Made by a program: the position numbers and the translations under genes
In this document: piece after piece, positions 1 to 64,000 of the stretch
How positions within the stretch are numbered: position 1 is the stretch's first letter
How the letters are laid out: each line of letters begins with the position of its first letter
DNA from: a virus
Taxonomy: Duplodnaviria; Caudoviricetes
DNA length: 64,000 nt
Direction: 5' to 3' (one strand)
IMG/VR virus record: IMGVR_UViG_3300038679_000357
Coordinates: 1 to 64,000 of that record
The notes under the pieces: model-generated
What the model was told of the DNA's origin: nothing
Database searches by the model: none
The model's input: only the letters and a program-made list of their open reading frames with translations

Positions 1-97
1 TCAATCACCCAAACGCAATATTTCACCATAACCCACCCCCTTGCTAACTCTTTCTTCGTTAAGAGGAAAACGCCCTTGGATGAGCGTAAAGGAGATC

Positions 98-517
98 ATG
101 GAAAGCAATATTGAAAAGCTATTTTCTGCTGGCGGAATGGCAATGCTGTGCGGAATATTAAACGTCGTCGCACTCACAGTCTGCGTGAAACTTTCTAATC
201 CAAATTTAGAATTGGCCATCCTACTTTCAGTAGCGGCATTTGCTCCCGTTATCGAAGAAAGCATGAGGTTGATTTCGACGAAGATTGGCAACCAACTATT
301 TTTCACAATTATGTTATGCGCTCTTGAGTCGGCGCTCAACTTTTCAGCAAGCTATCATATGGTCTTCAGAATCATTCCAACTATCATGCATGTCTGCTGC
401 CTACTGATTATCCAGAGTGCCTTTAGAAGAGGCAAAAGATGGATTCCAATAGGCTTTTTAATCACTCTCGTAATTCATTCCGGATATAATTCAATAATAT
501 ATTGCCTCACTTCTTGA
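98..517 (+). CDS. PrsW-like intramembrane metalloprotease
   Basis: Hydrophobic ORF with APVIEESMR, xMHV and HSGYN motifs; AAGGAG SD before ATG 98. Confidence 0.6.
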   Translation: MESNIEKLFSAGGMAMLCGILNVVALTVCVKLSNPNLELAILLSVAAFAPVIEESMRLISTKIGNQLFFTIMLCALESALNFSASYHMVFRIIPTIMHVCCLLIIQSAFRRGKRWIPIGFLITLVIHSGYNSIIYCLTS

Positions 518-600
518 AAACTCAAAGGTTCTAGCCACATTCCTATTGAATCGATATGATTCACACACCCCTAATTCAACGAAGGAGAGGTAGTCTATCT

Positions 601-1722
601 ATGAATGACATTGGATCGGAACAAGAAGAAAATTCGGAGAATCATGAAGAACCTCCGCCTAGTTGGGCGGATTGGAAATGGCAACTCAAAAACAGAATCA
701 GAAACATCAATACGTTGAAGAAATCATTCCCCAACATCCCCGATCCAGAAGGTATCACGGCTGCCTTACAAACCTTTCCAATGGCGATAACGCCATACTA
801 TGCATCACTCATACGCAACCTATCATATACTGATCCAATTTTTGCCATGTCAATTCCAAACAGGGCAGAAACCATGGATCAGGCATTGCTCACTGACGAC
901 CCCCTGGGAGAAATCCACGATACTGTTGTGCCCCACCTTGTTCACAGATATCAAGATCGGGCACTACTTATTGCCACAGGGAAATGTGCTATGTATTGCC
1001 GACACTGCACACGTAAGCGTCTCGCAGGAAAAGATGAGCGACCCATCTCCAATGGAGATCTTGAAGGAGCTGTTGATTACATCAGGAAACATCCTGAGAT
1101 ACACGATGTTGTTATTTCTGGCGGAGACCCTCTCACTCTGGAAACAGAAGATATCGTCAGAATCGTAGGTGCGGTGCGATCTGTTGAATCCGTCGATATC
1201 ATACGGATAGGGACGCGCACTCCAGTTACGATGCCAATGAGAATCGATAAAAAGCTGTGCGAGGCGCTCGCTCAGTTTCACCCACTGTGGATCAATACGC
1301 ATTTCAATCATCCGGTAGAAATGACTTGGGAAGCTATGCAGGCGTGCAAAATGCTTGCTGATCACGGTTTCCCTATCGGAAATCAAAGTGTTCTCTTAAA
1401 AGGCGTCAATGACAGTCCACAGATAATGATGGAACTGTGTCGAAACCTGGTAAAAAACAGAGTAAGACCATACTATCTTTATCAATGCGACTTGGTATAC
1501 GGCGTCGAACACTTCAGAACAGACTTGGAGACTGGTCTAGGTATCATGGAAGCACTTCGAGGACGACTTAGTGGTCTAGCCATCCCAACATTCGTTATTG
1601 ATGCACCTGATGGAGGCGGAAAGATCCCCATTCTGCCAGACTACATTAAATCACTTGAGGGAAATGTTTTGAAGATGCGGAACTTTGAAGGGAAGGACTG
1701 CGAATACGCCTTCCCGGCATAA
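601..1722 (+). CDS. kamA: KamA-family radical SAM lysine 2,3-aminomutase
   Basis: CAMYCRHCTRKR, SGGDPL, RIGTRTPV, NQSVLLKGVND, PYYLYQCD, DAPDGGGKIP. Confidence 0.9.
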   Translation: MNDIGSEQEENSENHEEPPPSWADWKWQLKNRIRNINTLKKSFPNIPDPEGITAALQTFPMAITPYYASLIRNLSYTDPIFAMSIPNRAETMDQALLTDDPLGEIHDTVVPHLVHRYQDRALLIATGKCAMYCRHCTRKRLAGKDERPISNGDLEGAVDYIRKHPEIHDVVISGGDPLTLETEDIVRIVGAVRSVESVDIIRIGTRTPVTMPMRIDKKLCEALAQFHPLWINTHFNHPVEMTWEAMQACKMLADHGFPIGNQSVLLKGVNDSPQIMMELCRNLVKNRVRPYYLYQCDLVYGVEHFRTDLETGLGIMEALRGRLSGLAIPTFVIDAPDGGGKIPILPDYIKSLEGNVLKMRNFEGKDCEYAFPA

Positions 1723-1794
1723 TGATCCCCAATTAAACGCAAAAGGTCCAGGAAATTCCTGGACCTTTTTCTTTGCTGCAATAAATCCATCAAA

Positions 1795-2145
1795 CTACAG
1801 CCCAACCAAATCTAGTTGCACGCATATACCAGACGGATGGTTGCCGGACGAAAACATTGCGAGAATCTCATCATACGACTTTTCTGAACTCTTGGCATTC
1901 AACTCACAGATATAAGTGACAACCGATTGTCCTCGCTCCACTGCCGAATAGAATTTGCCATATGTTTTTTCCACATCACTATAAAAATTCGAACAATGAT
2001 TCTGTCCGAAATCGTTGCCAATGTAATCTGAGATGAGGCGTCTATGTAAGTGTTTCAGGTCATTGGCGAGTACGACTTGGCAAACCTTAACGGGGCTCTC
2101 TTGATGCTCCACACAAGATAGATATTCAATATAGAAACTTTTCAT
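1795..2145 (-). CDS. hypothetical protein
   Basis: 116 aa ORF with AGGAG SD. Confidence 0.6.
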   Translation of the reverse strand: MKSFYIEYLSCVEHQESPVKVCQVVLANDLKHLHRRLISDYIGNDFGQNHCSNFYSDVEKTYGKFYSAVERGQSVVTYICELNAKSSEKSYDEILAMFSSGNHPSGICVQLDLVGL

Positions 2146-2230
2146 TTTTGTTCTCCTATGTATCGATGAGAATTAAGAGAATAATGTATATTGATTTTTA
2201 CTATTGTCAAGCAGAATGTTAATGTTCATC

Positions 2231-2305
2231 TGGCAGGTCCGCCCAGCTACGATCTGGGATCAAGGTTTTTGGAGAACCTCATGCTACCAATTACACCACG
2301 GACCT
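2231..2305 (-). tRNA. tRNA-Trp(CCA), atypical T-loop AUCGUAG
   Basis: Stem AGGTT/AACCT, loop CTCCAAA, encoded CCA. Confidence 0.85.
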
Positions 2306-2306
2306 A

Positions 2307-2873
2307 CTATATCAAACCGTATGCCAGCGCCCATTTCCTGATAGCCTTATCGGAAACGCCATGCATATCAGCAATACAAACCTTGGTGTATTTAGATAGC
2401 ATTTCCGCCAACTCTTCTTTTGATGGACGCCTAATCTTTCTTGATTTCAAACAAGCACATTTTACCGAACAATATTTGCGTTTAGAGTAAATCGGAACTA
2501 CAAATCCAGTTCCGCAATATTTACAACTTCTAGTTTCTTCTATCTTCACTCGCTGATCATAATCTGAATATCTTTCATCAAAAATCGCATATGATTCGGG
2601 AAGAGCACGAAAATCATTATGAAACTCTCTATGACATAGACAGCAAATCAACACGCACTTTCTCAATTCATCAACGATCTTACTCCATGCGGTGCAGTGC
2701 GAAGTAAGCTGACTTATGGTGTGCTCTTTTTCTTTTGGATCAAGATGGTGAAGTTCTAATGCCTCATTACACAGAAAATAGTGACAGCAAATACACGAAC
2801 CACCCATTGATAATACGATCCTGTTTTTTGTTTCTGATCTCCACTTCTTTACTCTTTCTGACGACATTGACAT
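2307..2873 (-). CDS. HNH homing endonuclease
   Basis: CxCC..LELHHLDP..CVLICCLCHREFH; C-terminal Zn/HTH; ends TAG TAG. Confidence 0.8.
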   Translation of the reverse strand: MSMSSERVKKWRSETKNRIVLSMGGSCICCHYFLCNEALELHHLDPKEKEHTISQLTSHCTAWSKIVDELRKCVLICCLCHREFHNDFRALPESYAIFDERYSDYDQRVKIEETRSCKYCGTGFVVPIYSKRKYCSVKCACLKSRKIRRPSKEELAEMLSKYTKVCIADMHGVSDKAIRKWALAYGLI

Positions 2874-2939
2874 CGAACCACCTCTGCTGAATTACGCATT
2901 TCATCAGTAATTCAACAGAGAGTTCGACAACTCCTCTTC

Positions 2940-3016
2940 TGGCGGAATTGACCGGGCTCGAACCGGCGACCTTCGCAGTGACAGTGCGACGTTCTAACCA
3001 ACTGAACTACAATTCC
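2940..3016 (-). tRNA. tRNA-Asp(GTC)
   Basis: Canonical cloverleaf, loop CTGTCAC, CCA. Confidence 0.95.
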
Positions 3017-3019
3017 TTA

Positions 3020-3101
3020 TGGCTCCCGAGGAGGGACTCGAACCCCCAAGCTTTACGCGCCAAATTAACAGTTTGGTGCCTTACCATTAGGCTACTCGGG
3101 A
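3020..3101 (-). tRNA. tRNA-Asn(GTT) with 12-nt variable arm
   Basis: CCAAA-CTGTTAA-TTTGG, variable region CGCGTAAAGCTT, CCA. Confidence 0.9.
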
Positions 3102-3105
3102 ACGA

Positions 3106-3141
3106 AAACGAAAAAGCCCCAAACCTTGCGGCTTGGGGCTC
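3106..3141 (-). terminator. intrinsic terminator of attenuator 1
   Basis: GCCCCAAGCC-GCAA-GGTTTGGGGC followed by TTTTTCGTTTT, just upstream of tRNA-Asn. Confidence 0.85.
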
Positions 3142-3161
3142 GAAATCCTAAAATCAGACCT

Positions 3162-3236
3162 TCAGGAACGAACAACCAGCCGCGAGGACGTATTATCGTC
3201 CGCGTCACGCCAGTTATTATCATTCTTGAAGCTCAT
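3162..3236 (-). CDS. Asn/Asp/Trp-rich leader peptide MSFKNDNNWRDADDNTSSRLVVRS
   Basis: AAGGA SD 9 nt upstream; 24 codons; lies between promoter and terminator. Confidence 0.75.
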   Translation of the reverse strand: MSFKNDNNWRDADDNTSSRLVVRS

Positions 3237-3275
3237 GATTTGTTATCCTTGTTGATTTTGTCTACTCTGAGTATA

Positions 3276-3304
3276 AATATACGATCATTCTTTTAGGATA
3301 TCAA
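3276..3304 (-). promoter_or_regulatory. sigma70-type promoter TTGATA-N17-TATATT
   Basis: Same hexamers and spacing at 11899-11927 and 36710-36738. Confidence 0.8.
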
Positions 3305-3312
3305 CTGAGAAA

Positions 3313-4353
3313 TCAATTTTTTTTGCGTCCCATTTTTTTCTCATGAAATTTTTGGCGAAGTCGATCAAACTTTTCCCTTAAATCTACGCGCTGTTCAGGC
3401 GACATTCTATCAATCATAGAGACAAACGGCTTGGTTGACTTGAGGGTATTTTTGTGCCCTTCAAAAATTGAATCACAAAACTTGGAGATCTTATCTTCAT
3501 GCATGAAGAACAGATCCATGTCTTCGATCTCCAGCCCGCAAATAGTTTTCCATACTTGAGGAAGGTACACTACATCTACGCCAAATGGCTCTGCCTTTCC
3601 ATCCACAATGACGTACAGAAAGTTTGTGTCTTCGACTTGCCTGACCTCAGCACGCTGCACTCTAAATGGATGTTTGATACCTACTTCAAGCGCAGCCTGG
3701 AAAAGATCAAATGGCGGCTCGACAGACAGTGTCGCTTCATCATGAAGGATAGATACAATATCATCTTCTGACATACCCTTATTAACGCAGACGTCGAGAA
3801 TACTCTCTATGACGTTCCGTTCCAAAAATTGCTGATGCTGTGTATTAAGGTTCCCAAACACTACATTCCTCAAGTGTTTCGACTTAACGACATACCCAAG
3901 AAGAGAAAAGGTAGATGCCCACGCTTCATAACTTGGCGCATGCAAAAAAATCTCTGGATAAGGCACGGCAATCGAATGGAAATCAGCCTTCACAAGATCA
4001 ATTTTCCAAAAAGTCTGTCCAACTGAGTCGTGATTGACGAACCCTTTTTTCTTCTCCCGCCTGGAATAACAGTGTCCAATTAATTTCTGACCCCATCGCT
4101 CAGCAAATAACGGATGTTCTTTCACGGATTTTACCATCCGCGTCATGGTATCATTTTTATGAGCCAACAACTCTTTTTCCCCGCCACATTTCTCAACACC
4201 ATGTTCAGCCAATTCAATGGCGGTGACGATATCATATAATCCGTTAAAAATATGCACGTAATATTCAAAATATGGACTATGATAAATAGGAAGTTTAATG
4301 TTGGCATTCTTACAGGCGTAACGACGCATGTCAACCGACAGATTTGTGCTCAT
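3313..4353 (-). CDS. hypothetical protein, weak polymerase-like motifs
   Basis: 346 aa ORF; IDLVKADF, RNVVFG, ILHDE. Confidence 0.65.
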   Translation of the reverse strand: MSTNLSVDMRRYACKNANIKLPIYHSPYFEYYVHIFNGLYDIVTAIELAEHGVEKCGGEKELLAHKNDTMTRMVKSVKEHPLFAERWGQKLIGHCYSRREKKKGFVNHDSVGQTFWKIDLVKADFHSIAVPYPEIFLHAPSYEAWASTFSLLGYVVKSKHLRNVVFGNLNTQHQQFLERNVIESILDVCVNKGMSEDDIVSILHDEATLSVEPPFDLFQAALEVGIKHPFRVQRAEVRQVEDTNFLYVIVDGKAEPFGVDVVYLPQVWKTICGLEIEDMDLFFMHEDKISKFCDSIFEGHKNTLKSTKPFVSMIDRMSPEQRVDLREKFDRLRQKFHEKKMGRKKN

Positions 4354-4377
4354 CAGAATTTTTCCTGTGTGATCTGA

Positions 4378-4623
4378 TTAGCTAATGGCGGAAAACTCAA
4401 ATTCCATGTCGAAGTTTTCAGTTATTCGCCGACGGACACACTTAGCTTCTTTCACGCCGAGAAGAGTTTTCGCGACCTCCGCGACCTCATTCTCAGCATG
4501 ATTCTTTTCAAAGAAGGTGTTTCTCATTATATGTACCATCCCGCCTTTGTCAATCTTGATGATACATTTTTGACCGTGTCGGTCAGCTTTGATGTGTTGC
4601 CTCAACACCGACATATTCCTCAA
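4378..4623 (-). CDS. hypothetical protein
   Basis: 81 aa ORF in operon. Confidence 0.5.
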   Translation of the reverse strand: MRNMSVLRQHIKADRHGQKCIIKIDKGGMVHIMRNTFFEKNHAENEVAEVAKTLLGVKEAKCVRRRITENFDMEFEFSAIS

Positions 4624-4921
4624 TAAAACTTACGATTTGTGATTGACTGCGAAAACCAATAAAAGACCCAATTTTCACGCCATCTTTGAAGAGATGAACT
4701 GATGGAACTGCAGAAATGGACATTGACTTTGCAATTTCAAAACAATTTTCGACATCCGCCTTAAATATCTTAACCCCAGCTCCATCAAAAAATTGCCCCA
4801 TTTTATCCATAACCATAGACAACGCCCGACACGGAGCACACCCTTTCGAATAGAAATCAACCAATACAGTTCCTTGCCTAACTACAGTTTCGAAATCAGA
4901 TGATTTTGTTATCTCATTCAT
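4583..4921 (-). CDS. trxA: thioredoxin
   Basis: VDFYSKGCAPC, SAVPS cis-Pro motif. Confidence 0.9.
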   Translation of the reverse strand: MNEITKSSDFETVVRQGTVLVDFYSKGCAPCRALSMVMDKMGQFFDGAGVKIFKADVENCFEIAKSMSISAVPSVHLFKDGVKIGSFIGFRSQSQIVSFIEEYVGVEATHQS

Positions 4922-5170
4922 ACGCTCTCTCTTCCTTCTCTCGTTGTCCGTTTCATGGAAATAAAACTCTCTCTCGTCGGACGGAATAATCTATTGAAGA
5001 TATGCCGCTAGACGAGTGGTTCAACTACGTCCAGGTGAAAAATGTAGAGGGGTCTCCACCAGACTCCCATATGGTATTTCCGGGATACATAACGCACCCT
5101 TTAGTGTTATATGTTTCCTCACCTCATACCGCCGTCACCATCCTACTTCCTCTCCCATTTTAAGAATAAA

Positions 5171-5204
5171 AAAGCCGGTTCCAGAATGAACTGAAACCGG
5201 CTTT
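5171..5204. terminator. terminator hairpin
   Basis: AAAGCCGGTT...AACCGGCTTT with A/T tracts, directly after RNR. Confidence 0.7.
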
Positions 5205-5217
5205 CTTCAACATCTAC

Positions 5218-7203
5218 TCAGAATTTCGTCTGGGTACCGTCGTCCAACATTGTAGGTGGTTCTGACCTAACGATATCTACCTCTTCGCATTTGCCTCCAG
5301 AACAAGCCAATTCCTTATAGCCGATCAATGCAGAATCATCGACTTCGTACGCCTTCAGTAGCGACCAGTCTACTTCCTTCGGCATCTTTGTTACGGCAAG
5401 CTCATACTGTTCCTCAGTAATCTCCTGATATGGAGCCTGACGATAAGTATGTCCGGAATACGGGAGGAAGGCAATACCGCTTATCTCATCAAAGTTACGG
5501 TATACCCACGCTCCAACATCGAGCCATTCATGATCCTTAATGTGAATTGTCACGCTGGGCTTATGTTCAGTCCAATGCTTCTGATAAATTTTCCACAGCT
5601 CAAGTTGATCAAGTGCGCAAACATCATCGGTAACAACCGCCTCCTTAGCAGCACGTTCAGGGAAGCTGAACACATAATTGTGTTCTGGTTTGGTCACGTC
5701 AAGCTCATACGGGAAGCCAAGATCCACCATGAGCTTTGCCAACGGATCTTTTTTGTCGGCACGTACAGTGCGAATATAAAAATGACTGAAACGAGGATGT
5801 ATACCGGAGGCACAATTCACAAGCTGTGACACTGTACCAGATGGCTTCACACAAGTGATAGCAACAGATGGATTGATCCCCAGAATCTTGGCGAATTCTT
5901 TATTAATCGCCACGGCATACAACCGCAACTCATCCAACGTATCGGTCAACTTCTTCTTTCCATCGCGACCAGAAGTCAATGAGTTATCCATGATTCCTGT
6001 CATGGAAACGCCAAGAAGACGCTCTTCCTCTGCGTTTTCTTTCCATTTTGGACGAAGATACCGGAAATTCGTCATCGTTGATTGAACGGTGCCAATAATC
6101 GTCGCCAGGCGGACTTTACGCTTTAGATCTTCAGCAGTATCACCACTCCTGACAACCACCTCAGATAAATTACAGAATCCACAGGAACGGAGTACGATTT
6201 CGCTGCAGGGATTACTTCCGAACTCATGATTCGGATCACGACGACCATACTTCTCGATGTTTTTCTTTGCGGCAGTACGATTGAAAATCCCTCGTTCTCC
6301 AGACTTTGAATCCATGAGGGCAAGCCATTCTCGCATGAATCGATCACATTCAGGCTTTTCAGTATAGCAAGCGCTGTTGTTTGACATTGCTCGTTGTGGA
6401 TTCTCCTTCCACCATTCACCACTTTTTGCATAACGCATACGATCGTCAGACGGATTTGATAAAGAGATAAGAGCACTACGACGAACACCGCCAACAACAA
6501 CAATTTCGCCGATCTTGCAGCAAATATCGTGACACTCAATTGAGTTCAACTTTCTGGAAGTCGCCTGTTTGAATGTATGAGTGATGAATCTGAACAGTTC
6601 GAGCAATGGTCCAGGTCCAGATGCACGTCCACCAAAGGTCTTCAAACGGGCTCCAGCAGGACGAACGGAGGAAACGTCAAACTGAGGAATGCGCCCCTGA
6701 TACAACATGCTGATCAATTCACGCAAAGCATTCGCCCATCCAATCTTTGAGTCCTCCACGACAATCATCGTCTTTGACTCTCTGAGTTTTTCCGGAATGA
6801 CCGGCAATTTGTCAATGAACTGACGCTCTACAGAAAATCCAACCCCTGCGCCGCACATAAGAACATAAAGAATTTCATCAAAGGCGACTTGATCGTCAAT
6901 AGCGCAGTAAGAACAGTTATATCCGGCGACTTGGTCCTTCGCCAATGCCGAACCGGCTGTCATCAAACAGCGCATTGAAGGCATTACATCCAATTTGAGG
7001 ATAGCTTTTCTGACTTCGTCTTTATATTCATTCAGTTTTCCGCCACATTGCGTGTTGAACATATAGTCAATATAGCGATCAACTGTTTCAACCCACGTTT
7101 CCCGCCTACCAGCCTCATCCTCCCATCTCGCATATCTCGATAGGTGAATGAACTCCTGATAAAGTGTGGGAAATCCATTTTCTACGTGGGGAAGACTAGA
7201 CAT
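5218..7203 (-). CDS. nrdJ: class II (B12-dependent) ribonucleotide reductase
   Basis: YNCSY, TFGGRASGP, GSNPCSEI, CVKPSGT, EHKPS, C-terminal CSGGKC; no beta subunit nearby. Confidence 0.9.
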   Translation of the reverse strand: MSSLPHVENGFPTLYQEFIHLSRYARWEDEAGRRETWVETVDRYIDYMFNTQCGGKLNEYKDEVRKAILKLDVMPSMRCLMTAGSALAKDQVAGYNCSYCAIDDQVAFDEILYVLMCGAGVGFSVERQFIDKLPVIPEKLRESKTMIVVEDSKIGWANALRELISMLYQGRIPQFDVSSVRPAGARLKTFGGRASGPGPLLELFRFITHTFKQATSRKLNSIECHDICCKIGEIVVVGGVRRSALISLSNPSDDRMRYAKSGEWWKENPQRAMSNNSACYTEKPECDRFMREWLALMDSKSGERGIFNRTAAKKNIEKYGRRDPNHEFGSNPCSEIVLRSCGFCNLSEVVVRSGDTAEDLKRKVRLATIIGTVQSTMTNFRYLRPKWKENAEEERLLGVSMTGIMDNSLTSGRDGKKKLTDTLDELRLYAVAINKEFAKILGINPSVAITCVKPSGTVSQLVNCASGIHPRFSHFYIRTVRADKKDPLAKLMVDLGFPYELDVTKPEHNYVFSFPERAAKEAVVTDDVCALDQLELWKIYQKHWTEHKPSVTIHIKDHEWLDVGAWVYRNFDEISGIAFLPYSGHTYRQAPYQEITEEQYELAVTKMPKEVDWSLLKAYEVDDSALIGYKELACSGGKCEEVDIVRSEPPTMLDDGTQTKF

Positions 7204-7386
7204 TGCATAACCTCTCTTTGTTGATTAATATGGCAACTCGGTCGGTTGCCTTTACAGGATTCGCCATTTTCAGGCTTTCGTCCTGTTTTTATGGGAAGTT
7301 TCCTCATACACCTCTGACACAAAATCATTTCAATAAAGATACCCGAACGGGAAGATCATTCAAGAGCAAGTGAACGAAAATCAAAT

Positions 7387-7878
7387 TCACGATACAACTC
7401 TCACTTTAACACCCGCCTCAGCCAGCATCTCTAACGCTGTACCGCATGAATCCGCCCAACGCTCTGGATACTCAAGAGAAGATAGAATAATTTCCTTAAT
7501 CCCAGCCTGAATAATTGCCCTGGCGCAATCAGAGCACGGAGGAAGACTATTTACGTATAAACGACAATCTTTTGTCGCAATTCCCACCCTGGCACAGTTA
7601 TAGATCGCGTTTCGTTCTGCGTGCTCAAACCACTTGTATTTTTCTGGACGCTGATACCGCTCAGCCACATCGTCATATACGCCTCGTGGCATGCCATTAT
7701 AACCATTCCCTCGGATTTCATTGTCGGGACCGACAATCACACATCCTACCTTGGTGGAATCATCTTTTGATTTACTGGCAACAACATCGCAAATTGCCAT
7801 GAAATAATGATCCCATCGGGAAATTGAGCTTGATTGCCCTTCAACCTGTTGATTACTTGCGCATACTTGCTCTGACAT
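7387..7878 (-). CDS. dCMP deaminase
   Basis: GYNGMPRG, HAERNAI, PPCSDC; start trimmed to MSEQ downstream of the tRNA. Confidence 0.9.
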   Translation of the reverse strand: MSEQVCASNQQVEGQSSSISRWDHYFMAICDVVASKSKDDSTKVGCVIVGPDNEIRGNGYNGMPRGVYDDVAERYQRPEKYKWFEHAERNAIYNCARVGIATKDCRLYVNSLPPCSDCARAIIQAGIKEIILSSLEYPERWADSCGTALEMLAEAGVKVRVVS

Positions 7879-7910
7879 TGACGTTTCTCTCTTTTTGAGT
7901 TGCAAAAATA

Positions 7911-7987
7911 TGGTGCGAACGGTTGGACTCGAACCAACGACGACCTGCATGTCGAGCAGGCATTCTAGCCAACTGAATTACGTCCGC
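7911..7987 (-). tRNA. tRNA-Val(GAC), C33
   Basis: CCTGC-TCGACAT-GCAGG. Confidence 0.9.
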
Positions 7988-7990
7988 ATA

Positions 7991-8135
7991 GTGCCACGCT
8001 AGGACGTGGCTGGCAAACCCCTCTCCTGCGATGATGGCTTCGCAGGCGTTCGCTTTCTCTCTGGCGATCTTGTGCAGAGAGCTACACCACCGTTGGTCGC
8101 GGTCCAATCAATTATCCGCAACTTGCCGGTGCGCA
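7991..8135 (-). ncRNA. unassigned multi-hairpin structured RNA
   Basis: CTCTCTG/CAGAGAG, CCTGCGA/TCGCAGG, GCCACG/CGTGGC, GGCAAG/TTTGCC stems between two tRNAs. Confidence 0.5.
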
Positions 8136-8136
8136 A

Positions 8137-8226
8137 TGGAGGAAGAAAGGGGATTTGAACCCCTGGGTCCCAAAAGGGACCTTCAGTTTTCGAAACTGAC
8201 GCCTTAAACCGCTCAGCCATTCTTCC
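8137..8226 (-). tRNA. tRNA-Ser(CGA)
   Basis: TCAGT-TTCGAAA-ACTGA, long variable arm, CCA. Confidence 0.95.
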
Positions 8227-8298
8227 GTGTCAGTGATACCCGGTAGAGTATCCACACTTTCTATACGTTAGATTCCTCTACGTTAATTATCAAGTAGT
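8226..8298 (-). repeat. ~70 bp repeat, copy 1 (copy 2 ~33040-33110), putative tRNA promoter/leader
   Basis: Near-identical gtgtca.tgatac.cggtagagtatccacactttcta.acgttagattcctct.cgtt.att.tcaagt. Confidence 0.8.
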
Positions 8299-8690
8299 AA
8301 ATCAGCTTCCTGAATCTTGAATTTCTGCCGCCAACCGCATCCAATCTTCTTTTCGATATGATTGTAGGAAGCGCAAACGAGCGTGCCGTCATGACTCATG
8401 CTGAAATACCATCCTCGGCATTTCGGACATTCGATCATGTTCTGACCGTACTGTCCGGAAGTATCGAGAATCAACTTCTCTTCGCTTTCCTCTATCGCTT
8501 TCTCTATGCTCTTGAATTCTTCGTGTCCGCACATCCTGCATCCTTGCGTGAAACTCCCACGGAGTCCTATAGGAAGAGCAGTTTCGGACGTCGGGATTCC
8601 CCGATATGCCGAGCCGCAGTTGGAACAATACATGGTGTATCCGTCATCCAGCTTGTCCTTCAATCCGCAAATGATATCGTCTTTGAGCAT
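8283..8690 (-). CDS. zinc-finger hypothetical protein
   Basis: Three CxxC pairs. Confidence 0.65.
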   Translation of the reverse strand: MLKDDIICGLKDKLDDGYTMYCSNCGSAYRGIPTSETALPIGLRGSFTQGCRMCGHEEFKSIEKAIEESEEKLILDTSGQYGQNMIECPKCRGWYFSMSHDGTLVCASYNHIEKKIGCGWRQKFKIQEADLLLDN

Positions 8691-8696
8691 TTTTTG

Positions 8697-9122
8697 TTAT
8701 TTCCTATGAACTACAACAAACCAATCCTGATCGAGAATCGGGGCTATGACCGCCCGGACATCGTTCCACAGTAATCCGCCATTTCCGCATCCAAGGGGCG
8801 GAAGATACAATTTCCCGGCAGAAAACATACGCAGCTCCTGGCACGATTGTTTGATCAGCTCGATCTTGGAATTTTCTTTCCAATCATCTTTAGTTGGGAT
8901 CGTTACGATACGATACTGAAGGAAGAAAAACACATGGTTTCCACTTTCTTTCAACTTGAATGCCAATTGTTTTGGCAGATTTGGGAAACGCTTAGCTGCA
9001 TCAAGCGCAATTCCTTTTCCCATAACAGCAGATCCATCGGACTTAACTACACCATTCGTTGTAACGCCGATCCAGTTTCCGGCATCGTAGATATCCCAAA
9101 GATTATCAACTTGCTCTTTCAC
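8697..9122 (-). CDS. macrodomain (ADP-ribose processing) protein
   Basis: TTNGVV..MGKGIALDAAKRFP, LGCGNGGL.W; GTG start after tRNA-Val. Confidence 0.85.
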   Translation of the reverse strand: MKEQVDNLWDIYDAGNWIGVTTNGVVKSDGSAVMGKGIALDAAKRFPNLPKQLAFKLKESGNHVFFFLQYRIVTIPTKDDWKENSKIELIKQSCQELRMFSAGKLYLPPLGCGNGGLLWNDVRAVIAPILDQDWFVVVHRK

Positions 9123-9148
9123 GATGATCTCCGATAGTATTATTGAAC

Positions 9149-9226
9149 TGGTAGACGGTGAGGGATTCGAACCCCCGACATTCTCGGTGTAAACGAGATG
9201 CTCTAACCGGGCTGAGCTAACCGTCC
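9149..9226 (-). tRNA. tRNA-Val(TAC)
   Basis: TCTCG-TTTACAC-CGAGA. Confidence 0.95.
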
Positions 9227-9229
9227 ATT

Positions 9230-9397
9230 TTAATCTTTCACGATCCAATTTAGTTTGTCAATCATGTCCGTGGTCAACACCTTGGAGCACTTGCGACAAA
9301 GCCATCCTGTCAATTCGCCGCTACGGATCTCGCGACGGATGCCGATGGCGTTCTTCATAACATGTCCACAATTGCATTTTATCGTGTACCATTTCAT
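9230..9397 (-). CDS. small Zn-binding protein
   Basis: MKWYTIKCNCG...WLCRKC. Confidence 0.5.
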   Translation of the reverse strand: MKWYTIKCNCGHVMKNAIGIRREIRSGELTGWLCRKCSKVLTTDMIDKLNWIVKD

Positions 9398-9409
9398 TTC
9401 TTTCTTCAT

Positions 9410-9521
9410 TGGTGTGCCGTGGAAGGACTTGAACCTCCAACTCCACTGGCGGTGGATAGTCTGCCCGTACGAAGCAGTAGTTGCCGTTGCCAGTGGCATG
9501 ATGCCATTTCACTACACGCAC
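9410..9521 (-). ncRNA. tRNA-shaped RNA with expanded anticodon arm
   Basis: Acceptor, D arm, T arm and CCA present; CCACTGGC/GCCAGTGG encloses ~38 nt. Confidence 0.75.
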
Positions 9522-9528
9522 ATTTATC

Positions 9529-9637
9529 TGGAACGACCAGCGGGAGTCGAACCTGCATCCATAACTTTCACGGACTCTAACCGTCGGCACGGTATCCGGT
9601 ATCTGATAGTAGTATCTTCCAATGCCACGATCGTTCA
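9529..9637 (-). ncRNA. tRNA-shaped RNA with expanded centre
   Basis: GAACGATC/GGTCGTTC, T arm GCAGG-TTCGACT-CCCGC, 3' CCA; no 7-nt anticodon loop. Confidence 0.7.
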
Positions 9638-9638
9638 C

Positions 9639-9715
9639 TGGTGGAAACAACAGGGCTCGAACCTGTGACCTTCTGCGTGTGGAGCAGACGCTCTAGCCAA
9701 CTGAGCTACGCTTCC
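9639..9715 (-). tRNA. tRNA-Val(CAC), C33
   Basis: TCTGC-TCCACAC-GCAGA. Confidence 0.9.
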
Positions 9716-9721
9716 ATGAAA

Positions 9722-9905
9722 GATGCCGCTTTTCCCGTTTCGTTCGCCACTACTCCGGACGGCACCACTCGGACTTTCACCGGCTTACCGCGTCCTCTCG
9801 GGCGCAGTCTGCACGCGCATCCTGGCACTTTGACATGGCTCCATGTCGGACCGCGCACTTTTTCAACGACGGGGAAGCGTTTCCATGCCGTTCATTCCGT
9901 CGTTA
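9722..9905 (-). ncRNA. unassigned GC-rich structured RNA
   Basis: AACGACGG/CCGTCGTT, GACATGG/CCATGTC and further stems. Confidence 0.5.
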
Positions 9906-9908
9906 ATC

Positions 9909-9994
9909 TGGCGGAGGAAGCGAGGATCGAACTCGCATGCCGTTGCCGACACTTACTTTCCAAGTAAGCCCCTTACCATTCGGGACATTCCTCC
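9909..9994 (-). tRNA. tRNA-Ser(GGA)
   Basis: CTTAC-TTGGAAA-GTAAG, variable arm. Confidence 0.95.
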
Positions 9995-10003
9995 AAAAAA
10001 AAT

Positions 10004-10237
10004 TTATCCTTCAGATCTATCCCCGCTGATTGTGACTACACCGGAGAAAAGAATACTGATGAAAAGTAATGAGGACATTGTAATCCGCTGCAGCAGGGAC
10101 TTCGCGGTCAGCACGCAGATGACTTTATCAGACGTAATTGTCGCATACGCCGAACTTCCTTCAAAATGTACTTTCATAAAGTCCTTGTTAGATTGTGTTC
10201 TTATATCTTCCATTAAAACGTACATCTCGGGCGGCAT
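10004..10237 (-). CDS. hypothetical protein
   Basis: 77 aa ORF filling the gap between tRNAs. Confidence 0.45.
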   Translation of the reverse strand: MPPEMYVLMEDIRTQSNKDFMKVHFEGSSAYATITSDKVICVLTAKSLLQRITMSSLLFISILFSGVVTISGDRSEG

Positions 10238-10294
10238 GATTAACGACCTTTGCTCTTCCTACCGGGACGGTCAGGCGGGAACCTTCGATGTACT

Positions 10295-10368
10295 TGGAGC
10301 GTCCAGGGAGAGTCGAACTCCCAGCTAAAGATTGGAAATCTTTGGTATTACCGTTATACGATGGACGC
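10295..10368 (-). tRNA. tRNA-Gly(TCC)
   Basis: AAAGA-TTTCCAA-TCTTT. Confidence 0.95.
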
Positions 10369-10424
10369 TTGCTTTCTCAATATATGGGGGGCGGATCGCC
10401 TTTCAATAACCTACCTTCATTTCC

Positions 10425-10501
10425 TGGTCCCTGGGGACGGAATCGAACCGTCAACCTACAGATTATGATTCTGCCGCTCTAACCGATTGAGCTACCCAGG
10501 G
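10425..10501 (-). tRNA. tRNA(CAT), Met or Ile2
   Basis: GCAGA-ATCATAA-TCTGT. Confidence 0.9.
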
Positions 10502-10510
10502 GATTGAAAA

Positions 10511-10602
10511 TGGCGGCGGGTATCCGATTCGAACGGATGGACGCCTTTCGGCGTCTCTCGATTTCAAGTCGAGTGCCTTTAACCTGGCTCAGCCAACCCG
10601 CC
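10511..10602 (-). tRNA. tRNA-Ser(TGA)
   Basis: CTCGA-CTTGAAA-TCGAG, variable arm. Confidence 0.95.
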
Positions 10603-10606
10603 AATC

Positions 10607-10694
10607 TGGAGGAGAGTGCGGGACTTGAACCCGCATGCCGGTTTCCCGACAACACCTTAGCAGGGTGCCGCTTTGCCATTCAGCGCAACTCTCC
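10607..10694 (-). tRNA. tRNA-Ser(GCT)
   Basis: GCACC-CTGCTAA-GGTGT, variable arm. Confidence 0.95.
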
Positions 10695-11448
10695 GTTCAT
10701 TTATCATGCAAATCGCTTTATTCACGGCATATCTGGATACATCGAGATCCTTTGCTATAGAACGAGAACTTTTCCCAGACTCAATGGCTGACGCCACATT
10801 GTTCATCAACACTGGATCGAGAATGTCTTCTTGAGGTTTTCGCAGAGACACGATATCCACTCCGCTTCTTTTCACATGAGCTCTAGCTGTGATCCCCGAA
10901 ATGCCAAACGCAAAACCAACTTCGTCCCAGGTTTTTCCGGTTTTCTTCAACTCAATTATCTTCTTGACGTCAATTTCCTGACGACCGACTGCAACATAAT
11001 TCACCGACCTCATAGCAAGCCATGAATTAAAAGCCACATCGCAATCGATAAAATCTTTTGTCACACGAAAGGGGTGATCTGTTTTAGCTTTTGGTACATC
11101 AATCCTAAATATCACCGCTCTTTTGTTGTCAAAATCCTTATCTGACAAAAAGTAACACTCGTCTGTTTGCGGGCAATAACACGCTAATAAATCGAATTCA
11201 CCACGCGATCGATCAAGAGAATGAGTCCCCTGGGAATTACTCCATATATGACCAATCCTTGTGCATATCACTCCTTGTTTGAGAGTTGAGTATTTCACTT
11301 GAACTCGACAAGGGATTCCGTCCTTTTCGGCAATTAGATCGTAATGAAGATGTTCAGCGATCGGAAGGGAGATGTTGAATCCACGTTTTGTCATCTCATG
11401 AATAACTGCCGTCACTCCAATGTCACCCTTGACCTTCGTGATGCCCAT
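10657..11448 (-). CDS. PD-(D/E)XK endonuclease with C-terminal HTH
   Basis: GDIG..YDLIAEKDG..RVQVK; stop lies inside tRNA-Ser(GCT). Confidence 0.8.
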   Translation of the reverse strand: MGITKVKGDIGVTAVIHEMTKRGFNISLPIAEHLHYDLIAEKDGIPCRVQVKYSTLKQGVICTRIGHIWSNSQGTHSLDRSRGEFDLLACYCPQTDECYFLSDKDFDNKRAVIFRIDVPKAKTDHPFRVTKDFIDCDVAFNSWLAMRSVNYVAVGRQEIDVKKIIELKKTGKTWDEVGFAFGISGITARAHVKRSGVDIVSLRKPQEDILDPVLMNNVASAIESGKSSRSIAKDLDVSRYAVNKAICMINERRVALNGKAAPC

Positions 11449-11534
11449 AAAAATCCTCCTATGGCTAATGTGGTTTAATACTCAAGACGGACATGAATAT
11501 CCTTTAAGCCATTATACCACATTCAGGAGAATGC

Positions 11535-11620
11535 TGGAGCCGTGGGCGGGACTCGAACCCGCATATGGATTTCTCCAGACGATTTTGCAGATCGCTGCAT
11601 AGCCATTCTGCCACCACGGC
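11535..11620 (-). tRNA. tRNA-Cys(GCA) with long variable arm
   Basis: GCGAT-CTGCAAA-ATCGT, variable region CTGGAGAAATCCATAT. Confidence 0.9.
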
Positions 11621-11649
11621 GAAAGAAACGCCAGTTGTCAAAGAACACT

Positions 11650-11725
11650 TGGTAGTGATGGGTGGAGTCGAACCACCGACCTCTTCCTTATCAGAGAAGC
11701 GCCTTAACCACTCGGCTACACCACT
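11650..11725 (-). tRNA. tRNA-Ile(GAT)
   Basis: CTTCT-CTGATAA-GGAAG. Confidence 0.95.
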
Positions 11726-11731
11726 GTACAA

Positions 11732-11762
11732 ACTTAAAGCCCCGGTCTTGCGAACCGGGGCT
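11732..11762 (-). terminator. terminator of attenuator 2
   Basis: AGCCCCGGT-TCGCAAG-ACCGGGGCT then TTAAGTTT. Confidence 0.8.
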
Positions 11763-11792
11763 CCTATCAAAACTGATCTACGTTCCATCAGA

Positions 11793-11867
11793 TCATGCGA
11801 AGGAGTCCGGTGCGCCGCTAGAGCAGCTTACCGATCCACACATAATACTGACTGAGACGTTTTTCAT
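11793..11867 (-). CDS. Ser/Val/Cys-rich leader peptide MKNVSVSIMCGSVSCSSGAPDSFA
   Basis: AAGGA SD; 24 codons using all six Ser codons and both Cys codons. Confidence 0.8.
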   Translation of the reverse strand: MKNVSVSIMCGSVSCSSGAPDSFA

Positions 11868-11898
11868 TTCGTAAAATTTCCTTGTTTGATCTAAGAGG

Positions 11899-11927
11899 AA
11901 TATAGGACCACTTTCTAAGTTTATCAA
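11899..11927 (-). promoter_or_regulatory. promoter TTGATA-N17-TATATT
   Basis: Hexamers identical to the promoters at 3276 and 36710. Confidence 0.8.
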
Positions 11928-11943
11928 CTGCCATTTCAAAAAA

Positions 11944-12165
11944 TCATTTCAAATCATCGCCACACAGCATTGAATCGACATCAGCGACAATACCATTCAA
12001 TTGCTCTTCAGTATATCCTTCGGTGCGATTTCCGGGGATAACCAGATAACCCCCAGATGGCAATTCAAAAATCCTAGCATCAAAAGGAACAGATAGCAAT
12101 TGATCTTCCGCTTCCATTGCTGATACCTTAGTAAAACTTACTCCGATCTGCTTGATCATGCTCAC
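11944..12165 (-). CDS. hypothetical protein
   Basis: 73 aa ORF overlapping the upstream stop. Confidence 0.55.
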   Translation of the reverse strand: MSMIKQIGVSFTKVSAMEAEDQLLSVPFDARIFELPSGGYLVIPGNRTEGYTEEQLNGIVADVDSMLCGDDLK

Positions 12166-12578
12166 AACTTTATTCTCCCGATAATATTCTTTCCAACTTT
12201 GTCCAGACGGGTTGAGATATATTTTCTTGGATTATACAACATCTCCAACCATTCCCGCCAGCCAATCGACTGCGTACCTTCCTCAGAAACCACTTCATTA
12301 ATGGATTTTACCATGTTTTTAGCAGCAATTGTAAGTACGTCATCGCGAAAATCTTCGATTATTCCTTCAATGGCGCGGCAAGTTCTACACATATCCTTTG
12401 AATCGTGCCAATGGAATTTTGTATAGGGACACAAACTTCTTGCTAATTCGCGCTTCATGTCGTGCATGAAAAATCCCTCCAACTTCACACCAACCACTTT
12501 CCATGAAGCAAAGGGATTATCTTTCTTTGAAACCCTGCAAAAGACGATCTCCGTTATACGCAGGAAGCCCAGATTCAA
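12162..12578 (-). CDS. hypothetical protein
   Basis: 138 aa ORF in operon. Confidence 0.55.
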   Translation of the reverse strand: MNLGFLRITEIVFCRVSKKDNPFASWKVVGVKLEGFFMHDMKRELARSLCPYTKFHWHDSKDMCRTCRAIEGIIEDFRDDVLTIAAKNMVKSINEVVSEEGTQSIGWREWLEMLYNPRKYISTRLDKVGKNIIGRIKL

Positions 12579-13332
12579 TAATTCTATCTCGCGCCTTCAC
12601 GACGTCATATTCCACTTTCCGAACGTCAACTTTGATGACTGCATCATCGTCGTATTCAACAACCACATAATTTGCCCGCCAATCATGTTCACCACGCGGT
12701 TGCCCGACGCTTCCAATATTCAACACATGGGCATGACCTCGTTTCAATTTGCTTGTTGACTTCACGCCAAACATTCCATCTGTAATAACAGAGTTTTCAA
12801 CACCATTCTTTGCACGATGTCCATGAATGATATAGTGAGTATGTCCAAAAAATCCAATTTCAAAATCATCCCTTACCATTGATGAAATGGTTGACTTCAC
12901 TACATGAGCATACAAAAGATAAGGGAAAGTGATGTCAAACGGATAGGAGCCGTGAGCAAAAACCGCCCGCTGCGCACCAAACTTCATCTCCTCAGTCTTA
13001 GGAAGAGATTGTAACCATTTGATGGTTCGCGTGGATATTTTCTTCATCGTATAATCAATACTGATTCGAGCAAGATCGCTCATATCCATCCAAGTACCAG
13101 AGGCGGCAAGGTCGTGATTGCCGACAACAACCCTTGAGCAAGAAGATCTCACGATGTCTACACAATCTTCTGGATCTGCTCCATACCCAACGGTGTCTCC
13201 TAAACAAATCGTTTCTACACAGCCGATCTTAGCAAGATCCTTCATAACAGCTTCAAGAGCCTGCAAGTTGGCGTGAACGTCACTAATCACGGCGACCTTA
13301 CGAGAAAGAGTGCTATTAGTTAGGTCCAACAA
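12517..13332 (-). CDS. calcineurin-like metallophosphoesterase
   Basis: SDVHAN, LGDTVGYG, GNHD, AHGS, FGHTH, NIGSVGQPR. Confidence 0.9.
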   Translation of the reverse strand: MLDLTNSTLSRKVAVISDVHANLQALEAVMKDLAKIGCVETICLGDTVGYGADPEDCVDIVRSSCSRVVVGNHDLAASGTWMDMSDLARISIDYTMKKISTRTIKWLQSLPKTEEMKFGAQRAVFAHGSYPFDITFPYLLYAHVVKSTISSMVRDDFEIGFFGHTHYIIHGHRAKNGVENSVITDGMFGVKSTSKLKRGHAHVLNIGSVGQPRGEHDWRANYVVVEYDDDAVIKVDVRKVEYDVVKARDRIIESGLPAYNGDRLLQGFKER

Positions 13333-13395
13333 ATTTAAATCCTCTAACTCAAGGTTGATTTTCTTTCATCGAATATATGCAGGAAAATTTAGTTT

Positions 13396-14181
13396 TCAAT
13401 CAACCATTTTCGACGCAGCAGAATAATAGTACAGATCATGGGCGAGAGATAATCCTTGATCTTCCATAAGTAGTCGTCCATAACCACCTGGAGCCGGAAA
13501 CAAACCACGCCATAGCTTATAGATTAATTTTCGAACCGATAAACGACTACCATACCAATCACATCCAATCAACGAAACAGGAGCGCTGAACCGACAACTT
13601 GGAGCGTCTGTTGGAAAATATCGTACCGGATCATCCGCCACAAGAAAATCAGATACCGCCAAGCATCTTTCACGCAATGTTGCAGAAAAATTTTTATCGC
13701 CTGGGAATGGCGCACCGTACAGAACGAGACGAGGGCTGTAGTTCGCGAATACGCCGCCATCAACGCAGGCAATAGAGGCGATAGCTCCACCCGTGGAGTA
13801 ACCACAACACACCAGCGACCTGCCAAAGCGAACCTCAGCAGAAACAACATCAATAATTTCTTCCCGTAAATTAAGATATATATCAAGAATCCCACTTCCG
13901 ACTTGACACGGCGAAACCGCAGTCAAAAAGTCTTTTTTACTCCAATCAAGATCTATAATGGATGTCGTTGATGACTCAACAAGCCTGAATGAAGCGATAT
14001 ATCCAGTACGGCTGTGGAAAAGAGCAAAATCCAACCCGGTACGACTATCTGATATCGATACACACTTTTCTATACCAACCAATCGCTCATCATGCGATCC
14101 ATAACCGTGGCGACACATAGGTAATAAAATGGCGTGCATATCTCTATGATTGGATTGCTTCATTTTCCCCTCCGCGTGCAT
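13396..14181 (-). CDS. class 3 lipase-like alpha/beta hydrolase
   Basis: CGYSTGGAIA nucleophile elbow, YGAPFPGD, DDPV. Confidence 0.75.
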   Translation of the reverse strand: MHAEGKMKQSNHRDMHAILLPMCRHGYGSHDERLVGIEKCVSISDSRTGLDFALFHSRTGYIASFRLVESSTTSIIDLDWSKKDFLTAVSPCQVGSGILDIYLNLREEIIDVVSAEVRFGRSLVCCGYSTGGAIASIACVDGGVFANYSPRLVLYGAPFPGDKNFSATLRERCLAVSDFLVADDPVRYFPTDAPSCRFSAPVSLIGCDWYGSRLSVRKLIYKLWRGLFPAPGGYGRLLMEDQGLSLAHDLYYYSAASKMVD

Positions 14182-14227
14182 CGTGCATTACACACTCTTT
14201 CCCAGCCACCGCAATCAATCCCTACAA

Positions 14228-14395
14228 AAAATCGTGCGTCGCTTTTTACTACGTCTCAATCAACTCAATGGCGCTCTCTCACGACATCAGTATCCTCACG
14301 AGACGCAGGCAGTACGCGACGCACGACCTCCTTGGACGCTCCAGCACCCATTAATAATGAGTGCCAGACTCCGGGGTAAGGGGACCCGGATTCCC
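14228..14395 (-). ncRNA. candidate long-hairpin RNA
   Basis: TCGTGCGTCGC/GCGACGCACGA, CGTCTC/GAGACG and two flanking hairpins. Confidence 0.45.
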
Positions 14396-14523
14396 TCTCG
14401 TCAGAAAACTGTTGATTTTACTCGTGGATGAATCATAAAAAAACCCTCTCATTTTAATTCGTGACACAGAACAAGCAAACATAGCACCGCAAAAGACGCC
14501 TGTCAAATGCGCCGCAATATTTT

Positions 14524-16065
14524 TCATCGTTCTATTTCTACGCCAACTCCAACAATTCCAACCGAATCAATGGAGGAACTTACATCCACTGCCGCGTCCA
14601 TTTTATTAATGTCGAACGTGGGTAGGTAGCGGTAATAGACTTCAAGTTGGAGACAGCAGAAACACGTTGCCAACACTCTTCCAGGAATGTCTGCTCCGCC
14701 GATATGCCCCTTGGTTTCCCAGTAACCTTCAGGGTTTTGCGCCCGAATCAAAACTTTTTCAAAAGTTTCGCGCCAAACTTTCCACTCTCCCTTCATTCCA
14801 CGTTGCTCCTGTGCGTTGAACATAGCTTGAGTGTCGTAATACCACCCATACAGATTTTTATCGCTCAACTCAAGCCAGTCCTGTGGCTTCTCATAAACCT
14901 GCTTGTATTTTTCAAACCGATCCTTAGCAATAGTCTCCATCGCATTCCCTACCTGTGGAATCTTTCCTTGACCGAGAAGCTGCAGCGCTACAACACCAAT
15001 GCCAGTCATGTTTCCACCAGAACCAGCCGAAGTGTAACCGTACTTCCCATTGGCATAGGCATTACGACAGAACACAATTGAATCTTCGATTGCTTTTTTC
15101 AATCCTTCATTAGTTGATCCAGCAACCCGTGCAGCCTTTAATGCCTGGATCTGCCATCCCGCAACAGATAAATCCCATCTCGCCCCCTTTGCATAGGCAT
15201 AGTCAAAACCACCACCTGCTTGTTGCCCCTTGATGATGACGTCAATACACCTTTCCATGGCAGTCTGCATGAAGGGGATTTTTGTCATTGCATACGACTC
15301 AGCAATTGCGTATGTGGCAATGCCATGTCCATAAGCTCTCTGTCCGTTGATGCCAGAATTCATGGTCTTTGCGTCAGTTGAATACAACGTCAACCAGCGC
15401 ATTGCCTTTTGTACGGTCACTCCATATTGTTCTGACAGCGGAGTCTCGCCATGAGCCAGGAACACAAGAAGCGCCAATCCAGTATGAGCCGGGGATGAAC
15501 TCCCCCAAGATCCATCATCATTTTGAACCTTAGCCAACCACCTTAATGCACGCCCTACTCTTTCCTGTCCAGCTTTAGACGCACCATATTTGTCACCTAA
15601 TTTCTTCCTTCCAGCAGCACTTCTGCCACCCAATGGTCCATTGTAGGTTAAAACGCTTTCCGTACGAACCACATCTAAGATCTCATCTGCATCCACTGAA
15701 TCATCCGTCATTGGAGCGTCATCACTAACGTCAGTCAAGCTGTCGACGGCATTATTGGAGTCAGTCGGAGCATCCATCTCGGATGGGCTCGGTTCATCAT
15801 TGGGGGCGTCTTCAACCTCAATAATCTCTTCAATCTCTTCTGGAAGTAAATCAACAACTTCCAGTTCCACAATATTGGCGTAAATTTCTGGCTGTCTCTC
15901 TTTCGGAGTAGTTACAATGAAGATAAACATCAGAAGCAACAACACAACGTGAAAAAATAACGAGGTTCCAGGACCAATTAAGGTTTCAATCATTTGCTTT
16001 CTGTGATAGTTGAAAAGAATGTCGGCAATCTCTTGCTCAGTTACGACCATTTCAACGCTTTCCAT
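14524..16065 (-). CDS. membrane-anchored prenyltransferase/squalene-cyclase-repeat protein
   Basis: N-terminal TM, acidic linker, QNDDGSW, QQAGGGF, QNPEGYW repeats. Confidence 0.8.
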   Translation of the reverse strand: MESVEMVVTEQEIADILFNYHRKQMIETLIGPGTSLFFHVVLLLLMFIFIVTTPKERQPEIYANIVELEVVDLLPEEIEEIIEVEDAPNDEPSPSEMDAPTDSNNAVDSLTDVSDDAPMTDDSVDADEILDVVRTESVLTYNGPLGGRSAAGRKKLGDKYGASKAGQERVGRALRWLAKVQNDDGSWGSSSPAHTGLALLVFLAHGETPLSEQYGVTVQKAMRWLTLYSTDAKTMNSGINGQRAYGHGIATYAIAESYAMTKIPFMQTAMERCIDVIIKGQQAGGGFDYAYAKGARWDLSVAGWQIQALKAARVAGSTNEGLKKAIEDSIVFCRNAYANGKYGYTSAGSGGNMTGIGVVALQLLGQGKIPQVGNAMETIAKDRFEKYKQVYEKPQDWLELSDKNLYGWYYDTQAMFNAQEQRGMKGEWKVWRETFEKVLIRAQNPEGYWETKGHIGGADIPGRVLATCFCCLQLEVYYRYLPTFDINKMDAAVDVSSSIDSVGIVGVGVEIER

Positions 16066-16135
16066 ATTGAACCTCCGTATAGGTTTTTATAAAGACTATA
16101 CGGTAATCATAGATAAAAGCAAGAGCAAAACCCTT

Positions 16136-16465
16136 TTATATTGAGATGCCACGGTTGGACGAAGAAACTTTTGGAGCAACCTCTTTCACGATAGCAGGCA
16201 ATTCGTCCAGGCAAGAGATGTCAAAATCTTTGAATTGGCTCCCCTCCCCCCATAACTCTTGCGACATCGATCGGAAAATCTTAATCACGCCAATCATGGC
16301 TTTCACATCCTTACGCTTCGCCTCAAGAAAAGAGACGTCAGGGTAGATCTTCATAAGATGATCGACAATACAATCGAATTGCTCGCAAATCGCACAATCA
16401 TTCTTGTTGAAGAATTTTCCACCACAACCGCCGCAAGTAAAAACCTCCACCATTTCCTGCTGCAT
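16136..16465 (-). CDS. hypothetical protein
   Basis: 109 aa ORF, CGGC/CAIC. Confidence 0.6.
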   Translation of the reverse strand: MQQEMVEVFTCGGCGGKFFNKNDCAICEQFDCIVDHLMKIYPDVSFLEAKRKDVKAMIGVIKIFRSMSQELWGEGSQFKDFDISCLDELPAIVKEVAPKVSSSNRGISI

Positions 16466-17043
16466 GTTCGTTCATCCTCTCGTTGTGAAACAGACGCCAT
16501 CATCTTTTTAGGTGATATTGGTACAACAACCTGCAATCATCCACAATTATACAACAAACCGTCATTGACTCACACACAAATCAGAATATAATATAATTGT
16601 CAGTTCTACAAACCAACTAAAAAGAGGAACCAAAAAAAAATGAAAGCAGCAATGATCCTTTTATTGGTGATAGTTTGCCACGGACAAGATCTCACCATTA
16701 AACTGGACAGACTGTTTTCGGTAAAAGCTGGTTTTGGACTATCCTACGTGAAATTCGACATCCCAGATGAATACGCAAAGATGGAAGAATTTTCTAATGG
16801 GAAAAATGAACCGTCGGGGATTGCTTTCACTCCAAAAATAGGGTTGTGGATTGAACCCGGCTACAATTTATCTGCTGGAATTTCCGTTTCAAAAAAACTA
16901 CCTGCTGGCTCTAACTGGCATGGCGGCATATCAGATTACTCTCAATATCCAGATGAACTAGCCTTCACCTATACCAAAATCACAGAGTTTGGTTCAACAC
17001 TGGATCTCGACATCAACTACACAATGCTTCCGCAAATATTTTA

Positions 17044-18306
17044 AAAAATCCTACATAGAAAGAAGGATTTTGTAAAGTTTTACGGTATAAGTAATCATGA
17101 AGGTGAATAAGACATTCAAATACAGAATCTATCCAACCAAAGAACAGGCTGTTCTTTTGGCAAAGCACTTCGGAGCCAAACGCTTCATCTTCAATCATTT
17201 CCTTGATCAACGGAAGACCGCCTACCTTGAAACCAAGAAGTCACTGTCTTATTATGATAATGCTAAAAGCCTAACCGAAATGAAACACTCGGAAGAATTT
17301 GCATGGATGAAAGAAATTAACTCGCAATCTCTTCAGGCTTCGTTAAGGGACTTGGATGCTGCTTACAACCGCTTCTTCTCCAAGCAAGGTAAGTTCCCTA
17401 AGTTCAAGTCAAAGGATGATAAGCAGAGTTTCAGGATACCGCAGAATGTCTACTACGAAGACGGTCTATTGGATGTTCCGAAGTTCAAAGAGCCTATCAA
17501 GGTGGTTGAAGACCGCCCTTTGACTGGTAAGATACTTTTCGCCACTATGTCCAAGACTTCTACGGGCAAGTATTTCGTTTCGATTACCTGTGAGGCAGAG
17601 CATGTATCCTTCAAGAAGACAAAGGGGCAAATCGGAGTCGATCTCGGCTTAAAGGACTTAGCAGTTCTTTCAGACGGAACTAGATACAAGAATGTCAGAA
17701 GTACCAAAAAGCATGAAAGGAAGTTGGCACACGAACAGAGGCAGTTGAGTAAGAAGAAAAAGGGTTCTGTAAATAGAGCCAAACAGAAGATCAAAGTGGC
17801 AAGGGTTAACGAGAAGATTGCTAATTCTCGTAATGATCACATCCACAAGATCACGACAGGCATAGTTCGTGAAAACCAAACGATCTGTGTCGAGAGCCTA
17901 TCTGTGGCAAACATGATGAAAAATCATTGTCTTGCCAAAGGGATAGCCGATGTCGCATGGGGTGAAATCCTATGGCAGTTGAAGTACAAGTCGGAATGGA
18001 ACGGAAGACAGTTGTTGATTGTAGATAGGTTTTTCCCTTCCAGCAAGACCTGTAATTACTGTAAGTTCGTAAATCAAGGCTTGACCTTGGCTGATAGAAC
18101 TTGGATTTGCCCTAGATGTGGAAAAGAATTAGAAAGAGACTTGAATGCTTCGAGGAATATCTTGGAGCAGGGTCTTAACGGTCTAAACGATTTAAACTCT
18201 GGTTTCGGAACGAAGTCGGAGGATAAACAAAAACGAGGGGAGGCATTGCCAAGAGGCAAGTCAAGGAACCTCGAAACCACACCATCTTTAGTGGTGGGGT
18301 AGTTCA
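17044..18306 (+). mobile_element. IS200/IS605-family TnpB-only element
   Basis: Left-end hairpin AAAATCCT/AGGATTTT, right end GTAGTTCA, no TSD, flanks rejoin in frame. Confidence 0.85.
17097..18302 (+). CDS. tnpB: RNA-guided endonuclease TnpB
   Basis: N-terminal HTH, GVDLGLK, VESL, CNYC/CPRC Zn finger, RDLNASRNI. Confidence 0.95.
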   Translation: MKVNKTFKYRIYPTKEQAVLLAKHFGAKRFIFNHFLDQRKTAYLETKKSLSYYDNAKSLTEMKHSEEFAWMKEINSQSLQASLRDLDAAYNRFFSKQGKFPKFKSKDDKQSFRIPQNVYYEDGLLDVPKFKEPIKVVEDRPLTGKILFATMSKTSTGKYFVSITCEAEHVSFKKTKGQIGVDLGLKDLAVLSDGTRYKNVRSTKKHERKLAHEQRQLSKKKKGSVNRAKQKIKVARVNEKIANSRNDHIHKITTGIVRENQTICVESLSVANMMKNHCLAKGIADVAWGEILWQLKYKSEWNGRQLLIVDRFFPSSKTCNYCKFVNQGLTLADRTWICPRCGKELERDLNASRNILEQGLNGLNDLNSGFGTKSEDKQKRGEALPRGKSRNLETTPSLVVG

Positions 18307-18372
18307 TCTGTCGTTTTTAGTGTCATTCTAAATTGAATTTTCCATAATCCATAATACAATATCATACAAAAT

Positions 18373-18447
18373 GTTCCCGTAGCCAAGCGGTAAGGCAGAT
18401 GTCTCTAAAACATCTATGCGTGGGTTCGATCCCCATCGGGAGCGCCA
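18373..18447 (+). tRNA. amber suppressor tRNA(CTA)
   Basis: GTTCCCG/CGGGAGC, GCCAAGCGGTAAGGC, GATGT-CTCTAAA-ACATC, G73, CCA. Confidence 0.92.
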
Positions 18448-18639
18448 AAAAAATGAAACAGATTGTTGACTTTACGAAAACCTGGAATAAATTACCAACA
18501 TGAACAAATTCAATAAAATGTAGGTCTTCCCAAGCGGCTTCACATAGCTGAGGCACGCTCGTGGTCCCCCTTTGGTCCGTTTCGATCCGTATTTAACGCG
18601 ATTCTGAACGGTCAAAAACAAAACCAAAGGATTATCAAA

Positions 18640-19080
18640 ATGACCACAGAAACAATCACTACCGAAACCGTATCCACCGGTATTATCACCATCGACCGCG
18701 AATCCCATAGGAAGGCTTGTGCCTATCTCAAGGGTTTTCTCATCGGCAGGCTCCCAAAACGCCAACACCCCGCGCAGGCAAGGACTCCAGAATTCGAACA
18801 GGGATTGAAGGATTCCAGGGGCGAAACCATCGACTACTACGACGGTGTGAAGACCATCCACCTGTCAGAAGTCACGTTCGCACACATTATTCATAACCGT
18901 ATCCGTCACCGCCGTCCGCATCTCGGATCAGTGGAAAAAGATGCGGCGTTCCTCTTGGCGTTCGAGACAGTCGCCGGTACGACGAAGTGGGGAACGACGC
19001 CTGGATGGCAGATCCGCACGACCCTCAACGGGTTCGGTATCAACGTGTTGTCCATTGTCAAGGCGGGAGGTGTGGAATGA
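18640..19080 (+). CDS. hypothetical protein
   Basis: 146 aa, GC-rich, ATGA-coupled operon. Confidence 0.7.
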   Translation: MTTETITTETVSTGIITIDRESHRKACAYLKGFLIGRLPKRQHPAQARTPEFEQGLKDSRGETIDYYDGVKTIHLSEVTFAHIIHNRIRHRRPHLGSVEKDAAFLLAFETVAGTTKWGTTPGWQIRTTLNGFGINVLSIVKAGGVE

Positions 19081-19541
19081 ACCAGGGTATCACAGTCACG
19101 CTCTCGTCCGACGCCATCCGGAAGCTTATGGATGACGGTCACGAAGATGTGATCGTCGAACTCCAGAAGCACGCCGTCCAAGCTGTCGTCAATCGCTACA
19201 AGAAGCAGATAGGCGATAACCTCGACGAGGCGTTCAAATCCATACTCAGCAACCGTTACGGCATGAAGGACATCGCCAGGAAGATATTGGAGTCCTCCGA
19301 AGCCAAGACTGCGGTCGATATAATGCTTGCCGACCTCGTGGATGAAAAGTCCAACAAACTCAAACGGGAACTGTTGGAGGCGGTCGAGACCCAAAAGACG
19401 ATACTCGACAAATACGCCAGGGACGTGGAGGCGTGGACGAAGAAACTCACCAAGAAATCCGAGATCGTCCACGAGGAAGTAATCCGTAGGATAGTCAAGG
19501 AAGAGCTTCAGGCGATGTTCGCCAAGGTAGGTGCGAAATGA
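19077..19541 (+). CDS. hypothetical helical protein
   Basis: ATG at 19077 with GGAGG SD. Confidence 0.7.
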   Translation: MNQGITVTLSSDAIRKLMDDGHEDVIVELQKHAVQAVVNRYKKQIGDNLDEAFKSILSNRYGMKDIARKILESSEAKTAVDIMLADLVDEKSNKLKRELLEAVETQKTILDKYARDVEAWTKKLTKKSEIVHEEVIRRIVKEELQAMFAKVGAK

Positions 19542-19783
19542 GCAGACAGGAAACCGATCCGGCGCTGAAGGCGTTCGATAAGGTCTATTCGAAACTGGAC
19601 TTCCTCAGCCAACTGATGGAGGAGTACGCCGACGGACTCACGCCCGGAAATGTCGCGCATCACCGTGCGTGGTTCAAGGGACAGGCGCGTGAGATCCAGG
19701 AGATCTACAAGGAGTGTGCTCCCCACCTGACCACCATCGAAACAGCGCTCTGCAGGTATCGCGACGCAGGAGGTGCGAAATGA
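19538..19783 (+). CDS. hypothetical protein
   Basis: 81 aa, ATGA overlaps at both ends. Confidence 0.7.
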   Translation: MSRQETDPALKAFDKVYSKLDFLSQLMEEYADGLTPGNVAHHRAWFKGQAREIQEIYKECAPHLTTIETALCRYRDAGGAK

Positions 19784-20094
19784 GCACCGCCCTCTATATC
19801 GTCGTTGACGAGCGGCTCAACAAGAGCCAGCGCATCCCCCAGGCTGCGCATGCCGCCGCCCAATTCATTCATGAACATGGATAGGACCATGATGTGGTGA
19901 AATGGGTTTCCACCGATCGCACAATGGTATGCCTGAAGGCAAATGCTGGCGAAATCGAAGGATTTCTTAGCATGGGGTTGCGGACATCGGAGTTTATCGA
20001 CGAAGATCTCGGCAATATGAAAACCGCCATCGCGATCGGACCTTTAAGCAGAGAAGAAGGATGGAAGCTATTTAGCAACCTTTCACTGGCTTAA
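19780..20094 (+). CDS. Pth2-like peptidyl-tRNA hydrolase with in-frame TAG (19882-19884)
   Basis: GGAGG SD; LYIVV..QAAHAAAQF..HG[TAG]DHD..W..MVCLK..FIDEDLG..TAIAIGP..LSLA. Confidence 0.85.
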
Positions 20095-20100
20095 CAAAAA

Positions 20101-20129
20101 AGAGGCGGATCGCTTTTCGGTCCGCCTCT
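20101..20129. terminator. bidirectional terminator between convergent operons
   Basis: AGAGGCGGA/TCCGCCTCT flanked by A and T tracts. Confidence 0.85.
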
Positions 20130-20625
20130 ATCTTTTATAAGGATGTAGCCCAGAGAGATTCCGCACGGCAATCGTCAATCCACCAGGAGCGTAAGTTGAC
20201 GTCCATAATCCGTCGATGAAAACCTTTTTTATCGAATCTTTTTCCAACGCTCGACAGGAATCATGAATCAAAATAAGATCAGAATTCATAGCGGCAAATC
20301 GCATGGAATGTAATCTTCCATCTGACTTTCCTGCTGGTCCATCAACAAAAGCCATATCATAACAGCCACAGGCTTCATTCGGAAAGTTTGGGTAGACATA
20401 TTGCAGTAGTCTTACGTTTTTCATTTCAGGAGAAGAAACTTTATTGATCCACTCCTTTGATGTTTCCAGGCTGGTTACAAACTTCGCGTGCCTGGAAAAT
20501 AAAACTGTACTGGAACCGGAACCAATCTCCAAAATACTTTGCACGTCATATGACTTTATAACTGCAAAAATTTCACCCCATACCGACTCGCTGATTGCGC
20601 CTTTTCCAAATATTGGTTCCATCAT
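20128..20625 (-). CDS. class I SAM-dependent methyltransferase-like protein
   Basis: ILEIGSGSST, FVDGP, IHDS. Confidence 0.75.
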   Translation of the reverse strand: MMEPIFGKGAISESVWGEIFAVIKSYDVQSILEIGSGSSTVLFSRHAKFVTSLETSKEWINKVSSPEMKNVRLLQYVYPNFPNEACGCYDMAFVDGPAGKSDGRLHSMRFAAMNSDLILIHDSCRALEKDSIKKVFIDGLWTSTYAPGGLTIAVRNLSGLHPYKR

Positions 20626-20996
20626 TTACCAGCCGTCAATATGCTTCGGAATTCACCAACAATCTCATCTACCATAGAGTCGATTCTCAATGTGTGTTTG
20701 TTGATGGCTTCTCCTTTGGAGTCTTCACCAAACTCAACACCAGCTTCCTCAGCTTCCTCCAAAGCGATCTTATAATTACGAAGTGCTTGACGATGCATTT
20801 CCTGTTTGAACGTATCAAACAATGCCTCTCGATACTGCTCACCATTCGGCATATTATCCAGAACATTGCGCAATATCTGCAAAAGCGCAATGTTGTAGAA
20901 AGCATTTCGAATCGTATCGTACACGGCTTCAGGCTCTTCAAGTTTGATCACGCTGATTTTCTCCAATACATTTTTTGAATAGCTGTAATTGCCCAC
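20622..20996 (-). CDS. hypothetical protein
   Basis: 124 aa ORF. Confidence 0.6.
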   Translation of the reverse strand: MGNYSYSKNVLEKISVIKLEEPEAVYDTIRNAFYNIALLQILRNVLDNMPNGEQYREALFDTFKQEMHRQALRNYKIALEEAEEAGVEFGEDSKGEAINKHTLRIDSMVDEIVGEFRSILTAGK

Positions 20997-21205
20997 AATG
21001 TAGCTGACATAAATGCGCTACCTGCCGCCCAAAACAAATTCAACGAATTGAACGTGAATGACATGATATACAACGTCAAAAACGTTAACGTTGAAGTGAA
21101 TAATGAAATGCCACAACGTTTCCGACGCTGATTGTCAAACACCTGATAAAGCATCGTGACAATAAAAACAGCATTGCAAATAGCGAGGACTTTATCTTGC
21201 CACAT
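20948..21205 (-). CDS. small multi-TM membrane protein (PQ-loop/SemiSWEET-like)
   Basis: Three hydrophobic segments, LYQV..N..K..GIS. Confidence 0.5.
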   Translation of the reverse strand: MWQDKVLAICNAVFIVTMLYQVFDNQRRKRCGISLFTSTLTFLTLYIMSFTFNSLNLFWAAGSAFMSATLWAITAIQKMYWRKSA

Positions 21206-21207
21206 AA

Positions 21208-22026
21208 TTACATCATGGTTTCGAGTTTGCGTTGTAGTTTTTTGGCTATCTTCGCGCATCCCGCGTGGAATGCCACGTTCTCCTCATAATGGAAATGCTG
21301 TCCGGCAGACATCGTCGGAACAAACATGATCCTATTCACCAAACAGCAATGGAAGAGCATTTCCAATTCGGCGCACTGCCGCATTAGGGATTCACGTCCG
21401 AACAACTCGAACGAACAATCCAACCCATAACCTCCATAGAGCCTTTCAGTGTGGTACGGCAAGTAGTCAGCGAACTCGAAAAATCCCGGTATCAGAATTC
21501 GCGCATCGAGTCTTTTTTCGATCTCCTCCTGGAAAGAGTCAACCGAAACGGTTTTATTAAAGATGTCGGTTCCTGGAGCCATGCATACGTCGCGAAAGAC
21601 GTCGCGATGGATCGGGAAGGGATGTACCTTGATGCATTCGGGATCGTCCGGAAGCCACTTCCGAAACGGTTTCAACCCGACCCTTCCGTCGTACATGGCA
21701 TCGAACAGGTACTCCGGATCGAAATGGTCCGGATTTTCCGGATTGAACTCCTGTTCATGGCACTCGTTATTCCCTACGGGGACGTGCATCGCCTGCTTGC
21801 GGAGGAACCCAACAAAGTCCTGCCAGGCTGGTTGCTGTACATCGAACTCATACCGTCCATAGTCGTCGTACACCATGTCGATACCGAAACTGCACGGCAC
21901 GTACAAGCCGGTGGGATAGCAGAGTACGTCGAGATCATAATTCGACGCGATGAAGTACATCTTTACCGGCTGTCCGAAACCAAGAGACAGTCCGGAGATG
22001 CCGCACGCCATATCGAAAGAGCCCAT
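21208..22026 (-). CDS. hypothetical phage protein
   Basis: 272 aa, GC-rich, MGSFDMACGISGL. Confidence 0.7.
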   Translation of the reverse strand: MGSFDMACGISGLSLGFGQPVKMYFIASNYDLDVLCYPTGLYVPCSFGIDMVYDDYGRYEFDVQQPAWQDFVGFLRKQAMHVPVGNNECHEQEFNPENPDHFDPEYLFDAMYDGRVGLKPFRKWLPDDPECIKVHPFPIHRDVFRDVCMAPGTDIFNKTVSVDSFQEEIEKRLDARILIPGFFEFADYLPYHTERLYGGYGLDCSFELFGRESLMRQCAELEMLFHCCLVNRIMFVPTMSAGQHFHYEENVAFHAGCAKIAKKLQRKLETMM

Positions 22027-22053
22027 AATGTTTCCCTTGTGTTAACGAAGAAT

Positions 22054-22129
22054 TGGCGGTCTCGGGCGGAGTCGAACCGCCGACCAACGGTTTAGGAAAC
22101 CGCTGCTCTATCCTCTGAGCTACGAGACC
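22054..22129 (-). tRNA. tRNA-Arg(CCT)
   Basis: GCGGT-TTCCTAA-ACCGT. Confidence 0.95.
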
Positions 22130-22139
22130 ATAATGGATG

Positions 22140-22373
22140 GCGCAGACAGTTCACCTGCAACCACCCTAAATATCAGCCGATCAGACCATGAGTAGGTGTT
22201 TCCACTTCATGGACAGCCTCCGCAATCCACCGCCTCCGAAAAACAGGCGGTGTCGGTTCTTCCACTTCTCCTATACGGCGACCATTTTTCGGGCGGACAC
22301 CGTACCGATACCAGAGAAATGTTCACTTTTAGCTCGTGCGGCGCTTTTATAGCGGCTATTTGTCGAACTGTAC
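22140..22373 (-). ncRNA. ~235 nt multibranch structured RNA
   Basis: Ends pair ACAGTTC/GAACTGT; internal CACCGCCT/AGGCGGTG, CCATGA/TCATGG, TCGGT/ACCGA. Confidence 0.55.
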
Positions 22374-22448
22374 TGGTGGGACCGGTAGGATTTGGACCTA
22401 CGACTGACACTTTATGAGAGTGCTGTTCTACCGCTGAACTACGATCCC
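22374..22448 (-). tRNA. tRNA(CAT), Met or Ile2
   Basis: GCACT-CTCATAA-AGTGT. Confidence 0.9.
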
Positions 22449-22622
22449 AGATACATTATGTTATGTGAATATAGTATGTCCCATGCTCTTTTCAATACGA
22501 CGCCGAATAAATTATTGATGGCTAAGGCTACTCAGTTATTTCCTTAGAACATTCGTGACATGGGCATTGATCAACGCCATATTGCTGAAGATCCATTTCA
22601 GAAAAATGATTCGCCCCGTACT

Positions 22623-22883
22623 TTAGTTCTTCTCGCTCATAGTTCTCTTGAGCGAAATCGCCAGCCTCTCTTCTGGTGATATGTTCTTCGGTATTCCTTC
22701 CTCGCATAGTTCACAAATCCCCTTAATTTCTACTTTTGGTGCTGGACATTTACACGTATTCACTCTGCCGCATTCAACGCAAACATACCGATAATGATGT
22801 TTGTGTTCTTTCTTCTCTTCTTGCATCAACTCCCTGAATGTTTTAATCCCATCAGCAATCTTGATTTTCATACCAACCTTCAA
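22623..22883 (-). CDS. small Zn-binding protein
   Basis: CVEC, CKC, CELC. Confidence 0.6.
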   Translation of the reverse strand: MKVGMKIKIADGIKTFRELMQEEKKEHKHHYRYVCVECGRVNTCKCPAPKVEIKGICELCEEGIPKNISPEERLAISLKRTMSEKN

Positions 22884-23206
22884 TTATAGTTTTCATAATC
22901 TGGACTTCCGGCAATCCTCTCCAGAGCACTATGAATGATAGAAAAACTATCATCATCGAGCAATCCCAATTTATCATGAAGGACTAATGCTTCACGATCG
23001 ACATTCTCCATGGATATCTTGGGATTAGAAGAAACGGCAATTACTACACCACCACAATCATATAGACGGCATGACGAAGAAGAGGATTTTAATGAGATCG
23101 GACCAGACATGCCATGTGTCATTGCATACATTCTAGCTGCCTCCTCACTGGACGAAGCAGATAGTGATATAGGGGGACCAACCACCGAAAGAATACTCCA
23201 CATCAT
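22880..23206 (-). CDS. hypothetical protein
   Basis: 108 aa ORF. Confidence 0.55.
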   Translation of the reverse strand: MMWSILSVVGPPISLSASSSEEAARMYAMTHGMSGPISLKSSSSSCRLYDCGGVVIAVSSNPKISMENVDREALVLHDKLGLLDDDSFSIIHSALERIAGSPDYENYN

Positions 23207-23232
23207 AAGCGTCTCAACTTAATGCCAAAGCA

Positions 23233-23442
23233 CTACAGCTTTTGTTTTCGATTTTTTCGTTTGCGCGTATCTTTTTCTTGGCACGACAAAATCATATATG
23301 CTGGATAATTAATTTCGCCGCTTGGGAAAATATATTTTTCACCACAAAACTTACAACATGGCATGAATTCCATGATCTCTCTTCCTTCAACATGGCATTC
23401 ACACTTGCAAATTTTTTTCGCATCAGCCGAAGTTTTAATCAC
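23233..23442 (-). CDS. small Cys-rich protein
   Basis: CKCECH..CCKFC. Confidence 0.6.
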   Translation of the reverse strand: MIKTSADAKKICKCECHVEGREIMEFMPCCKFCGEKYIFPSGEINYPAYMILSCQEKDTRKRKNRKQKL

Positions 23443-24055
23443 CCCAAATCTCCTTAATCAAGTCATAGACCAACTTCTTCTGCCCTTCGTCAAACTTCCA
23501 CCGTTTGCCGACGTTCTTGTCCGCCCAGTCCTTCGGCTGCGTGCCCTTCTCGTCGGACATGGCGCACCAGTCGGCGACCATCTCGGCGATGTCGGTGTCG
23601 GACATCCCAGTACCATCCACCATCTTATCCGGGATTGCGTCGCGGTCGTTGCGATTGATGCTGCCGTCCCCAGCCTTCGGATCGTGCAACTCTGGATGAT
23701 GGCGATTGTGTTTAACATGATGCTGCGTGGCTTGGTTCATCATATCCAGGATCTTTTTGGGGACGTCGAACTTCTCGCCCTTGTCCTTCATCCTGTACTG
23801 CCAGGTAATGAAGACGTACGGAGTCTTTTCCGGCTCTTCGTACTTCGTCTGATCGTGCGTCTCCTTACGTTTTTCCAACCCAGAGAACTCATCTGGTCGC
23901 ACTTTCAGGATCTTATCAATATACTTTCGCACAAGTCCAATATGTTTTTCGGTACGCTTCTCGAACCAATCCAACATCTCCTGGGTGGGGATGCCATTCT
24001 CAACGTCAGCTTTTTCTGCTTCTTTCCTTAGCGATTGCTTCAAATCCATATTCAT
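23435..24055 (-). CDS. HD-type phosphohydrolase (DUF5662-like)
   Basis: EKHIGLV, HDQTKY, HHVKHNRHHPE, EMVADW. Confidence 0.75.
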   Translation of the reverse strand: MNMDLKQSLRKEAEKADVENGIPTQEMLDWFEKRTEKHIGLVRKYIDKILKVRPDEFSGLEKRKETHDQTKYEEPEKTPYVFITWQYRMKDKGEKFDVPKKILDMMNQATQHHVKHNRHHPELHDPKAGDGSINRNDRDAIPDKMVDGTGMSDTDIAEMVADWCAMSDEKGTQPKDWADKNVGKRWKFDEGQKKLVYDLIKEIWGD

Positions 24056-24092
24056 CGGACCTCTTTTTAATGTCTCGATTGTACAATTTTAT

Positions 24093-24169
24093 TGGCACCC
24101 TTGCCCGGCTACGATCCGGGGACCCACGGTTTAGAAAACCGTTGCTCTATCCAACTGAGCTACAAGGGC
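24093..24169 (-). tRNA. tRNA-Arg(TCT), T-loop AUCGUAG
   Basis: ACGGT-TTTCTAA-ACCGT. Confidence 0.9.
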
Positions 24170-24176
24170 TTACAAA

Positions 24177-24383
24177 CTATTTCTGATTGGCAGACTTCAT
24201 CTTTTCCACGAATTCGAGATACTCCTTGCGCTCAGTTGGACCTGAAGCGCAATCACACTCGCCGTTGACGGGTAGCCCGCATTTTGCGCAACACCGATGT
24301 GCCACACAATAGCCATGCGTCACCGTTGCGACGCCATGGAACGTCACCGCCTCTTTTTCGCAGTCAAAATTTGAACACTTCAT
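24177..24383 (-). CDS. small Cys-rich protein
   Basis: 68 aa; in frame with the upstream ORF across a TAG. Confidence 0.6.
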   Translation of the reverse strand: MKCSNFDCEKEAVTFHGVATVTHGYCVAHRCCAKCGLPVNGECDCASGPTERKEYLEFVEKMKSANQK

Positions 24384-24395
24384 AGTCGGTTTTTC

Positions 24396-24740
24396 CTATT
24401 TTTTCTTTCCGCTGAACATTCCCTTCAGAAAATCAGCTACATCGCCATCGCCAGAGTTTCCGAACAAATCTTCGTACGCATTGTCTTTATTCATGCCTGA
24501 ATTGGCGTTCTTATTGTTTTTATACTGGTTGACCATTTCAGCAATTTCTTTTGTTTTTTCAGCACCTGCTGAGTAGCCAATATCGTAAACCTGTTTCATC
24601 ATCTTCTCAAACTGAGAAGGAGTCAGTTTGACATCACCGTCAATCTTTTTCTTTTCGTTAAGCTTCTGCCAATATTCAGTAAATGTCATATCTTTCTCTC
24701 TTTTTGCCAAGCAACATACCAAGCTAAAGAACATTTTCAA
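24396..24740 (-). CDS. hypothetical protein
   Basis: ORF ending in TAG; true start may be the later MTFTEY. Confidence 0.6.
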   Translation of the reverse strand: MKMFFSLVCCLAKREKDMTFTEYWQKLNEKKKIDGDVKLTPSQFEKMMKQVYDIGYSAGAEKTKEIAEMVNQYKNNKNANSGMNKDNAYEDLFGNSGDGDVADFLKGMFSGKKK

Positions 24741-24751
24741 GAAACAAAAAT

Positions 24752-24830
24752 GGACGCCAGTCGGCGTCCTGAAAGTTAATCGAGGTTTCTAACATCGGGC
24801 TCAAGGCAAAACCTCTTAACACCTTGAGTA
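24752..24830 (-). ncRNA. H-type pseudoknot plus hairpin
   Basis: CTCAAGG/CCTTGAG crossed by GAGGTTT/AAACCTC; GGACGCC/GGCGTCC. Confidence 0.55.
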
Positions 24831-24835
24831 GGATT

Positions 24836-24914
24836 TGGTAGCGGGGGCAGGATTCGAACCTGCGATTCTGTGGTTATGAGCCACAAGTCCTGGACCGGGC
24901 TAGACGACCCCGCA
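24836..24914 (-). tRNA. tRNA(CAT), initiator-like
   Basis: Unpaired 1:72, GCGGGG acceptor, TGTGG-CTCATAA-CCACA. Confidence 0.85.
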
Positions 24915-25007
24915 GTCATTTGAAACTATAACTACTTCAAAAGAGATTTCAATCCCTTTTTCGGGAATTTTGAAGCAATGATACCTCCCGCAAGAGAACA
25001 CGGTGTT

Positions 25008-25334
25008 TCATATGGTGATTCCGCTACCGCAGATCTCCTTCTTGTCCATCAATCCGAAAACATTATTGCCATATGCGCCCTGCGGAAGCTCCTCGACATA
25101 GAACAGCTTCCTACCGATCTCGGCATAATTGAGGGGGCGGGCGACGATCGAAACCATATTGGCTGCCAGCAACTCATCATTCAACCATTGCGGAATGTAT
25201 CTCGCCGAATACTTCCGCCACTTCTTCATGGACCGCGCCTTGCGAGTCCGGATCTTGCAGAACGGCTTCGCAATCTCGATAAGCGGTACGCCGCGATGGA
25301 ACATCGGCACTATCGACTGGACGGTCGGTTTCAT
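25008..25334 (-). CDS. hypothetical protein with capsid-N-terminus-like motif
   Basis: RPLNYAEIGRKLFYVEELPQGAY. Confidence 0.6.
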   Translation of the reverse strand: MKPTVQSIVPMFHRGVPLIEIAKPFCKIRTRKARSMKKWRKYSARYIPQWLNDELLAANMVSIVARPLNYAEIGRKLFYVEELPQGAYGNNVFGLMDKKEICGSGITI

Positions 25335-25469
25335 ACGGGGAATCCCCCGTACTTGGTAGTCATGGTTTCGGATTTCAGAATCTTTACATTGCTATTTCCC
25401 GCCGCATCAGCGATGGCAGCGAGAATGAAATCAAGATTGTACAGGAGAACCAACACGGCGAACAAACCG

Positions 25470-25733
25470 TTATTTTGATTTTTCATGATCACACTCCTGA
25501 TCCGCCGATAATTTTTCGGACAAGGCGACGATCTTGTCAAAATTATTGGCGATCCAAGACGCAACTTCGACCGCCGTCCAATCCAACGTATCTTCCGATG
25601 TATACTTTTCGCGAATCATCACCTCAATTCTAGTCTTGAAGTTGCAGATCCGTTCATGGTTTAGTGCGTCATGCGCGTCATCGAACTCCTGTCCATCCGA
25701 CGTCCTGTACTTAATGACCTGAGTAATTGACAT
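25470..25733 (-). CDS. hypothetical phage protein
   Basis: KYRTSDGQEF..A..HE. Confidence 0.6.
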   Translation of the reverse strand: MSITQVIKYRTSDGQEFDDAHDALNHERICNFKTRIEVMIREKYTSEDTLDWTAVEVASWIANNFDKIVALSEKLSADQECDHEKSK

Positions 25734-25821
25734 GTTTTTTCTCTCTTTGCATGGTTGGAAACAATTTGATGTCGCTGACGTCCGTCCGACGTCCTGTATT
25801 TGAGCTATCCGATCCTAACGT

Positions 25822-26229
25822 TCAATCCGGACATATCTTACATTCTCCGTCAATCGACACAATTCGGCATTTGTGTTTTTTAAGAATTTCATCAATGGCG
25901 GTACGACAGCATATAACGTCTTTTTTATGCCAATTCACGGAGCTGTTTGGATCATTTCTAATCTCAGATATCAGAGAGCGAAGCGTATCATACAACCCAT
26001 GTCTGACATATAAGTTATCCATCGCATATCCAACATAGCTGATAGGAATGAGCCAGGGAAACACCAATACATATTCCCCCTTCCATTTCATAAACTTGTA
26101 CAGCCTGCATTGGTCAGAGAAATTATCACGGGTTTTGTCCACACGCAACCCTGGATACATTTCGACAAGGGAATCAACGATACGGAAAAAATCCCTGAGC
26201 GATATCTTTTCTACGCCTTCGGACGCCAA
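25822..26229 (-). CDS. hypothetical protein (start uncertain)
   Basis: ORF trimmed to exclude tRNA-Arg. Confidence 0.5.
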   Translation of the reverse strand: MASEGVEKISLRDFFRIVDSLVEMYPGLRVDKTRDNFSDQCRLYKFMKWKGEYVLVFPWLIPISYVGYAMDNLYVRHGLYDTLRSLISEIRNDPNSSVNWHKKDVICCRTAIDEILKKHKCRIVSIDGECKICPD

Positions 26230-26282
26230 TACGACAACGACATTACACAAACCAAGTTCTTGTGTCGTATCGACATCTGAAA

Positions 26283-26357
26283 TGGTGGTCCGGGCGGGAA
26301 TCGAACCCACATCACCAACTTCGGAGGCTGGCGCACTATCCGTTGTGCTACTGGACC
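26283..26357 (-). tRNA. tRNA-Arg(CCG)
   Basis: CCAGC-CTCCGAA-GTTGG. Confidence 0.95.
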
Positions 26358-26391
26358 GTATTGGTTTCTGGAGAGTATCTTCCACAACCTA

Positions 26392-26784
26392 CTACTCCTT
26401 AGTACAATATAAGTTGGCGTCGAATGTGCCAAACTGGGCACATGTCAAAATCGTACCTGCAGCAGTCAAATCACTCATCGCCATAACCATCCTCGGTACC
26501 GCACTCATATTCCACGAATGAATAATGACATTCTTTGGTCTATTGCTGGATGCAATGGAATTCATAAAAACTGCTGCCTGATACCCGGTATTCGAATCAT
26601 CGCTATTTACGAAAGCTTTTCCACCAAGGTCATGATCAAGAAAAACGACGTCGATGTCGCTCGCCAAATATGATGACTTAAACGCTTCTACAGTGGTGCA
26701 AATCGTTAAGTCGTGCGAATTGCCAAAGAGAGTTACAAACTTAGCGATCCGTAATGATTCATCTTCAAGTACAAGTATCTTCAT
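26392..26784 (-). CDS. cyclic-phosphate-processing receiver (cREC)-like protein, copy A
   Basis: ILVLED, FLDHDLGG, TGY, IIHSWN; ends TAG TAG. Confidence 0.75.
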   Translation of the reverse strand: MKILVLEDESLRIAKFVTLFGNSHDLTICTTVEAFKSSYLASDIDVVFLDHDLGGKAFVNSDDSNTGYQAAVFMNSIASSNRPKNVIIHSWNMSAVPRMVMAMSDLTAAGTILTCAQFGTFDANLYCTKE

Positions 26785-26848
26785 TTTTCTCTCCGTTTTG
26801 GAAGATATGCTAGTTACTGAAGATATGTTAGAAGAGGAGCTTTTCAAG

Positions 26849-26865
26849 TGGTAGTCCCACCAGGA
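26849..26865 (-). pseudogene. 3' fragment of tRNA-Gln(CTG)
   Basis: Identical to the 3' end of the tRNA at 27827. Confidence 0.75.
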
Positions 26866-26926
26866 TCGGACAATACGACAACGATATTGCACAAACCAAG
26901 TTCTTGTGCTATATCAACATCTGAAA

Positions 26927-26970
26927 TGGTGGTCCGGAGGCTGACGCACTATCTGTTGTGCTACTGGACC
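26927..26970 (-). pseudogene. tRNA-Arg(CCG) with 31-nt internal deletion
   Basis: Copy of 26283-26357 deleted between CGG microhomologies. Confidence 0.8.
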
Positions 26971-26997
26971 GTATTGGTTTTTGCGGTGGAGGTGGAT

Positions 26998-27390
26998 TTA
27001 CCGGCTTCGGCACCGTCGGGACCTCGTTGACCCCCTGCGCTTCACGCTCCCCTCCTTCATCGGCTGTGTCATTTCCTTCCTGAATGCCGCCATGACCTCG
27101 GAATCGCCAACCAATCTGTCCCGCATTTCACGGATGGCATCTGCCATCTCTGCCGCTGACATGTCGTAGGTTCCGTCGTTGTGAGCGGCGATACGGTTGA
27201 TCAACCTGGTGAACTCGACATTCCCGTATTCGTCGCTGTCCCATTTCGCGGTGGCGAGACGGTGGTAGGTGCCGGTGCCGTTGTGCTCGAACACGACGTC
27301 CAGCTCCTGCTCGTCGCCCGAGACGTCCTCCTGGTAGAAGACGATCCGCCTGATCTTCAATTCGTTCGACAACTTGATGGAGGTGGGCAT
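26998..27390 (-). CDS. hypothetical protein
   Basis: MPTSIKL..., TGATG-coupled, GC-rich. Confidence 0.6.
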   Translation of the reverse strand: MPTSIKLSNELKIRRIVFYQEDVSGDEQELDVVFEHNGTGTYHRLATAKWDSDEYGNVEFTRLINRIAAHNDGTYDMSAAEMADAIREMRDRLVGDSEVMAAFRKEMTQPMKEGSVKRRGSTRSRRCRSR

Positions 27391-27779
27391 CACCAACCTC
27401 CCGCCTTGAACGTCCCGAACGGAGCGGCGATGACCGACGTGCCGTCTGCGGCGACGGGTTGCAACGCCTGCAGTATCCTGCTGACACCGGACGGATTGAG
27501 GGAATGGACGATGACGGTGTGCGGGCGGCTGCCCTGCACCTCCATGAACGACGTGACGTGTTCGGCGGCACGGTAGCCGGTGTTCGATTCGTCGCTGTCG
27601 ACGAAAGCTTTTCCGCCGAGGTCGTGGTCGAGGAATACTAAGTCGGTGTGGCATTTTGCCATATACGACGACTTGAATGCCTCGACCGTGGTGCAAATCG
27701 TCAGATCATGCGAGTTACCGTAGGACTTGACGAACCAGGCGATGCGCTTGGGACAGTCTTCAAGTACGAGTATGTTCAT
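27390..27779 (-). CDS. cREC-like protein, copy B
   Basis: ILVLED, FLDHDLGG, TGY, IVHSLN. Confidence 0.75.
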   Translation of the reverse strand: MNILVLEDCPKRIAWFVKSYGNSHDLTICTTVEAFKSSYMAKCHTDLVFLDHDLGGKAFVDSDESNTGYRAAEHVTSFMEVQGSRPHTVIVHSLNPSGVSRILQALQPVAADGTSVIAAPFGTFKAGGW

Positions 27780-27826
27780 TGCTCTCTCCGTTTCTCGAAA
27801 ATATGCTCGAACGGACTATTTTCAAG

Positions 27827-27900
27827 TGGTAGTCCCACCAGGATTCGAACCTGGACAAACAGAGTCAGAGTCTGTTGTGCTACCGTTACACCAAGGGACT
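27827..27900 (-). tRNA. tRNA-Gln(CTG)
   Basis: ACAGA-CTCTGAC-TCTGT. Confidence 0.9.
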
Positions 27901-27987
27901 TGGTGCCTTCGGGGGGATTCGGACCCCCACGCCCTTGCGGGCACAGCGCCCTGAACGCTGCATGTCTGCCAATTTCACCACGAAGGC
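27901..27987 (-). tRNA. tRNA-Leu(CAG)
   Basis: CAGCG-TTCAGGG-CGCTG, variable arm. Confidence 0.95.
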
Positions 27988-28001
27988 ATTAAATGAAAAG
28001 A

Positions 28002-28077
28002 TGGTGACGGGTCTTGGGGTCGAACCAAGTTCTACGGTTTTTCAGACCGTCGCAATCACCGGACTTGCTCACCCGCC
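28002..28077 (-). tRNA. tRNA-Phe(GAA)
   Basis: ACGGT-CTGAAAA-ACCGT. Confidence 0.95.
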
Positions 28078-28082
28078 GTAAA

Positions 28083-28670
28083 TTATTTTCTACTTCTACA
28101 AAAAGTCCCCTGTTGGCTATTGCACTGCGGACAAAGTAACCGCAAATTTTCCATTCGATAATCTGTACTGATGCCGTTAATATGATCAAGAACCATCACC
28201 AGTGGTTTTCCACGCCATTCCGGTCCCTGTTTACATAAACAGCACTCATTTTTTACGATCCCATTCTTCAATAGATACCTCTTCGCAGTTCCTCTGTGTG
28301 CTTTTGATTCCACACAAAAGATACTTTCCAAAGGAAGAGATGGACGACGACCGCGACCGCAAGATTTTCCCTTCATATGAGAAAGGTCGACATTGTGCCT
28401 TGACACATATGAACGAACTGTATCATAATTACCAGGACGAATCGAAAGCCCGACTTTAAGTAATGCATCAGATATCGTCTCGGAATTCTTGATAGCATCC
28501 ATCATCTGGGCGTCGGTCCATTTCTTTTTTCGGAATGATTTTGGGGCGGTTTTTAACCCATACTTATCAAGCCAAAATCTAACTGTGGTTGGTGACTTTC
28601 CAAGTTTAGCCGATATTTGACGGATCGAAAGTCCATCGCTGATCAGTTCTTCAAGACAGCTCTTTTCCAT
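28083..28670 (-). CDS. HNH homing endonuclease with N-terminal HTH
   Basis: CCLC..LDHING..DYRMENLRLLCPQCN. Confidence 0.85.
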   Translation of the reverse strand: MEKSCLEELISDGLSIRQISAKLGKSPTTVRFWLDKYGLKTAPKSFRKKKWTDAQMMDAIKNSETISDALLKVGLSIRPGNYDTVRSYVSRHNVDLSHMKGKSCGRGRRPSLPLESIFCVESKAHRGTAKRYLLKNGIVKNECCLCKQGPEWRGKPLVMVLDHINGISTDYRMENLRLLCPQCNSQQGTFCRSRK

Positions 28671-28734
28671 AACAACATTTCCATTATTACTGATTTATCT
28701 CTAACACATACTGTCTTTATTATACCGTAGATGC

Positions 28735-28763
28735 AATTATACTACCAACTGAGCTATCCGTCC
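28735..28763 (-). pseudogene. 5' tRNA remnant
   Basis: GGACGGATAGCTCAGTTGGTAG then divergence, just upstream of the HNH gene. Confidence 0.6.
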
Positions 28764-28769
28764 ATAAAA

Positions 28770-28855
28770 TGGTACAGTCGGGGGGACTCGAACCCCCACC
28801 CCTTGCGGGACCAACCCCTCAAATTGGCGTGTTTGCCCAATTACACCACGACTGC
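28770..28855 (-). tRNA. tRNA-Leu(GAG)
   Basis: CCAAT-TTGAGGG-GTTGG. Confidence 0.95.
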
Positions 28856-28866
28856 ATTCTGAAAAT

Positions 28867-28950
28867 TGGTACCCGGAACAGGATTTGAACCTGCACGTCA
28901 AAGACACCAGATCCTAAGTCTGGCGCGGCTGCCAATTACGCCATCCGGGC
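28867..28950 (-). tRNA. tRNA-Leu(TAG)
   Basis: CCAGA-CTTAGGA-TCTGG. Confidence 0.95.
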
Positions 28951-28957
28951 ATCGAAA

Positions 28958-29037
28958 TGGTTGCTGCAGCAGGAATCGAACCTACTTTCCGACAGGGCAT
29001 GCGACCTGCCACGATCTCCGACCGTCCTACAGCAGCC
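28958..29037 (-). ncRNA. tRNA-like RNA with 8-nt anticodon loop
   Basis: GGCAGG-TCGCATGC-CCTGTC, canonical T arm, CCA. Confidence 0.65.
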
Positions 29038-29092
29038 ATACGGACGCAGCGCTACGTTACCGCATGGCATTATGTGGCTTTCGCCACGTAAA

Positions 29093-29187
29093 TGGTCCGT
29101 CAGGTGGGACTTGAACCCACATCAACCCCTTAGCCGGGGACATCCTTACCGTGTTAAAACACGGAATTTCCATTAGACGACTGACGA
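29093..29187 (-). ncRNA. tRNA-like RNA with hairpin inserted in the D loop
   Basis: GTCTAATGG[AAATT-CCGTGT-TTTA-ACACGG]TAAGGAT; loop CGGCTAA; T arm and CCA intact. Confidence 0.75.
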
Positions 29188-29188
29188 A

Positions 29189-29264
29189 TGGTGGCTCCAG
29201 CGGGAATCGGACCCGCGACCCACGCCTTAAAAGGGCGTTGCTCTACCAACTGAGCTACGGAACC
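29189..29264 (-). tRNA. tRNA-Lys(TTT)
   Basis: ACGCC-CTTTTAA-GGCGT. Confidence 0.95.
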
Positions 29265-29530
29265 GATACTTTTTCGTTAACATAAGTTAACAAATGCATG
29301 ATAGATGTTTAGTCCATCAAGGGGGTATCTCCCAAAGAAAGTTGCTGCGAACAGCAACTTTCGCATGGCTTGGTGGTCGTTTCGGTATGCCTTCTGGATA
29401 CTGAGAAACAAACCACTCAAACTCTAGTTGACAGTGATTGTCGGAAAACCGATGCAATATATCAACCATAATCTCTCAAATTATAGAGCCAATCTGCATG
29501 AAATTCAAGAACATAGAAAGATAAATCAAA
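29263..29530 (-). repeat. ~270 bp direct repeat, copy 1 (promoter, 50-aa ORF 29469-29317, hairpins)
   Basis: Near-identical to 33131-33408. Confidence 0.9.
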
Positions 29531-29621
29531 AATTCTTCAACAGTTAAATAGCCTTGAATGCTATCAAATTTGCAACTATAATATTGTTGGTCTAAAATTT
29601 AAACCACACAATGAGAAAACT

Positions 29622-30038
29622 TTGACAAAAACCATCGATTGTATCAGCTTTGATGAGAAAATTAAGGAAGCTCTTGGAGATCGCTTTAATGAGGCGACCG
29701 CATATAGTTCCTTTTACACCCAAAAGAAGATGAACAGAAATCTTAATATCCATGTCGTCTGTAAGGATTTAAAACCGCCGACGATTGGGACCTTCTTTGC
29801 TTTCAGTACAAGCATCTGTCTTTCTCCCGTAGAACCAGAAAAGATACTTTGGGCATTAGCAGTTCAATTAGTATATGCGTCAACAGTTGAAATGGGACAA
29901 TTTGAATTCAAGAACATCTTTCCAGAAAAAGAGGCGATTGACTACATTCAAGAATACAATCGATGTGGAATCGGAAGAATCACAATTCCTCATACATGGC
30001 TTGTGTGGTATGGCAATCACTCTTCCATATGCCAGTGA
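29622..30038 (+). CDS. hypothetical protein
   Basis: 138 aa ORF, TTG start. Confidence 0.5.
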   Translation: MTKTIDCISFDEKIKEALGDRFNEATAYSSFYTQKKMNRNLNIHVVCKDLKPPTIGTFFAFSTSICLSPVEPEKILWALAVQLVYASTVEMGQFEFKNIFPEKEAIDYIQEYNRCGIGRITIPHTWLVWYGNHSSICQ

Positions 30039-30061
30039 ATTTTACACCATTTTCCACTTCC

Positions 30062-30137
30062 TGGTGTCCCCACCGGGATTCGAACCCGGATTGACGGCGT
30101 GAGAAGCCGTTTTCCTAGCCATTTAGAAGATGAGGAC
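30062..30137 (-). tRNA. tRNA-Glu(CTC)
   Basis: ACGGC-TTCTCAC-GCCGT. Confidence 0.95.
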
Positions 30138-30145
30138 AGAAAAGA

Positions 30146-30253
30146 AACGGGAGACGGGACTCGAACCCGCGAAGCTCGCGCATTGGCAAGCGCCTCGATA
30201 CCAACTTCTCACTAACCACTCTTGTGAAGTGTGCCATATTACACCACTCCCGT
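30146..30253 (-). ncRNA. tRNA-Gly(GCC)-like RNA with ~30 nt insert after the D arm
   Basis: ACGGGAG/CTCCCGT, D arm, TTGCCAA loop, T arm; no encoded CCA. Confidence 0.65.
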
Positions 30254-30257
30254 TTCC

Positions 30258-30334
30258 TGGTGTCCCCGCCGGGGCTCGAACCCGGATTGGCGGCTTGAAG
30301 GGCCGCCCTCCTGAACCAGTTAGAGGACAGGGAC
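30258..30334 (-). tRNA. tRNA-Glu(TTC), C33
   Basis: GCGGC-CCTTCAA-GCCGC. Confidence 0.9.
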
Positions 30335-30350
30335 AAAAAGAACTTAAAAT

Positions 30351-30425
30351 TGGGTCGCCCAACCGGATTTGAACCGGTGCTAGATGTGCCACAAACATCT
30401 GTGCTACCACTACACCATGAGCAAC
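30351..30425 (-). tRNA. tRNA-His(GTG)
   Basis: GATGT-TTGTGGC-ACATC, G-1/C73. Confidence 0.95.
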
Positions 30426-30502
30426 TGGTGGAACTAGAGAGACTTGAACTCTCGACCCCCTGCGTGCCACGCAGGTGCTCTAGCCAACTGAGCTATAGCC
30501 CC
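30426..30502 (-). tRNA. tRNA-Ala(GGC)
   Basis: G3:U70, CCTGC-GTGGCAC-GCAGG. Confidence 0.95.
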
Positions 30503-30510
30503 ATTAAGAA

Positions 30511-30679
30511 AGCCACCGTTTCCACCGGACGGGGCGACCAATCCCCGCGAGTGGAAACAACGGCAAGAAGAAAATGTCCAGGACCCGTCGATCCTTACCC
30601 CATGATTCCGTATCGCGAATGAGAATGCATGGGACAACTACGATCATCAGCCTACGCGGGCGTAGACCGTAGCAGGACA
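30511..30679 (-). ncRNA. two unassigned structured RNA domains
   Basis: TGTCC/GGACA enclosing CTACG/CGTAG and CCCATG/CATGGG; GTTTCCAC/GTGGAAAC enclosing CGGGG/CCCCG. Confidence 0.5.
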
Positions 30680-30687
30680 AAAATTAT

Positions 30688-30819
30688 TGGTGCCCGCCAG
30701 CCGGATTCCAACCGACCTCAGCACCCGCCGGTGCCTTCGCTTCACTACTCCGTCCATATGCGAAAAGAACGGAGCCGACGTCGAACGAGTGGGTTTTGCA
30801 ATTCCCATTATGCGGGGCA
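30688..30819 (-). ncRNA. tRNA-shaped RNA (132 nt) with long arms
   Basis: Acceptor, TGGG/CCCA D stem, CTCCGTTC/GGACGGAG, variable arm GCACC/GGTGC, T arm, CCA. Confidence 0.7.
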
Positions 30820-30825
30820 TTAAAT

Positions 30826-30974
30826 TGGACCGCGTGGGGAGATTCGAACTCCCGGTACGGGCGTGTCGAGGTCCATGCGCATGGGCGCGGGATCGTTTCC
30901 GTACTTTATGCGGCTCAGCCACTTGGAACCTGCAGGAATGCGCATCCCTACAAGCCTCGCAGCCGCCACGCGGA
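30826..30974 (-). ncRNA. tRNA-shaped RNA (149 nt) with ~50 nt anticodon insert
   Basis: CCGCGTG/CACGCGG, GGGAT/ATCCC, GGGAG-TTCGAAT-CTCCC, CCA. Confidence 0.75.
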
Positions 30975-30976
30975 TT

Positions 30977-31053
30977 TGGTGCGCCCGACAGGAATTGAAC
31001 CTGCAACCTCGTGAGTAAGAGTCACTTGCTCTACCAGATTAAGCTACGGACGC
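30977..31053 (-). tRNA. tRNA-Lys(CTT)
   Basis: GTGA-CTCTTAC-TCAC. Confidence 0.9.
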
Positions 31054-31058
31054 ATGGA

Positions 31059-31163
31059 TGGAGCCGGAAGGGCGTCCCGCCGGACGTGCGTTCCCAACCG
31101 GCATAAAGGGTTCGGTAGGCGTCACGACAGGGGGCGAACCATCTTTGTCGCGAGGCGTACCGA
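31059..31163 (-). ncRNA. unassigned structured RNA ending in CCA
   Basis: TCGGTA/TACCGA, GCGACA/TGTCGT, CCGG/CCGG. Confidence 0.4.
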
Positions 31164-31170
31164 TATTTGT

Positions 31171-31247
31171 TGGTCGGCCCGACTGGATTTGAACCAGCGG
31201 CTTCTACGTCCCGAACGTAGCGCTCTACCAGGCTGAGCCACGAGCCG
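31171..31247 (-). tRNA. tRNA-Pro(CGG)
   Basis: CTACG-TTCGGGA-CGTAG. Confidence 0.95.
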
Positions 31248-31255
31248 ATCGAAAT

Positions 31256-31330
31256 TGGAGCTTCCCGGCAGACTTGAACTGCCCTCTGGGACTTACGAAA
31301 TCCCTGCATCGCCGACAATGCTTGGGAAGC
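31256..31330 (-). tRNA. tRNA-Thr(CGT)
   Basis: GGGAT-TTCGTAA-GTCCC. Confidence 0.9.
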
Positions 31331-31332
31331 AA

Positions 31333-31408
31333 TGGTAGTCCCACCTGGACTCGAACCAGAAGCTAGATGGATCAAAGCCATCTGTGCAAGCCATTACACT
31401 ATGGGACT
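31333..31408 (-). tRNA. tRNA-Gln(TTG)
   Basis: GATGG-CTTTGAT-CCATC. Confidence 0.9.
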
Positions 31409-31422
31409 AGAAATCTGGACCG

Positions 31423-31677
31423 CTACTTGGATTTAAACTTTCCAGGCAGCCAAAAACTTCTGAGGATGCGGTGGGCGCGGAGGAGTACCTTCTCCAGTTC
31501 GCCCTTATTGGTGCGGTCAATCGCGTCGAGGACGCGCTTCTCAGTACGCCACCCGTCGTGCCCCATTCCAGCTCTTTCGGCTATTTCATGCAACAGGTAG
31601 CTGTCACCGGACATAACTGCCGGAAACTCCTTCTCCCTGAGATATTCGGCGGCGATAGCCGCAACCGACTTTTTCAT
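31423..31677 (-). CDS. hypothetical protein
   Basis: 84 aa, AAGGA SD. Confidence 0.6.
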   Translation of the reverse strand: MKKSVAAIAAEYLREKEFPAVMSGDSYLLHEIAERAGMGHDGWRTEKRVLDAIDRTNKGELEKVLLRAHRILRSFWLPGKFKSK

Positions 31678-31779
31678 GGCATTTCCTTGTGATTGATGGA
31701 GCTGACGTGGGCGAAACACTCATTTACCGTAGTGCTGCCAGAGTACCGGCAAATCCATTTTCTATCCTTTATAAAAAAT

Positions 31780-31876
31780 TTCAATCATGACCAACGGCGG
31801 ATTTCCAATGAAGCGCCTGTCCTTCCTCGCCGCCGTACAGCTTTCGCAGTGGACAAGTCCTCGGTCCATGATCGAA
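31780..31876 (-). ncRNA. candidate ~95 nt structured RNA
   Basis: ATCATG-GACC/GGTC-ATGAT closing stem, ACGGCGG/CCGCCGT, GGAC/GTCC. Confidence 0.45.
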
Positions 31877-31954
31877 TGGTGGAACTGACGGGGGTCGAAC
31901 CCGTGACCTACTGGTTGCGGACCAGTCGCTCTAGCCAAACTGAGCTACAGCCCC
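31877..31954 (-). tRNA. tRNA-Ala(CGC), C33
   Basis: ACTGG-TCCGCAA-CCAGT. Confidence 0.9.
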
Positions 31955-31966
31955 ATTATGAGATAT

Positions 31967-32043
31967 TGGTGGAACCTATCGGGTTCGAACCGATGACATT
32001 CTGCTTGCAAAGCAGACGCTCTAGCCAACTGAGCTAAGGCCCC
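31967..32043 (-). tRNA. tRNA-Ala(TGC)
   Basis: TCTGC-TTTGCAA-GCAGA. Confidence 0.95.
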
Positions 32044-32072
32044 ATTGAATATCCAAAATAATTAACAATTGG

Positions 32073-32672
32073 TTATTTTTTGCTTCGATTGAATCTCTTG
32101 CTCTTCCCTTTATTCAAATTTCCATAAGTCTCGGTCAAGCTATGACAATTAGGACATATAAGCTCTATGTTGGAAGGTCTACTGTTTGAACAATCACCAT
32201 CTATATGATGAACTGTAAGTGGAACCTTTTTTGTATGTTCGTTCATCTTATTCCACCCGCATTTTTGGCAACAATTATTATACTTTTCCAACAACCACCT
32301 TCTAACATAATTAGAAACTGCAATTGTGGAATCATTATTCGCGTTGCCACTTTCCTCACCAGAAAGCCATCGATCGATGTACTTCAGATAGCGATAATCG
32401 CAACTGCATTTAGACGAGCAAAAAGTATTTTTTCTTTGTTTATTATCGCCTCCACAATGAAGACATTTGGAAGTCCCCTTCCTTTTCTTCCTGGCGTTGT
32501 TGTAGGAGGCCGAGCATGAAGAATTACAAAATTTTCTTTTCTTTGTATCACTAGGCTTTTCATACCCCTTTACCGTCAAGATTTCGCCACAATACAGACA
32601 AAAACACGGATCGTTATCGTATTTCTCCAAAGCTCTTTTTCTTAGTACACCGATACTGTCTGACATTTTCAA
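32073..32672 (-). CDS. HNH homing endonuclease
   Basis: CQKC..VHHIDG..NIELICPNCHS; N-terminal Cys motifs. Confidence 0.85.
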   Translation of the reverse strand: MKMSDSIGVLRKRALEKYDNDPCFCLYCGEILTVKGYEKPSDTKKRKFCNSSCSASYNNARKKRKGTSKCLHCGGDNKQRKNTFCSSKCSCDYRYLKYIDRWLSGEESGNANNDSTIAVSNYVRRWLLEKYNNCCQKCGWNKMNEHTKKVPLTVHHIDGDCSNSRPSNIELICPNCHSLTETYGNLNKGKSKRFNRSKK

Positions 32673-32746
32673 TCTCCTGAAGTTATTCAGGAGTATTCCG
32701 AAATGTCAACGACAATCCCTTTGTTGATATAGTAGCAATTTCGACT

Positions 32747-32820
32747 TGGAGCGTCCAGCGGGAATCGAACCCGCCTGACCAGCTTGGGAAGCTGGGACAT
32801 TACCACTATGCTATGGACGC
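32747..32820 (-). tRNA. tRNA-Gly(CCC)
   Basis: CCAGC-TTCCCAA-GCTGG. Confidence 0.95.
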
Positions 32821-33030
32821 ACGGCTCCCGGTCGAGCAGGAGCTAATGCCCTTCATCCGACTACGCTCTCGACAGCTTCCGCGCCGGATGAAGAGACTTG
32901 GAGCGTCCGGCGGGAATTGAACCCGCCTATCCACGTTGGCAACGTGGAGCATTACCACTATGCTACGGACGCACGGCTCCCGGTCGAGCAGGAGCTTAAT
33001 ACCCTTCACCGTACTACGCTCTCGACAGCT
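32821..33030 (-). repeat. duplicated ~58 nt leader abutting both Gly tRNAs (32821-32878, 32973-33030)
   Basis: acggctcccggtcgagcaggagct...ctacgctctcgacagctt occurs twice. Confidence 0.85.
32899..32972 (-). tRNA. tRNA-Gly(GCC)
   Basis: CCACG-TTGCCAA-CGTGG. Confidence 0.95.
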
Positions 33031-33130
33031 TACATGCACTGTGTCAATGATACTCGGTAGAGTATCCACACTTTCTACACGTTAGATTCCTCTGCGTTGA
33101 TTGTCAAGTGGTCTCGACATCTTCGGCGTT

Positions 33131-33408
33131 CCGATACTTTTTCGTTAACATAAGTTAACAAATGCATGATAGATGTTTAGTCCATCAAGGGGGTATCTCC
33201 CAAAGAAAGTTGCTGCGAACAGCGACTTTCGCATGGCTTGGTGGTCGTTTCGGTATGCCTTCTGGATACTGAGAAACAACTAGCTGACAGTGATTGTCGG
33301 AAAACCGATGCAATATGTCAACCATAATCTCTCAAATTCATAGAGCCAATCTGCATGAAATTCAAGAACATAGAAAGATAAATCAAAAAATTATTCAACA
33401 GTTAAACA
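33131..33408 (-). repeat. ~270 bp direct repeat, copy 2 (46-aa ORF 33325-33185)
   Basis: Near-identical to 29263-29530. Confidence 0.9.
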
Positions 33409-33466
33409 ACCCTTTCGGGTATCGTTCCGTTTTTACGATCGGGCGTCCATTTGCCCACACTTCGGT

Positions 33467-33542
33467 TGGAGCCCGCGCCCGGAATTGGACCGGGGACCTT
33501 CAACTTACCAAGTTGACGCTCTACCAACTGAGCTACGTGGGC
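33467..33542 (-). tRNA. tRNA-Thr(GGT)
   Basis: TCAAC-TTGGTAA-GTTGA. Confidence 0.95.
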
Positions 33543-33554
33543 ATTAAAAAGAAT

Positions 33555-33721
33555 CCGACCGACCGGCGGGAGTCGAACCCGCAAATAATGCCCGCGTTGG
33601 ACTGCAGACATTTGGACGGTTTTTGCCATGATTCCAAACTACGCAGGATCGCCCTGCGCGGTCATTCCTTGTTAACGGCTTGACCTCGACCGTGTATGCC
33701 ATTTCCACCACGGTCAGTCGG
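33555..33721 (-). ncRNA. tRNA-shaped RNA (167 nt) with four hairpins replacing the anticodon arm
   Basis: 11-bp acceptor CCGACTGACCG/CGGTCGGTCGG, Leu-type D arm, canonical T arm. Confidence 0.8.
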
Positions 33722-33734
33722 CTTCTTTGATTAT

Positions 33735-34391
33735 TTATTCCTTAGACAATTCGACGTTCCAGTACAATCTTGACAAGAACCTTTCCCACTGTTGTGGTAT
33801 TTGGATCGGAGCGATAATCTTCCGAGAGCGCCGACTGTTTCTAATTTCAGTTGAAGTTGGCACATACGGCTTTTTCATCAGCTTCATGCCAGCTTCGTCT
33901 GGGAGCATGTCCTTCTTCTTATCGTTGCAAGAAATACAGGAGAGGACGATGTTCGTCCATTCTGTACGTCCGCCACGACACCTTGGAATGACGTGATCGA
34001 GATTCAAGGTCGTTTCTTCCTCGGTTGCGCCACAGTATTGACACTTATGGCGGTCTCGAATAAAAAGATTTATCCTTGAGAATCTCGCTGGGAGTTTGCC
34101 ATTCTTGCCGTCCAACCGACTACAGGTTGAGGCATGGTTGTAATAACGAAGAGCGATAACATGCGGGACTGGCAGTTCTCCAGAAGCGAGTTTAATCACT
34201 TCCTTTTCAGAGGCAATGCAAAGATCCTTTGCAGCCTGCCAATCTCCGAGCCACTCATCGAACGACCTTGCCTGGTCGTATTCATCGATGACATCAGCTC
34301 TTTCATTATAGAGGAGTTGTACGGCTCTGTGTAGAGAAACGGAATAGACAGCCTGCCGCAAGGCGTCTAACACCAACACTGGATGTTTCAT
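33735..34391 (-). CDS. HNH endonuclease (McrA-like)
   Basis: NLFIRDRHKCQYCG, LDHVIPR, WTNIVLSCISCNDKK. Confidence 0.9.
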   Translation of the reverse strand: MKHPVLVLDALRQAVYSVSLHRAVQLLYNERADVIDEYDQARSFDEWLGDWQAAKDLCIASEKEVIKLASGELPVPHVIALRYYNHASTCSRLDGKNGKLPARFSRINLFIRDRHKCQYCGATEEETTLNLDHVIPRCRGGRTEWTNIVLSCISCNDKKKDMLPDEAGMKLMKKPYVPTSTEIRNSRRSRKIIAPIQIPQQWERFLSRLYWNVELSKE

Positions 34392-34455
34392 GGCATGTCC
34401 TTTTTCGTTGTTTCCCTACTCCGTTATTCAACGGGAGATAGGCGGTTTCTTGTTT

Positions 34456-34544
34456 TGGTGGGTGCTGAAGGAGTTGAACCTTCCGCCCGCCGCCGCACAT
34501 ATTAAAGGCGCGGGTTTTACAGACCCGCGTGTGGAACAGCACCC
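34456..34544 (-). tRNA. tRNA-Tyr(GTA) apparently lacking a D arm
   Basis: GGGTGCT/AGCACCC, GCGGGT-CTGTAAA-ACCCGC, long variable region, CCA. Confidence 0.75.
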
Positions 34545-35020
34545 ATTTTTCTTCCAGGGCAATAAGTTTCAGTCTGAGAGTGACAATTAGGGCATAAGAT
34601 GCGTAAATTTTGCATTCTATTATCGCGTGAATCTCCATTTATATGGTCTAAATGCAAAACCAACTTTTTTCCCCTCCACATTGGTAGTAACCCACATTCG
34701 CTACACTCATTCTTCAGAATGTCCAATTTGAATAGCTTGTGCTTCAAATTATGAGACGTCCATCCGGGACCATCCTTTACAAGAACATCTTTTATGAATT
34801 GTTCCTTGGAACGACAACCCTTCAGGGCACTAGCTCGATTGCGCTCTGATATGTCGAAATGGGAAGTGTTTATTCCATAAGATAGAACCTTTTTGCGAAA
34901 AATCTCATAATTACTCCCTCTCGGAATAAGACCCATGGATCGCATCGCTTCAGATATTGAATTGCTTTTAGAAATTGCTTCTGCAATTTCTTCCCTACTG
35001 TATGGAGCTTTTCTTGGCAT
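34517..35020 (-). CDS. HNH homing endonuclease
   Basis: CSEC..LDHINGDSRDNRMQNLRILCPNCHSQT; stop inside the tRNA-Tyr anticodon loop. Confidence 0.85.
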   Translation of the reverse strand: MPRKAPYSREEIAEAISKSNSISEAMRSMGLIPRGSNYEIFRKKVLSYGINTSHFDISERNRASALKGCRSKEQFIKDVLVKDGPGWTSHNLKHKLFKLDILKNECSECGLLPMWRGKKLVLHLDHINGDSRDNRMQNLRILCPNCHSQTETYCPGRKMGAVPHAGL

Positions 35021-35034
35021 AAACACCTTCCTTC

Positions 35035-35111
35035 TGGTATCCCGAGTGGGACTCGAACCCACACCATTGGGAGCTTAAATCCCATGCATCTGCCAATTGT
35101 GCTACCGGGAC
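35035..35111 (-). tRNA. tRNA-Leu(TAA) without long variable arm
   Basis: TGGGA-TTTAAGC-TCCCA, 5-nt variable loop. Confidence 0.85.
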
Positions 35112-35122
35112 GATCTTGATGC

Positions 35123-35198
35123 TGGAGCCAGCGATCGGATTTGAACCGATGACATCCTGCTTACAAGGCAGGTGCTCTACCAACTGAGCTACGCAGGC
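35123..35198 (-). tRNA. tRNA-Thr(TGT)
   Basis: CCTGC-CTTGTAA-GCAGG. Confidence 0.95.
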
Positions 35199-35234
35199 AA
35201 TCTAAGATACCAATTAAATCACGAAATTCAATAT

Positions 35235-35311
35235 TGGTACCGCAGGGGGGACTCGAACCCCCAACATTCAGATTTTGAATCTGACGCGACTGCCAATTGC
35301 ACCACTGCGGC
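35235..35311 (-). tRNA. tRNA-Leu(CAA) without long variable arm
   Basis: TCAGA-TTCAAAA-TCTGA, 5-nt variable loop. Confidence 0.85.
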
Positions 35312-35317
35312 ATGAAA

Positions 35318-35394
35318 TGGTCGGTCCGGCGAGAATTGAACTCGCGACCTTCTGCTCCCAAGGCAGACGCGCTACCAAACTGCGCTACGAACCG
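35318..35394 (-). tRNA. tRNA-Pro(TGG)
   Basis: TCTGC-CTTGGGA-GCAGA. Confidence 0.95.
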
Positions 35395-35446
35395 ACTGAA
35401 AAGAAACGCTGGACGCTCTAACATTTTCTGAGCTATCTCCTGGCGC

Positions 35447-35522
35447 TGGTGGGCGGTAAAGGACTTGAACCTTTATTTTGGCGTTCGTAGCGCCATGTCC
35501 TATCCTGTTGAACGAACTGCCC
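35447..35522 (-). tRNA. tRNA-Arg(ACG)
   Basis: TGGCG-CTACGAA-CGCCA. Confidence 0.9.
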
Positions 35523-36159
35523 ATGTTGATTTTACCTTGTCAACCCATCCTTGCAATCTATTACGAAGGGTCGTATCGTTGACGGAAACAGAGACAATGC
35601 CATACTGCGATCTCCTATTGGATACTTGCTTTTTTTCTTGGAAATGTATGTCATCTTGATGAACTCCAAGGGCATCAGCCCAAAAATCTCTCAGCTTTGG
35701 CAGCTCGCTCTTCTCGCACCACAATCTAATTTTCACCCTTCTGACCGAAAACAATTTAAGATGTTCGAAGCACAATAAAATAATCAAAGGATCTGTATTG
35801 GCTACCATTACAGAGTTTTTCGATCTCCGATGTCCCTCTCCAATATAAATACACACAAAGTCTCTCACAAGGAGATTTTTCTCCATTAACACATCGGCTT
35901 CATCCCACCCTGCTTTGTACGCTGCCTCTCTCTGCAAACGCCACTTCCACTGAGTGTCTCTCCCCTTGGTCTTCTCACCATTTTTTCTCCTAGCCCTCTG
36001 CTGAATATTTTCGCCATCAATTTCAGGGACGTCCATATCTTTTATCCAGCTATAAACAGTTGCCTTAGATGCCCCGAATGTTTGTACAAGAGTAGGGAGA
36101 GACGCTCCTTGACTTCTCATTCTTCTCACTTCTTGGATAATCTCATTTCCGTATTTCAT
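35500..36159 (-). CDS. HTH plus LAGLIDADG-like putative endonuclease
   Basis: N-terminal HTH (ASKATVYSWI), CIYIGEG..NTDP; stop inside the tRNA-Arg D loop. Confidence 0.6.
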   Translation of the reverse strand: MKYGNEIIQEVRRMRSQGASLPTLVQTFGASKATVYSWIKDMDVPEIDGENIQQRARRKNGEKTKGRDTQWKWRLQREAAYKAGWDEADVLMEKNLLVRDFVCIYIGEGHRRSKNSVMVANTDPLIILLCFEHLKLFSVRRVKIRLWCEKSELPKLRDFWADALGVHQDDIHFQEKKQVSNRRSQYGIVSVSVNDTTLRNRLQGWVDKVKSTWAVRSTG

Positions 36160-36255
36160 TTGAACCTCTGAGTATTTGATTCACACGACAAATGTCGCAG
36201 GTTTACTCAGACATGATTCTGGGTGAAATATCATTTTCCCTCTTTTGAAGACTGA

Positions 36256-36332
36256 TGGTCAACATGACTGGATTTGAACCAGCGACTTCTTGCTCCCAAG
36301 GCAAGCGCTCTACCAAGCTGAGCCACATGTTG
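36256..36332 (-). tRNA. tRNA-Pro(TGG), second copy
   Basis: CTTGC-CTTGGGA-GCAAG. Confidence 0.95.
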
Positions 36333-36335
36333 ACA

Positions 36336-36478
36336 ACGGCGGACGCCGATCGTCCGCCGGTTATCAATATCGAACACAGCACTCGTTGGCGGAGAGTGCT
36401 GTAGACTACTGCAAGTTGTCAATGAACCCGCTCGATTTCACTAGGATCTCCTATCTTCGTGAGGGTCGGCAACCCTGA
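36336..36478 (-). ncRNA. structured segment between attenuator 3 and the first tRNA
   Basis: GGCGGACG/CGTCCGCC, ACAGCACTC/GAGTGCTGT, AGGGT/ACCCT. Confidence 0.45.
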
Positions 36479-36515
36479 AAAACTTGAAGCCCGGAACCTT
36501 TTGGCTCCGGGCTTC
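36478..36515 (-). terminator. terminator of attenuator 3
   Basis: GAAGCCCGGAGCC-AAAA-GGTTCCGGGCTTC then AAGTTTTT. Confidence 0.8.
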
Positions 36516-36542
36516 TTAAAGCTTCCTGGAATTTTTCCTACT

Positions 36543-36659
36543 TCACCAGGTACTCAAAAGATCGGAGCCGTCTACCGTAAGTGGTAGATAACCGAACACG
36601 AATAACCCAACATGGGCTGCTCGTGCGGCGGGCTTTTGTTCTTTTGTGGTGATAATCAT
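36543..36659 (-). CDS. leader peptide MIITTKEQKPAARAAHVGLFVFGYLPLTVDGSDLLSTW
   Basis: AAGGA SD 10 nt upstream; 38 codons; between promoter and terminator. Confidence 0.7.
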   Translation of the reverse strand: MIITTKEQKPAARAAHVGLFVFGYLPLTVDGSDLLSTW

Positions 36660-36709
36660 TTTCGGACATTCCTTAGTTGCGGCTGCATGCCGCGTTGTTT
36701 TCTGAAAAC

Positions 36710-36738
36710 AATATAGGCTCGATAAACGACATTATCAA
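36710..36738 (-). promoter_or_regulatory. promoter TTGATA-N17-TATATT
   Basis: Third copy with identical hexamers. Confidence 0.8.
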
Positions 36739-36759
36739 CCTCTACTGCAAAAAAAACTT

Positions 36760-38091
36760 TTAACTCACTGATCGAGCAAAGTTAATCGCCGCCTGACGAG
36801 CTTCCTGCAGTGTCTCGATTGGCTTCTTGCCGCATTTCCTATATGGAACGGAACTATCAGTGCAAGTTCCTTCTTCATAGAGCATATCACCGAGCTTGAA
36901 CCCGCAGATTGCCCAATGACTCCATCCATACCATTTTTTATCTTTTGTGCTATATCCGATTGAGCACACGGAATGATCAGGAGATGCTTTTTCTGGTCGA
37001 ATTCCTTTCGTGGTGCAAATGAAGTGTGCTTCCTTAGAATTTCCGATGAAATCTCCAGATGGATTATAAGCCATCCTTTCCATAACTATATCTTCGCCAT
37101 CGAGCGTCCAAACTTCATCCCGAAGAATATATCCAGATCGATAGCGACGCTCACGAATAACCTTTTTCGTTTCAACGCCACTAGCAATTTTCAAAAGTGG
37201 AATCGAATCTACACAGGCAGCGACAATGCTTACGGCGTCATCATCGCGTTCTGGAATATCGATCTCCCCCTCCTCATCAACGTCAATGTCAACAATATTT
37301 ACCTCGTTGTCGTTCGCCTGAACAGTTATCTCAACTGCTTCCGAGGTGACATAGTTCAACGCGATATACTTAACGTTCTTCTTGGATGAGCCCCAGGCAA
37401 ATATTTCAGTGGAAGCATCCCACATTCTGGATGCAAGCTGAGTAGATAGCTCTGCTGCCGCGCAAGAAGGATTTTCCATAGCGACAGGCATTACATCGAG
37501 AAACATTGGTTTCATCGCCTCAACTGCGGCAGCCAATCCGTCGAAATGTCCACGCGGAAGGGCGCATGCTTTTTTGATACCTGTAGGCATTGCTCCCATG
37601 GAAGGCAGTGAATAGAACTCTTTAATGACCCGGACAATGGAGTATTTATTGAGAGAATCTTGATGTAGTTTGATCGCTCCACCGTCTCTTACGGTCAAAG
37701 ATGCAGACATGTTCCCGTTACCAACACATCTTTGCAGGGTCATAAGTTGATCAACTGTTGGTTCTTTTCCGATCTCCACATACACATCGCCACCGACAAT
37801 AGAGAAGCGGATGCCGCCATCGCGTTCAAACATCAGTATGGCTTCATACTTTTCCAAGTATCCGTCCGTATCATACGCTTGAGCAATGGAGCCATGATCG
37901 ATATCGCGATGATACCCGCTTTCAGATCCATTGAGCATTTTTCCATCTGGAATAATCCAGATGGCCATTGATGGGTCATTCGTTACGCCGAAAAGATCCT
38001 TAGCCCTCGTCATGACATCGCCAGTAGAAATGGGTAATTCATCAGTCGGAGTGTCTTCCTGATTTTGTCCAAATTTATCAAACCAAGTCAT
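36760..38091 (-). CDS. hypothetical protein
   Basis: 443 aa ORF. Confidence 0.75.
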   Translation of the reverse strand: MTWFDKFGQNQEDTPTDELPISTGDVMTRAKDLFGVTNDPSMAIWIIPDGKMLNGSESGYHRDIDHGSIAQAYDTDGYLEKYEAILMFERDGGIRFSIVGGDVYVEIGKEPTVDQLMTLQRCVGNGNMSASLTVRDGGAIKLHQDSLNKYSIVRVIKEFYSLPSMGAMPTGIKKACALPRGHFDGLAAAVEAMKPMFLDVMPVAMENPSCAAAELSTQLASRMWDASTEIFAWGSSKKNVKYIALNYVTSEAVEITVQANDNEVNIVDIDVDEEGEIDIPERDDDAVSIVAACVDSIPLLKIASGVETKKVIRERRYRSGYILRDEVWTLDGEDIVMERMAYNPSGDFIGNSKEAHFICTTKGIRPEKASPDHSVCSIGYSTKDKKWYGWSHWAICGFKLGDMLYEEGTCTDSSVPYRKCGKKPIETLQEARQAAINFARSVS

Positions 38092-38100
38092 TGTGTCTCC

Positions 38101-38406
38101 TCAGATAGTTGGCGGCTTCCCATACATTACAGAATACATATGCAAAATCCTGTCAAATCTAGGTTTGAGAATTGGAGGAAGAAGATTCTTGAATACCGCC
38201 AACCCATCTCGATCGTTCTTTGACAATCTATCGACAATGTAATTAAATAGTAAATCATCGCACATCGTTTCCGTATGATCAATCTCTTTCTGCATTTCTG
38301 AGATAGACTGAATATACGACTTCAAATGTGCGACGACTTCATTTCTTTCGGCAGCCCGACGCTCGCGCAAGGCACTTGCCAATTCATACCTGACGTCGTC
38401 TGGCAA
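38101..38406 (-). CDS. hypothetical protein
   Basis: 101 aa ORF. Confidence 0.6.
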   Translation of the reverse strand: MPDDVRYELASALRERRAAERNEVVAHLKSYIQSISEMQKEIDHTETMCDDLLFNYIVDRLSKNDRDGLAVFKNLLPPILKPRFDRILHMYSVMYGKPPTI

Positions 38407-38442
38407 TTAAAATTTCCTATTTTGACGCCGGTTTGATCCGGA

Positions 38443-39030
38443 TCATTGAGAGGAACCGCACGAATCAATCATCGCCATCACAACATCAACCTTTTGATAA
38501 AGATCTTCAAAAGAACCGTCATTGACGACAAGAAAATCATACTTCAATTCATCAATTGCCGATTCTGAAGCATGATTTGCGATACCGGACGGCGCTCCGT
38601 TTCCAACATCTGGACGAACGACCTTAATGAAGAGTGATTTTCTACCACATTCTGCAAGATATTTCTTCAATCCATCAACTTCATTATGGAAACGGACATC
38701 AGCAATCACCGACAAGGGGCTTTTCATCGACCTGGAAACGCAATTCTTGACCCATATATTCTCATCAACTTGCACTCGGAACAATTCAGTTCCGACGAAC
38801 TGCAGTAATTTTCTTACAGTCCATCCTTCCCATCCGACAAGGGGTTCTTCACGCTTTTCCCTATCGTACATCGTCTCATTGTCGATGTCGAAAATAATTT
38901 GAACCGCTTTTTTCAGCGGATCAGCAAGGGCGATTTTTGAGAAGCCATAACGCCGAACTATGTAATCAGCTACGGTGTCTTTGCCTGAACCTGCCTTGCC
39001 AATCATTCCAATCGTGATTTGGTTATTCAT
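38443..39030 (-). CDS. deoxynucleoside monophosphate kinase
   Basis: GKAGSGKDT, RKLLQFVGTE, DVRFHNE, HASE. Confidence 0.9.
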   Translation of the reverse strand: MNNQITIGMIGKAGSGKDTVADYIVRRYGFSKIALADPLKKAVQIIFDIDNETMYDREKREEPLVGWEGWTVRKLLQFVGTELFRVQVDENIWVKNCVSRSMKSPLSVIADVRFHNEVDGLKKYLAECGRKSLFIKVVRPDVGNGAPSGIANHASESAIDELKYDFLVVNDGSFEDLYQKVDVVMAMIDSCGSSQ

Positions 39031-40067
39031 TGCTCATCTTCCTTGATTTCGATTAAATTATTATCTTCCATCATGCGAGCCCGCATCCATCGACGACATT
39101 GATTGAGAATGCGTTTATCAACGAAATCCATATGTTTGTCGACCATCATTTGACGAACATCCTTATCGTAAATACCAAGATGACGTTGTTTACTGACGTT
39201 AGACAAATATGGTAGTGCGTCATCCATGCTGATCTTCCGTCTTTTATACATATACAACCAATGCATATTAGCGACGAAAACAGCGTTTTTAGCCTTTTTC
39301 CCGATTTTTATTGGAAGTTGCTTCATCCAGTAATCAAACAAAAGCGGCGGCATCATATGCATGTACAGGGCGAGATAGAAAATACTAACGAGTAATTTCT
39401 CTGTTGGATAGCGTTTCTTATTCTGCTTGCGATCGTAAATAATTCCGAGAGCATCCAACGTTTTTTTACATGCTGGCTTCAAGGAGATATATAAAGTACC
39501 ATCAATCGAGATCAATTCTCCACCAGCAAGCATTCCGGCAAATAACTGTTCAATATTGTTTTCCTTTTTCACGAGAAGGAATGGTATACCTCGTGTTCGG
39601 ACAATGTATTTAGCCCATTTCCCAGTAAACTTCGCGAACTCTACGCGACAAGATCTAAGAAAATCAACTACCTGTTTGCGCCTCGTAACACCAACAAACT
39701 CCACAGACGGATACATAACATTTTTGCCACTGACATAAGCGCCTCCTGCAATAATGAGTCCTTCCATAAAATCACGCGAACAAGGAATATAGGTCGGCAT
39801 TGGCATTTCGGCTATTTTACGTTCAAGACGTTTTATTCCGATCGTTGTATCAACGATATCAGAGCGAATGCCCACGCACCGTTCATACAATCCATATTTT
39901 TTCCACAATGGAAGAAGAGCGGTGACGTTCTCAATTTTATCGCCGGAATTGGTGGAGAGAATATATTCGGCAATCACTTTTGTGACGTCTTCTCTATCTA
40001 CTTCAGATAATATCTTGCTTTTTTCTCTATGCATAACTAGAAGATATATCCTGTGCAGAGTTTTCAA
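39027..40067 (-). CDS. hypothetical protein with two degenerate LAGLIDADG-like helices
   Basis: FMEGLIIAGG, LFAGMLAGG. Confidence 0.6.
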   Translation of the reverse strand: MKTLHRIYLLVMHREKSKILSEVDREDVTKVIAEYILSTNSGDKIENVTALLPLWKKYGLYERCVGIRSDIVDTTIGIKRLERKIAEMPMPTYIPCSRDFMEGLIIAGGAYVSGKNVMYPSVEFVGVTRRKQVVDFLRSCRVEFAKFTGKWAKYIVRTRGIPFLLVKKENNIEQLFAGMLAGGELISIDGTLYISLKPACKKTLDALGIIYDRKQNKKRYPTEKLLVSIFYLALYMHMMPPLLFDYWMKQLPIKIGKKAKNAVFVANMHWLYMYKRRKISMDDALPYLSNVSKQRHLGIYDKDVRQMMVDKHMDFVDKRILNQCRRWMRARMMEDNNLIEIKEDEQ

Positions 40068-40101
40068 GAAAAATCAACAACATATCTGCATGTTCAGATA
40101 T

Positions 40102-41370
40102 TTAAGGATCAATACATGTGAATGTTAATGTTGGCGGGCAACTGCCAAAATAACAAGTGTTAAGCGTTGCCAAACCAACCGGGCATTCAATACTACCGAA
40201 TGTATAATTAGCGAAAAATCCTCCGGAACCAATATCTCCAGTCCACGATCCAAGTCCGCCGTAAATGCTAGATCCTGTAAGATCCCCATTCCAGGTGCAA
40301 CTGCCTTCGCTAACCCATCTTGAATAATGCTCACCTAACTCCAAACAATATAAATTTTCGCAACAATCTGTGCAATCATCAATAACTATAGAAAAAGAGG
40401 AACTACTGGATGACAAACTGGATGAGCTAAAAGATAAGCTAGATGAGCTAAAAGATAAGCTAGATGAGCTAGAAGATAAACTTGATGAGCTAGAAGATAA
40501 ACTTGATGAGCTAGAAGATAAACTTGATGAGCTGGACGACAAACTGGATGAGCTAGACGACAAACTTGACGAACTTGACGACAAACTGGATGAACTTGAC
40601 GACAAACTGAATGAGCTGGAACTACTGGACGAGCTACTGCTTGAACTTGATGTTAACGACACTGAGACTAGAAACGTAATATCATCGTCAAGATCAGAAT
40701 AAATCGATGTGAATGTGTAATATAGCCCGCCATAATAGAAAATATTGTGATCAGTCAGTTCAATTTCAACTCCATACACGACCAATACACCGTCTTCGTT
40801 TCTGACCTCAAACGGGATGCCGTTAACAAACAAGGTCATATAGCGATTTGTTTCCATATGGGATCGGAAACAAGCGAATTCGCCATCATAAAGGGCAATC
40901 GACCTTTCGTCACCTTCATTTACTAACGGACAACTAATGTAAGCGTCACTGGAAGAGCTGCTAAAAATTGGTGTTTCTGTGTAAGAGAAAGTCCAATCAA
41001 ATCCAACCTCACCTTCATTTACGCCAAGAGAAGTGGACAATCTAAGGTAAACGTAGGCAGAGCAATAGCCATCGATCATGGGAACTGATAGGGAAGTAGA
41101 CGAAGAGGAGAACTCATACGGCAATTCGCCATCAACCACTTCAAACGTATCTGATACCCAATATTTCAGAACTCCATCGTCAAGAATCAAAGATTTCGGA
41201 GGAATAACGGTAAACGTCAGATTAGATATTGAATCCACACCTTCAAAACAGACCGACAAAACAACCAGTCGGCTATCAGACCCAGGAGAAGAGGTCCCGA
41301 AGTCTACGTGTGTGATCTCACCGACCGCAGAGCCATCAAATGGATCATGTTGTCTTGTTTTTATCAGCAT
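40102..41370 (-). CDS. Ser-rich repeat protein (putative virion/surface protein)
   Basis: 422 aa, (SSSSSSL)n linker, Cys/Gly-rich C-terminus. Confidence 0.75.
   Translation of the reverse strand: MLIKTRQHDPFDGSAVGEITHVDFGTSSPGSDSRLVVLSVCFEGVDSISNLTFTVIPPKSLILDDGVLKYWVSDTFEVVDGELPYEFSSSSTSLSVPMIDGYCSAYVYLRLSTSLGVNEGEVGFDWTFSYTETPIFSSSSSDAYISCPLVNEGDERSIALYDGEFACFRSHMETNRYMTLFVNGIPFEVRNEDGVLVVYGVEIELTDHNIFYYGGLYYTFTSIYSDLDDDITFLVSVSLTSSSSSSSSSSSSSFSLSSSSSSLSSSSSSLSSSSSSLSSSSSSLSSSSSSLSSSSSSLSSSSSSLSFSSSSLSFSSSSLSSSSSSFSIVIDDCTDCCENLYCLELGEHYSRWVSEGSCTWNGDLTGSSIYGGLGSWTGDIGSGGFFANYTFGSIECPVGLATLNTCYFGSCPPTLTFTCIDP
40400..40655. repeat. 21-nt degenerate tandem repeat
   Basis: gatgagctagaagataaactt-type units. 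Confidence 0.9.
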
Positions 41371-41373
41371 TAT

Positions 41374-41553
41374 CTATTCGTGATAAAGTGGTTTCTTTTC
41401 TGGGAACAACTGCGTATCAATATAGGGAGATGGCTCACCGGGAATATATTTTGGAGCGTCCTCTTTCATATCTCGTATGCGTTTCTTCGACTCTTCTAAT
41501 TTCCGAAAAACTTTCATACCTGGAGTTTCTTCTAATTTTTCTTTTCCGCTCAT
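41374..41553 (-). CDS. 59-aa ORF ending in TAG, in frame with the Ser-rich gene
   Basis: MSGKEKLEE...PLYHE TAG ATA ATG. Confidence 0.6.
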   Translation of the reverse strand: MSGKEKLEETPGMKVFRKLEESKKRIRDMKEDAPKYIPGEPSPYIDTQLFPEKKPLYHE

Positions 41554-41606
41554 AACGTCGCACTCGCTTTCTAATTAAACATTGGAGCATCTTTTATAGT
41601 TCAATT

Positions 41607-42218
41607 TTACAACGCGACGAACCTTTCACTCAAAAATTTGGACACTCCTGCAGAATTCATTAAATAAAGATTGACGGCATGAATTCCACAGACAACCTCT
41701 GAAGTCAATCTTGGCTGCCGAATAACGTGCGTTCTTGGCTCAACATCCGCATATCGAATCGCCTCCCCATATAGAGACTGCGGCTCTGATCCTACGAGAT
41801 GTAAAATTCGACTGGACGTACAAAAATAACCAGAGATCAGAGCGTTCGTTACAGTATCCACAACATCTTTAGACACTGGATACCATTCTGACTCAGGAAG
41901 TGACTCTCCATCAATAACTCTTTGTACCGCTAAGGCGAACTCCTCAACTAATGAATGAACTCTCACAACAACCCCCTTACCATAGCGAAGAACATTTTTT
42001 TCCATAACGGAGAGAGTCTTTGACGCCATTGAGATAGGATTTACCTTGGATGACTCACTATGCATCCCGCCAACGCCAAAAACAATTGATTTAGACACAT
42101 AGAAAAAGTAATCATCAGCCGCCATTGCGGCTGTAAGAGAAAGCGACGGAAGCGAAATATTCCTTTCGATAAGGAGTGACTCGCTTCCGTCGGCAGACGT
42201 GTTGCAATAGGTAAACAA
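41607..42218 (-). CDS. hypothetical protein
   Basis: 203 aa ORF, start uncertain. Confidence 0.6.
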   Translation of the reverse strand: MFTYCNTSADGSESLLIERNISLPSLSLTAAMAADDYFFYVSKSIVFGVGGMHSESSKVNPISMASKTLSVMEKNVLRYGKGVVVRVHSLVEEFALAVQRVIDGESLPESEWYPVSKDVVDTVTNALISGYFCTSSRILHLVGSEPQSLYGEAIRYADVEPRTHVIRQPRLTSEVVCGIHAVNLYLMNSAGVSKFLSERFVAL

Positions 42219-42230
42219 ACGTTCAGTTCG

Positions 42231-42785
42231 TTAGAATAGCTCCTTGCCGGAGATTTCTTCATCTCCATCCGCATCCGCATCATCCAACAATTGCTGGAAT
42301 TGACGATTGTGATCGTCAACGCTGTTCGACTCCTTTTTTTCAGAAGTTTCTGCATGAGCTTGCGTTACGGGAAGAGTTTCAGCCACTGAGGTTGGCTGCG
42401 TAGCTGGCTTCGCTTCTTTGGTTAAAAGAGATCCGGCAAGTATTCCGTAGTTCGGAGTTGCGGGATTAACTGAAGAGGCAACAGGTTCTTGCTTCTCGAC
42501 CTCTTGACCAGGCTCGTTAGCAGAATTAGGCTCGTTAGCTGGTTCAGATTCGTTGATCTTATCATCAGTAAAAAGTGGAACTGGAATGAGATTGTATGTG
42601 ACAATCTGTTCCGACTTCACGGGGGTTAAAAACCTCGCTGGAACATATACCAACCCTGGATTCGCCTTTGCCAAATTATTAGCAGTGACAATGGCGTCCT
42701 TCTGAGAAAACGAATTTGAGGAAGTATACACCAATGTTGCGTGTGCCACATCGTAATGCAGAACGTAGAATTCTTCTTTTGCCAT
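42231..42785 (-). CDS. hypothetical protein, low-complexity C-terminus
   Basis: 184 aa, GAGG SD. Confidence 0.7.
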   Translation of the reverse strand: MAKEEFYVLHYDVAHATLVYTSSNSFSQKDAIVTANNLAKANPGLVYVPARFLTPVKSEQIVTYNLIPVPLFTDDKINESEPANEPNSANEPGQEVEKQEPVASSVNPATPNYGILAGSLLTKEAKPATQPTSVAETLPVTQAHAETSEKKESNSVDDHNRQFQQLLDDADADGDEEISGKELF

Positions 42786-42799
42786 AAAACACCTCTCTT

Positions 42800-43420
42800 T
42801 TAGAATGTGAATTCTTCACATATGTCGATTACATTACCAGCCTTTGCCTTTTCAAGACATAAGGCTAAAACATTCAATGAGCTTTTTGCATCTCCTAACC
42901 CACGATGCCCACCATGAACAATACCATATACCTTGCAAAGAGTTTCCAGCTTATGATCTGGGGAACTCAAATATTTTCTAGCAAGGATTAGAGTATCCGC
43001 GATATATATCTTACTTCCGGAAGGAAATGGATGACCAGCTCGACGACATGCAGTAACAATGAATTCGATGTCGAATTTCTTTACATTATGTCCGACAATA
43101 ACCGTTTTGAGATCAATTCCATTCCCCTTTCTCACGCCAAGGAGAAAATCACGATATCGCGGAGCCTTTTCAGCAAATGTGACAAGCCCACTTCTCTCCT
43201 CATCAGTTATGCCATGTGCTGCTAAGGCTCCGGGCTTACTGACACCACCGCCAAACATTTTGGAATGCTCCCAAGATACCCGTCCTTCAATAACCTCTAC
43301 GAGACCTATTTCAATAATTGTATCCTGATCTTTTGACACGCCAGTGGTCTCAATGTCCCCGGCTATCAAAACCGTACCTTTAGTCATCCTTATAAATTCA
43401 TCTCTATCCATTTTACCCAC
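42800..43420 (-). CDS. DEDDh 3'-5' exonuclease (DnaQ-like)
   Basis: DIETTG, GHNVKKFD, HRGLGDA. Confidence 0.9.
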   Translation of the reverse strand: MGKMDRDEFIRMTKGTVLIAGDIETTGVSKDQDTIIEIGLVEVIEGRVSWEHSKMFGGGVSKPGALAAHGITDEERSGLVTFAEKAPRYRDFLLGVRKGNGIDLKTVIVGHNVKKFDIEFIVTACRRAGHPFPSGSKIYIADTLILARKYLSSPDHKLETLCKVYGIVHGGHRGLGDAKSSLNVLALCLEKAKAGNVIDICEEFTF

Positions 43421-43970
43421 CGCCCTTTTTATCGATATTTGTTTTCTTTTCTGGAACCTTCAATAATTTGATCATATCTGCATCAGTCAATACAACTTCT
43501 TCGGTTGGCTCTTTTGGAGTATATTGTTTTACTGGCGCTGGTCGTGGCGTCCCAACAACTCCTGCGTCTACAACCCCTGAGTTCTCCGGCGGAACATGTT
43601 TTTGAGCAAATGTAAGAGGGACTTTGACTATGGGACTACCTTCTTGCGAAGAAGTGTCCTGGGGGATTGGCTGAGGGATTAGGTTGGTAGCTAGTTGAAG
43701 AATTGGTTGATCAGCTTCGTTTGCCGGGCGAGACGCACTCATGCTTTTGACTGTTTCTTTGGCGATATATTTTGCTGCTTCAACCCACTTCATAAACGAA
43801 GATTGAGGGTCATCTGAAATAATAGTCGATGGTGCTGCCGTAATGATATCATGTTCTTTTGGCATTTTTTTCAGAAGCGCCAATTCTTCCTGAGAATAAA
43901 GAATAACCACCGGTTCAGTAGATGAATTGACTACGCGAATGCCATTCGCGTCTTTTGTGACAATAATCAT
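43413..43970 (-). CDS. hypothetical protein
   Basis: 185 aa ORF. Confidence 0.65.
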   Translation of the reverse strand: MIIVTKDANGIRVVNSSTEPVVILYSQEELALLKKMPKEHDIITAAPSTIISDDPQSSFMKWVEAAKYIAKETVKSMSASRPANEADQPILQLATNLIPQPIPQDTSSQEGSPIVKVPLTFAQKHVPPENSGVVDAGVVGTPRPAPVKQYTPKEPTEEVVLTDADMIKLLKVPEKKTNIDKKGGG

Positions 43971-44055
43971 ACGCTCTCTCTTTTCTCATTTCAGTTTTGA
44001 AACAAGAAAAAATACCAGCAGTTATGATGCATTCAAGGTGAGAAAATGAAAAACA

Positions 44056-45366
44056 TCACAATATCTTTGATGCCAACTCAGCCAACTTACTTCTTTCCCC
44101 TTTGACTAGCTCAATGTGAGCATAAATATCTTGCCCTTTAAATTTATTGATCAAGTAAGAAAAACCATTCGATTCAGAGTCAAGGTATGGGTTATCAATC
44201 TGGTCAATATCTCCGGTCAACACAAGTTTTGTGCCATTCCCAGCACGAGTAATCAACGTTTTGACTTCATGAGGGGTAAGGTTCTGCGCTTCATCTACAA
44301 TCATGAAGCTATTGGCTATACTACGCCCACGAACGTAACTGAGCGGCGCAACGTCCAAATACTCAGACAATTCCAATGTAAGTGGAAGTTGTGTTTTTTT
44401 ACCTCGACGATCCGCCTCTCTGATAGCATCGAGTGCATCATATATTGGGCGCATCCATGGTGCCATTTTTTCATTAAGATCGCCTGGAAGGAACCCAACA
44501 TCCTTACCGACCGGAATTACAGGGCGAGTTATAGTTAATTTTCGCCCCTTAGTTTCTTCTGCGGAAAGAACGTAATGAAGACCGACAGCCATAGCAAGTA
44601 GAGTTTTACCGGTTCCTGCCTTTCCACGCAAAGTCACCACTCGAATTGATTCATCCTGAAGAGCGTCAAGAGCAAATATCTGCTCCATATTTCGCCCCTT
44701 TATCCCATAAAAGTTGGCGTTAAGATTACTGGTTATCCTATGAAGAGACAAACCATCAATACCAACACGAGCCAGACCAAAGTGAGATGAATCTACGTCG
44801 GACTGCATTCTAATGTAATGATTCGCAGGAAGTTTAGAATCGTATTGTACTTCTCCATCATTATGGACTGCATCAATAATGTCTTTCGACAAAACTATCT
44901 CAGAATATCCCTTATAGGAACCAATCTTCTGCCTATCTTTTTTGTAATCTTCAGCAGGAACATCAACGCCGTCAGCGCGTATTCTGAGGTTAATATCTTT
45001 AGTGACAACAACAGTTCGCAAACCACTACCTATTGCCATTTTATGCGCTGTCGTTAATAATTGATTGTCTACAATAGTGAGATCAAGTCCAAGACCATTT
45101 TTCATATGTTGAATGACGAATATCTTACCTCCATTATCCAGAGCGACGCCTTCTTTGAGATGTCCTTTTTCCCGCAATCCATCAAGATGTCTGGCAATAT
45201 TCCTGGCATTTGCTCCTATTTCGCCTGGATGAGTCTTGAATTTGTCCAACTCCTCAAGAACCGACACCAAAATATAGACATTATTATCTTCAAAAGCGAA
45301 GATCGAATACGGGTCGTGAAGGAGAACGTTTGTGTCAATGAGGTAGTTCTTTATTTTCCCACTCAT
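44056..45366 (-). CDS. phoH: PIN-PhoH (PhoH2) protein
   Basis: DTNVLL PIN motif, GKAGTGKT, GFLPG, RGRS, DEAQN, GDIDQID. Confidence 0.95.
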   Translation of the reverse strand: MSGKIKNYLIDTNVLLHDPYSIFAFEDNNVYILVSVLEELDKFKTHPGEIGANARNIARHLDGLREKGHLKEGVALDNGGKIFVIQHMKNGLGLDLTIVDNQLLTTAHKMAIGSGLRTVVVTKDINLRIRADGVDVPAEDYKKDRQKIGSYKGYSEIVLSKDIIDAVHNDGEVQYDSKLPANHYIRMQSDVDSSHFGLARVGIDGLSLHRITSNLNANFYGIKGRNMEQIFALDALQDESIRVVTLRGKAGTGKTLLAMAVGLHYVLSAEETKGRKLTITRPVIPVGKDVGFLPGDLNEKMAPWMRPIYDALDAIREADRRGKKTQLPLTLELSEYLDVAPLSYVRGRSIANSFMIVDEAQNLTPHEVKTLITRAGNGTKLVLTGDIDQIDNPYLDSESNGFSYLINKFKGQDIYAHIELVKGERSKLAELASKIL

Positions 45367-45421
45367 GAAAAAATCCTTGGTTGATTGGTTCGCCTTTGAT
45401 CCCTAAAAAGAATGATTATCA

Positions 45422-45775
45422 TCACTCTTCTTCGTCATCGTCCTGCTCTTCATCCTCGTCTGTATCGTCCGGCGAATCACCTCCCTCATCCTCCATGAAT
45501 ACATCCATATCATCTTGAAAATCAAAGTCATCATCGTGAGAAAAATCAGTTTCAACGAGCCGTTCGAGAGCCATTCTTTCCATTTCCGAATCGGTGTTAT
45601 AGATTTTCATCGGTCTACCGGCATTATCGTAGGCATACAAACAAAAACAACCGAAAATCTCAGACAATCTTGAAGCAACATCCTTCACCATGTCAAAGGG
45701 AACAATAACTGGGGTTTCACTTGACTGATTGTCAGTATCGTATGTGACCCCTTTTTTAAGGGCATATCTGGACAT
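45422..45775 (-). CDS. hypothetical protein with acidic tail
   Basis: 117 aa, GGAGG SD. Confidence 0.7.
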   Translation of the reverse strand: MSRYALKKGVTYDTDNQSSETPVIVPFDMVKDVASRLSEIFGCFCLYAYDNAGRPMKIYNTDSEMERMALERLVETDFSHDDDFDFQDDMDVFMEDEGGDSPDDTDEDEEQDDDEEE

Positions 45776-45817
45776 ATCGTTCCTCCCTTTCGCGTGGCGG
45801 GCTACACCGTCATTATT

Positions 45818-46927
45818 CTAAATGTTGCCATCATGTCCCTTTTGCTTTCTTCTCAACATTTCAGCAACGCGCTCGTTAAACTTTTCCAATTTTGAATGTT
45901 TCGCAGCCTTGATGACATCGACATATTCTCCTGGCTGCATCTTCGGAATGTCAATCTTTACTGTAACAATTTGATCTCCTCGACAACACCCAGGCACAGA
46001 GGAGCCAGTTTCCAAGCCCATTCCGTTCATCCTCAAGCATGTTCCATCAAGAGTGCCAGGTGAAATGTTGATCTCAGCCGCTCCGTCAAGAGTAGGTATT
46101 TTAATGCGTCCACCGCATGCCGCTGTCGGAAAATCTATCCATAAATCACACTTAATGTTCACTCCATCAACCGAAAACAAGCCATCATCAACGGCAACGA
46201 TTTTACAATATAAATCCCCATATTTCCTACTTCTTTGGTCATAATTCCCCTCCCCCTTTGCTTCAAACAAAAGAGAGTTACCTATATGCCCATTTTTTTC
46301 AAAAAGCATAGTACGTCGGTTTTGCACGGTACCAGTGCCACTGCACTCACCGCATGTTGTTTTATTTCTAATTTTTCCATACCCATGACAATGAACACAA
46401 TTAGATCTAATCACGTTCATTGTACTGCACATTGGACATGGAACAATCGCCCCCATTGATCCCCCCAATCCATCGCAAATAGCACATTTTTTCAAAGTCG
46501 AAATCATGCAGTTAAACTTTTTCTGAGCGTAAAACTGCGTCACAGATATGAAAAATTTTACGTCCGTAGGCGGAGCATGAAGCGAAAACGGTGGTTCACT
46601 AGCATTAATTGGTGAATTATAAAAGACGTTAAATGGAGCACCCGTTGTGGTTCCCATATTGTAAAAATTACCAGCATTGCCAGCGTTAAATTTGACATAA
46701 AAATTTCTCCCATGCAACTCTCTATCGTAAGCAGTTCTTTTATTCTGATCAGAAAGGATATCGTATGCATGCGTGATTTCTTTGAACCTGGACTCAGCTT
46801 GAGCCTTGTCCGCCTCGCACTTTATTGTATCAGGATGACATTGCTTCGCAAGAACTTTGAAGGCAGCGCGAATATCGTCCGCTGTTGCGTTTTCGTTCAC
46901 GCCTAATATTTTATACAGATTTTCCAT
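45818..46927 (-). CDS. dnaJ: DnaJ chaperone
   Basis: J domain HPD, CxxCxGxG repeats, C-terminal domain. Confidence 0.9.
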   Translation of the reverse strand: MENLYKILGVNENATADDIRAAFKVLAKQCHPDTIKCEADKAQAESRFKEITHAYDILSDQNKRTAYDRELHGRNFYVKFNAGNAGNFYNMGTTTGAPFNVFYNSPINASEPPFSLHAPPTDVKFFISVTQFYAQKKFNCMISTLKKCAICDGLGGSMGAIVPCPMCSTMNVIRSNCVHCHGYGKIRNKTTCGECSGTGTVQNRRTMLFEKNGHIGNSLLFEAKGEGNYDQRSRKYGDLYCKIVAVDDGLFSVDGVNIKCDLWIDFPTAACGGRIKIPTLDGAAEINISPGTLDGTCLRMNGMGLETGSSVPGCCRGDQIVTVKIDIPKMQPGEYVDVIKAAKHSKLEKFNERVAEMLRRKQKGHDGNI

Positions 46928-46980
46928 GGTGTCCTAATATATCGACGATATATTGAAAAAAACGCACAAGGAATAAAAAA

Positions 46981-48675
46981 ATGTGGACGCAAAGATTATA
47001 CAACGCCGAACTCGCTCAAAAACTAACCAAAGAAGGGGTTCTTGAATCGTTTGCAACCATAATCGCCGGAAGAGATAATGGCATTGTCGAAAAAACCGAC
47101 ATTGGCAAATACGCGGCAAAAAACCTAAAAGACATCGACAAGCCATATAATACGGCTGGGATGGAAAAAGCTGTCAAAATCGTCAAAAAAACAGCAACCA
47201 ATGCAAAATGCGCTGTCATCTTTGGAGATTATGACGTTGACGGGATTACATCATCAGTGATCTGCACAAAGATGCTGTTTGAGCTAGGATTTGAAAGAAT
47301 TGTCACCTATCTCCCAAATCGCATTGATGATGGATATGGCTTAAATGACGCTTCTATAAAAAATTTCATCAACAAGATAAATGCAGTCGCTGCAGTTCCT
47401 GAGCTTATTATGATCCTCGACTGCGGAACTTCCAGCGAAAAGCAAATTCGCGTCTTAAAATCGACGTGGAATGTTCCCATCATTGTGGTGGACCATCATA
47501 TTATTGAAGAGGCTGATTTCTCAAAATCTGCCGACGCTGTCGTAAACTACAGGTTAAATGATAGCCACCCATTTTGTACTGCTGGCTCTATGTATCAGTT
47601 TGCAAGAGCTGCGTTAAAACCTTTCGACTCGCAAAAATACATCATGCATGCTGCAATTGGCACAGTAGCAGATGTATGTATGATGCAAGGATCAAATCGC
47701 ATTATTGTACATAATGGAATCGCCGTCTTAAAGAATACAGATGATTGCGGACTGAGTTCGCTACTTTCAGCATGCAATATCAATCGAAGTAAAATTGACG
47801 AAGACACTATTGGTTTCTCTATCGCACCAGTGCTGAACGCCGCCGGACGACTTGCAGACCCAATGGTCGCATACGAACTATTGACATGTATAGACTCAGC
47901 CGATGCGAACAGGCTTTCATATGACCTCGTAGCAACCAATGAGCGTCGTAAAGATCTTCAACGAGAAATTATCAAATCTGTCGAATATAGCATAAAAGAT
48001 CAAATGAAGGGGAAGGATAGCATTGTTGCGATTGGAGATTGGCATGGTGGTATTGTTGGTATTGTTGCTGGTCAGTTAGCGGAAAAACATAACGTACCAG
48101 TGATTTGCTTCGGACGCGACGAAAACGGTCGAATCACCGGCAGCGGAAGATCCAAGACAGGAATACACATTAAAAAAGCAATGGATAATTGCTCCGAGCT
48201 ATTCTCCAGATACGGAGGACACGAACAAGCGGCTGGAGCGACATTGAAGCCAGAGTGTATTGATACTGCGTGGGATTTGTTTGATGCCGCCGTAAAGAAA
48301 CAGATTTCCGAGAACAAAATTGAGAAAACCGGTACTCCGTATGATGTGAAAATTGATATTTCGCAATTCAGGATGATCAATACGTCTTTCTGTGAGAGAC
48401 TGGCGATGATCGGTCCGTTTGGGCAAGAGAATAGAAAGCCTATTTTCAGAGTTGACGGAATTACGTGTAAGTCAGCTTATGCTTGGTCCAGCAACAAAGG
48501 CGGAGGTGTCGTTTTCCAAGAGAACGATATAGATTCATTCGCCATGGTTCCAGACGTCGACAAAATTCTTGGCGGAAAGAGAGTTGATATATTGTTTACC
48601 ATAGAACGATCGTTCAAGGATTCAATTGAATGGTCAATTAAGGTGCAGAACGCAAGATTGGCGGGCGCAGGCTGA
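46981..48675 (+). CDS. recJ: RecJ ssDNA exonuclease
   Basis: GDYDVDG, LDCG, DHH, IGTVAD, NAAGRL, GSGRS, GGHEQAAG. Confidence 0.92.
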   Translation: MWTQRLYNAELAQKLTKEGVLESFATIIAGRDNGIVEKTDIGKYAAKNLKDIDKPYNTAGMEKAVKIVKKTATNAKCAVIFGDYDVDGITSSVICTKMLFELGFERIVTYLPNRIDDGYGLNDASIKNFINKINAVAAVPELIMILDCGTSSEKQIRVLKSTWNVPIIVVDHHIIEEADFSKSADAVVNYRLNDSHPFCTAGSMYQFARAALKPFDSQKYIMHAAIGTVADVCMMQGSNRIIVHNGIAVLKNTDDCGLSSLLSACNINRSKIDEDTIGFSIAPVLNAAGRLADPMVAYELLTCIDSADANRLSYDLVATNERRKDLQREIIKSVEYSIKDQMKGKDSIVAIGDWHGGIVGIVAGQLAEKHNVPVICFGRDENGRITGSGRSKTGIHIKKAMDNCSELFSRYGGHEQAAGATLKPECIDTAWDLFDAAVKKQISENKIEKTGTPYDVKIDISQFRMINTSFCERLAMIGPFGQENRKPIFRVDGITCKSAYAWSSNKGGGVVFQENDIDSFAMVPDVDKILGGKRVDILFTIERSFKDSIEWSIKVQNARLAGAG

Positions 48676-48676
48676 T

Positions 48677-49591
48677 TCAGTTCGAGAATGCCTGATCATA
48701 AAACGCCTGAGAGTTTCTTTCCATGCGTCCAACAATACCGCGATTGTTGACTTTTTTGCCTTTATTTACTAAGTCTCGTGTCTTAATGTACTCACGATGA
48801 TTAAGGTATTCTTCCGATGCATCTTCCCATTGTCTGGCATTCATCAGCGCAATGGTTTTGGGACCTAAGTCACCACGGAAAAGAGCGTCAATAATAGCGT
48901 TTTTTGTCTGTTGCCTGAGACCTTGGAAGTCATGTATTCTCCTATTGGCAATTGCCAATTTTGATTGGACATCTTCCGTAAACAGGGCGATTTCCTGGTC
49001 TCTGGTCAGCTTCTGCTTTTTAGACAATATGGCGTTATAGTCCACTGAATCGCCAAATAACCGTTCAAAGATAGCGCGACTTCGATCGGTCAGCAAGTGT
49101 CCAATGCCGATTGTTGGAAGTCCATACGAATCGTTGTACACCTGTCCATGTCCAGTTCCTTCATTACTGGATATGTAGTTAAATAATGAGGTGTAATCAA
49201 TATTCCCAGAAGATGGCAGAGCTGGGGTTGTAGGCGTCGCTGTAGTTTCTTTCTTTTCAGATGGAACATCAAGCGATTTCCAATCCAACTTTTCGTCTTC
49301 AATTAAAGATTCAAGCTCTTTCACATTTATCGGCTTTGAGGAAGTTACTGAATCAGACACTCTTTCGACCACTTCCGCCCATTTTGCACCACTATATCCG
49401 GCAATAGCCAATGCGGAAATCACTGCGCTAACAGCGATCCCAGATTTAATTGCCTTAACAATAGCGTCAACGACTGACTTCCATCCCTTTGCCGAATACC
49501 TGCAAACGAATAGCTCCCTGGAAAATGATTCCAGGGAGCTGTGCTTATTGTAGCTGTTCAGCCAACAGCCCACGACATCCTCAGTATACAA
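48677..49591 (-). CDS. GH24-type lysozyme domain protein
   Basis: NEG..YNDSYGLPTIGIGH; N-terminal hydrophobic segment. Confidence 0.8.
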   Translation of the reverse strand: MYTEDVVGCWLNSYNKHSSLESFSRELFVCRYSAKGWKSVVDAIVKAIKSGIAVSAVISALAIAGYSGAKWAEVVERVSDSVTSSKPINVKELESLIEDEKLDWKSLDVPSEKKETTATPTTPALPSSGNIDYTSLFNYISSNEGTGHGQVYNDSYGLPTIGIGHLLTDRSRAIFERLFGDSVDYNAILSKKQKLTRDQEIALFTEDVQSKLAIANRRIHDFQGLRQQTKNAIIDALFRGDLGPKTIALMNARQWEDASEEYLNHREYIKTRDLVNKGKKVNNRGIVGRMERNSQAFYDQAFSN

Positions 49592-49880
49592 CAGTAGATG
49601 ACGCGGCTTCGACCACCTTACGGGGAGTCTTCTTCTGAAGACCGATCATATGCTGGTTGAACCAGTTTCCCTGATTATTGACCTTGACGACTCCGCCAAC
49701 AGTCAACGTTTCATTGGAATACTGCATCACGCCAGACTTGGTTACATCACCAACAACAACCTTGGCTGCAACGGATTTTACGTCTTCCAAGGTCGCTTTT
49801 GCCTGAGCGGCAGAAGAGGAGAAGTTAAACTTCTTGTCGTCCGCATAATCAGCCATAGCTGCAAGAGTTTCAAAAATCAT
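49581..49880 (-). CDS. hypothetical protein
   Basis: 99 aa, GGAGG SD. Confidence 0.6.
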   Translation of the reverse strand: MIFETLAAMADYADDKKFNFSSSAAQAKATLEDVKSVAAKVVVGDVTKSGVMQYSNETLTVGGVVKVNNQGNWFNQHMIGLQKKTPRKVVEAASSTVVY

Positions 49881-49967
49881 GGATACCCTCCATTGTTTTC
49901 ACTTCGACATATGGTCAAAAACCATCAAGAAAGATCTTCTACAATCGACCTTCGGAATCCTCTTTTC

Positions 49968-50708
49968 TTAAACTTCACGCACAGAAACCCACTTTACCAG
50001 GTCTCGTATTGCTGCCGCCCACTCCAACATCCCCTCATACGAAACAACGAATAATTGATTGGACATTTCCGGGTCAAATGTTTGGTGCAACGTATAATAC
50101 TGCAATACATACGGATAATCACGACCAATCAAACCAGCAACCTCTTTAATCACATTAAAATCAACAAATTTCGAACAACATGTCGTTCTAAACTCGCAGG
50201 CTAAAGCACTCTTAGCGACTTCCATAGACGACAGAATTTTTTCTACGACTTTTACGTCTCCAGTCCCGCACACCTGCATATATTTTTCAATCGATGATGG
50301 CGAAGTCTTAATGTCCATAACGATATGATCAACCAAACCATCCGTTACCACTTCGCGCAATCTTTCTGGAAAAGTCCCATTTGTTGCTAGGGCGACTTTC
50401 ATTTTTCTAGCTTTGATTTCTTGCAAGAGATTTGGCGTATTAACATTTGAAAGAGGTTCGCCACCGGAGACAAATAACCATTTTTCCATAGCGGCAAAAT
50501 GCTCGTTAACAATAGCGATAGCATCCAGACGCCCGAGTCCATCTCCTATAATAGCTCGATTAATACAATATGGGCATCGAAGATTACATCCGCCAATAAA
50601 TATCCCAGGCATGGTTATCGTTGGATTACCGATCATGGCAATCGGCGTAACACCAGCCACGGGTGGCATGTGTCCATTACCGTATTTTTTTAGCAGCTCT
50701 GTCGACAT
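49968..50708 (-). CDS. radical SAM, anaerobic RNR-activase-like
   Basis: GCNLRCPYCIN, SGGEPL, TNGT, MDIK, EFRTT. Confidence 0.85.
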   Translation of the reverse strand: MSTELLKKYGNGHMPPVAGVTPIAMIGNPTITMPGIFIGGCNLRCPYCINRAIIGDGLGRLDAIAIVNEHFAAMEKWLFVSGGEPLSNVNTPNLLQEIKARKMKVALATNGTFPERLREVVTDGLVDHIVMDIKTSPSSIEKYMQVCGTGDVKVVEKILSSMEVAKSALACEFRTTCCSKFVDFNVIKEVAGLIGRDYPYVLQYYTLHQTFDPEMSNQLFVVSYEGMLEWAAAIRDLVKWVSVREV

Positions 50709-50955
50709 CTTTTTCCTCATACCCCTTCTTAAAAACAATTCCACTCACAAAAAACGACGGTAGATCATCCAGTCCATACGCTTCTGCAAGTTTAGACGCC
50801 TCGTCTGGATCATGTTCATACACTACCTCTATAAACGAAATACTGATCTTCCTGTTTGCAAAGTCAGAAGTCAAACGAGATTTCAACTCGCCACACTCTT
50901 TACAGCCATCAGATATGATCCCGACGGCATTAACATATCTCACGCTATCATTCAT
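50677..50955 (-). CDS. thioredoxin/glutaredoxin-like protein
   Basis: GCKEC, LPSF. Confidence 0.65.
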   Translation of the reverse strand: MNDSVRYVNAVGIISDGCKECGELKSRLTSDFANRKISISFIEVVYEHDPDEASKLAEAYGLDDLPSFFVSGIVFKKGYEEKDVDRAAKKIR

Positions 50956-51193
50956 GCTGAATCTGCACCTTTAATCCACGCCATCTGTCATACAGCGCTG
51001 CTACCTTACTAAGCTCTTTTGCCTTATCCATTCCCGGCTTATAAGAATAATGTCCTTCTGGAAGTGAAAATTGACAGTCACGTCCATTCAAATCAAGATC
51101 AAACACTATCGACATTTTCACTTCATCGAAGTAAACTCTCTTTAAAATACCCTCAGCAGAAGTTGAAGGTTTATTTTCCGACATCCAAATCAC
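50948..51193 (-). CDS. hypothetical protein
   Basis: 81 aa ORF. Confidence 0.55.
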   Translation of the reverse strand: MIWMSENKPSTSAEGILKRVYFDEVKMSIVFDLDLNGRDCQFSLPEGHYSYKPGMDKAKELSKVAALYDRWRGLKVQIQHE

Positions 51194-51929
51194 CCATCAA
51201 TGCGCGTTCAAACTTTTCCAAATAATCCTCTGCCTGCTCCTTTGTGCAAGCAAGGAAAAATGTAGACAAAGTAGAAAGGCGATCTTCTCCAAGATACTTA
51301 GCAAGTGCCCAATCATGAATCGTTCGATAATTGTACCGCTTGTCGATCTTGGCTTGATCATAACCGTAAACGACCATATCAATAGTGTCAAGCTGACTAA
51401 ATAAGTCGTCAATCGTTTCCTTCGAAGGAACACCTGCCGGATTAACAACATGACGACACTGTACATTCAATGGCAACGACTTCTTTTCAAATCCAGTCGC
51501 TTCAATAAACCGCGTCACACGCTTCTCATACGCCTCTTGACTCCATTGCCCGTAGACTCGGCAATTCAATGGTCGATCATCATACTCCATGCATCCTGGA
51601 AGACCATCTACACCTCGTCCGAGAAGAGGACATGGATTAACCATGCTGTTACTAAAGAAATAACGCATGCACTTGACGATAAATTTCTTTCTATCCATAT
51701 CAAGCCATGAAGACCAGATCTTATCCAGAATAGTGGCTGCTTCGCATTGATTCATTTGAGGACACGCCACCATACAGCATGTGCATTGGCGACAACAAGT
51801 CGTGTCAAGTGGAGAAGATCCATATACAGCTTGAATCTTCTGTCGCATTGTCACGACTTTACCAGAAGATTTCCGCACAGTTTTATGAACTTTTCGACTA
51901 ACGATCTTCCTCTTCCTACTTTTTGCCAT
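51171..51929 (-). CDS. YkgJ-like Cys-cluster protein
   Basis: CCRQCTCC, CPLL, CMEYDDRPLNCRVY. Confidence 0.75.
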   Translation of the reverse strand: MAKSRKRKIVSRKVHKTVRKSSGKVVTMRQKIQAVYGSSPLDTTCCRQCTCCMVACPQMNQCEAATILDKIWSSWLDMDRKKFIVKCMRYFFSNSMVNPCPLLGRGVDGLPGCMEYDDRPLNCRVYGQWSQEAYEKRVTRFIEATGFEKKSLPLNVQCRHVVNPAGVPSKETIDDLFSQLDTIDMVVYGYDQAKIDKRYNYRTIHDWALAKYLGEDRLSTLSTFFLACTKEQAEDYLEKFERALMGDLDVGK

Positions 51930-51955
51930 AGCCGTCCTCTCTTTGTTTTCAACAA

Positions 51956-52558
51956 TTATACAACGCGCTTAATGCGTTTGACGGTTGGCTTTGGGCAAAA
52001 ATCTTCACTCTGACTTTTTTCATTTTGCTTCGCTTTTTCTTTTTCTTCCGCTAGTTTTTTCTCTTCATCCTTGAGTGAAGCACGTTTATTAAAGTCTTCT
52101 TTTGCATCATCAACAAGAGACTGATATTTGTTTTTTGCCTTATTAACCGTATTGTCTAACGAATACTCGTCTTCTTCAAGTACCTCGTCATCAGCACTCG
52201 CTTTGATATCATTATAAATTTCAAGTGCAACGGTATAATCATCACAATTGTCCGACATCAATATTTCATTCAAAAAACAATGGTATTCATTTTCTTTCAT
52301 CATTTCCTTAATACGAGAAAGCATGATTCTGACGCATTTTTCCCTATACGGGAACAAAGCATCTCGAATCGCGCCAGAAAGATTGCATTTAGGCATGGGC
52401 TCCGGGTCGACAGCGCTAACGATCATATTAATTGAATCATCAATAATAGTATCGCAATTTTCCATCCAGGAAATAAAATCGTAATCCTCCTGCGTTGTTT
52501 TCAATTCATTAAATTTCGCAGTAACGATCGACATCATATTTTTACTTTTTTCCGACAT
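51956..52558 (-). CDS. hypothetical protein
   Basis: 200 aa ORF. Confidence 0.7.
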   Translation of the reverse strand: MSEKSKNMMSIVTAKFNELKTTQEDYDFISWMENCDTIIDDSINMIVSAVDPEPMPKCNLSGAIRDALFPYREKCVRIMLSRIKEMMKENEYHCFLNEILMSDNCDDYTVALEIYNDIKASADDEVLEEDEYSLDNTVNKAKNKYQSLVDDAKEDFNKRASLKDEEKKLAEEKEKAKQNEKSQSEDFCPKPTVKRIKRVV

Positions 52559-52561
52559 TTC

Positions 52562-54931
52562 TCACCTCAGTTGTTTGATATTGCTAATGCCATCGATCTT
52601 ATCGACCAAAAGCGAAACGGGGAATCTCTCTTTCAATGTTTCGTCGTGGGTGATGACGCATATTCTCTCGAAATTTCGATTCAGCCGGTCAAGCAGCTTG
52701 AATACATTGTCCTTGGTGCTGATATCCAATGAAGCAAACACTTCATCAAGGAATATCATATCTGGGATATCTGATGCGCCGCCAATAGATAACATACTCA
52801 ATGCCATATTTACCGACAGACGCACCGCTTCTTTTTCACCGCCGCTTAATAAACCAAACACCGGGGCAGACCCGCCAATTAAACTAATTGCCAAGCCAGA
52901 ATCGCCACTGAACTGCATTCTGATCGTACTTTTTAATACAGCAAGAAATTCATTCGTGTAAAGTGTAATCAAAGGGATACACGACTCGGCAGATTCAACT
53001 TTGATTTTGTTGGAAAGGAGTTTATCAAAATACATGATCTGCGCCATCTTTTTTGAAAGACGATTAGACTCTTCCTGTGCCGCCTTTAAGTCAGCTTCAT
53101 CTTTTCCAATTGACGCCAATCTTTCATCCGCCTTAATGATACTAGACTGCAATGACAATCGCTCCGAATCACATCCAGCCGCTTCCGACTGCACAGAAGA
53201 TACTCTGGAATTAATTTCCTCAACCTTCTTAGTTGCCTTAACGATATCTGCGTTGGCTGCTTCTAAAGATTTATCAAGAGATTGCTTTTCAATGTCGAAC
53301 GTCCTGGATTTATTAATGATCTCCAGGCGCACTGCCTCAACATCCTGCTGAGCTGATGATTTAGATAAAATTACCGCCATTTCACGCTCTTTTATATTTG
53401 CCGCCTCCTTTTTACAAAACTCCACATCAAACACGGCAGCCTTCACGCGCTCTTCATCCGCAGCGATCACAGGTTCATCAGATAACTTTGATTCAAATGC
53501 GATCAACTTATCTTGCACATGCTTCAATGACGCTTCTGCGGCGCGATATCGGGTATCGATATCTGGTTTTTTACCAACCCACTCGGCAATCTTCAATGCA
53601 ATAGCCTTTTCTTCGTCTTCTAAGGCAGTAGAATTCAATTCAGAGCCACATTTATCGCAAGTGACGGCTGTATCAGGCTTGGCTCCAGATTTAAGCGCCT
53701 TGATGTTCGTTAGCCTTGTTTCAAGCTCGGCGATCTTAGCTTTTACTTCTGCAGCGTCTGACTTTATCGAAAAAATCGTTTCTTTAAGTGAGTCAGCAGA
53801 TTTTTTCAAATCTACAGTCGATTCTTTAGCTGCTGTTACAACATCTTTACGAGATTTAATAGAAGCGTTGGTGATTTTTTCTATTACAGAAAGAGACTTT
53901 GAATATCTCTCCTGAAATTCCTTTTTCGTCTTTTCAATGCCAGAAATCTCATTCTCAATCTTCGTTAGCGCCTCTGTATTTTTATCAAGACGCTTCTTTG
54001 CGTCTTCAATAGCCTTCTCCATATTTTCTTTATTGACTTTGATCTTTTCTTTGACCATCAATAATTTTGACGAAGCCTCTTGAGATTCCTTCAACAAACC
54101 ATCGCGCTCCATCAATAGAGAGGTATATCTAGTGTTGATGTCGATCAACTTTTTAGAAAGAGCATCCATAGCGATTGCGGCATCCATCTTCTGCTTTCTA
54201 ATAACGTCAGGAGACGCCGTACTCATTCTTGAAAGGAATACATCTAATCTGCCATTGTTGACTTTTTGACTGTCCGAAGTTTCCTTTTTCCAAACATCGC
54301 GAAGAACCTTAATCATATCATCAATGACATTAACGCCGCGCAAGTCCATTAAAATATCCTTTCGGTCATTATCTGTACCTGAAAGGAATTTGCCGATGTT
54401 ATTCTGCGCAAAGAAAGTGCTATTCAAAAATGACTGATAATCGACTCCGATTAACTTCTCCAAACGTCTTTTATGATCTTCTTTGTTGCCAGACTCAAGC
54501 AACTCTTCCGATCCAACTTTCACGACCTCCATAATGGGAGACATTTTTCCAGATTTTGCGATATTACGCCCGCGCTTCAGTCGCCAGTGCTCACCATCTT
54601 TTGACTCAAAAATGACCTCAACATAAGCATCTCGAATATCGCTTGGAATTGTTCCATCCTCATTACACCGAACAATTTCAGAAACAACAGTCCCTTTTCG
54701 ATCTGAACTTCCCTCCGCCATAATACGAGGAAGTTTTTCAAAAAAAGCCCAATAAATCGCCTCGCCAACGGAAGATTTACCAGCACCATTTGACTTTCGC
54801 GTATCGCCGTCTGTCGCTCCAGAAATCATCGCAATAGAAGAACCATTAGTAAATAAAGAGTCGAAATCAATGAAGTTATTTTCATTACCAAATCGAAAAA
54901 CGTTGTGCAATTTTACTGAAATAATTCTCAT
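52562..54931 (-). CDS. sbcC: SbcC/Rad50-like ATPase
   Basis: NGAGKS, FAQ, coiled coil with CDKC hook, LSGGEK, FLDE, ITHD. Confidence 0.92.
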   Translation of the reverse strand: MRIISVKLHNVFRFGNENNFIDFDSLFTNGSSIAMISGATDGDTRKSNGAGKSSVGEAIYWAFFEKLPRIMAEGSSDRKGTVVSEIVRCNEDGTIPSDIRDAYVEVIFESKDGEHWRLKRGRNIAKSGKMSPIMEVVKVGSEELLESGNKEDHKRRLEKLIGVDYQSFLNSTFFAQNNIGKFLSGTDNDRKDILMDLRGVNVIDDMIKVLRDVWKKETSDSQKVNNGRLDVFLSRMSTASPDVIRKQKMDAAIAMDALSKKLIDINTRYTSLLMERDGLLKESQEASSKLLMVKEKIKVNKENMEKAIEDAKKRLDKNTEALTKIENEISGIEKTKKEFQERYSKSLSVIEKITNASIKSRKDVVTAAKESTVDLKKSADSLKETIFSIKSDAAEVKAKIAELETRLTNIKALKSGAKPDTAVTCDKCGSELNSTALEDEEKAIALKIAEWVGKKPDIDTRYRAAEASLKHVQDKLIAFESKLSDEPVIAADEERVKAAVFDVEFCKKEAANIKEREMAVILSKSSAQQDVEAVRLEIINKSRTFDIEKQSLDKSLEAANADIVKATKKVEEINSRVSSVQSEAAGCDSERLSLQSSIIKADERLASIGKDEADLKAAQEESNRLSKKMAQIMYFDKLLSNKIKVESAESCIPLITLYTNEFLAVLKSTIRMQFSGDSGLAISLIGGSAPVFGLLSGGEKEAVRLSVNMALSMLSIGGASDIPDMIFLDEVFASLDISTKDNVFKLLDRLNRNFERICVITHDETLKERFPVSLLVDKIDGISNIKQLR

Positions 54932-56064
54932 ACTTTCACCGCTTCCTTCCAAAGACTATCAGCCATGGTCAAGTAAATAGAACGCTCCTCACCTTCCGGA
55001 AAGTCAGCCTCTATGTTCTTATTAATCATTGAGCGAATATCAAGCTGATCAATAGTTTCGACCTTGCCGCTCTGATTTGTCTTTTCATCGTCTCCATACT
55101 TTACGTCCTGCATGTAAATATGCAGTCCGCCCCTCGCCTTGAATTCACGACGAAGATCTCCAGCGCGACGTTTGATTTCAGCATATTCCGTCTTCTCTCC
55201 AGCGAAATCAATCCTTGCAATATAGCCAGTCCAATCCGTACCATCTGTTATTTCTTTCATCGCCTCATCGTATGACGACGAATAAATTTTCTTCATCGGT
55301 CGATATCCGGTGTACAGAACTCGATCAATTTCCATTGTTTCGGTGTTAAATATCGTAAACCCACGTTCCGTAGAAGTGTCAGTCATATTGTGTCGTTCCA
55401 GGCTACCGACATAATACGCAGGAATATCACATTCCAATCGCTGGAATTTGTGAAAATGTCCAAGAAAAGCGACTTGCGCTCCTGTCGCTAAAATATCAGA
55501 AAGGGCGGCATCAGTGCGGCTTGAATGGACATGATAGTCATTAGAAACGCTACCATTCACGGCGAAATGACCAAAAAACACTACAGGTCCAGTCAGTGCC
55601 GTCCGGTCCTGGACTACAGAATTCACAATCTGCGGAAATGTTTTTACTCCACGCTGTACATCTATGGTATGCGGCACATAAATGCATGAATAGGTTGGTG
55701 TAATCTCAACAATTTCTTTATCAACCACCTTAACTAACTTGTTCCATCCTTCGGATGGCATTAAGGCGTGATGATTATCACACGTATCATGATTCCCGAC
55801 CATGATAACAACCTGAATTTTCGCCGCGACCAACTTCTGAACCTGTCTATTAAACAGTCGTTGAACTGTGTTGACTGGAGCGTGGGTATCATAAACGTCT
55901 CCAGCAATGACCGCTCGATCAATCTTTTTTTCAATACACGAATCAACGAAAAATGAAAGGGCTTTCAATGAATCTACAGTTCGAATAGGAAGTCCAGTAT
56001 CCTTGTCCATCACTCCGTACACTGAGTTATTCAAGTGTAAATCGGCTGTAATAGCCATAATCAT
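54928..56064 (-). CDS. sbcD: SbcD/Mre11-like nuclease
   Basis: ADLH, AGDVYD, GNHD, GHF, LGHFH. Confidence 0.9.
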   Translation of the reverse strand: MIMAITADLHLNNSVYGVMDKDTGLPIRTVDSLKALSFFVDSCIEKKIDRAVIAGDVYDTHAPVNTVQRLFNRQVQKLVAAKIQVVIMVGNHDTCDNHHALMPSEGWNKLVKVVDKEIVEITPTYSCIYVPHTIDVQRGVKTFPQIVNSVVQDRTALTGPVVFFGHFAVNGSVSNDYHVHSSRTDAALSDILATGAQVAFLGHFHKFQRLECDIPAYYVGSLERHNMTDTSTERGFTIFNTETMEIDRVLYTGYRPMKKIYSSSYDEAMKEITDGTDWTGYIARIDFAGEKTEYAEIKRRAGDLRREFKARGGLHIYMQDVKYGDDEKTNQSGKVETIDQLDIRSMINKNIEADFPEGEERSIYLTMADSLWKEAVKV

Positions 56065-56145
56065 AATAAGTACCTCTCTCTTGCTCGCATTTTGTTGAAA
56101 TATATAGCTCAAAACAAAACGAACAAGCGTAATTGGACTATTTTG

Positions 56146-57180
56146 TTAACCTATAGGAAGATTGCAAAGGAAGCCAGACTCGCGCTTGGAATCGCAAACA
56201 CCTTCCGAAACAATCGATTCAAACTGCTCCTTAAAGCAAAAATATAACCTAATAACCGAAGAAGGAGTGGGCTTCCACCCAGACAACCCAAGAGAGTCTT
56301 TAGCCAGCGTCTGCTGTATTTCAGCCCCAGCACCAACAGATACATGGGCTGATTTCAGCGATCGAAACGCAGAATGTTGATCCTGAAGAGAGGGGTTATC
56401 ATGCGTCGAGTAACATACGGAATAAACATAAGCATCCGCATCATCACTTCCACTTCCTTTTTCGTAAAACTCATCATGAATATCTACGGAAGGAGAGAAA
56501 ATTACATTACCACCCGTAATCCAAACCTTTGAAAAAGACGTGTTGTAGCGAGGTAAAATTGATTCAAAAAACACAAAACCAAATGCTGGAACAACATTAT
56601 CCCTGCCGATAACAATCGACGCAATATCGCGGCGATCGTCATCTGTGAAAAAGAATTGTCGAACCGAACCATTCGGCTGCCGGAACCCATCCCACCACAT
56701 CGCGCCTGAATCAAACGTAATGTAATTCTGAGGAGTCCACTCATATCCACATTCCTTGCAAAATAAACCATTTACAAATGGCGTTCCATGAACCGGACAG
56801 CATTTCTCATATGATTCAAGATGCGGTCCAGTCATCTTCATCCCAGTAATTGGGTTCATACCCTTAACGGACGGAACAACCGCTGTATTCATCGAGTCGT
56901 TTTCACGCCAATCAAACCAGATCCCCCAATCTGTATCGACTGGGCACACAAAACCGCCTTCCTTTATCCATTCTTTTGGGCACCCAGGGAGACAGTCTAC
57001 GGGAAATACTGGTATCGGAACTCCTGGTGGCAAACAATGAGGAGAGCCGGTATCCGCCAATCTTTCCGCCCGCATAATCGACGCCTTGAATCCAAGATGC
57101 TCCATCGTCGTCGTAGCTGCGCGAATTAAAGACGGAGTAGAAAGTGAATAGAACGATTCCATATCAGTCATTCTATACAT
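56146..57180 (-). CDS. hypothetical protein
   Basis: ~345 aa, CPVH/CKEC. Confidence 0.7.
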   Translation of the reverse strand: MYRMTDMESFYSLSTPSLIRAATTTMEHLGFKASIMRAERLADTGSPHCLPPGVPIPVFPVDCLPGCPKEWIKEGGFVCPVDTDWGIWFDWRENDSMNTAVVPSVKGMNPITGMKMTGPHLESYEKCCPVHGTPFVNGLFCKECGYEWTPQNYITFDSGAMWWDGFRQPNGSVRQFFFTDDDRRDIASIVIGRDNVVPAFGFVFFESILPRYNTSFSKVWITGGNVIFSPSVDIHDEFYEKGSGSDDADAYVYSVCYSTHDNPSLQDQHSAFRSLKSAHVSVGAGAEIQQTLAKDSLGLSGWKPTPSSVIRLYFCFKEQFESIVSEGVCDSKRESGFLCNLPIG

Positions 57181-57181
57181 G

Positions 57182-58183
57182 TTAAAAACTCCTATTTCCA
57201 CGCTCACGACGGACATCAATGGGGTCACTCTTTTTAACCCCATCACTGGCACGAATCTTCAATTGCGGAAGGAGGCTGAAAAGAACAAGATCGTTATACA
57301 TCTCTTGTATCTCTGGATACTCACGGGCAAGATCATCCAAACCGCGTCGAGCCAATTCAATGATGGCAGTTACTTCGCTCCTTTTTTCGAATGTATACCC
57401 AGCTTTTACCACAAGTGCAATAAACTGTCGCGCATTCAATTCTACATTCTCCCAACTCTCACGACAGCAATCACAATACGATTCATACAGAGAGACATTA
57501 TTGTGAATAGGGCACAACTCCATATGTGCGGACGGAAATTCCCCAGCACGATATAATTTCAAAACATTTTTTTCCACCTTGAAATTAGCTGGCGGATGAA
57601 TACCGCGCCTGGCGCTACGGAGAAATCCAAGAGTGCGATCAATATTCACGGAAGTGCCATCTCTGTCATTGAAAAGAATAAACGCCATGCCGTGAGCGCG
57701 TTTTTCCAGCTCATCAACAATCTCCTGTTGACAATTCGCCCCATATTCACTTACAAGATCTTCATCTTTCCATTGTCCAACTGGACGAGATTCCGACACA
57801 CACTCAAGCCTGGCTGGAGGAGGAGGAATAACGAGTTTCTCAAACGCCTCCATAACCCTGACGGACATACCCTTGAATTCAGTAGGAACAATTTCAGAAA
57901 ATTTTCCATAGCACAAAAAACGATCCATGCCAGCTACATCATCATCAGAGGAAATACCTAAAGTTGACAACTCCTTAGCAATAGCCGTCATACAGGCATG
58001 CTTGGATATTTCTTTATTGGGGGAGTTTACATTGCGGAAAAGAACTTCAACAGCAGCATTAATACGGGAATTAAGCACGGTAGAATTTGACATGTGAATG
58101 CCCTCAATAGCCTTTTTCTCGGCTTGTTTTGTCGGCTTTCTCACGGCACCACGCCGAGATTTCGCACGACTTTTAGCCTCCAT
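57182..58183 (-). CDS. hypothetical protein
   Basis: 333 aa ORF. Confidence 0.7.
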   Translation of the reverse strand: MEAKSRAKSRRGAVRKPTKQAEKKAIEGIHMSNSTVLNSRINAAVEVLFRNVNSPNKEISKHACMTAIAKELSTLGISSDDDVAGMDRFLCYGKFSEIVPTEFKGMSVRVMEAFEKLVIPPPPARLECVSESRPVGQWKDEDLVSEYGANCQQEIVDELEKRAHGMAFILFNDRDGTSVNIDRTLGFLRSARRGIHPPANFKVEKNVLKLYRAGEFPSAHMELCPIHNNVSLYESYCDCCRESWENVELNARQFIALVVKAGYTFEKRSEVTAIIELARRGLDDLAREYPEIQEMYNDLVLFSLLPQLKIRASDGVKKSDPIDVRRERGNRSF

Positions 58184-58223
58184 GATGGAGGTTACAGCAA
58201 TATAGGATCAAAAATTAAGTTTT

Positions 58224-58874
58224 TCAACCACCAACAAAAACATAAAAACTAATTCCTGTCCGCTTCTCTCCGTTCATTTCTGTTTCAATGAAAAGTGGAG
58301 TGCAATATAAATCCTTCCCATGGACTGCGACAAATCCTCGCGCCACAGCAAGTGCCTTAACAGCTTTTCCTATCGAAAGACTTCCAAAACACCTAACCTG
58401 CACTTCACCATGTTCGCGAAGCGCGTTTGCAATCGATCCGGCAAGCTTTCTCATTGCATCTCGCCTATTTTCGCTAGATACATCCTCTCCATCCGCCTTA
58501 ACCCGCAACTGCTTTGTCGATTCAAGTTTTTCCGCCGCATTAAGTTTACCTTCTTCGGCAAAAGTAGAAAAACTCAATCCAGTTTTCACGCCGTCGTCCA
58601 TTTCTGTATCGATAAAGGCGGGGGCGCAATACAAGGAAAGATTATGTTCAAGCATAAATTCCCTGGCAATTGCAAGAGATTTAGCTCCTTTTCCAACCGC
58701 AGAATTACCAAAACACCGAACGGATATTTCACCATTATTACGTAAGGCGTGAACAATAGCTCCAGCTAAATTCCTGGCTGACCGACGCCGATCGTCTCCG
58801 GAAACTCCCTCTGGATCTGCCTTAACCCTGATAATGCTACTATCTTGATTGCCACTATAAGTCATCCGACACAT
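58224..58874 (-). CDS. tandem SpoVS-domain protein
   Basis: Two repeats LAG.I..ALR..VRCFG..GK..K.LA.AR.F..LYC.P.FI. Confidence 0.75.
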   Translation of the reverse strand: MCRMTYSGNQDSSIIRVKADPEGVSGDDRRRSARNLAGAIVHALRNNGEISVRCFGNSAVGKGAKSLAIAREFMLEHNLSLYCAPAFIDTEMDDGVKTGLSFSTFAEEGKLNAAEKLESTKQLRVKADGEDVSSENRRDAMRKLAGSIANALREHGEVQVRCFGSLSIGKAVKALAVARGFVAVHGKDLYCTPLFIETEMNGEKRTGISFYVFVGG

Positions 58875-58920
58875 CCTTTCGATTGTTAATTAGATGTGAA
58901 GGATTATACAACGCAAACAA

Positions 58921-59661
58921 TTACATCGGCACAACAGCAGATGCGACGAAACGTAAATAATCAATGCATTTTTTAGAACTTACGACAACAGAGTAATTTA
59001 CATAATCTCCATCGCATCTTTTACCGATAAGTGAATACGCATTACTGGGGAGTCCAACGTCTTTTTTTATTGCATCTTCAGGGGATTGACCAGACAACTT
59101 CACACTGCCGCTATATTCACGTCGCCGACTCATAGATGAGGAGCCATTCATCAAATCAGTAAAGAAATCAACGAGTATCCAACTACGTGAAGCAAGATAA
59201 TTTGTAACTGCCCGAACATCTACATTATTCATCCAGACGTCAGACTCGTCAGGAATAACGTCATGATACGTCATTCCTTCTCCATCTCCATCAACATCAT
59301 CATCCATTCTTACGAATACAGACTCTGGGTTCATCTCACTCTCCATCGTAGTACGTTTCTTTCGATTCTTTCCCTTCAACATGTTGGCAACGTGGTTAAT
59401 TACAGCCGTATAAAAATACGTATTGAACGACTTATGACTTTTTTGCCCTTTTCCATTATTGGCATACTGCAAAACAGACTTCATGAAAACGCACTTAAAT
59501 TCAGAATCCATATCCTCTGCAACGAAATGGTATTTTGACGCTAAGAATCTTATAGTTGGGACCCGGTTGGTGAACACTTCGTTCAAAATGTCCGGATCTC
59601 CAGTCTGTTGATACTCAATGACTAGCTCACTCTCTCTCTTCCGATCGATGCCGAATTTCAT
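58921..59661 (-). CDS. sigma70-like transcription factor (region 2)
   Basis: YQQTGD, KSFNTYFYTAVINH. Confidence 0.6.
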   Translation of the reverse strand: MKFGIDRKRESELVIEYQQTGDPDILNEVFTNRVPTIRFLASKYHFVAEDMDSEFKCVFMKSVLQYANNGKGQKSHKSFNTYFYTAVINHVANMLKGKNRKKRTTMESEMNPESVFVRMDDDVDGDGEGMTYHDVIPDESDVWMNNVDVRAVTNYLASRSWILVDFFTDLMNGSSSMSRRREYSGSVKLSGQSPEDAIKKDVGLPSNAYSLIGKRCDGDYVNYSVVVSSKKCIDYLRFVASAVVPM

Positions 59662-60226
59662 CTCGTTCACTATCAGCCTCTCTTGCCATGTATTCAATAC
59701 ACATATCGCTGAACCGGCAACCATGGCAATGTTTACCGATTACGGCTTTTTTCTCCCCGCTTGAAATAGATATTAACATGGTTTCTCTCGCCAATCTAAG
59801 TATCTCTCTCAGGATCGCATAACCTTCCTTCACCTGTGGAGATACTGAAAGACAACTTGTAATCCCGCCATCATCACGAACGTGTATCATAACAGCATTC
59901 CAAATTCCAGACAGATACATGCACGCAATTGTTTCCTGTTCATCGATATGGAGATTCCCTCCGTCTCGGAAAAATTTGACAATTGATTTTTCTCCAGCAT
60001 ATGAAATGACTGCATCGATTAGCACCGTAATATAGTCATTATCGTCAGAAAGAACGATGGTTGCGGTAGATATAGAAAAATTAGTATCCAACAATCGGCT
60101 CTTATACTGAAGTTTCCACTCTTCCTCCTCTTTTCTCACCTCCACGCCACGTGAAAGACATGCTCTTTTTTGGCACGTCAACAAATCGCCGACCTGTGGA
60201 TGAGGGAGAATAATGACTTTTTCCAT
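59627..60226 (-). CDS. Cas4-like/PD-(D/E)XK-related protein, degenerate
   Basis: N-terminal TCQKR and C-terminal HCHGCRFSDMC. Confidence 0.45.
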   Translation of the reverse strand: MEKVIILPHPQVGDLLTCQKRACLSRGVEVRKEEEEWKLQYKSRLLDTNFSISTATIVLSDDNDYITVLIDAVISYAGEKSIVKFFRDGGNLHIDEQETIACMYLSGIWNAVMIHVRDDGGITSCLSVSPQVKEGYAILREILRLARETMLISISSGEKKAVIGKHCHGCRFSDMCIEYMAREADSERDEIRHRSEERE

Positions 60227-60260
60227 GAAGGCTTTTTCGACTTCTATGGAAAAGGCACTC

Positions 60261-61070
60261 TTACGAGAATAAGAAGGAACCGACTCCACTATCACTCTCT
60301 TTCTTTATGTTCCTCTCCATTGAGAGGAATTCCTGCAGGCTATGATCCATAACAAACTCATCAGGATCATACGCCGTACCATCACCCTTCAATGGAAGGA
60401 CGATTGCAGAAAGTTTATCAAACTCACCGGATACATTAAATGTTTCCACTAATCTCTTTAATCCTGACTGACCGCCGCCTTCTTTGCCATTTTTCATTGG
60501 ATCAGTATCAAAACATACGCACAACCTATTACAATACCTCAATATTACTCCAGCTTGCATATGAGTCAAGGTAATTCCCATGATTGACACAGAATTTTTT
60601 AACCCAGCTTGAAATAAGTACATTCGATCAACATACCCCTCAAAAAGATACACTTTATTTCGATGAAATACTTCATTTCTGGCAGAATCCATCCCATAAA
60701 TATAAGCTTCTTTCCTAAAAGGGGTATTCCACCACCCTTTTTCTTTAGCTACAATTGACCTGGTTGCCACCGCAACAATCTCGCCAGAGTCATCCCTTAT
60801 TGGAACAATCATCTTATTTAACATTTTATCAGCAAGATAATCCGCACCAAATCCCCATGCATCTTCTGGCTCCGGCATATTTGCGACAAAATCACGAAAC
60901 GTGGTTAAGTCGCAATAACCAAGTTTCTCGATTTTTACAATGTCTACGGACAACCCGCGTTCAACCGTAATATAGTTGAACGCGGGTTTACATGTGCGTA
61001 GAGACTCGTGAGAATTACTGACCAGGGTCTTCAAGCAACCCTTGATCATCTGGCGTAGATCCTTCTGCAT
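60261..61070 (-). CDS. DNA primase catalytic/Toprim domain
   Basis: IVPIRD, EGYVD, CFDTD, DPDE. Confidence 0.85.
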
Positions 61071-62157
61071 TACTGTCTTCCACGATGTTTTCTACACTAT
61101 CTGGCACTGCGTCTTTCTGGACCGGAGAAACGACTTTCTCTCCCTTCACCTTAGCAAGTAACGCCTTTTCGATACTGGCGTACAACTTTGGATCATTTCG
61201 GATAGTGTCTTTTGTTTGGTCTCTTCCCTGTCCAAGCTGATCGCTTCCATAAGAGAACCAAGCACCTCTCTTCTCAACAATTTCATTCTCAATCGCCATA
61301 TCGATAATATTGCCAGCTTTATCGATGCCGTTCGGAAATATGATGTCGAATTCAGCGATACGGAACGGTGCAGCCAATTTGTTTTTGACGATCTTGATCC
61401 TTGTATGGAATCCGGTTGGACGATCCTTCTCTCCAAGAGCCTCTTTTCTCCTGATATCCATGCGAATTGACGCATAAAACTTCAGGGCGTTACCGCCTGT
61501 GGTTGTCTCAGGATTACCAAACATAACGCCGATTTTTTCGCGGATCTGGTTGGTGAAAATCAAACATGTACTAGATTGAGCCACCGCGCTGGTCAATTTC
61601 CTTAGCGCCTGGGACATGAGACGGGCGTGTAAGCCAACATGACTATCGCCCATTGAACCTTCGATTTCAGCACGAGGAACGAGAGCGGCAACGGAATCTA
61701 CAACGACAACGGAAAAAACACCGGAACGAACCATCATTTCAACGATATTTAATGCATCTTCGCCACAATCTGGTTGAGAAACGACAAGTCGATTTATATC
61801 AACGCCAATAAATGTTGCATACTGCGGGTCAAGAGCATGTTCTGTATCAACGATAGCGCACCTTCCGCCAGCAGCTTGCGCACGCTCAATCACTGTAAGA
61901 CATACGGTGGTTTTGCCGCTTGACTCAGGTCCATATATCTCAACAACACGACCACGTGGGAATCCGCCTACCCCCAACGCCATGTCAAGAGAAAAAACAC
62001 CAGTTGGAATCGAAGAGCAGCTTACCGCCCCCTTGGAACCAAGGGACATAACTGACCCTTTCCCAAATTCTTTCTCAATTTGAGACATTACTGCTTGATA
62101 CTTGGCGTCTTCTGGAGACAACTCTTCAGACTTCTTTTGATCTTTTTTCGCTGCCAT
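61015..62157 (-). CDS. recA: RecA recombinase
   Basis: [31 protein letters not shown]. Confidence 0.98.
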
Positions 62158-62224
62158 ACAATCTCCTCGTGAGTAAAAAAAAACATGGGGCGTGTTTTCA
62201 CGCCCCATTTTGGATCACTACAAG

Positions 62225-63061
62225 CTAAAACAATGTCTTAGCCGATCCAGATTCATCGCCCTCGTCGTCATCAAGAGCTTTTCCATATTCACTCTCGGTG
62301 GCATGATCAGTTGTTTCCTCATCAAACTTCACGCCACCAGTTGTGCTGGTGCTTGCTCCGGAAGAGGAGGTGCCGTTAGCGGCAGCGACTCGGCTTGCCT
62401 TACGTGCCTTATACCAATCTCCAGAGCCAGGAATAATCTTGCTCTCAGGATCTTTAAGGTAAGCTTCGTAAAGTTCGGCGATCTCTTCGGGAGACTTCGG
62501 CTGACGAAGAACGCTGAGTGGGTTCTCCTGAATAAACTTTTCAACCCTTTCCCTTTCTTCCTTGGTCAAAGGAGTAACTTCGGCGGGAAGAAGAGTATAG
62601 CGCGTTTGCAGTTTGCCAGCTTCGCCCTTCGTAACTTTACACTGAAGAACCCAGTCGCACCCATTATCATAATCACGGGGCATCGTTCCGCCATGCATTT
62701 CCATCCACGTCATCATAGTGTCGAGATGAGTCTTGTTAAAATCCCAGGCATTGAGAATGCCATCAGCACGGTTGATAACATAGACGGTATACGATTTCTT
62801 TGGCTTGAATCCACCTTCGCGCCAGCAGATATCATTGTCCTTTCCGGGGCTGATTGCTTGAATCGGCGAGAAATAACGCCAGAATTCAATCATTTTGGAG
62901 ACAATCCGGAAACGAACAGACTGATTTTGAGCTGGCTTGATATATGGGACGCTCAAGAAGCGCCTACCGCCTTCACCGGCGTCACGCTTCTTTTGGCGAT
63001 CAACAACAACATCCCAGTCAACCTCTCCTCCGATCGGAGGACGCTTTGCAGTATCTGACAT
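62225..63061 (-). CDS. putative ssDNA-binding protein
   Basis: Aromatic-rich core, acidic tail DDDEGDE..LF, next to recA. Confidence 0.55.
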   Translation of the reverse strand: MSDTAKRPPIGGEVDWDVVVDRQKKRDAGEGGRRFLSVPYIKPAQNQSVRFRIVSKMIEFWRYFSPIQAISPGKDNDICWREGGFKPKKSYTVYVINRADGILNAWDFNKTHLDTMMTWMEMHGGTMPRDYDNGCDWVLQCKVTKGEAGKLQTRYTLLPAEVTPLTKEERERVEKFIQENPLSVLRQPKSPEEIAELYEAYLKDPESKIIPGSGDWYKARKASRVAAANGTSSSGASTSTTGGVKFDEETTDHATESEYGKALDDDEGDESGSAKTLF

Positions 63062-63210
63062 AACACTACCTCTCTTTCTTTCTTTTAATCCGCAGTTCTC
63101 GCGTAAGAATACACTATGCGGGTTTTTCTGCACCGCGACACCATATCGCAGCGCCTCACAATTAAAGATACCGTCGAAGAATTCTCATTCAATTGAAAAT
63201 GAATGAAAAA

Positions 63211-63804
63211 TTAAAAGATTTCTCTTGCTGGAGTATTTTCATCATTTGATGAATCACTATTCTCAAAAAGCTCATCCATTCGTCCCTTTCGCACTTGTGA
63301 TGAAGAATCGGGGGAAGTTGAAAATCGATGTGATCCACCAAAATTATTCATGAGCAACTGCATACAAGTAACAACTCGCGACAACGACTCATGACGACTA
63401 TCAAGATTTTTCATTTTGCTAATGCAATACTTATAAAAAGCTTCCGATCTCGCTTTAGCGAAGTGATAATCAGAAGCCAACATTGCAGCTTCTCCCTTAC
63501 GTTTATCGGCGCTAGACTGCGTTGCAGCAGCGGCAGCGGCATTAATCATCATATCGCTAATTTGATCGACAAGAGCGTACTCAGACTGAGCGTCCGCCGC
63601 GATCTCAGAAACGCGATCCTTCACTGCTTGAACTCTTGCGATCATTGCAGCGGCATCAGTAACGCTTAACGACACTGTTTGCGATCCAAGTCCTGCCTGC
63701 AGGAGGTCAATCTCCTTTTTCATGGCGGCAATATCTTCGTCGGTCTTACAACCTGAAAGAACAATATTCGCCCTAGACTTCAAAGAATCAAAAGTCGTAG
63801 CCAT
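63211..63804 (-). CDS. helical hypothetical protein (possibly UvsY-like)
   Basis: 197 aa; context only. Confidence 0.55.
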   Translation of the reverse strand: MATTFDSLKSRANIVLSGCKTDEDIAAMKKEIDLLQAGLGSQTVSLSVTDAAAMIARVQAVKDRVSEIAADAQSEYALVDQISDMMINAAAAAATQSSADKRKGEAAMLASDYHFAKARSEAFYKYCISKMKNLDSRHESLSRVVTCMQLLMNNFGGSHRFSTSPDSSSQVRKGRMDELFENSDSSNDENTPAREIF

Positions 63805-63813
63805 ATAACACCA

Positions 63814-63999
63814 TTAAGTCAAAGACAATGTAATCCCGTCGTCCGAGGCAGTTAAAGTGGTCTTTTCTTCTGTCGGAGCGCTTCCTTCAACGTAAATGGC
63901 GGTATATTCTCTGTCGTTAACCTGGACGATTTTATCGAGAATCAAGTCAACGGTCTTTCCGTCTACAATCATCTTAAACGAAAATGAGTGAAGACTCTT
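63814..63999 (-). CDS. partial hypothetical protein
   Basis: Open frame running off the window end. Confidence 0.5.
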   Translation of the reverse strand, partial: KSLHSFSFKMIVDGKTVDLILDKIVQVNDREYTAIYVEGSAPTEEKTTLTASDDGITLSLT

Positions 64000-64000
64000 C

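Follow-up and report, generated by a model that had tools for sequence, protein, structure and literature searches.

A putative leader-peptide attenuator upstream of tRNA-Asn, tRNA-Asp and tRNA-Trp genes in a giant phage

The window analyzed here covers the initial 64 kb of one contig of 255,142 bp (42.5% G+C) from an uncultured giant phage recovered from a groundwater metagenome. A 340,706-bp contig carries identical copies of two window proteins, and for this reason the 255-kb record may represent an incomplete genome. ARAGORN predicts 46 tRNA genes in the genome, all of which are located within the first 36 kb and 45 of which lie on the minus strand. Near the start of the window, tRNA-Asn, tRNA-Asp and tRNA-Trp are preceded by a compact leader region, referred to as unit C with its leader C. 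Its features are listed below, including their conservation in two related phage lineages, r1 and r2, that are introduced further on.

3299..3304, minus strand: -35 hexamer TTGATA, with a 17-nt spacer to the -10 hexamer
3276..3281, minus strand: -10 hexamer TATATT
3246..3250, minus strand: Shine-Dalgarno sequence AAGGA, 9 nt before the ATG at 3236
3162..3236, minus strand: leader C ORF, 24 codons plus TGA (3164-3162); r1 and r2 keep its frame, length and stop position
3192..3224, minus strand: control region, codons 5 to 15 (N D N N W R D A D D N), in which Asn occurs four times, Asp four times and Trp once
3197..3215, minus strand: segment 1, 5' arm of the 1:2 hairpin
3160..3190, minus strand: segment 2, partner of segment 1 (3190-3174) or of segment 3 (3183-3169); it also contains one arm of an inner hairpin
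3128..3142, minus strand: segment 3, antiterminator partner of segment 2 and also 5' arm of the terminator
3114..3141, minus strand: intrinsic terminator (3:4), a hairpin of 12 bp including 7 G-C pairs
3102..3113, minus strand: U-tract UUUUUCGUUUUCG, abutting tRNA-Asn and identical in the three lineages
3020..3101, minus strand: tRNA-Asn (GTT)
2940..3016, minus strand: tRNA-Asp (GTC)
2307..2873, minus strand: HNH endonuclease gene inserted in the array (PHROG HNH endonuclease, E = 1.5e-24)
2231..2305, minus strand: tRNA-Trp (CCA)

The leader C peptide of the window reads MSFKNDNNWRDADDNTSSRLVVRS. Its control set consists of three AAT and one AAC codon for Asn, two GAT and two GAC codons for Asp, and a single TGG codon for Trp, and the only tRNAs downstream of the leader are tRNA-Asn(GTT), tRNA-Asp(GTC) and tRNA-Trp(CCA). 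An earlier, sequence-only reading of this DNA had named most of these elements, and our analysis recovered its promoter hexamers with their spacing (TTGATA-N17-TATATT at 3304-3276, minus strand), its AAGGA motif (3250-3246, 9 nt from the ATG), its 24-codon leader with eight Asn/Asp codons (both codons of each amino acid) plus one Trp codon, and its exclusive list of three downstream tRNAs. The same reading had the terminator end about 5 nt before tRNA-Asn. The terminator is present; its first U-run ends 8 nt before tRNA-Asn and the entire U-tract reaches the 5' end of the tRNA. No further promoter lies between this U-tract and tRNA-Asn. The HNH gene is absent from the corresponding arrays of r1 and r2.

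In each of the three lineages, a gene for a KamA-family radical-SAM lysine 2,3-aminomutase (window 556-1722, plus strand) faces the end of the Asn/Asp/Trp array in convergent orientation. The closest cellular homologues of KamA, at ~60% identity, are found in Lentisphaeria, Phycisphaerae and Kiritimatiellia. These PVC-group bacteria are a possible hint at the host, which itself remains unidentified.

Unit C is one of three such units. The exact pattern TTGATA-N17-TATATT matches three times in the window, against 0.04 matches expected, and nowhere else in the 255-kb genome, and each match heads the same succession of AAGGA, short ORF, strong terminator and tRNA array. The other two matches belong to the following sister units.

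11730..11927, minus strand: sister unit B, with the same promoter and Shine-Dalgarno sequence, a 24-codon leader and a terminator
36478..36738, minus strand: sister unit A, with the same promoter and Shine-Dalgarno sequence, a 38-codon leader and a terminator

The leader of unit B is rich in Ser, Val, Ile, Met, Cys and Gly, and the array that follows it encodes Ile-Cys-Ser-Ser-Met-Gly-Ser-Val-Val-Ser-Val. Unit A precedes the large array beginning at tRNA-Pro 36332.

The composition of the leaders was evaluated against the amino-acid usage of the genome's own long ORFs as background, and against a comparison set of 1430 ATG ORFs of 20-45 codons drawn from the whole genome. In leader C, 9/23 codons fall in the set {N,D,W} (binomial P = 0.0012), which is the highest share among the 1430 ORFs. 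Leader B has 16/23 codons in {C,G,I,M,S,V} (P = 0.00095) and likewise ranks first among the 1430 for its own set. Leader A alone is weak, with P = 0.11 for enrichment over the whole peptide and P ~0.05 for having each of the 12 amino acids in its set represented. Relative to background usage, the best-fitting array for each leader is its own. The sequence-only reading had considered a chance match unlikely. Both the promoter count and the rank of leader C bear this out, and the enrichment of Asn/Asp/Trp codons to which it had pointed is present at the P value given above.

Protein searches identified the two other phage lineages, r1 and r2, whose neighbouring proteins are 41-51% identical to those of the window. 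Lineage r1, represented by a JGI contig of 500 kb, shares the gene order of the window (neighbouring proteins 46-51% identical), and r2 consists of contigs from ENA and JGI. In r1, each of the three leaders has a homologue before the corresponding array, and leaders A and C were recovered in r2. Searches of other collections were less productive. A blastn comparison with INPHARED phages gave matches only to tRNA genes and no close relative, IMG/VR queried with two neighbouring proteins and three DNA patterns gave no true relative, and a search with the terminator pattern gave 14 matches, all of them unrelated and none (0/14) accompanied by a tRNA array. The first metagenome pattern search found no match and the second found only lineage r2 again, while a pattern scan of genome contigs found no match. 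The 500-kb r1 relative also carries type I-E-like cas genes (Cse1, Cse2, Cas7, Cas5, Cas6e and Cas3; L002:14592-21467) next to its KamA gene. Its ribonucleotide reductase contains an intein with a LAGLIDADG domain (L002:5535-8675), whereas the window ribonucleotide reductase has no intein.

Conservation is concentrated in the leader region itself. From the ORF to the U-tract, nucleotide identity between lineages amounts to 80-88%, compared to 49-58% for the 60 nt upstream. Within each genome, all leader units share that genome's own promoter hexamers, namely TTGATA / TATATT in the window, TTGAAA / CATATT or CATTAT in r1 and TTGAAA / TATAAT in r2, with a 17-nt spacer throughout. The 9-nt distance from AAGGA to the likely start codon is kept in both relatives. 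The leader C peptide reads MTFKNDNNWCDADDNTSSRPVVRS in r1 and M(I/T)FKNDNNWCDADDNTSTRPVVAW in r2, the latter when read from the ATG that preserves this spacing. All nine control codons are invariant as amino acids in the three lineages. Two of them changed synonymously (AAT to AAC and GAT to GAC), both in the unpaired part. By comparison, 6/14 of the non-control codons of leader C are replaced across lineages, and the chance that all six replacements would fall outside the control codons is C(14,6)/C(23,6) = 0.03 by our own arithmetic.

The leader RNA can adopt three overlapping hairpins that are mutually exclusive and similar in stability: the 1:2 hairpin (-19.2 kcal/mol, z -3.1), the 2:3 structure (-22.8 kcal/mol, z -2.9) and the 3:4 terminator (-22.9 kcal/mol, z -5.7). 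The 1:2 hairpin, which would act as anti-antiterminator, overlaps the control codons. Both alternative pairings drawn in the sequence-only reading hold up, the 1:2 hairpin being the minimum-free-energy fold and the 2:3 pairing forming when segment 1 is masked. An alignment for analysis of these pairings contains only three distinct sequences. In it, 98.8% of cells are paired for 1:2 plus 3:4 together, 97.8% for the 1:2 helix and 100% for the 3:4 terminator. The 2:3 helix in the window's register reaches 85.5%, and r2 has a 2:3 helix of its own whose register is slightly shifted. Base 3133 in segment 3 (alignment column 83) is A in the window and G in r1 and r2, and both of its partners changed together with it, terminator position 3122 from U to C and antiterminator position 3178 from U to C (Leu20 to Pro). 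This triple change at 3133/3122/3178 is suggestive, as it is what two functional, mutually exclusive helices would predict. The covariation is not significant with three sequences, and shuffles reach the observed score in 158/500 and 78/500 cases.

We also modelled how the position of a ribosome might affect the choice between these structures. Equilibrium folding of the full-length RNA with a ribosome mask applied gave the terminator in every case. It was dropped as uninformative, and RNA truncated before segment 4 was used instead. The full trp transcript at equilibrium likewise always forms its terminator. Since the terminator always forms at equilibrium, the switch must be kinetic, as in trp, and this is something that folding cannot show. 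In the model used, the RNA ends before the 3' arm of the terminator and a 29-nt mask represents the ribosome. With the A site at codons 1-14 (N5 to D14 included), the 5' arm of the terminator is 0.82 paired, in the 2:3 helix, and this value falls to ~0.3-0.5 once the A site is anywhere from codon 15 to the stop. Without a ribosome, 1:2 forms and segment 3 is unpaired. Asn15 is at or past the edge of the modelled effective window. Within the limits of this model, the switch answers to ribosome position like the trp attenuator. The stall phase in the r1 and r2 models is the same as in the window. Beyond the control codons, segment 3 is less clearly released in r1 (0.58-0.70 paired), and in r2 the release is confined to codons 17-18, beyond which upstream RNA pairs with segment 3 again. 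Ribosome-masked folding of units A and B gave an effect in the same direction as for C that is less clean.

Based on these features, we think it likely that a ribosome-mediated, trp-type transcription attenuator controls the unit composed of tRNA-Asn, tRNA-Asp, the HNH gene and tRNA-Trp. This interpretation had been put forward in the sequence-only reading and is supported at the sequence level, as all its features are present and the unit is conserved in two further lineages. The parts, their conservation, the alternative pairings and the match between codons and tRNAs are computed here. Leader translation, coupling of transcription to translation, stall-dependent read-through and the physiological signal are inferred in the absence of RNA data. 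We propose that transcription would start at the sigma-70-like promoter and that a ribosome would load at AAGGA and translate the 24-codon leader. If charged Asn-, Asp- or Trp-tRNA were scarce, the ribosome would stall in codons 5-14 and cover segment 1. The 2:3 antiterminator could then form in place of the terminator, and RNA polymerase would enter the tRNA genes, after which RNase P might free tRNA-Asn from the leader. If the control codons were read fast, the ribosome would instead cover segment 2 and allow 3:4 to form, and an untranslated leader would form 1:2 plus 3:4. In either case transcription would be expected to end in the U-tract just before tRNA-Asn. Since the tRNA products of the unit would relieve the stall, the circuit would constitute a negative feedback that maintains the supply of the tRNAs it encodes. 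Such a circuit could provide tRNA on demand when host tRNAs are ill-matched, depleted or cleaved during infection, although this use is an inference. Neither promoter use by the host polymerase nor the response to tRNA supply has been tested, there are no data behind either, and the host is unidentified.

The same mechanism could respond to a different signal, namely starvation for an amino acid (lack of Asn, Asp or Trp) and not the supply of tRNA. A stalled ribosome cannot distinguish a missing amino acid from a missing tRNA, and the anatomy of the unit is identical to that of amino-acid attenuators. We nevertheless consider this version unlikely, though it is the hardest to set aside, given that extra tRNA gives no relief from amino-acid starvation and that the division of amino acids among the three leaders follows the tRNA arrays exactly, and not biosynthetic pathways. 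The coverage of individual tRNA species also bears on this question. Leader C samples 3/3 anticodons of its own array. Leader B covers 10/11, and the six Ser codons all occur in it (P = 0.03). For leader A the figure is 19/28 array anticodons. Four of the nine that it misses (CCG, CAU, UCU and CCU) correspond to five tail tRNA genes, with tRNA-Met present twice, and the other five are C34 isoacceptors whose codons can also be read by a U34 tRNA of the array. Leader A samples every non-C34 tRNA species in the part of the array before the candidate internal promoters, a pattern that fits sensing of tRNA species. Because the leaders split the amino acids as the arrays split the tRNA genes, and because their codons are spread over isoacceptors, we infer that it is tRNA supply that would be sensed and not amino-acid supply.

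Consensus promoters without a leader also occur within the arrays. Three of them (TTGAAA-N16-TATAGT or TATATT; minus strand, 24925-24952, 22468-22495 and 10379-10406) are located directly upstream of tRNA-Met 24914, tRNA-Met 22448 and tRNA-Gly 10368. Both tRNA-Met genes belong to the five tail tRNAs unsampled by leader A. These in-array promoters may allow some tRNAs to be expressed independently of the attenuator.

It is also conceivable that the region functions on its own as a small gene, for a peptide of 24 residues or for an sRNA, between its own promoter and a constitutive terminator. The tRNAs would then be expressed from elsewhere and the composition of the leader would be coincidental. 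Genes for small proteins or sRNAs do look like this, with promoter, short ORF and strong terminator all inside 200 nt. We find this explanation improbable, since there are three such units, each immediately before a tRNA array that its composition matches, and since the U-tract abuts the tRNA without a promoter in between. Under this explanation the conserved 2:3 alternative to the terminator would have no role, and it does not account for variable residues falling outside the Asn/Asp/Trp codons. Finally, a translation-independent RNA switch with an incidental ORF, either a T-box-like leader binding uncharged tRNA or a protein-binding leader, would agree with the conserved RNA structures and with the standing of T-boxes as the best-known tRNA-sensing antiterminators, but it can be given very little weight because the Shine-Dalgarno sequence, ATG, frame and stop are conserved, Asn/Asp codons change synonymously with replacements only at other codons, the region of ~100 nt is too short for a T-box Stem I plus antiterminator, and an Rfam 15 cmscan of window 1-40000 with E up to 1 gave no family match, T-box and leader families included, in 3102-3304.

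The attenuator that we favour for unit C has close parallels in bacteria. The leader-peptide attenuators trpL, hisL, leuL and pheL of E. coli and Salmonella control amino-acid biosynthetic operons (PMC3082878, PMC1183508). Unit C shares with the trpL type a promoter, a Shine-Dalgarno sequence, a short ORF with clustered control codons and an intrinsic terminator, as well as the exclusive 1:2, 2:3 and 3:4 hairpins, in which a stall leads to the antiterminator and absence of translation leads to termination. The targets of trpL-type attenuators are biosynthetic enzymes, whereas those of unit C are tRNA genes, its mixed control codons mirror the identities of the downstream tRNAs, and its tRNA products would act directly on the sensor. 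None of the Rfam amino-acid leader families (Trp, His, Leu and Thr leaders) matches the phage leaders at E up to 1.

Attenuators that respond to several amino acids are exemplified by thrL, with Thr plus Ile codons, and by the ilvGMEDA and ilvBN leaders, with Ile/Leu/Val codons. As in the phage leaders, several amino acids are represented per leader, and a shortage of any of them leads to read-through, as is proposed for the phage. In these multivalent attenuators the set is defined by a shared pathway, whereas in the phage it is defined by the downstream tRNA genes and comprises Asn/Asp/Trp in leader C, six amino acids in B and twelve in A. The pheST attenuator, with its pheM leader, controls an aminoacyl-tRNA synthetase. 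It resembles unit C, as interpreted here, in placing a gene of the translation apparatus under the control of stalling at cognate codons, and differs in having a synthetase as target, in sensing a single amino acid and in belonging to a bacterial chromosomal operon. T-box riboswitches, like the switch proposed for unit C, sense tRNA status and choose between terminator and antiterminator, but translation plays no part in them: the RNA itself binds uncharged tRNA by means of a specifier codon and the T-box sequence.

Leaderless tRNA genes and phage arrays have in common with unit C that clustered tRNAs stand behind sigma-70-type promoters. A Phe-rich leader before the E. coli tRNA-Phe genes was considered and rejected as a precedent, as pheV and pheU of MG1655 have none. 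In these genes, unlike in unit C, the promoter is located directly before the tRNA without an ORF or terminator. The unrelated 735-kb phage LR756501 carries an Ile/Cys/Asp/Asn/Tyr array with no comparable leader, and the device is therefore not universal among phage arrays. A full-text literature search gave no report of tRNA genes or arrays controlled by a leader peptide or an attenuator, and a survey of premature terminators (PMC2965389) does not mention tRNA genes.

The mechanism proposed for unit C is thus a known one, whereas its target class, tRNA genes, and its sensing logic are new. The textbook account of tRNA genes is one of control at the promoter, by growth rate and the stringent response, and leader-peptide attenuation is known for amino-acid and synthetase genes. 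With somewhat less assurance than for unit C itself, we think it probable that in this clade of giant phages each tRNA block is under its own leader-peptide attenuator, the leader serving as a codon probe that samples nearly every isoacceptor, so that the block is transcribed when decoding capacity falls. If this is true, tRNA genes would be seen under attenuation control for the first time, and the leaders would be the first attenuators whose signal is the tRNA species instead of the amino acid. The phage would produce its tRNAs when they are needed instead of constitutively, and their autoregulated supply could possibly counter host tRNA depletion or anticodon-nuclease defences. An old attenuation device would have been re-used for sensing tRNA pools, and would present a compact, portable sensor of decoding capacity for chosen codons. 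These considerations bear on the question of why large phages carry tRNAs, whether to match codon usage or to replace depleted or cleaved host tRNAs, as the leaders would state the tRNA shortages that the phage expects.

Several further observations concern unit A and its surroundings. The gene just upstream of leader A (36760-38091, minus strand) ends in a Tad6 domain, a type I Thoeris inhibitor (Pfam E = 5e-39), and keeps this position in the relatives. A spacer of ~150 nt (window 36333-36485, minus strand) separates the leader A terminator from the first tRNA-Pro and has counterparts at L005:11530-11672 and L007:3990-4135. Its motifs GATAGGAGATC and CATTGACAACT are kept in the three lineages, and a G+C-rich hairpin abuts the tRNA. 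Within the array, ARAGORN missed a tRNA-like element at 34459-34545 (minus strand) with the loop CUGUAAA (GUA, Tyr) and a long extra arm, which scores 31.8 bits with the Rfam tRNA-Sec model and sits where r1 and r2 have tRNA-Tyr. Array A therefore probably includes a Tyr tRNA, matching the single Tyr codon of leader A.

Other unusual tRNA-like genes are found in these arrays. An odd 95-nt gene at 29093-29187 (minus strand) has a long extra arm and a hairpin CCGUG-UUUUAA-CACGG. It is annotated by ARAGORN as a poorly paired Val(AAC), and its score of 28.6 bits with the Rfam tRNA model is just below threshold. The tRNA that occupies the equivalent position in the r1 array (L005:17967-18042) carries the anticodon UUA, which reads ochre codons. 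The Asn/Asp/Trp arrays of r1 and r2 contain, or are directly followed by, tRNA-like elements (L002 ~12805-12885 and L021 ~1516-1600) that were recognized by visual inspection and are not called by ARAGORN; their extra arms are long and their anticodon loops include UCA. Lastly, the window contains a TnpB / IS605 OrfB gene (Pfam OrfB_IS605, Cas12f1-like TNB) at 17097-18447 on the plus strand, and 70 nt after it lies the only plus-strand tRNA, whose anticodon is CUA (amber). The anticodon stem of this tRNA has 6 bp, and ARAGORN reports the gene as tRNA-Pyl.

Follow-up and report, generated by a model that had tools for sequence, protein, structure and literature searches.

A giant (jumbo) groundwater phage that uses the standard genetic code carries what is, in our judgment, quite probably a self-contained module of stop-codon read-through, gated by a phage-encoded suppressor tRNA and by an Arg-Gly-Pro-Pro (RGPP) arrest motif in a short leader peptide. 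The window analyzed here is a stretch of 64,000 nucleotides of the 255-kb phage genome, and the features of the module are listed in Table 1. Because a UAG-reading tRNA adjoins an operon with three in-frame UAGs in a phage of normal code, the operon is probably limited by suppression and made only while the tRNA overrides the stop. The original prediction had paired the tRNA with the interrupted gene of a Pth2-like peptidyl-tRNA hydrolase at the end of the operon; the leader, with two TAGs and RGPP, was overlooked there and probably gates the whole four-gene operon. What we regard as the decisive evidence is comparative: stops and anticodon covary among relatives of the module, CUA with TAG and UUA with TAA.

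Table 1. Features of the putative read-through module, with positions in the window.
Feature	Position	Strand	Basis
Promoter-like site TTGAAT-16-TACAAT, 13 nt upstream of tRNA(CUA)	18333..18360	+	consensus scan
Suppressor tRNA, anticodon CUA	18373..18447	+	ARAGORN; Rfam tRNA, 59.5 bits
Promoter-like site TTGACT-16-TAAATT; -10 box ends 6 nt before the leader ATG	18466..18493	+	consensus scan
Leader mini-ORF with two in-frame UAGs and RGPP	18500..18607	+	read from sequence
Predicted anti-start GUGGUC (18561-18566) and anti-SD CCUUUGGU (18569-18576), within the codons of R-G-P-P-L-V	18561..18576	+	fold, duplex
Predicted sequestered ribosome-binding site ACCAAAGG (18623-18630) and start region (ATG 18640; GACCAC 18642-18647)	18623..18647	+	fold, duplex
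Gene 1, 146 aa, conserved partner protein	18640..19080	+	AF2, pLDDT 83.5
Gene 2, 154 aa, start overlapping the gene 1 stop (ATGA)	19077..19541	+	ORF reading
Gene 3, 81 aa, ATGA overlaps at both ends	19538..19783	+	ORF reading
Pth2-like gene, 104 codons, TAG 19882-19884 as codon 35	19780..20094	+	Pfam PTH2
Intrinsic terminator, 12-bp stem and T run, closing the operon	20101..20129	+	sequence scan

The suppressor tRNA is a genuine tRNA of 75 nt, the sole plus-strand tRNA among the 46 that ARAGORN detects, as had been claimed, and its Rfam score stands against a gathering score of 29. It folds into a canonical cloverleaf with G1-C72, U2-G71, G73 and an encoded CCA. Its D-arm and G73 resemble those of a tRNA for Gln, unlike G1-C72, U2-G71 and A38, which agrees with the earlier view that the inserted amino acid is uncertain. 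Across loci, the suppressor tRNAs are heterogeneous (discriminators G, U and A; differing acceptor stems); therefore, no common amino acid can be named. An origin as an anticodon mutant of a resident phage tRNA is ruled out by its identity of at most 72% to any of the other 45. A pyrrolysine system is marked by pylS/pylBCD genes and by a tRNA with a short D-loop, a 3-nt variable loop and a 6-bp anticodon stem; in the phage tRNA the D-loop has an ordinary 7 nt, the variable loop 5 nt and the anticodon stem 5 bp. Such a system, rejected on the architecture of the tRNA, is also disfavored by the relatives that pair UUA with TAA. The label 'tRNA-Pyl' given by ARAGORN is its default for any CUA anticodon.

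The Pth2-like gene, preceded by GGAGG, contains a single in-frame TAG and, as originally proposed, matches the PTH2 family along its whole length when the TAG is read: the read-through product scores 24.9 bits against Pfam PTH2 (PF01981, cut-off 23 bits), residues 5-103 aligning with positions 3-114 of the 115-position profile, whereas six-frame scoring with the stop retained gives 21.5 bits, slightly below the cut-off. A profile of the family matches Pth2 of PDB entry 2zv3 over its full length (E 4.5e-10). The AF2 model of the read-through product (pLDDT 97.3, pTM 0.89) has Pth2 or Bit1 as all of its best 13 Foldseek matches in the PDB (TM 0.71-0.86, by query), and the archaeal and eukaryotic enzymes (2zv3, 3erj, 1wn2, 1xty and human Bit1, 1q7s) share its fold over the full length. 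According to the model, the gene encodes a full Pth2-fold protein only if the TAG is decoded, the fold requiring both halves of the gene, and the TAG falls in a surface loop between the helices of residues 15-33 and 37-46. K15, Q21, H24, T82 and the acidic cluster D74-E75-D76 fall on positions conserved in Pth2, although the sequences share only about 18-28% identity and the DAGxTQ loop is shortened; by analogy with the Sulfolobus enzyme, a catalytic role of such residues, and hydrolysis of peptidyl-tRNA, may be presumed. PTH2 genes of jumbo phages were noted by Iyer et al. in connection with ribosome rescue after tRNA cleavage (PMC7824862), a view that mentions neither a conserved in-frame stop nor a link to a suppressor tRNA. 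Phage Pth2-like genes, hitherto seen only as ribosome-rescue helpers, would here be tied to suppression.

The leader, of 35 codons, reads M N K F N K M-UAG-V F P S G F T-UAG-L R H A R G P P (UAGs at 18521-18523 and 18545-18547; RGPP at 18560-18571), followed by 11 further codons and TGA (18605-18607). Its mRNA is probably leaderless, to judge from the promoter-like site; near-consensus hexamers with the same 6-nt spacing from -10 box to ATG recur in L009, L020 and L035, and an AAGGAG Shine-Dalgarno sequence (SD) lies ahead of the leader ATG instead in L017, L018 and L021. A common layout is found in 15 distinct loci: M, 2-8 codons, stop, x-F-x-x-G-F-T, stop, 2-4 codons, R-G-P-P. The flanks of the motif vary, and its sole replacement in the 15 leaders is RAPP; across the six frames of the 255-kb genome, R[GA]PP is present at just two places. 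Comparison of the leaders indicates that conservation acts at the amino-acid level, Arg being encoded by CGT, CGC, CGG or AGA and Gly by all four GGN codons. Part of it could reflect a constraint on the RNA, because Pro-Pro codons of the CCUCC type are a natural anti-SD.

The RGPP-coding RNA is predicted to mask the start of gene 1. The minimum free energy fold has -42.9 kcal/mol (z -3.66; a second fold z-score was -3.0), and the duplex of the 24 nt coding for RGPP with the SD and start of gene 1 has -18.8 kcal/mol, a value that 0.05% of the remaining 24-nt windows reach. The corresponding 24 nt pair with the SD and the start of the gene that follows in all 13 loci tested (-10.9 to -26.1 kcal/mol, matched by only 0-3.5% of the other 24-nt windows of the same locus), and one base pair covaries, being U:A in seven rows and C:G in three. 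By this comparison, the predicted anti-SD pairing is conserved.

This arrangement recalls the arrest peptides ApdA, ApdP, ApcA and SecM (RAGP) and the RGPP uORFs of Streptomyces, likewise small upstream ORFs that end at or near R-[GA]-P-P (PMC7897499, PMC10951233, PMC12992588). The phage leader, too, is a short ORF with R-[AG]-P-P at or close to its C-terminal end, ahead of a gene on the same strand, and the ribosome-binding site of that gene is, by prediction, masked by RNA that a stalled ribosome would cover, as in the known cases; a ribosome stalled in the phage leader is predicted to open the masking structure. RGPP is the strongest RAPP-like arrest motif, tolerates many N-terminal contexts, resists EF-P and is avoided in bacterial proteomes more than any other sequence of four residues; its arrest has been demonstrated in other contexts (PMC12992588), and structures of RAPP arrest are available (PMC10951233). 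Known RAPP/RGPP peptides sense export or insertion, and some of them metals, by a long nascent chain with a signal peptide, whereas the phage leader peptide, of 14-35 predicted residues, has no hydrophobic segment or signal. Its input would be read-through of one or two stops by the adjacent suppressor tRNA, an extension of arrest-peptide regulation to a new kind of input. The genes that it would regulate, an orphan protein and a Pth2-like enzyme, likewise differ from those of known arrest peptides, being neither sec, yidC nor metal-homeostasis genes.

Read-through could be real and the leader not an arrest switch, acting instead by melting of the helix as ribosomes transit (coupling) or by control of transcription or mRNA stability. 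Any translating ribosome would open the helix, the stall is a prediction, and in L020 and L021 the leader frame continues directly into the next gene. We nevertheless consider this account unlikely, given that the invariant RGPP/RAPP lies exactly over the anti-SD and anti-start and that the leader ORFs of L011, L033, L017 and L023 end 0-1 codon after RGPP, like those of known arrest peptides (PMC12992588).

A suppressor-gated leader with arrest is the reading that we prefer, and its read-through component can be assessed from relatives of the Pth2-like gene, searched for at the DNA level independently of gene calls. In 20 of the 23 loci with DNA (38-63% identity), a stop occupies the same aligned codon (14 TAG, 6 TAA; 3 sense). 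Downstream of it, pN is 0.31-0.41 versus a saturated pS of 0.70-0.84, dN/dS between L011 and L012 is 0.074, and the interrupted copies contain neither a frameshift nor a second stop. On this comparative evidence, the codon-35 stop is evidently old and under selection. Some family members have a sense codon at this position; therefore, the gate is dispensable.

The suppressor tRNA varies together with the stops. Of the distinct TAG-type loci, 11 extend at least about 1 kb upstream, and all 11 have a co-oriented tRNA(CUA) 0.55-2.4 kb ahead of the gene, including the syntenic 500-kb megaphage contig L032 and the 174-kb contig L033. The visible leader stops and the Pth2 stop are all TAG in 11 loci, all TAA in four (L035, L011, L012, L008) and mixed in none. 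The TAA-type lineage with a visible tRNA has anticodon UUA (L035, 68.5 bits against Rfam tRNA, and L036, from samples of two studies), the TAA/UUA pairing being seen in this one lineage in the two studies. The TAA-type loci L011 and L012 have no tRNA within 1.0-1.3 kb upstream, so adjacency of the tRNA is not obligatory. In AU tests, a single clade for all seven TAA rows was rejected (p 0.011), and one for L011, L012, L035 and L010, three of which show the leader, was not (p 0.10). Comparison thus indicates stops that are conserved, translated through and matched to the anticodon of the tRNA, and this covariation, hard to explain otherwise, argues for a read-through sensor with suppression-dependent output. 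More distantly, INPHARED gave no DNA match and, by protein, only distant homologs of the Aeromonas phage 65 type without stops; IMG/VR gave two distant loci only (by protein) and nothing in exact-pattern scans for the tRNA and leader; and GTDB genomes gave no match.

A quite improbable account is that the conserved stops are never decoded, translation terminating and reinitiating so that the gene yields two pieces, with the leader region past the stops as an untranslated anti-SD RNA and perhaps a reporter of release-factor activity. An anti-SD is inherent in the CCUCC Pro-Pro codons, RF1 recognizes UAA as well as UAG, and in the window a GTG lies four codons past the TAG of the Pth2-like gene. 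However, no in-frame restart codon is conserved (L007, L010, L012 and L013 have none nearby), and the Pth2 fold depends on strand 1 and helix 1, which belong to the N-terminal piece of 34 residues. Codon changes unneeded for pairing (AGA versus CGN, all GGN) have left the Arg and Gly of RGPP intact, and if the stops served only for termination, nothing would make them change along with the anticodon of a neighboring tRNA.

Wholesale recoding, with TAG as sense genome-wide or in a late-gene block (code 15) and the Pth2-like gene merely one of many affected, is very improbable. A suppressor tRNA(CUA) is a hallmark of code-15 phages (bioRxiv 10.1101/2021.08.26.457843; PMC9523058; PMC13037316), and code-15 crAss-like phages and Lak megaphages also read in-frame TAG, as Gln, with a phage-encoded tRNA(CUA), for which a role in regulation or timing has been proposed (bioRxiv 10.1101/2021.08.26.457843, PMC9523058, PMC6784885). 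In these phages, the late genes contain in-frame TAGs by the hundred and coding density is much higher under code 15, whereas the tiled coding density of this phage is 94.2% with the standard code versus 92.8% with TAG as sense, an order that holds in every 10-kb block. TAG terminates 48 of its 255 tiled genes (about 19%), including two in the window, 20128-20625(-) and 62225-63133(-), that the original prediction had taken as true TAG ends. Because so many phage genes end in TAG, an efficient suppressor should be costly, which counts against the suppressor-gated reading, and extensions past TAG are only marginally shorter than those past other stops (one-sided p 0.045). Neither read-through candidates nor genes preceded by the stop are more frequent for TAG than for TAA or TGA in the 255-kb genome, no Pfam domain crosses the TAG in the four best candidates, and no domain spans a TAG in the other genes. 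Thus, the internal TAGs that had been suggested as a thing to look for elsewhere in the genome did not appear as an excess, and the RF2 gene sought with them is absent, the phage genome having no release-factor gene. Code 15 is excluded for relatives of the TAA type with tRNA(UUA), and such a reassignment is not known for recoded phages. The in-frame stops of this phage are found only inside the module that neighbors the tRNA, and no suppressor target was found outside it in the 255-kb genome. The earlier proposal of conditional read-through rather than full recoding is borne out by these data, together with the conserved codon-35 stop, the upstream suppressor tRNA and the covariation.

The possibility that the TAG reflects a sequencing error or a fresh nonsense mutation, leaving the Pth2-like gene a pseudogene near an unrelated tRNA, can be dismissed as negligible: homologs called as full-length do carry sense residues (S, S, R, Q and E, at a variable position), a picture due to ascertainment, since an interrupted copy is not reported by gene callers as a full-length protein, but the stop persists at the same codon in DNA loci down to 38% identity with synonymous sites saturated, the part downstream of it is under purifying selection in copies that have no second lesion, and both an independent Logan contig (100% identical over 11.6 kb) and a contig from a second groundwater sample (covering 19594-19984 with zero differences) contain the TAG. 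An error of sequencing or assembly is ruled out by the latter two, and with the 20 loci they remove one of the cases that had been named as fatal to the original prediction; its suggested check of the residue in homologs came out divided, with sense residues in the called copies and a stop at most DNA loci.

The suppressor-gated reading entails the following course of events. The phage would make its own amber suppressor tRNA(CUA), presumably expressed, processed and charged during infection, and the downstream mini-ORF would be transcribed from its separate promoter. Without suppression, translation would terminate at the first or second leader UAG, and the unread RGPP-coding RNA would stay paired with the SD and start codon of gene 1; therefore, the operon would be translationally off. 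With an active, charged suppressor, both leader UAGs would be read and the ribosome would stall on RGPP, or at least occupy it, covering the anti-SD and anti-start and freeing the ribosome-binding site of gene 1, whereupon the four translationally coupled genes would be translated. The last of these, encoding the Pth2-fold, hydrolase-like protein, would need a third UAG to be read, at a surface loop that may tolerate any residue. Output would therefore climb steeply with suppressor activity, and the module can be viewed as a sensor or timer. It resembles trpL, hisL and pheL attenuation and the prfB UGA, in which a short leader or early codon likewise reports the activity of one translation component, but attenuators use runs of sense codons and transcription termination, and prfB a +1 frameshift that senses RF2, whereas here the stops would report the suppressor tRNA and the read-out would be SD unmasking, probably with peptide arrest.

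We favor the guess that the Pth2-like enzyme, together with its partner, exerts feedback, either on the suppressor tRNA or on peptidyl-tRNA that is arrested or has dropped off. The purpose put forward in the original prediction, peptidyl-tRNA recycling that would begin only under suppression, is hypothetical. The stronger proposal of a closed homeostat or timer, in which the suppressor switches on, through three stop gates and RGPP arrest, an enzyme that acts back on it, is tentative and rather unlikely. The Pth2-like protein, perhaps with the partner, would deacylate or hydrolyze suppressor aminoacyl- or peptidyl-tRNA or release the RGPP-arrested peptidyl-tRNA, and suppression would be held at a low set-point and used against the host or a translation-targeting defense. 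If this were true, the module would be the first genetic circuit in nature to be based on a dedicated suppressor tRNA while the genome keeps the standard code.

No published description of such a module was found. Suppressor tRNAs are common in large phages of standard code, their targets unnamed in genome papers; Xanthomonas phage XacN1, compared here by its published description, is likewise a jumbo phage with a large tRNA set, a tRNA(CUA) and a peptidyl-tRNA hydrolase gene, and its authors extended all 18 genes ending in TAG past the stop and could identify no target (PMC5852040). Unlike that account, the present locus supplies conserved candidate targets, which are internal and leader stops in a module beside the tRNA. 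The tRNA (75 nt) and the leader (about 140 nt) are small, portable parts and, if the mechanism is true, would constitute a natural orthogonal translational switch of relevance to synthetic biology and to phage control of translation.

The remaining genes of the operon, all four of which are joined by ATGA overlaps, differ in their conservation. The gene 1 partner is found in every cassette with enough sequence and contains the motifs AYLKG and H-I-x-Y-N-R-x-R-H-x-R-P-H-L-G; it has no match in Pfam, PHROG, Atlas, PDB or AFDB. Gene 2 is an optional insert that most relatives lack, and L032 has a 78-aa gene in the position of gene 3. The terminator at the end of the operon is shared with the convergent gene 20128-20625(-).

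The last gene of a four-gene operon with ATGA overlaps contains a single in-frame TAG (19882-19884, codon 35). Consistent with the original prediction that a full Pth2-like protein requires decoding of this TAG, the read-through product aligns with Pfam PTH2 along its whole length (24.9 bits, cut-off 23) and is the only PTH2 match in the phage genome. The family profile finds archaeal Pth2 structures over their full length (2zv3, E 4.5e-10), and an AlphaFold model from 45 sequences (pLDDT 97.3) has codon 35 in a surface loop between helix 15-33 and helix 37-46, its best 13 PDB matches all being Pth2 or Bit1 (TM 0.71-0.86). The gene encodes a complete Pth2-fold protein only with the TAG read. 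The Lys, Gln, His and Thr positions conserved in Pth2 are matched in the alignment, as is an acidic cluster, but the DAGxTQ loop is shortened, so that catalysis is no more than plausible. Gene 1 encodes the conserved partner protein (111-147 aa in aligned cassettes; invariant T79, H82, N86, R89, H94 and D101; predicted fold pLDDT 83.5), for which Pfam, PHROGs, PDB, AlphaFold clusters and the Atlas gave no match.

Features of the suppressor tRNA and Pth2-like operon, with AcrVA2-like genes of related loci
Feature	Position	Strand	Remark
Promoter-like site of tRNA(CUA)	18333-18360		
tRNA(CUA)	18373-18447	+	ARAGORN; Rfam tRNA model
Leader promoter-like site	18466-18493		TTGACT-16-TAAATT
Leader mini-ORF	18500-18607	+	ATG six nt past the -10 box
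Gene 1 of operon	18640-19080	+	ATGA overlap with next gene
Second gene	19077-19541	+	ATGA overlap with next gene
Third gene	19538-19783	+	ATGA overlap with next gene
Pth2-like gene	19780-20094	+	last in operon; ~1.3 kb downstream of tRNA(CUA)
Strong terminator	20101-20129		after Pth2-like gene
AcrVA2-like gene	L011:1714-2601		Pfam PF26125
AcrVA2-like gene	L033:10001-10975		Pfam PF26125
AcrVA2-like gene	L035:10001-10975		Pfam PF26125

Sequencing error is ruled out by a Logan assembly contig 100% identical to the window over 11,657 bp, TAG included, and by a contig from a second groundwater sample that covers 19594-19984 with zero differences. Protein databases give only sense residues at the aligned codon (S, S, R, Q, E), an ascertainment effect: gene callers do not list a copy with an in-frame stop as a full-length protein. 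Searching at the DNA level with conserved C-terminal peptides, followed by look-ups, yielded 23 family loci with DNA (protein identity 38-63%); at codon 35, where the original prediction had proposed to compare homologues, 20 loci have an in-frame stop (14 TAG, 6 TAA) and 3 a sense codon. Three further interrupted lineages (L032, L033, L035) came from later look-ups. No interrupted copy has a second lesion. Between interrupted copies synonymous sites are saturated (pS 0.70-0.84), non-synonymous divergence downstream of the stop is 0.31-0.41, and in one close pair of loci (L011 versus L012) dN/dS downstream of the stop is 0.074. This purifying pattern, together with the lack of second lesions, indicates in-frame translation beyond the stop and long retention of the stop itself; a recent mutation is ruled out by the selection downstream and by the sharing of the stop across diverged loci.

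A co-oriented tRNA(CUA) lies 0.55-2.4 kb upstream in all 11 distinct TAG-type loci with at least ~1 kb of upstream DNA (the window, L032, L033, L007, L009, L015, L017, L018, L020, L021 and L023). L032, on a 500-kb contig, is syntenic with the window and has the PDDEXK, metallophosphatase, lipase and tRNA-array flanks in common with it. Where both the leader mini-ORF and the Pth2-like gene are visible, their stops are all TAG in 11 loci and all TAA in four (L035, L011, L012, L008), and no locus is mixed. Two TAA-type cassettes, L035 (on a 43.6-kb contig) and L036 (from another study), were retrieved via a flanking AcrVA2-like gene and have their own tRNA, with anticodon UUA (ARAGORN; Rfam tRNA 68.5 bits), followed by a leader with TAA, TAA before RGPP, and then a Pth2-like gene whose codon 35 is TAA. 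RF1 recognises UAG and UAA alike, so that RF1 termination alone would not explain why three stops switch along with the anticodon, whereas decoding by the tRNA does. No tRNA was found within 1.0-1.3 kb upstream of L011 and L012, and in those lineages it must therefore lie elsewhere. On a weakly resolved protein tree of ~100 residues, grouping all seven TAA rows into one clade was rejected by an AU test (p 0.011), whereas a clade of L011, L012, L035 and L010 was not (p 0.10; leader visible in three of these four). The gene just downstream of the cassette in several relatives is AcrVA2-like (anti-CRISPR-related); the window has an unrelated convergent gene at this position. Directly after the tRNA(CUA) of L015, a gene (L015:3943-4539) begins ATG TTG TAG, followed by 196 open codons, and from this sequence may be a second suppression-gated gene.

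The leader, between tRNA(CUA) and gene 1, reads MNKFNKM, UAG1 (18521), VFPSGFT, UAG2 (18545) and LRHARGPP, with 11 further codons before a TGA. Fifteen distinct loci have this design (M, 2-8 codons, stop, x-F-x-x-G-F-T, stop, 2-4 codons, R-G-P-P), some with one stop instead of two, and four end 0-1 codon past RGPP; a classical AAGGAG Shine-Dalgarno precedes the leader ATG in three loci. Judged by its codons, RGPP is conserved at the peptide level: Arg is CGT, CGC, CGG or AGA, all four GGN codons serve for Gly, and the sole replacement is Gly to Ala, giving RAPP. R[GA]PP occurs only twice in the six frames of the 255-kb genome. RAPP/RGPP arrest leaders occur upstream of sec, yidC and other genes. 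RGPP is the most robust ribosome arrest sequence among RAPP-like motifs and functions in varied N-terminal contexts; EF-P does not relieve the arrest, and no four-residue sequence is avoided more strongly in bacterial proteomes (PMC12992588); structures of RAPP arrest are available (PMC10951233). UAG2 lies in the loop of a predicted hairpin (18533-18559, AGCGGCUUCAC-AUAGCU-GAGGCACGCU), also predicted in L032.

In the predicted fold of the window's leader (-42.9 kcal/mol, z -3.66), GUGGUC (18561-18566) pairs with GACCAC (18642-18647), just past the ATG of gene 1 (18640), and CCUUUGGU (18569-18576) pairs with ACCAAAGG (18623-18630), the Shine-Dalgarno region. The same fold is predicted for L032 (z -3.03). 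In 13 of 13 loci tested, a duplex of -10.9 to -26.1 kcal/mol is predicted between the 24 nt that begin at the Arg codon and the Shine-Dalgarno and start region of the next gene, and only 0-3.5% of other 24-nt windows of the same locus pair as well (at most 0.1% in nine loci). Of the cells in the start-region helix, 83% pair, versus 21-57% with the partner slid, and one pair covaries (U:A in 7 rows, C:G in 3).

Comparison among loci shows, at the level of sequence, that the stops are under selection, are read through in translation and agree with the tRNA, and that the RGPP peptide and the pairing are conserved. The stall itself, leaderless initiation, the inserted amino acid and the physiological purpose belong to inference. 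The tRNA would be made from its own promoter-like site, and the operon mRNA would probably begin at the leader ATG or close to it. With no suppression, leader translation would stop at UAG1 or UAG2, the terminating ribosome would fall short of the anti-sequences, and the anti-Shine-Dalgarno and anti-start helix would keep gene 1 closed and, through ATGA coupling, the later genes also. With suppression, ribosomes would arrive at RGPP and, with Pro codons in the P and A sites, cover both anti-sequences, freeing the Shine-Dalgarno for translation of the operon; the Pth2-like gene would then require a third read-through. Three read-throughs would make its expression approximately the third power of read-through efficiency, giving a sharp threshold or a delay.

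The virus record (255,142 bp, groundwater, single contig, 42.5% GC), of which the window is the initial 64 kb, is 97% complete by CheckV estimate; an exact copy of the 146-aa gene 1 protein (P0086) is recorded on a 340,706-bp contig, so that the phage genome may exceed the record despite this estimate. Genome recoding, to which the original prediction preferred conditional read-through, is ruled out: greedy ORF tiling covers 94.2% with the standard code versus 92.8% with TAG as sense, TAG terminates 48 of 255 tiled genes, and long in-frame continuations are no commoner after TAG than after TAA or TGA. The release factor and internal TAGs in other genes that it had proposed to seek gained no support: the phage genome has no release-factor-domain gene, genes with an in-frame TAG ahead are no more frequent than those with TAA or TGA, and none of the four best candidates has a Pfam domain across a TAG. 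In TAG-ended genes of the phage the read-through tails are slightly shorter (median 7 codons, as against 12 for TAA and 9.5 for TGA; p 0.045, one-sided), which hints weakly at tolerance of suppression. A phage-encoded DnaJ-like chaperone (45818-46927, minus strand; J domain, CXXCXGXG and C-terminal domains) ends in TAG; the next gene (45422-45775) follows 14 codons later in its frame, and none of the domains crosses this TAG.

ARAGORN placed 46 tRNAs, all inside the window, with no tRNA-Tyr call; as predicted, the only one on the plus strand has anticodon CUA (Rfam 59.5 bits). Its cloverleaf is canonical, with a 7-nt anticodon loop (CU-CUA-AA), U2-G71 and encoded CCA. Its best identity to any other phage tRNA is 72%, which excludes a recent origin from one of them by anticodon mutation. 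Its D-arm and discriminator G73 are Gln-like, yet it has G1-C72 and A38, and across loci acceptor stems differ and discriminators include G, U and A. Such heterogeneity is consistent with stops at sites that tolerate any residue. Suppressor tRNAs have been published for recoded phages (bioRxiv 10.1101/2021.08.26.457843; PMC9523058; PMC13037316), and jumbo-phage PTH2 genes have been ascribed to ribosome rescue without a link to suppressors (PMC7824862). The standard-code jumbo phages XacN1 (PMC5852040) and Atu_ph07 (PMC6102473) have suppressor tRNAs without identifiable targets, whereas here the stops of the leader and Pth2-like gene match the adjacent tRNA(CUA). Neither a stop-gated arrest leader nor a suppressor-gated Pth2 gene turned up in literature searches.

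The tRNA(CUA) genes of three relatives (L007:1319-1394, L020:319-395, L015:3816-3892) share an odd anticodon arm, in which the mismatches U30-U40 and C31-U39 reduce the stem to 3 bp and widen the loop to 11 nt (UCUUCUAAAUU), whereas that of the window is canonical. A TnpB gene of the IS200/IS605 type (17097-18302, plus strand; OrfB_IS605, Cas12f-like TNB and HTH domains) ends 70 nt upstream of the window's tRNA(CUA) and is missing at this position in L032. An unusually long (95-nt) ARAGORN call of tRNA-Val(AAC) (29093-29187, minus strand) may be a miscalled class II tRNA.

Follow-up and report, generated by a model that had tools for sequence, protein, structure and literature searches.

A duplicated cassette in the tRNA island of a giant uncultured phage: a probable internal promoter with a structured leader

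Two direct copies of a cassette in the tRNA island

The window analysed here is a stretch of 64,000 nucleotides from a giant uncultured phage (IMG/VR record IMGVR_UViG_3300038679_000357). In its tRNA island, a near-identical cassette of ~285 bases occurs as two direct copies, both on the minus strand (Table 1), which blastn aligns at 93% identity with gaps counted (E 5e-101). A preliminary description of this DNA had reported a duplicated 270-bp cassette ahead of tRNA sub-arrays. The duplication and its placement are indeed as described, with copy 1 leading into tRNA-Lys(UUU) and copy 2 into tRNA-Gly(GCC), but both spans are slightly longer than that figure. The 3' end of copy 1 abuts the 5' end of tRNA-Lys(UUU) at its first base (29264), and tRNA-Gly(GCC) begins 158 nt past the end of copy 2. 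The genome-wide copy count proposed in that description was run with BLAST, nhmmer and a covariance model and revealed two copies and no third in the 255,142-bp genome. The borders of the cassette are sharp and the flanks of the two copies are unrelated. An assembly artefact as the cause of the repeat was rejected in view of the unique flanks at both copies together with their six differences. The pair probably reflects either a recent duplication or a similarity kept by gene conversion.

Table 1 Features of the two cassette copies and of the segment between them
Feature	Position	Strand	Remarks
Cassette copy 1	29263..29553	-	291 nt
Cassette copy 2	33131..33411	-	281 nt; between tRNA-Thr(GGU) and tRNA-Gly(GCC)
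Segment between copies	29554..33130	-	3.6 kb; 12 ARAGORN-called tRNA genes, an HNH gene, two ORFans
ORFan	29622-30038	+	In bracketed segment; opposite to leftward tRNA transcription
ORFan	31423-31719	-	In bracketed segment
HNH gene	32073-32672		Free-standing; in bracketed segment
Promoter, copy 1	29480..29508	-	Sigma-70-type, TTGAAT-N17-TATAAT; AT-rich stretch upstream
Promoter counterpart, copy 2	33336..33365	-	1-nt insertion spoils -10 (TATGAAT)
Divergent promoter	29554..29582	+	TTGAAT-N17-TATAAT; unique flank of copy 1; predicted to drive ORFan 29622-30038
ORF, copy 1	29317..29469	-	50 codons, MVDILHRF...WEIPP, UGA stop; probably not translated
ORF, copy 2	33185..33325	-	46 codons
Hairpin H1	29425..29468	-	17 pairs, -14.6 kcal/mol; U and G of AUG paired
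Copy-1-only segment	29412..29423	-	12 nt; within junction of shared fold
UUCG hairpin, copy 1	29337..29362	-	11 bp, -16.0 kcal/mol; A-tract before, then UUUGGG
UUCG hairpin equivalent, copy 2	33205-33230	-	C.A mismatch, -11.8 kcal/mol
GTTAAC-TTAT-GTTAAC hairpin	29274..29293	-	9 nt (29265-29273) ahead of tRNA-Lys 5' end (29264)

The tRNAs in the bracketed segment complement the remaining tRNA set rather than duplicating it, and no relatives were found for the ORFans neighbouring the cassette. The preliminary description had suggested a small mobile unit, and a miniature transposable element or a unit borne by a homing endonuclease would agree with the discreteness of the cassette and with the presence of an HNH gene 460-600 nt downstream of each copy. 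However, the terminal 40 nt of the cassette contain no terminal inverted repeats of at least 6 nt, no target-site duplication is present, there are only two copies, and the sole similarity between the two HNH proteins is their catalytic motif. The absence of terminal repeats and target-site duplications largely refutes this idea, leaving it with almost no probability.

Searches for relatives of the cassette gave no match by blastn in 50,697 phage records, by exact-pattern scans of IMG/VR, JGI metagenomes and GTDB genomes, or by nhmmer over 78 loci reached via the phage's own ribonucleotide reductase (RNR). BLAST and a covariance model (R1) also found no match in 44 loci and five large records with a related RNR. 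The contigs with an RNR proved not to be syntenic relatives and have no tRNA arrays. A pattern derived from the neighbouring tRNA-shaped RNA matched nothing in its scans, and blastn with the whole tRNA array returned generic tRNA matches only. The repeat, its motifs, the predicted folds and the lack of homologues are direct results of the analysis, whereas what the cassette does, whether its promoter is used, where its RNAs end, how efficient the terminator is and whether the copies recombine are inferred from the sequence.

Promoter and RNA structure of the leader

Copy 1 carries the promoter motif already recognized in the preliminary description, preceded by 45 nt of A/T-rich sequence, and the altered -10 noted there for copy 2 reads TATGAAT. 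Near-consensus sites of the form TTGA[ACT][AT]-N16-18-TA[TAG]AAT are rare, with only 9 in 255 kb. Six of the 9 are intergenic, each immediately preceding an ORF or tRNA on its own strand, and these include the copy 1 promoter and its divergent partner 46 bp away. The perfect TATAAT is retained in copy 1, where a plus-strand gene interrupts upstream transcription, and the copy with the spoiled -10, copy 2, has co-oriented tRNAs upstream.

The cassette transcript is predicted to be unusually structured, with z scores of -5.9 and -4.5 for the two copies against dinucleotide shuffles. A recomputation gave -5.5 and -4.0, where 45 windows drawn at random from the genome averaged -0.8 (sd 1.2), and the sense strand folds at -71 kcal/mol versus -63 kcal/mol for the antisense strand. 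The shared fold accommodates the 12-nt indel in a junction, and in copy 1 the additional segment permits an alternative long hairpin with 29367-29385. The 11-bp UUCG hairpin with trailing U's inside the ORF, as earlier described, is present in copy 1, and the GTT>GTC change causes the mismatch that weakens its equivalent in copy 2. On these predicted features, the hairpin would be a weak-to-moderate intrinsic-terminator-like site within the ORF. It would be odd for a plain operon promoter to lead into a terminator-like hairpin of its own. Within 28800-33800, no Rfam 15 family other than tRNAs was detected at gathering score or at E <= 1. A T-box or other riboswitch was rejected for lack of an Rfam match, and a tRNA-like RNA was rejected since the cassette matches no tRNA model.

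With its credible promoter and terminator-like hairpin in front of tRNA genes, the cassette may plausibly have a regulatory role. The same elements could also constitute a stand-alone small RNA gene in two copies, yielding an RNA of ~125-140 nt that ends at the UUCG terminator, with the tRNAs fed mainly by other transcripts. Promoter, structured body and hairpin with U-tract are the usual anatomy of such genes, and the stable RNAs in the tRNA clusters of T4 (RNA C/D) and T5 offer a precedent. However, the U-tract is short, with UUUGGG following the full 11-bp stem, and the conserved repeat continues for 75 nt past the hairpin up to the tRNA 5' end. In addition, the RNA has no Rfam match, its antisense matches across the genome are no more than expected by chance, and the tRNAs behind copy 1 have no other obvious promoter. 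A stand-alone small RNA gene is thus rather unlikely, even if it is the strongest of the alternatives.

The small open reading frame

Both copies contain the ORF quoted in the preliminary description, with 50 and 46 amino acids, respectively, and the two versions differ by exactly three third-position transitions and a 12-nt in-frame indel. An ORF intact in both copies that differs by synonymous changes and an in-frame indel alone is what a real gene would show. For one pre-chosen frame, three synonymous transitions have p = 0.031, and including the indel brings this to ~0.01; neither value is corrected for the six frames or for the way in which the ORF came to attention. Of the three changes, two (U-A>U-G and U.G>C-G) keep base pairs in the RNA hairpin H1 equally well. 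Conservation of the non-ORF parts of the cassette is at least equal to that of the ORF, with one further substitution and two single-base indels in the region upstream and no difference at all in the 52 nt past the stop. A divergence of ~2% makes the copies too young for any selection to show, and a gene is not demonstrated by a handful of synonymous differences in a young pair of repeats.

Features of translation point in the same direction. No Shine-Dalgarno sequence precedes the ORF, whereas AGAGGA-type sequences are present at other genes. The AUG lies 11 nt past the -10 box, which predicts a 5' UTR of only ~2-6 nt, and in the predicted fold it is paired within H1. Codon usage is uninformative, as the log-odds of the ORF (0.05) fall between those of real genes (0.21 +/- 0.11) and of spurious open frames (-0.02 +/- 0.13) and fit the two about equally well. 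Among 5.8 billion proteins and 1.84 billion cluster representatives, the only relative of the peptide is its own paralogue; no Pfam or PHROG family matched it, tblastn against phage records gave no match, and peptide-pattern scans of IMG/VR, JGI metagenomes and GTDB genomes were empty. Taken together, p values of this order, changes that keep RNA pairs, conserved flanks, an orphan peptide and the missing Shine-Dalgarno sequence do not sustain the apparent coding constraint claimed earlier. The 50-codon ORF is most likely an incidental open frame that is not translated.

The preliminary description had further proposed a second, translation-coupled control element. A regulatory role is plausible, as stated above, but one form of such coupling, a trp-type attenuator, was ruled out. 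No upstream segment complementary to the 5' strand of the terminator was seen on inspection of MFE, centroid and consensus folds, and the ORF has no apparent enrichment in codons that the tRNAs behind it would read; the absence of an antiterminator and of such enrichment together exclude it. The other form would resemble pyrBI: a ribosome translating the ORF from a very short leader behind RNA polymerase would melt the UUCG terminator, so that read-through into the tRNAs depends on translation, and a termination pause at the Pro-Pro-UGA end might contribute. In both copies the ORF indeed spans the hairpin, with its stop 18 nt beyond, and the three synonymous changes, the in-frame indel, the A-tract upstream and the U's downstream of the hairpin are in accordance with this scheme. 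However, the start lacks a Shine-Dalgarno sequence, has a predicted 5' UTR of a few nucleotides and is buried in a hairpin of -14.6 kcal/mol; no antiterminator alternative appears in the folds; the peptide is an orphan; and the statistical support (p ~0.03) is uncorrected. One and the same ORF also precedes different tRNAs, Lys/Val/Leu at copy 1 and Gly/Gly at copy 2, and contains one Gly and two Lys codons, and by a hand count the four tRNAs that follow copy 1 read only ~8 of the 50 codons. The feedback logic would moreover be non-homeostatic, less translation leading to fewer tRNAs. We therefore regard a pyrBI-type attenuator as improbable. Still less probable, and to our minds very unlikely, is that the cassette works as a translation-sensing gate in which ribosomes on a near-leaderless ORF melt or allow the internal UUCG terminator; if true, the phage would make its tRNAs in dependence on the condition of the host's translation machinery.

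A proposed role for the cassette and comparison with known systems

On balance, we lean towards the cassette being an internal promoter with a structured leader of ~210 nt (or a short sRNA) that feeds tRNA sub-operons, its ORF being incidental and its second copy due to recent duplication or gene conversion. The host-type (sigma-70-like) promoter with its AT-rich upstream stretch would form the head of a transcription unit inside the tRNA island, and the leader RNA, with five predicted hairpins, would continue straight into the tRNA genes. At copy 1, the promoter may restart leftward transcription past the oppositely oriented ORFan, and RNase P, cutting at tRNA-Lys, would free the leader. The UUCG hairpin and the short U-tract behind it probably form a partial terminator or a stabilizing structure, and some transcripts may stop there to give a small RNA of ~125-140 nt. 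Since the ORF is most likely incidental, the cassette would be a fairly ordinary regulatory repeat. Should this reading be right, the cassette illustrates how a 46-tRNA island is transcribed in a giant phage, by internal host-type promoters and structured leaders carried as a portable unit that is re-used where an opposite-strand gene breaks the operon.

In the pyrBI leader attenuator of Escherichia coli, a leader ORF of ~44-50 codons runs through an intrinsic terminator, and a closely coupled ribosome could prevent termination; the ribosome-binding site of this leader is functional, and its pause tract responds to UTP. The cassette is similar in that its ORF overlaps a terminator-like hairpin (codons 35-43 of 50), but it lacks a Shine-Dalgarno sequence, its AUG is predicted to be paired, and the genes downstream are tRNAs. 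Unlike trp/ilv-type attenuators, it has no Shine-Dalgarno sequence, no mutually exclusive antiterminator seen on inspection of its folds and no set of codons matching the tRNAs downstream. Phage tRNA clusters also include stable RNAs of unknown role, such as T4 RNA C/D and the stable RNAs of T5. The leader would likewise be a structured non-tRNA RNA that shares a transcript with phage tRNAs and is set free by the enzymes of tRNA processing, although it has no sequence or Rfam similarity to them, is not tRNA-shaped and lies at the 5' end of the transcript.

A further parallel is provided by the PeSL (promoter-early stem-loop) cassettes of T4-type phages, which combine a strong sigma-70-like promoter with stem-loops, are ~100 bp long and occur in dozens of copies (Arbiol et al. 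2010, PMC2839356; PMC4122927); in one subclass the stem-loop follows the -10, as here. These repeats mediate gene shuffling and the formation of mini-circles (PMC2839356). Such a function raises the alternative that the two copies here are mainly a recombination linker for entry or exit of the 3.6-kb module, with their regulatory content secondary. The direct orientation of the repeats, their sharp borders in unrelated flanks, and the ORFans and free-standing HNH gene between them are consistent with it. However, there are only two copies, of about three times the PeSL length, the bracketed tRNAs complement the rest of the set, and no variant genome that carries or lacks the module was found; a primarily recombinational purpose thus has a slim chance. 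As part of the promoter-leader reading, homologous recombination between repeats 3,868 bp apart could still delete or circularize the tRNA/HNH/ORFan module, so that the repeats mark a module that could be gained or lost, a point of relevance to the assembly of phage tRNA sets. The cassette differs from PeSL elements in having two copies of ~285 bp rather than tens of ~100-bp copies across hyperplastic regions, and in its long multi-hairpin transcript, its tRNA island setting, its unrelated giant phage and its putative recombination. What it shares with them is a sigma-70-like promoter with an AT-rich upstream stretch (intact in copy 1, with a spoiled -10 in copy 2), predicted stem-loops beside the promoter, among them a UUCG stem of -16 kcal/mol with a short U-tract as a candidate terminator, and direct-orientation repeats flanking ORFans in a plastic region, from which deletion or mini-circles could follow.

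The duplicated cassette and its setting

The cassette is a single discrete direct repeat (291 versus 281 nt, E 5e-101; repeat search, MAFFT and blastn) with unrelated sequences flanking the two copies. The duplication that had been described thus holds, with a size of ~285 bp instead of 270 bp. BLAST, nhmmer and a covariance model counted two copies in total and found no third in the genome, and DNA, RNA-model and protein searches revealed no relatives of the cassette outside it. With only these two copies and neither TIRs nor TSDs found at the cassette ends, the small mobile unit once suggested is not borne out, and a transposable unit is very improbable.

The copies lie 3,868 bp apart and enclose 12 ARAGORN-called tRNA genes, an HNH gene and two ORFans. 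The phage record is 255,142 bp long; all 46 of its tRNA genes fall within the window, its first 64 kb, and 45 are on the minus strand, with free-standing HNH endonuclease genes and ORFans scattered among them.

Features of the duplicated cassette and its neighborhood
Feature	Position	Strand	Remark
Cassette copy 1	29553-29263	-	
Cassette copy 2	33411-33131	-	
Cassette promoter, copy 1	29508-29480	-	TTGAAT-N17-TATAAT; TATGAAT in copy 2
ORF, copy 1	29469-29317	-	50 codons
ORF, copy 2	33325-33185	-	46 codons
ORF C-terminal end	29317-29322	-	Pro-Pro-UGA
Shared fold, element 1	29468-29425 (H1)	-	Stem P1 closing on hairpin H1
Shared fold, element 2			Small hairpin
Shared fold, element 3			Single-stranded stretch GAAACGACCACCAAGCC
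Shared fold, element 4	29362-29337 (UUCG hairpin)	-	Branched 3' domain with UUCG hairpin
Shared fold, element 5			GTTAAC-TTAT-GTTAAC hairpin
Plus-strand promoter	29554-29582	+	TTGAAT-N17-TATAAT, perfect; back-to-back with copy 1, facing ORFan 29622-30038
ORFan	29622-30038	+	138 aa, codon log-odds 0.13; head-on to the minus-strand tRNA array, ending 24 nt from tRNA-Glu(CUC); no relatives in Pfam, PHROG or phage records
TTGACA-N17-TAACGT	33077-33105	-	Immediately downstream of copy 2
HNH genes	28083-28670; 32073-32672	-	460-600 nt downstream of either cassette copy, past 2-5 tRNAs; the two proteins are alike only in the catalytic motif (33% identity, 36 aa)
tRNA-Val(AAC)	29093-29187	-	95 nt by ARAGORN; aberrant or insert-bearing; Rfam tRNA model score 28.6 bits, slightly below the gathering score of 29
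G+C-rich stretch in array	30503-30976	-	470 nt; no ARAGORN or Rfam tRNA call
GNRA-loop hairpin	33412-33448	-	Small ACCC-GAAA-GGGU hairpin beside an ATCGT/ACGAT stem, between tRNA-Thr(GGU) and copy 2

Proposed translation and constraint of the ORF

The promoter, both ORFs and the 11-bp UUCG stem within them, followed by UUUGGG, are present as the preliminary description had quoted them, as are the three third-position transitions and the 12-nt in-frame indel that separate the ORFs. The evidence speaks against translation. Among 5.8 billion cluster representatives, and again among 1.84 billion scanned with HMMER, the ORF peptide had no match but its own paralogue; it belongs to no Pfam or PHROG family, and has no relatives in IMG/VR, JGI metagenomes, GTDB genomes or GenBank phages by pattern and tblastn scans. 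The phage's genes are preceded by purine-rich SD signals between -12 and -7, such as AAGAGGA ahead of the gene at 16640; the ORF is preceded by no more than GAGAG, ending 3 nt ahead of its AUG. This AUG begins 11 nt past the -10 hexamer, so the predicted transcript leader would be only ~2-6 nt, and its U and G are paired in H1 (-14.6 kcal/mol) in the predicted fold. Codon usage is uninformative, the log-odds of 0.05 failing to discriminate real genes (0.21 +/- 0.11) from spurious open frames (-0.02 +/- 0.13). The Pro-Pro-UGA at the ORF end is a slow-termination context, which matters only if the ORF is translated.

The ORF had also been proposed to be under coding constraint, a claim that closer analysis did not support. 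Three random transitions in this ORF would all be synonymous with a probability of 0.031 (~0.01 once the in-frame indel is counted), a figure uncorrected for the six possible frames and for the ORF having been noticed as intact. The differences would fit an RNA reading as well as coding: the substitutions in H1 change U-A to U-G and U.G to C-G, leaving it fully paired in either copy, and the indel falls in a junction of the shared fold. The pairing test is equally powerless, as about half of all stem transitions preserve pairing. Substitutions are at least as dense within the ORF (3 in 141 nt) as elsewhere in the repeat (1 in ~130 nt, with two indels besides), and at ~2% divergence the copies are too alike for any selection test. 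The ORF claim for the cassette is thus unsupported.

Running through the UUCG hairpin, the ORF would structurally allow an attenuator like that of E. coli pyrBI, in which ribosome and terminator compete. Such a device is unlikely: the ORF lacks a ribosome-binding site, and neither codon logic nor an antiterminator was seen.

Promoters and the proposed structured leader

The cassette promoter is credible: the 255-kb genome has no more than nine near-consensus sigma-70-type sites, and six are intergenic, each immediately preceding an ORF or tRNA on its own strand (genome positions 4553, 16565, 29508, 29554, 73908 and 213469); these include the cassette promoter (29508) and its plus-strand partner 46 bp away (29554), predicted to drive the ORFan it faces. 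Their rarity and placement suggest a small gene set that may be read by unmodified host RNA polymerase. Since leftward transcription across the array is broken by the plus-strand ORFan, copy 1 sits just where a promoter has to restart it. The -10 is perfect in copy 1 and damaged in copy 2, which follows co-oriented tRNAs. The TTGACA-N17-TAACGT site beside copy 2 is a possible weak substitute.

Upstream of the ORF, one further substitution separates the copies, along with two 1-nt indels, and one of these indels disrupts the -10 of copy 2; the 52 nt past the stop codon are identical. The GTT>GTC change in copy 2 creates a C.A mismatch in the UUCG hairpin (-16.0 to -11.8 kcal/mol). The transcribed sequence has an unusual degree of predicted structure (z -5.9 and -4.5, dinucleotide shuffles), and a recomputation gave z -5.5 and -4.0 versus -0.8 +/- 1.2 in 45 random genome windows. 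Owing to several G.U pairs, folding is more stable on the sense than on the antisense strand. The end of copy 1 coincides with the opening bases of tRNA-Lys(UUU), where RNase P, by its known function, would free the leader.

Taken together, the repeat is a reasonable regulatory cassette. We lean slightly towards a mechanism in which the internal promoter would start a transcript headed by the structured leader, with the UUCG hairpin acting as a partial terminator or stabilizer and a ~125-140-nt RNA as a possible product; the unit would have been recently duplicated, or its copies homogenized through gene conversion. A stand-alone sRNA gene seems rather doubtful.

Comparison with promoter/stem-loop cassettes

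In T4-type phages, promoter-early stem-loop (PeSL) cassettes recombine, leading to ORFan shuffling and mini-circles (PMC2839356). The present repeat resembles them in the geometry of its direct repeats, which here enclose a tRNA/HNH/ORFan module, but differs in copy number and size; a role purely as a recombination linker is improbable. By analogy, the cassette might at best work like a PeSL, and its novelty is modest, that of one more promoter/stem-loop cassette.

Follow-up and report, generated by a model that had tools for sequence, protein, structure and literature searches.

The tRNA array of a large phage known from metagenomes carries, in tandem, two oversized genes for tRNA-shaped RNAs, named here RNA A and RNA B, which we think are probably non-decoding, tRNA-like small stable RNAs transcribed within the polycistronic tRNA array. 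Judged by sequence comparison, RNA B is a conserved gene of the phage lineage, while RNA A, which belongs to the same kind, is lineage-specific. A sequence-only reading had pointed to a tandem pair of 132 and 149 nt here, and our analysis, which places both genes on the minus strand with the tRNA array, bears it out for RNA A and in part for RNA B.

Architecture and genomic setting of the two RNAs

The window (the whole stretch of DNA that was analysed) corresponds to the opening 64 kb of an IMG/VR virus record 255 kb long, for which CheckV gives a completeness of 97%. The source record is present in 4 groundwater metagenome runs, the contigs of which are identical to the window sequence, with no variants, wherever they cover this stretch. 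ARAGORN finds 46 tRNA genes in the genome, all of them inside the window and all but one on the minus strand, in an array interleaved with HNH endonuclease genes and small ORFs. Tyr is the sole amino acid absent from this list; a separate Tyr(GUA)-like gene lies at 34456-34544. Elsewhere the genome encodes a class II ribonucleotide reductase, SbcCD-like, RecJ-like and PhoH-like proteins, a Tad6-domain protein and TnpB, a gene content that indicates a large bacterial virus. RNA A and RNA B are co-oriented with the array tRNAs and tightly packed among them, with 3 nt between the CCA of tRNA-Lys(CUU) and RNA A and 6 nt between RNA A and RNA B. The pair occupies a boundary, with a Gln-Thr-Pro-Lys block on one side and, on the other, a 185-nt spacer with a conserved hairpin at its far end, just ahead of tRNA-Ala.

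Table 1. Coordinates (in the window) and main characteristics of RNA A, RNA B and the adjoining tRNA gene.
Feature	Coordinates	Strand	Characteristics
tRNA-Lys(CUU)	30977..31053	-	canonical; directly upstream of RNA A; in the relative directly precedes RNA B
RNA A	30826..30974	-	149 nt (U-1 plus 148 nt); two long arms, encoded UCCA end
RNA A acceptor 5' strand, CCGCGUG	30967..30973	-	pairs with CACGCGG at 30830-30836, 7/7 Watson-Crick
RNA A arm 1 (positions 8-64)	30910..30966	-	from MFE fold
RNA A arm 2 (positions 70-119)	30855..30904	-	from MFE fold and palindrome count
RNA A T arm, GGGAG-UUCGAAU-CUCCC	30837..30853	-	from sequence and module scan
RNA A acceptor 3' strand CACGCGG, discriminator U (U73), CCA	30826..30836	-	from sequence and module scan
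RNA B	30688..30819	-	132 nt; class-II-cloverleaf shape; homologue in the relative L043:14865-15030 (166 nt)
RNA B acceptor 5' strand, GCCC(C)GC	30812..30818	-	bulged/unpaired position 6: C here, U in the relative
RNA B D-like hairpin, UGGG-AAUUGCAAAA-CCCA (4 bp)	30790..30807	-	invariant in both phages; without the usual GG
RNA B long rod (52 nt), anticodon-arm position	30737..30788	-	apical loop 11 nt; 46 nt plus extra hairpin in the relative
RNA B variable-arm hairpin, GGCACC-GGCG-GGUGCU (6 bp)	30720..30735	-	1 compensatory C-G to U-A change in the relative
RNA B T arm GUCGG-UUGGAAU-CCGGC, acceptor 3' strand (U)GGCGGGC, discriminator A, CCA	30688..30716	-	identical in the relative

RNA A has in full a 7-bp acceptor, a 5-bp T stem with a UUCRANY loop, a discriminator base and CCA (Table 1). 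Between these parts lies an interior of 113 nt, against roughly 41-55 nt in a normal tRNA, in which two long arms stand where a tRNA has its D and anticodon parts. Arm 1 consists of a GCGGCU/AGCCGC stem, a D-loop-like internal loop AAGUGGCUG and a 13-bp hairpin capped by a GCGC tetraloop, 5 of the pairs in this hairpin being G.U; the GGCU/AGCC pairing that opens it occupies the normal D-stem position. Arm 2 has a GUACGG/CCGUAC stem followed by inner helices, and its tip is a second copy of the palindrome AUGCGCAU, which tips both arms of RNA A. The number of ATGCGCAT occurrences in the genome is 6, against 3.4 expected. The predicted MFE of RNA A is -64.9 kcal/mol (z = -2.2).

We scanned the whole 255-kb genome for modules made of a 5-bp T stem, a UUCRANN-type loop, a 7-bp acceptor partner at most 230 nt away and NCCA. 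The scan returned 41 modules, 38 of which are known tRNAs; the other three, RNA A included, all lie in the array on the same strand. In simulated sequence of genome or array composition, a module of T arm, acceptor and NCCA arises by chance about 0.4 times per genome, and the tRNA module of RNA A is therefore far beyond chance.

RNA B has the T stem and the ACCA end of a tRNA, together with an imperfect acceptor (4 bp, a bulged pyrimidine and 2 bp or, in an alternative reading, 8 bp with a tandem C.C/G.G mismatch) and a non-canonical T loop, UUGGAAU, with G at position 56. The description of acceptor, T arm and CCA as intact, made from the sequence alone, is thus correct for RNA A, with its 7/7 acceptor, and too strong for RNA B; that the two RNAs are tRNA-shaped, non-canonical and retain an acceptor/T-arm/CCA module of the kind recognised by RNase P and the CCA-adding enzyme was confirmed. 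In the predicted fold a 9-bp alternative hairpin competes with the T arm of RNA B. Its MFE z-score is only -1.05, and folding is asymmetric between strands (-51.6 kcal/mol for the minus strand vs -35.8 for the plus strand). We found no intermolecular pairing between RNA A and RNA B better than that of shuffled sequences.

The overall plan of RNA B is that of canonical class-II tRNAs (Leu, Ser and bacterial Tyr), with which it shares the acceptor, a 2-nt linker, the D hairpin, a central arm, a hairpin variable arm, the T arm and A73 followed by CCA. It differs from them in having no 7-nt anticodon loop, the central arm being 52 nt long with a loop that tolerates a 36-nt insertion, in the absence of GG from the D loop and the presence of G56 in the T loop, and in being scored neither by RF00005 nor by ARAGORN.

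At default settings ARAGORN calls neither RNA, and a search of positions 30480-31200 against all Rfam families, RF00005 included, gave at E values up to 10 no match on either RNA and no intron family. Three specific identities were considered and rejected. A Gly(CCC) model of RNA A with a 52-nt intron, obtained from ARAGORN at a lowered threshold, is forced, with an unpaired 21-nt variable loop, and is unconvincing. Neither RNA is a tmRNA, as none is found by ARAGORN with option -m and the acceptor has no G3.U70. Nor is either of them the tRNA-Tyr missing from the ARAGORN list, given the distinct Tyr(GUA)-like gene mentioned above and the absence of a GUA loop from both. In the stable folds the 7-nt anticodon loop on a 5-bp stem is absent, RNA A ending in tetraloops and RNA B in an 11-nt loop, which means that neither RNA can read codons. 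For RNA B the rod loop is not an anticodon, since the apical loop of its homologue in a related phage (see below) carries a 36-nt insertion, which itself forms a hairpin.

Conservation in a related phage

The sole close relative found is a 500-kb JGI metagenome contig, detected through a 219-aa protein (35500-36159) that is 85% identical in the two phages. About 39 kb of its syntenic tRNA array is covered by three overlapping loci (L043, L046 and L047). In the alignment of the two arrays, tRNA-Lys(CUU) of the relative is followed by AUCCA, and the RNA B homologue comes straight after. RNA A is missing there altogether, a clean presence/absence difference, and BLAST finds no copy of it in the 39 kb. 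A short UCC repeat flanks RNA A at both ends, and UCCA remains in the relative; as far as these sequences tell, a deletion in the relative and an insertion in this phage fit equally. Erosion in close relatives, which the sequence-only reading had named as counting against its proposal, applies to RNA A, absent from this relative, and not to RNA B.

RNA B is identical to its homologue at 124 of 130 aligned positions (95%). The corresponding values for tRNAs of the array are 93% (tRNA-Thr), 92% (tRNA-His), 88% (tRNA-Lys), 77% (tRNA-Ala) and 66% (tRNA-Pro), and the 122 nt of spacer immediately 3' of RNA B are 64% identical. All 36 modelled pairs of the RNA B stems are kept in the relative, with one compensatory and two one-sided changes, the latter both in the rod (C-G to U.G and U.G to C-G). 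Two deletions of one base each, at 44/45 and at 73, lie one on either strand of the rod and fit the loss of a predicted G45.U73 pair, and the other differences are the C to U change at the bulged acceptor position and one loop change, so that under the modelled structure all RNA B differences from the relative would be structure-neutral. A covariance model of RNA B, R1, scores 172.5 and 209.6 bits on the two RNA B sequences.

It had been argued from the sequence alone that retention of pairing reflects selection on structure. The 36 retained pairs of RNA B agree with this in one relative, but the same retention is reached by 254 of 500 shuffles, and with two sequences covariation has no statistical power. 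The case for selection on RNA B consequently rests on the contrast in conservation and not on covariation: the 95% identity of RNA B, compared with 64% in the adjacent spacer, supports purifying selection at the level of sequence. Loops and internal loops of RNA B are as conserved as its stems, which points to sequence-specific recognition by a partner.

Homologues of RNA A were found in none of the sources searched, and the searches below gave no true match to either RNA. These comprised blastn and nhmmer against 40 phage loci, a distant-mode search of GenBank phages, an exact-pattern search of IMG/VR, searches of JGI metagenomes (two chance matches) and of GTDB genomes (one chance match, in a coding region), and model R1 run over 37 sources and 10 whole jumbo-phage records. 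Relatives were also sought through neighbouring proteins. Matches to an HNH endonuclease were mobile and not syntenic; queries with a second HNH protein and with the Tad6-like, cREC and PhoH proteins gave nothing, or distant phages without the RNAs; and a 98-aa neighbouring ORF has no homologue besides itself. A 64%-identical protein, P0003, is carried by a Logan contig of 1.7 kb.

The conservation data bear directly on the idea that both RNAs are decaying tRNA copies, functionless debris of rearrangements in an array rich in homing endonucleases. The array is certainly dynamic: several HNH endonuclease genes lie among its tRNAs, and whole units differ between this phage and the relative, namely RNA A, which the relative lacks, a 109-nt block after tRNA-Pro, a 231-aa gene and the position of tRNA-Tyr. 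Further aberrant tRNA-like units are found in this array and in the arrays of other phages, as decay would predict. Debris should not, however, be better conserved than its genuine neighbours, and in RNA B conservation exceeds that of the genuine tRNAs around it and far exceeds that of the flanking spacer, which argues against leftovers and suggests a role that depends on loop as well as stem sequence. In RNA A, for its part, the acceptor and T stems are without flaw and the long helices nearly perfect, a state that a copy in decay would not preserve. In addition, a genome-wide search found no other copy of either RNA, repeated or mobile. We therefore regard decay of both RNAs as unlikely. RNA A taken by itself, with no homologue found and none in the closest relative, could be a recent and possibly functionless derivative.

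The position of the pair allows a second alternative, in which the tRNA modules serve only as processing punctuation, recruiting RNase P to cut the array transcript, and the released RNA has no role of its own. The tRNA-like t-elements of plant mitochondria are a precedent for such punctuation. Both RNAs do lie at the boundary between the Gln-Thr-Pro-Lys block and the 185-nt spacer, and what they retain is the top half of a tRNA. Yet RNase P sites are already supplied there by the flanking genuine tRNAs, the relative manages without RNA A at the same boundary, and punctuation would not require the loops and the rod of RNA B, which are as strictly conserved as its acceptor and T arm. On these grounds punctuation alone seems to us a rather poor candidate.

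Interrupted-tRNA and coding alternatives

The two RNAs had also been proposed as precursors that need protein-catalysed splicing. From each RNA we cut out, one at a time, all contiguous segments of 15-99 nt and passed what was left through ARAGORN at default settings, a procedure that recovered a control tRNA-Lys carrying 55 random nt in its anticodon loop. Not one of the 3570 excisions from RNA B yielded a tRNA. For RNA A, 31 of 5015 did, the best being the removal of positions 42-91, which leaves a 98-nt Arg(CCU)-like cloverleaf with a score of 112.2. On this view RNA A would be an interrupted tRNA-Arg(CCU) with a 50-nt insert at canonical position 37/38; excision of the insert, or refolding that displaces it, would yield a decoding tRNA. 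The score falls in the low range of the genuine tRNAs of the genome (105-127), the anticodon stem would be built from the two copies of AUGCGCAU, its loop, UUCCUGA, carries U33 and a purine at position 37, and only 10 of 300 shuffles of the interior, with acceptor and T arm kept, reach the same score. Moreover, the insert pairs over about 28 nt with five separate 'exon' segments, as if locking the body.

Against this stand features of the model itself, of the predicted folds and of the genome. With 3 bp and a mismatch the D stem is weak, an Arg tRNA would not usually have a variable region of 22 nt, and inspection of the sequence reveals no bulge-helix-bulge at the junctions. The cloverleaf with insert is 6.7 kcal/mol less stable than the MFE structure, and no cloverleaf is obtained when the excised product is folded. 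A group I intron, or even its core, would need much more than the 50 nt of the insert. The phage genome has no match to EndA (PF01974), RtcB (PF01139) or the RNA ligase families PF09414 and PF09511, although for PF09511 the blank is weak, its positive control being blank too. A canonical tRNA-Arg(CCU) is already present in the array at 22054-22129, and a chance level of about 3% is weak after the examination of many models. The idea of splicing precursors is thus poorly supported, with no restored tRNA for RNA B and, for RNA A, a marginal Arg(CCU) model that we judge very unlikely.

We would attach a slimmer chance still to RNA A being a conditionally active tRNA, in which the 50-nt insert, through its pairing with the five body segments, locks the molecule in an inert two-arm fold. 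Removal or displacement of the insert, by a nuclease/ligase pair or by a trigger, would then release a decoding tRNA; to our knowledge, a switchable or spliced tRNA of this type has not been described in bacteriophages. The latent Arg(CCU) cloverleaf may instead simply record descent, RNA A probably being derived from a tRNA gene the body of which was refolded by the 50-nt insert.

Finally, open frames exist on both strands (30647-31006 minus, 119 aa; 30687-30998 plus, 103 aa), but both start with TTG, and the absence of the whole RNA A part from the relative together with two frame-breaking single-base indels and the 36-nt insertion in its RNA B exclude the overlapping ORFs as coding, which leaves a protein-coding region next to no probability.

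Relation to known phage stable RNAs and possible roles

Stable RNAs that resemble tRNAs and are encoded next to tRNA genes have been known for decades in phages T4 and T5. In T4, tRNA-Arg is followed by rnaD (species 2, 119 nt) and then by rnaC (species 1, 139 nt), in tandem, abutting and co-oriented, in a cluster that also contains a homing endonuclease gene, as ours does. The likeness extends to the RNA in the case of rnaC, which has a canonical T arm (CCGGG-UUCGAAU-CCCGG) and, like RNA B, an imperfect acceptor (with U.U mismatches), one long arm and a second hairpin. On the other hand, there is no detectable similarity of sequence or profile between the T4 RNAs and ours (R1 scores only 5 bits, on the T arm of rnaC), the annotated end of rnaC (70908) has no encoded CCA, the genome there reading ...UUUCGUA-CAAAC, and rnaD shows no clear tRNA module in its predicted fold. 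The perfect acceptor and two-arm body of RNA A have no T4 counterpart. RNAC and RNAD of T4 are expressed, with unknown function (2022 T4 transcriptome study, PMC9697503).

In T5, RNA1 (144 nt) and RNA2 (125 nt) are annotated as 'tRNA-like stable RNA with unknown functions'. They lie in the tRNA region among HNH endonuclease genes, with RNA1, RNAI and RNAIII in a tandem run and RNAIV also beside them. R1 gives no match over a whole T5 RNA, and the likeness in architecture is known from the annotation alone. Run with filters off over the loci of both phages, R1 picks up nothing but ordinary tRNAs and fragments of T arms, none above 10 bits, and Rfam holds no family for the stable RNAs of either phage. 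What is shared is a non-tRNA gene of 100-170 nt in, or at the end of, a phage tRNA cluster, co-oriented with the tRNAs and abutting them; partial likeness to tRNA without decoding capacity is common to RNA A, RNA B and T4 rnaC, and for T5 follows from the annotation only. By this comparison the relation of our RNAs to rnaC and rnaD and to RNA1 and RNA2 is best described as analogy of kind rather than demonstrated homology. The stable RNAs of T4 and T5 would then have counterparts of the same kind in an unrelated giant phage from the environment, one that encodes a nearly full set of tRNAs, and while the kind itself is already known, RNA B offers a remarkably clean, strongly conserved case with which to approach a long-standing question.

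As non-decoding, tRNA-like stable RNAs, RNA A and RNA B would be released from the array transcript in the manner of tRNAs. From what is known of minihelix substrates, an acceptor/T minihelix, an encoded CCA and tight packing among tRNAs satisfy the requirements of RNase P, of 3' trimming and of the CCA-adding enzyme. The minihelix and the encoded NCCA would allow host enzymes to process both RNAs like tRNAs, by RNase P cleavage at the 5' end, trimming at the 3' end and repair of the CCA, for which a PolyA_pol-family nucleotidyltransferase encoded by the phage at 215.7 kb could be available. For RNA B, recognition by RNase P and the CCA enzyme is an assumption, given its imperfect acceptor, odd T loop and rival hairpin. 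A promoter and terminator scan gave no terminator call and a single promoter-like site, in the T arm of RNA B, which is not kept in the relative.

The role that we favour is tRNA mimicry, in which the RNAs would engage or titrate a tRNA-binding factor, either a host defence that targets tRNAs or a tRNA enzyme. The tRNA top half would engage the factor and the long arms would confer specificity. Candidate partners are aminoacyl-tRNA synthetases, the CCA-adding enzyme, EF-Tu and defence nucleases that target tRNAs, and RNA B, which is compact and strongly conserved and has an encoded CCA, is a good candidate for finding them.

The presence or absence of RNA A and the other aberrant units suggest that large phage tRNA arrays keep generating new tRNA-derived RNAs. 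One such unit of this phage is a 167-nt RNA (33555-33721) that lies in the same array, on the same strand, and resembles RNA A and RNA B in having an oversized tRNA shape without an anticodon loop; it is also present in the relative. It differs from them in having no CCA and no sequence similarity to either, and its identity to the relative is 75%, compared with 95% for RNA B. Oversized tRNA-shaped units with perfect ends also occur in other phage arrays that we retrieved, with lengths of 102 nt (loci L003 and L018) and 106 nt (L047), and their occurrence there indicates that the phenomenon is wider than this phage.

Conserved elements around the RNA A and RNA B block

A long hairpin lies immediately 5' of tRNA-Ala(GGC), near the tandem, probably non-decoding tRNA-shaped RNAs (RNA A and RNA B). 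Its arms (GCCGUUGUUUCCAC...GUGGAAACGGUGGC) and inner stem (GCGGGG/CCCCGU) are followed by UUUCUU, and it is kept in the related phage with three pair changes, all of them fully compensatory; the spacer preceding it has only 64% identity to its counterpart there. Located at the end of the RNA A and RNA B block, this element may serve in processing or attenuation. The spacer separating tRNA-Pro(CGG) from tRNA-Lys(CUU) contains hairpins and has 88-92% identity to the related phage, matching the conservation of the tRNAs themselves. Directly upstream of the counterpart of this spacer, the related phage has an additional block of 109 nt.

Coordinates of the features described (L043 and L047, loci of the related phage; L003 and L018, loci from other phage tRNA arrays; G000:C1, the full phage record)
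Feature	Location	Strand	Length (nt)	Remarks
Hairpin	window 30510-30565	-
Spacer	window 31054-31170	-	117
tRNA-Pro(CGG)	window 31171-31247	-
tRNA-Pro(UGG)	L043:14476-14552
tRNA-shaped gene	window 28958-29034	-	77	perfect acceptor, T arm, CCA
Its counterpart	L043:15715-15791
'Val(AAC)'	window 29093-29187	-	95
tRNA with anticodon UUA	L043:16126-16201
Tyr(GUA)-like tRNA	window 34456-34544	-	89
Canonical tRNA-Tyr	L043:12308-12395
HNH ORF	window 34517-35062
tRNA-Leu(UAA)	window 35035-35111	-	77
tRNA-Leu(CAA)	window 35235-35311	-	77
Oversized tRNA-shaped gene	L003:10831-10932	-	102	perfect acceptor, T arm, CCA
Oversized tRNA-shaped gene	L018:7073-7174	-	102	perfect acceptor, T arm, CCA
Oversized tRNA-shaped gene	L047:18487-18592	+	106	perfect acceptor, T arm, CCA
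PolyA_pol domain	G000:C1:215714-216103	-

Unusual tRNA-shaped genes and a nucleotidyltransferase

Oversized tRNA-shaped genes of 102-106 nt were also found in other phage tRNA arrays, and none of the three is called by ARAGORN. The 102-nt form combines a long variable arm with a 13-nt 'anticodon' loop.

Neither ARAGORN nor Rfam calls the Tyr(GUA)-like gene of the window. Its acceptor (GGGUGCU/AGCACCC) is perfect, its anticodon stem has 7 bp and carries the loop CUGUAAA, and both a T arm and ACCA are present. The place of the D arm is taken by 8 nt only, and the variable region that comes next is long and poorly paired. The gene and the 3' end of the HNH ORF overlap. It would be the sole Tyr decoder of the window array. 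The related phage carries no homologue of it and has a canonical tRNA-Tyr instead.

Outside the window, at locus L058, a PolyA_pol-family nucleotidyltransferase domain was detected above the Pfam cut-off (42 bits) in an open frame of 788 aa. CCA addition or tRNA repair is a possible function of this phage protein.

Other array tRNAs compared with the related phage

The syntenic tRNA-Pro genes differ in anticodon (CGG in the window, UGG in the related phage), share 66% overall identity and have largely rewritten anticodon stems. The 77-nt tRNA-shaped gene, uncalled by ARAGORN, has a counterpart with 84% identity, but at another array position. In the ARAGORN 'Val(AAC)' the D arm is poor and the loop region is of the UUUUAAC type; we found no clear homology between this gene and the ochre-reading (UUA) tRNA that lies beside Leu(UAG) in the related phage. 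Finally, tRNA-Leu(UAA) and tRNA-Leu(CAA) of the window are too short to include the long variable arm that a bacterial leucine tRNA would be expected to have, and their lengths are matched in the related phage.
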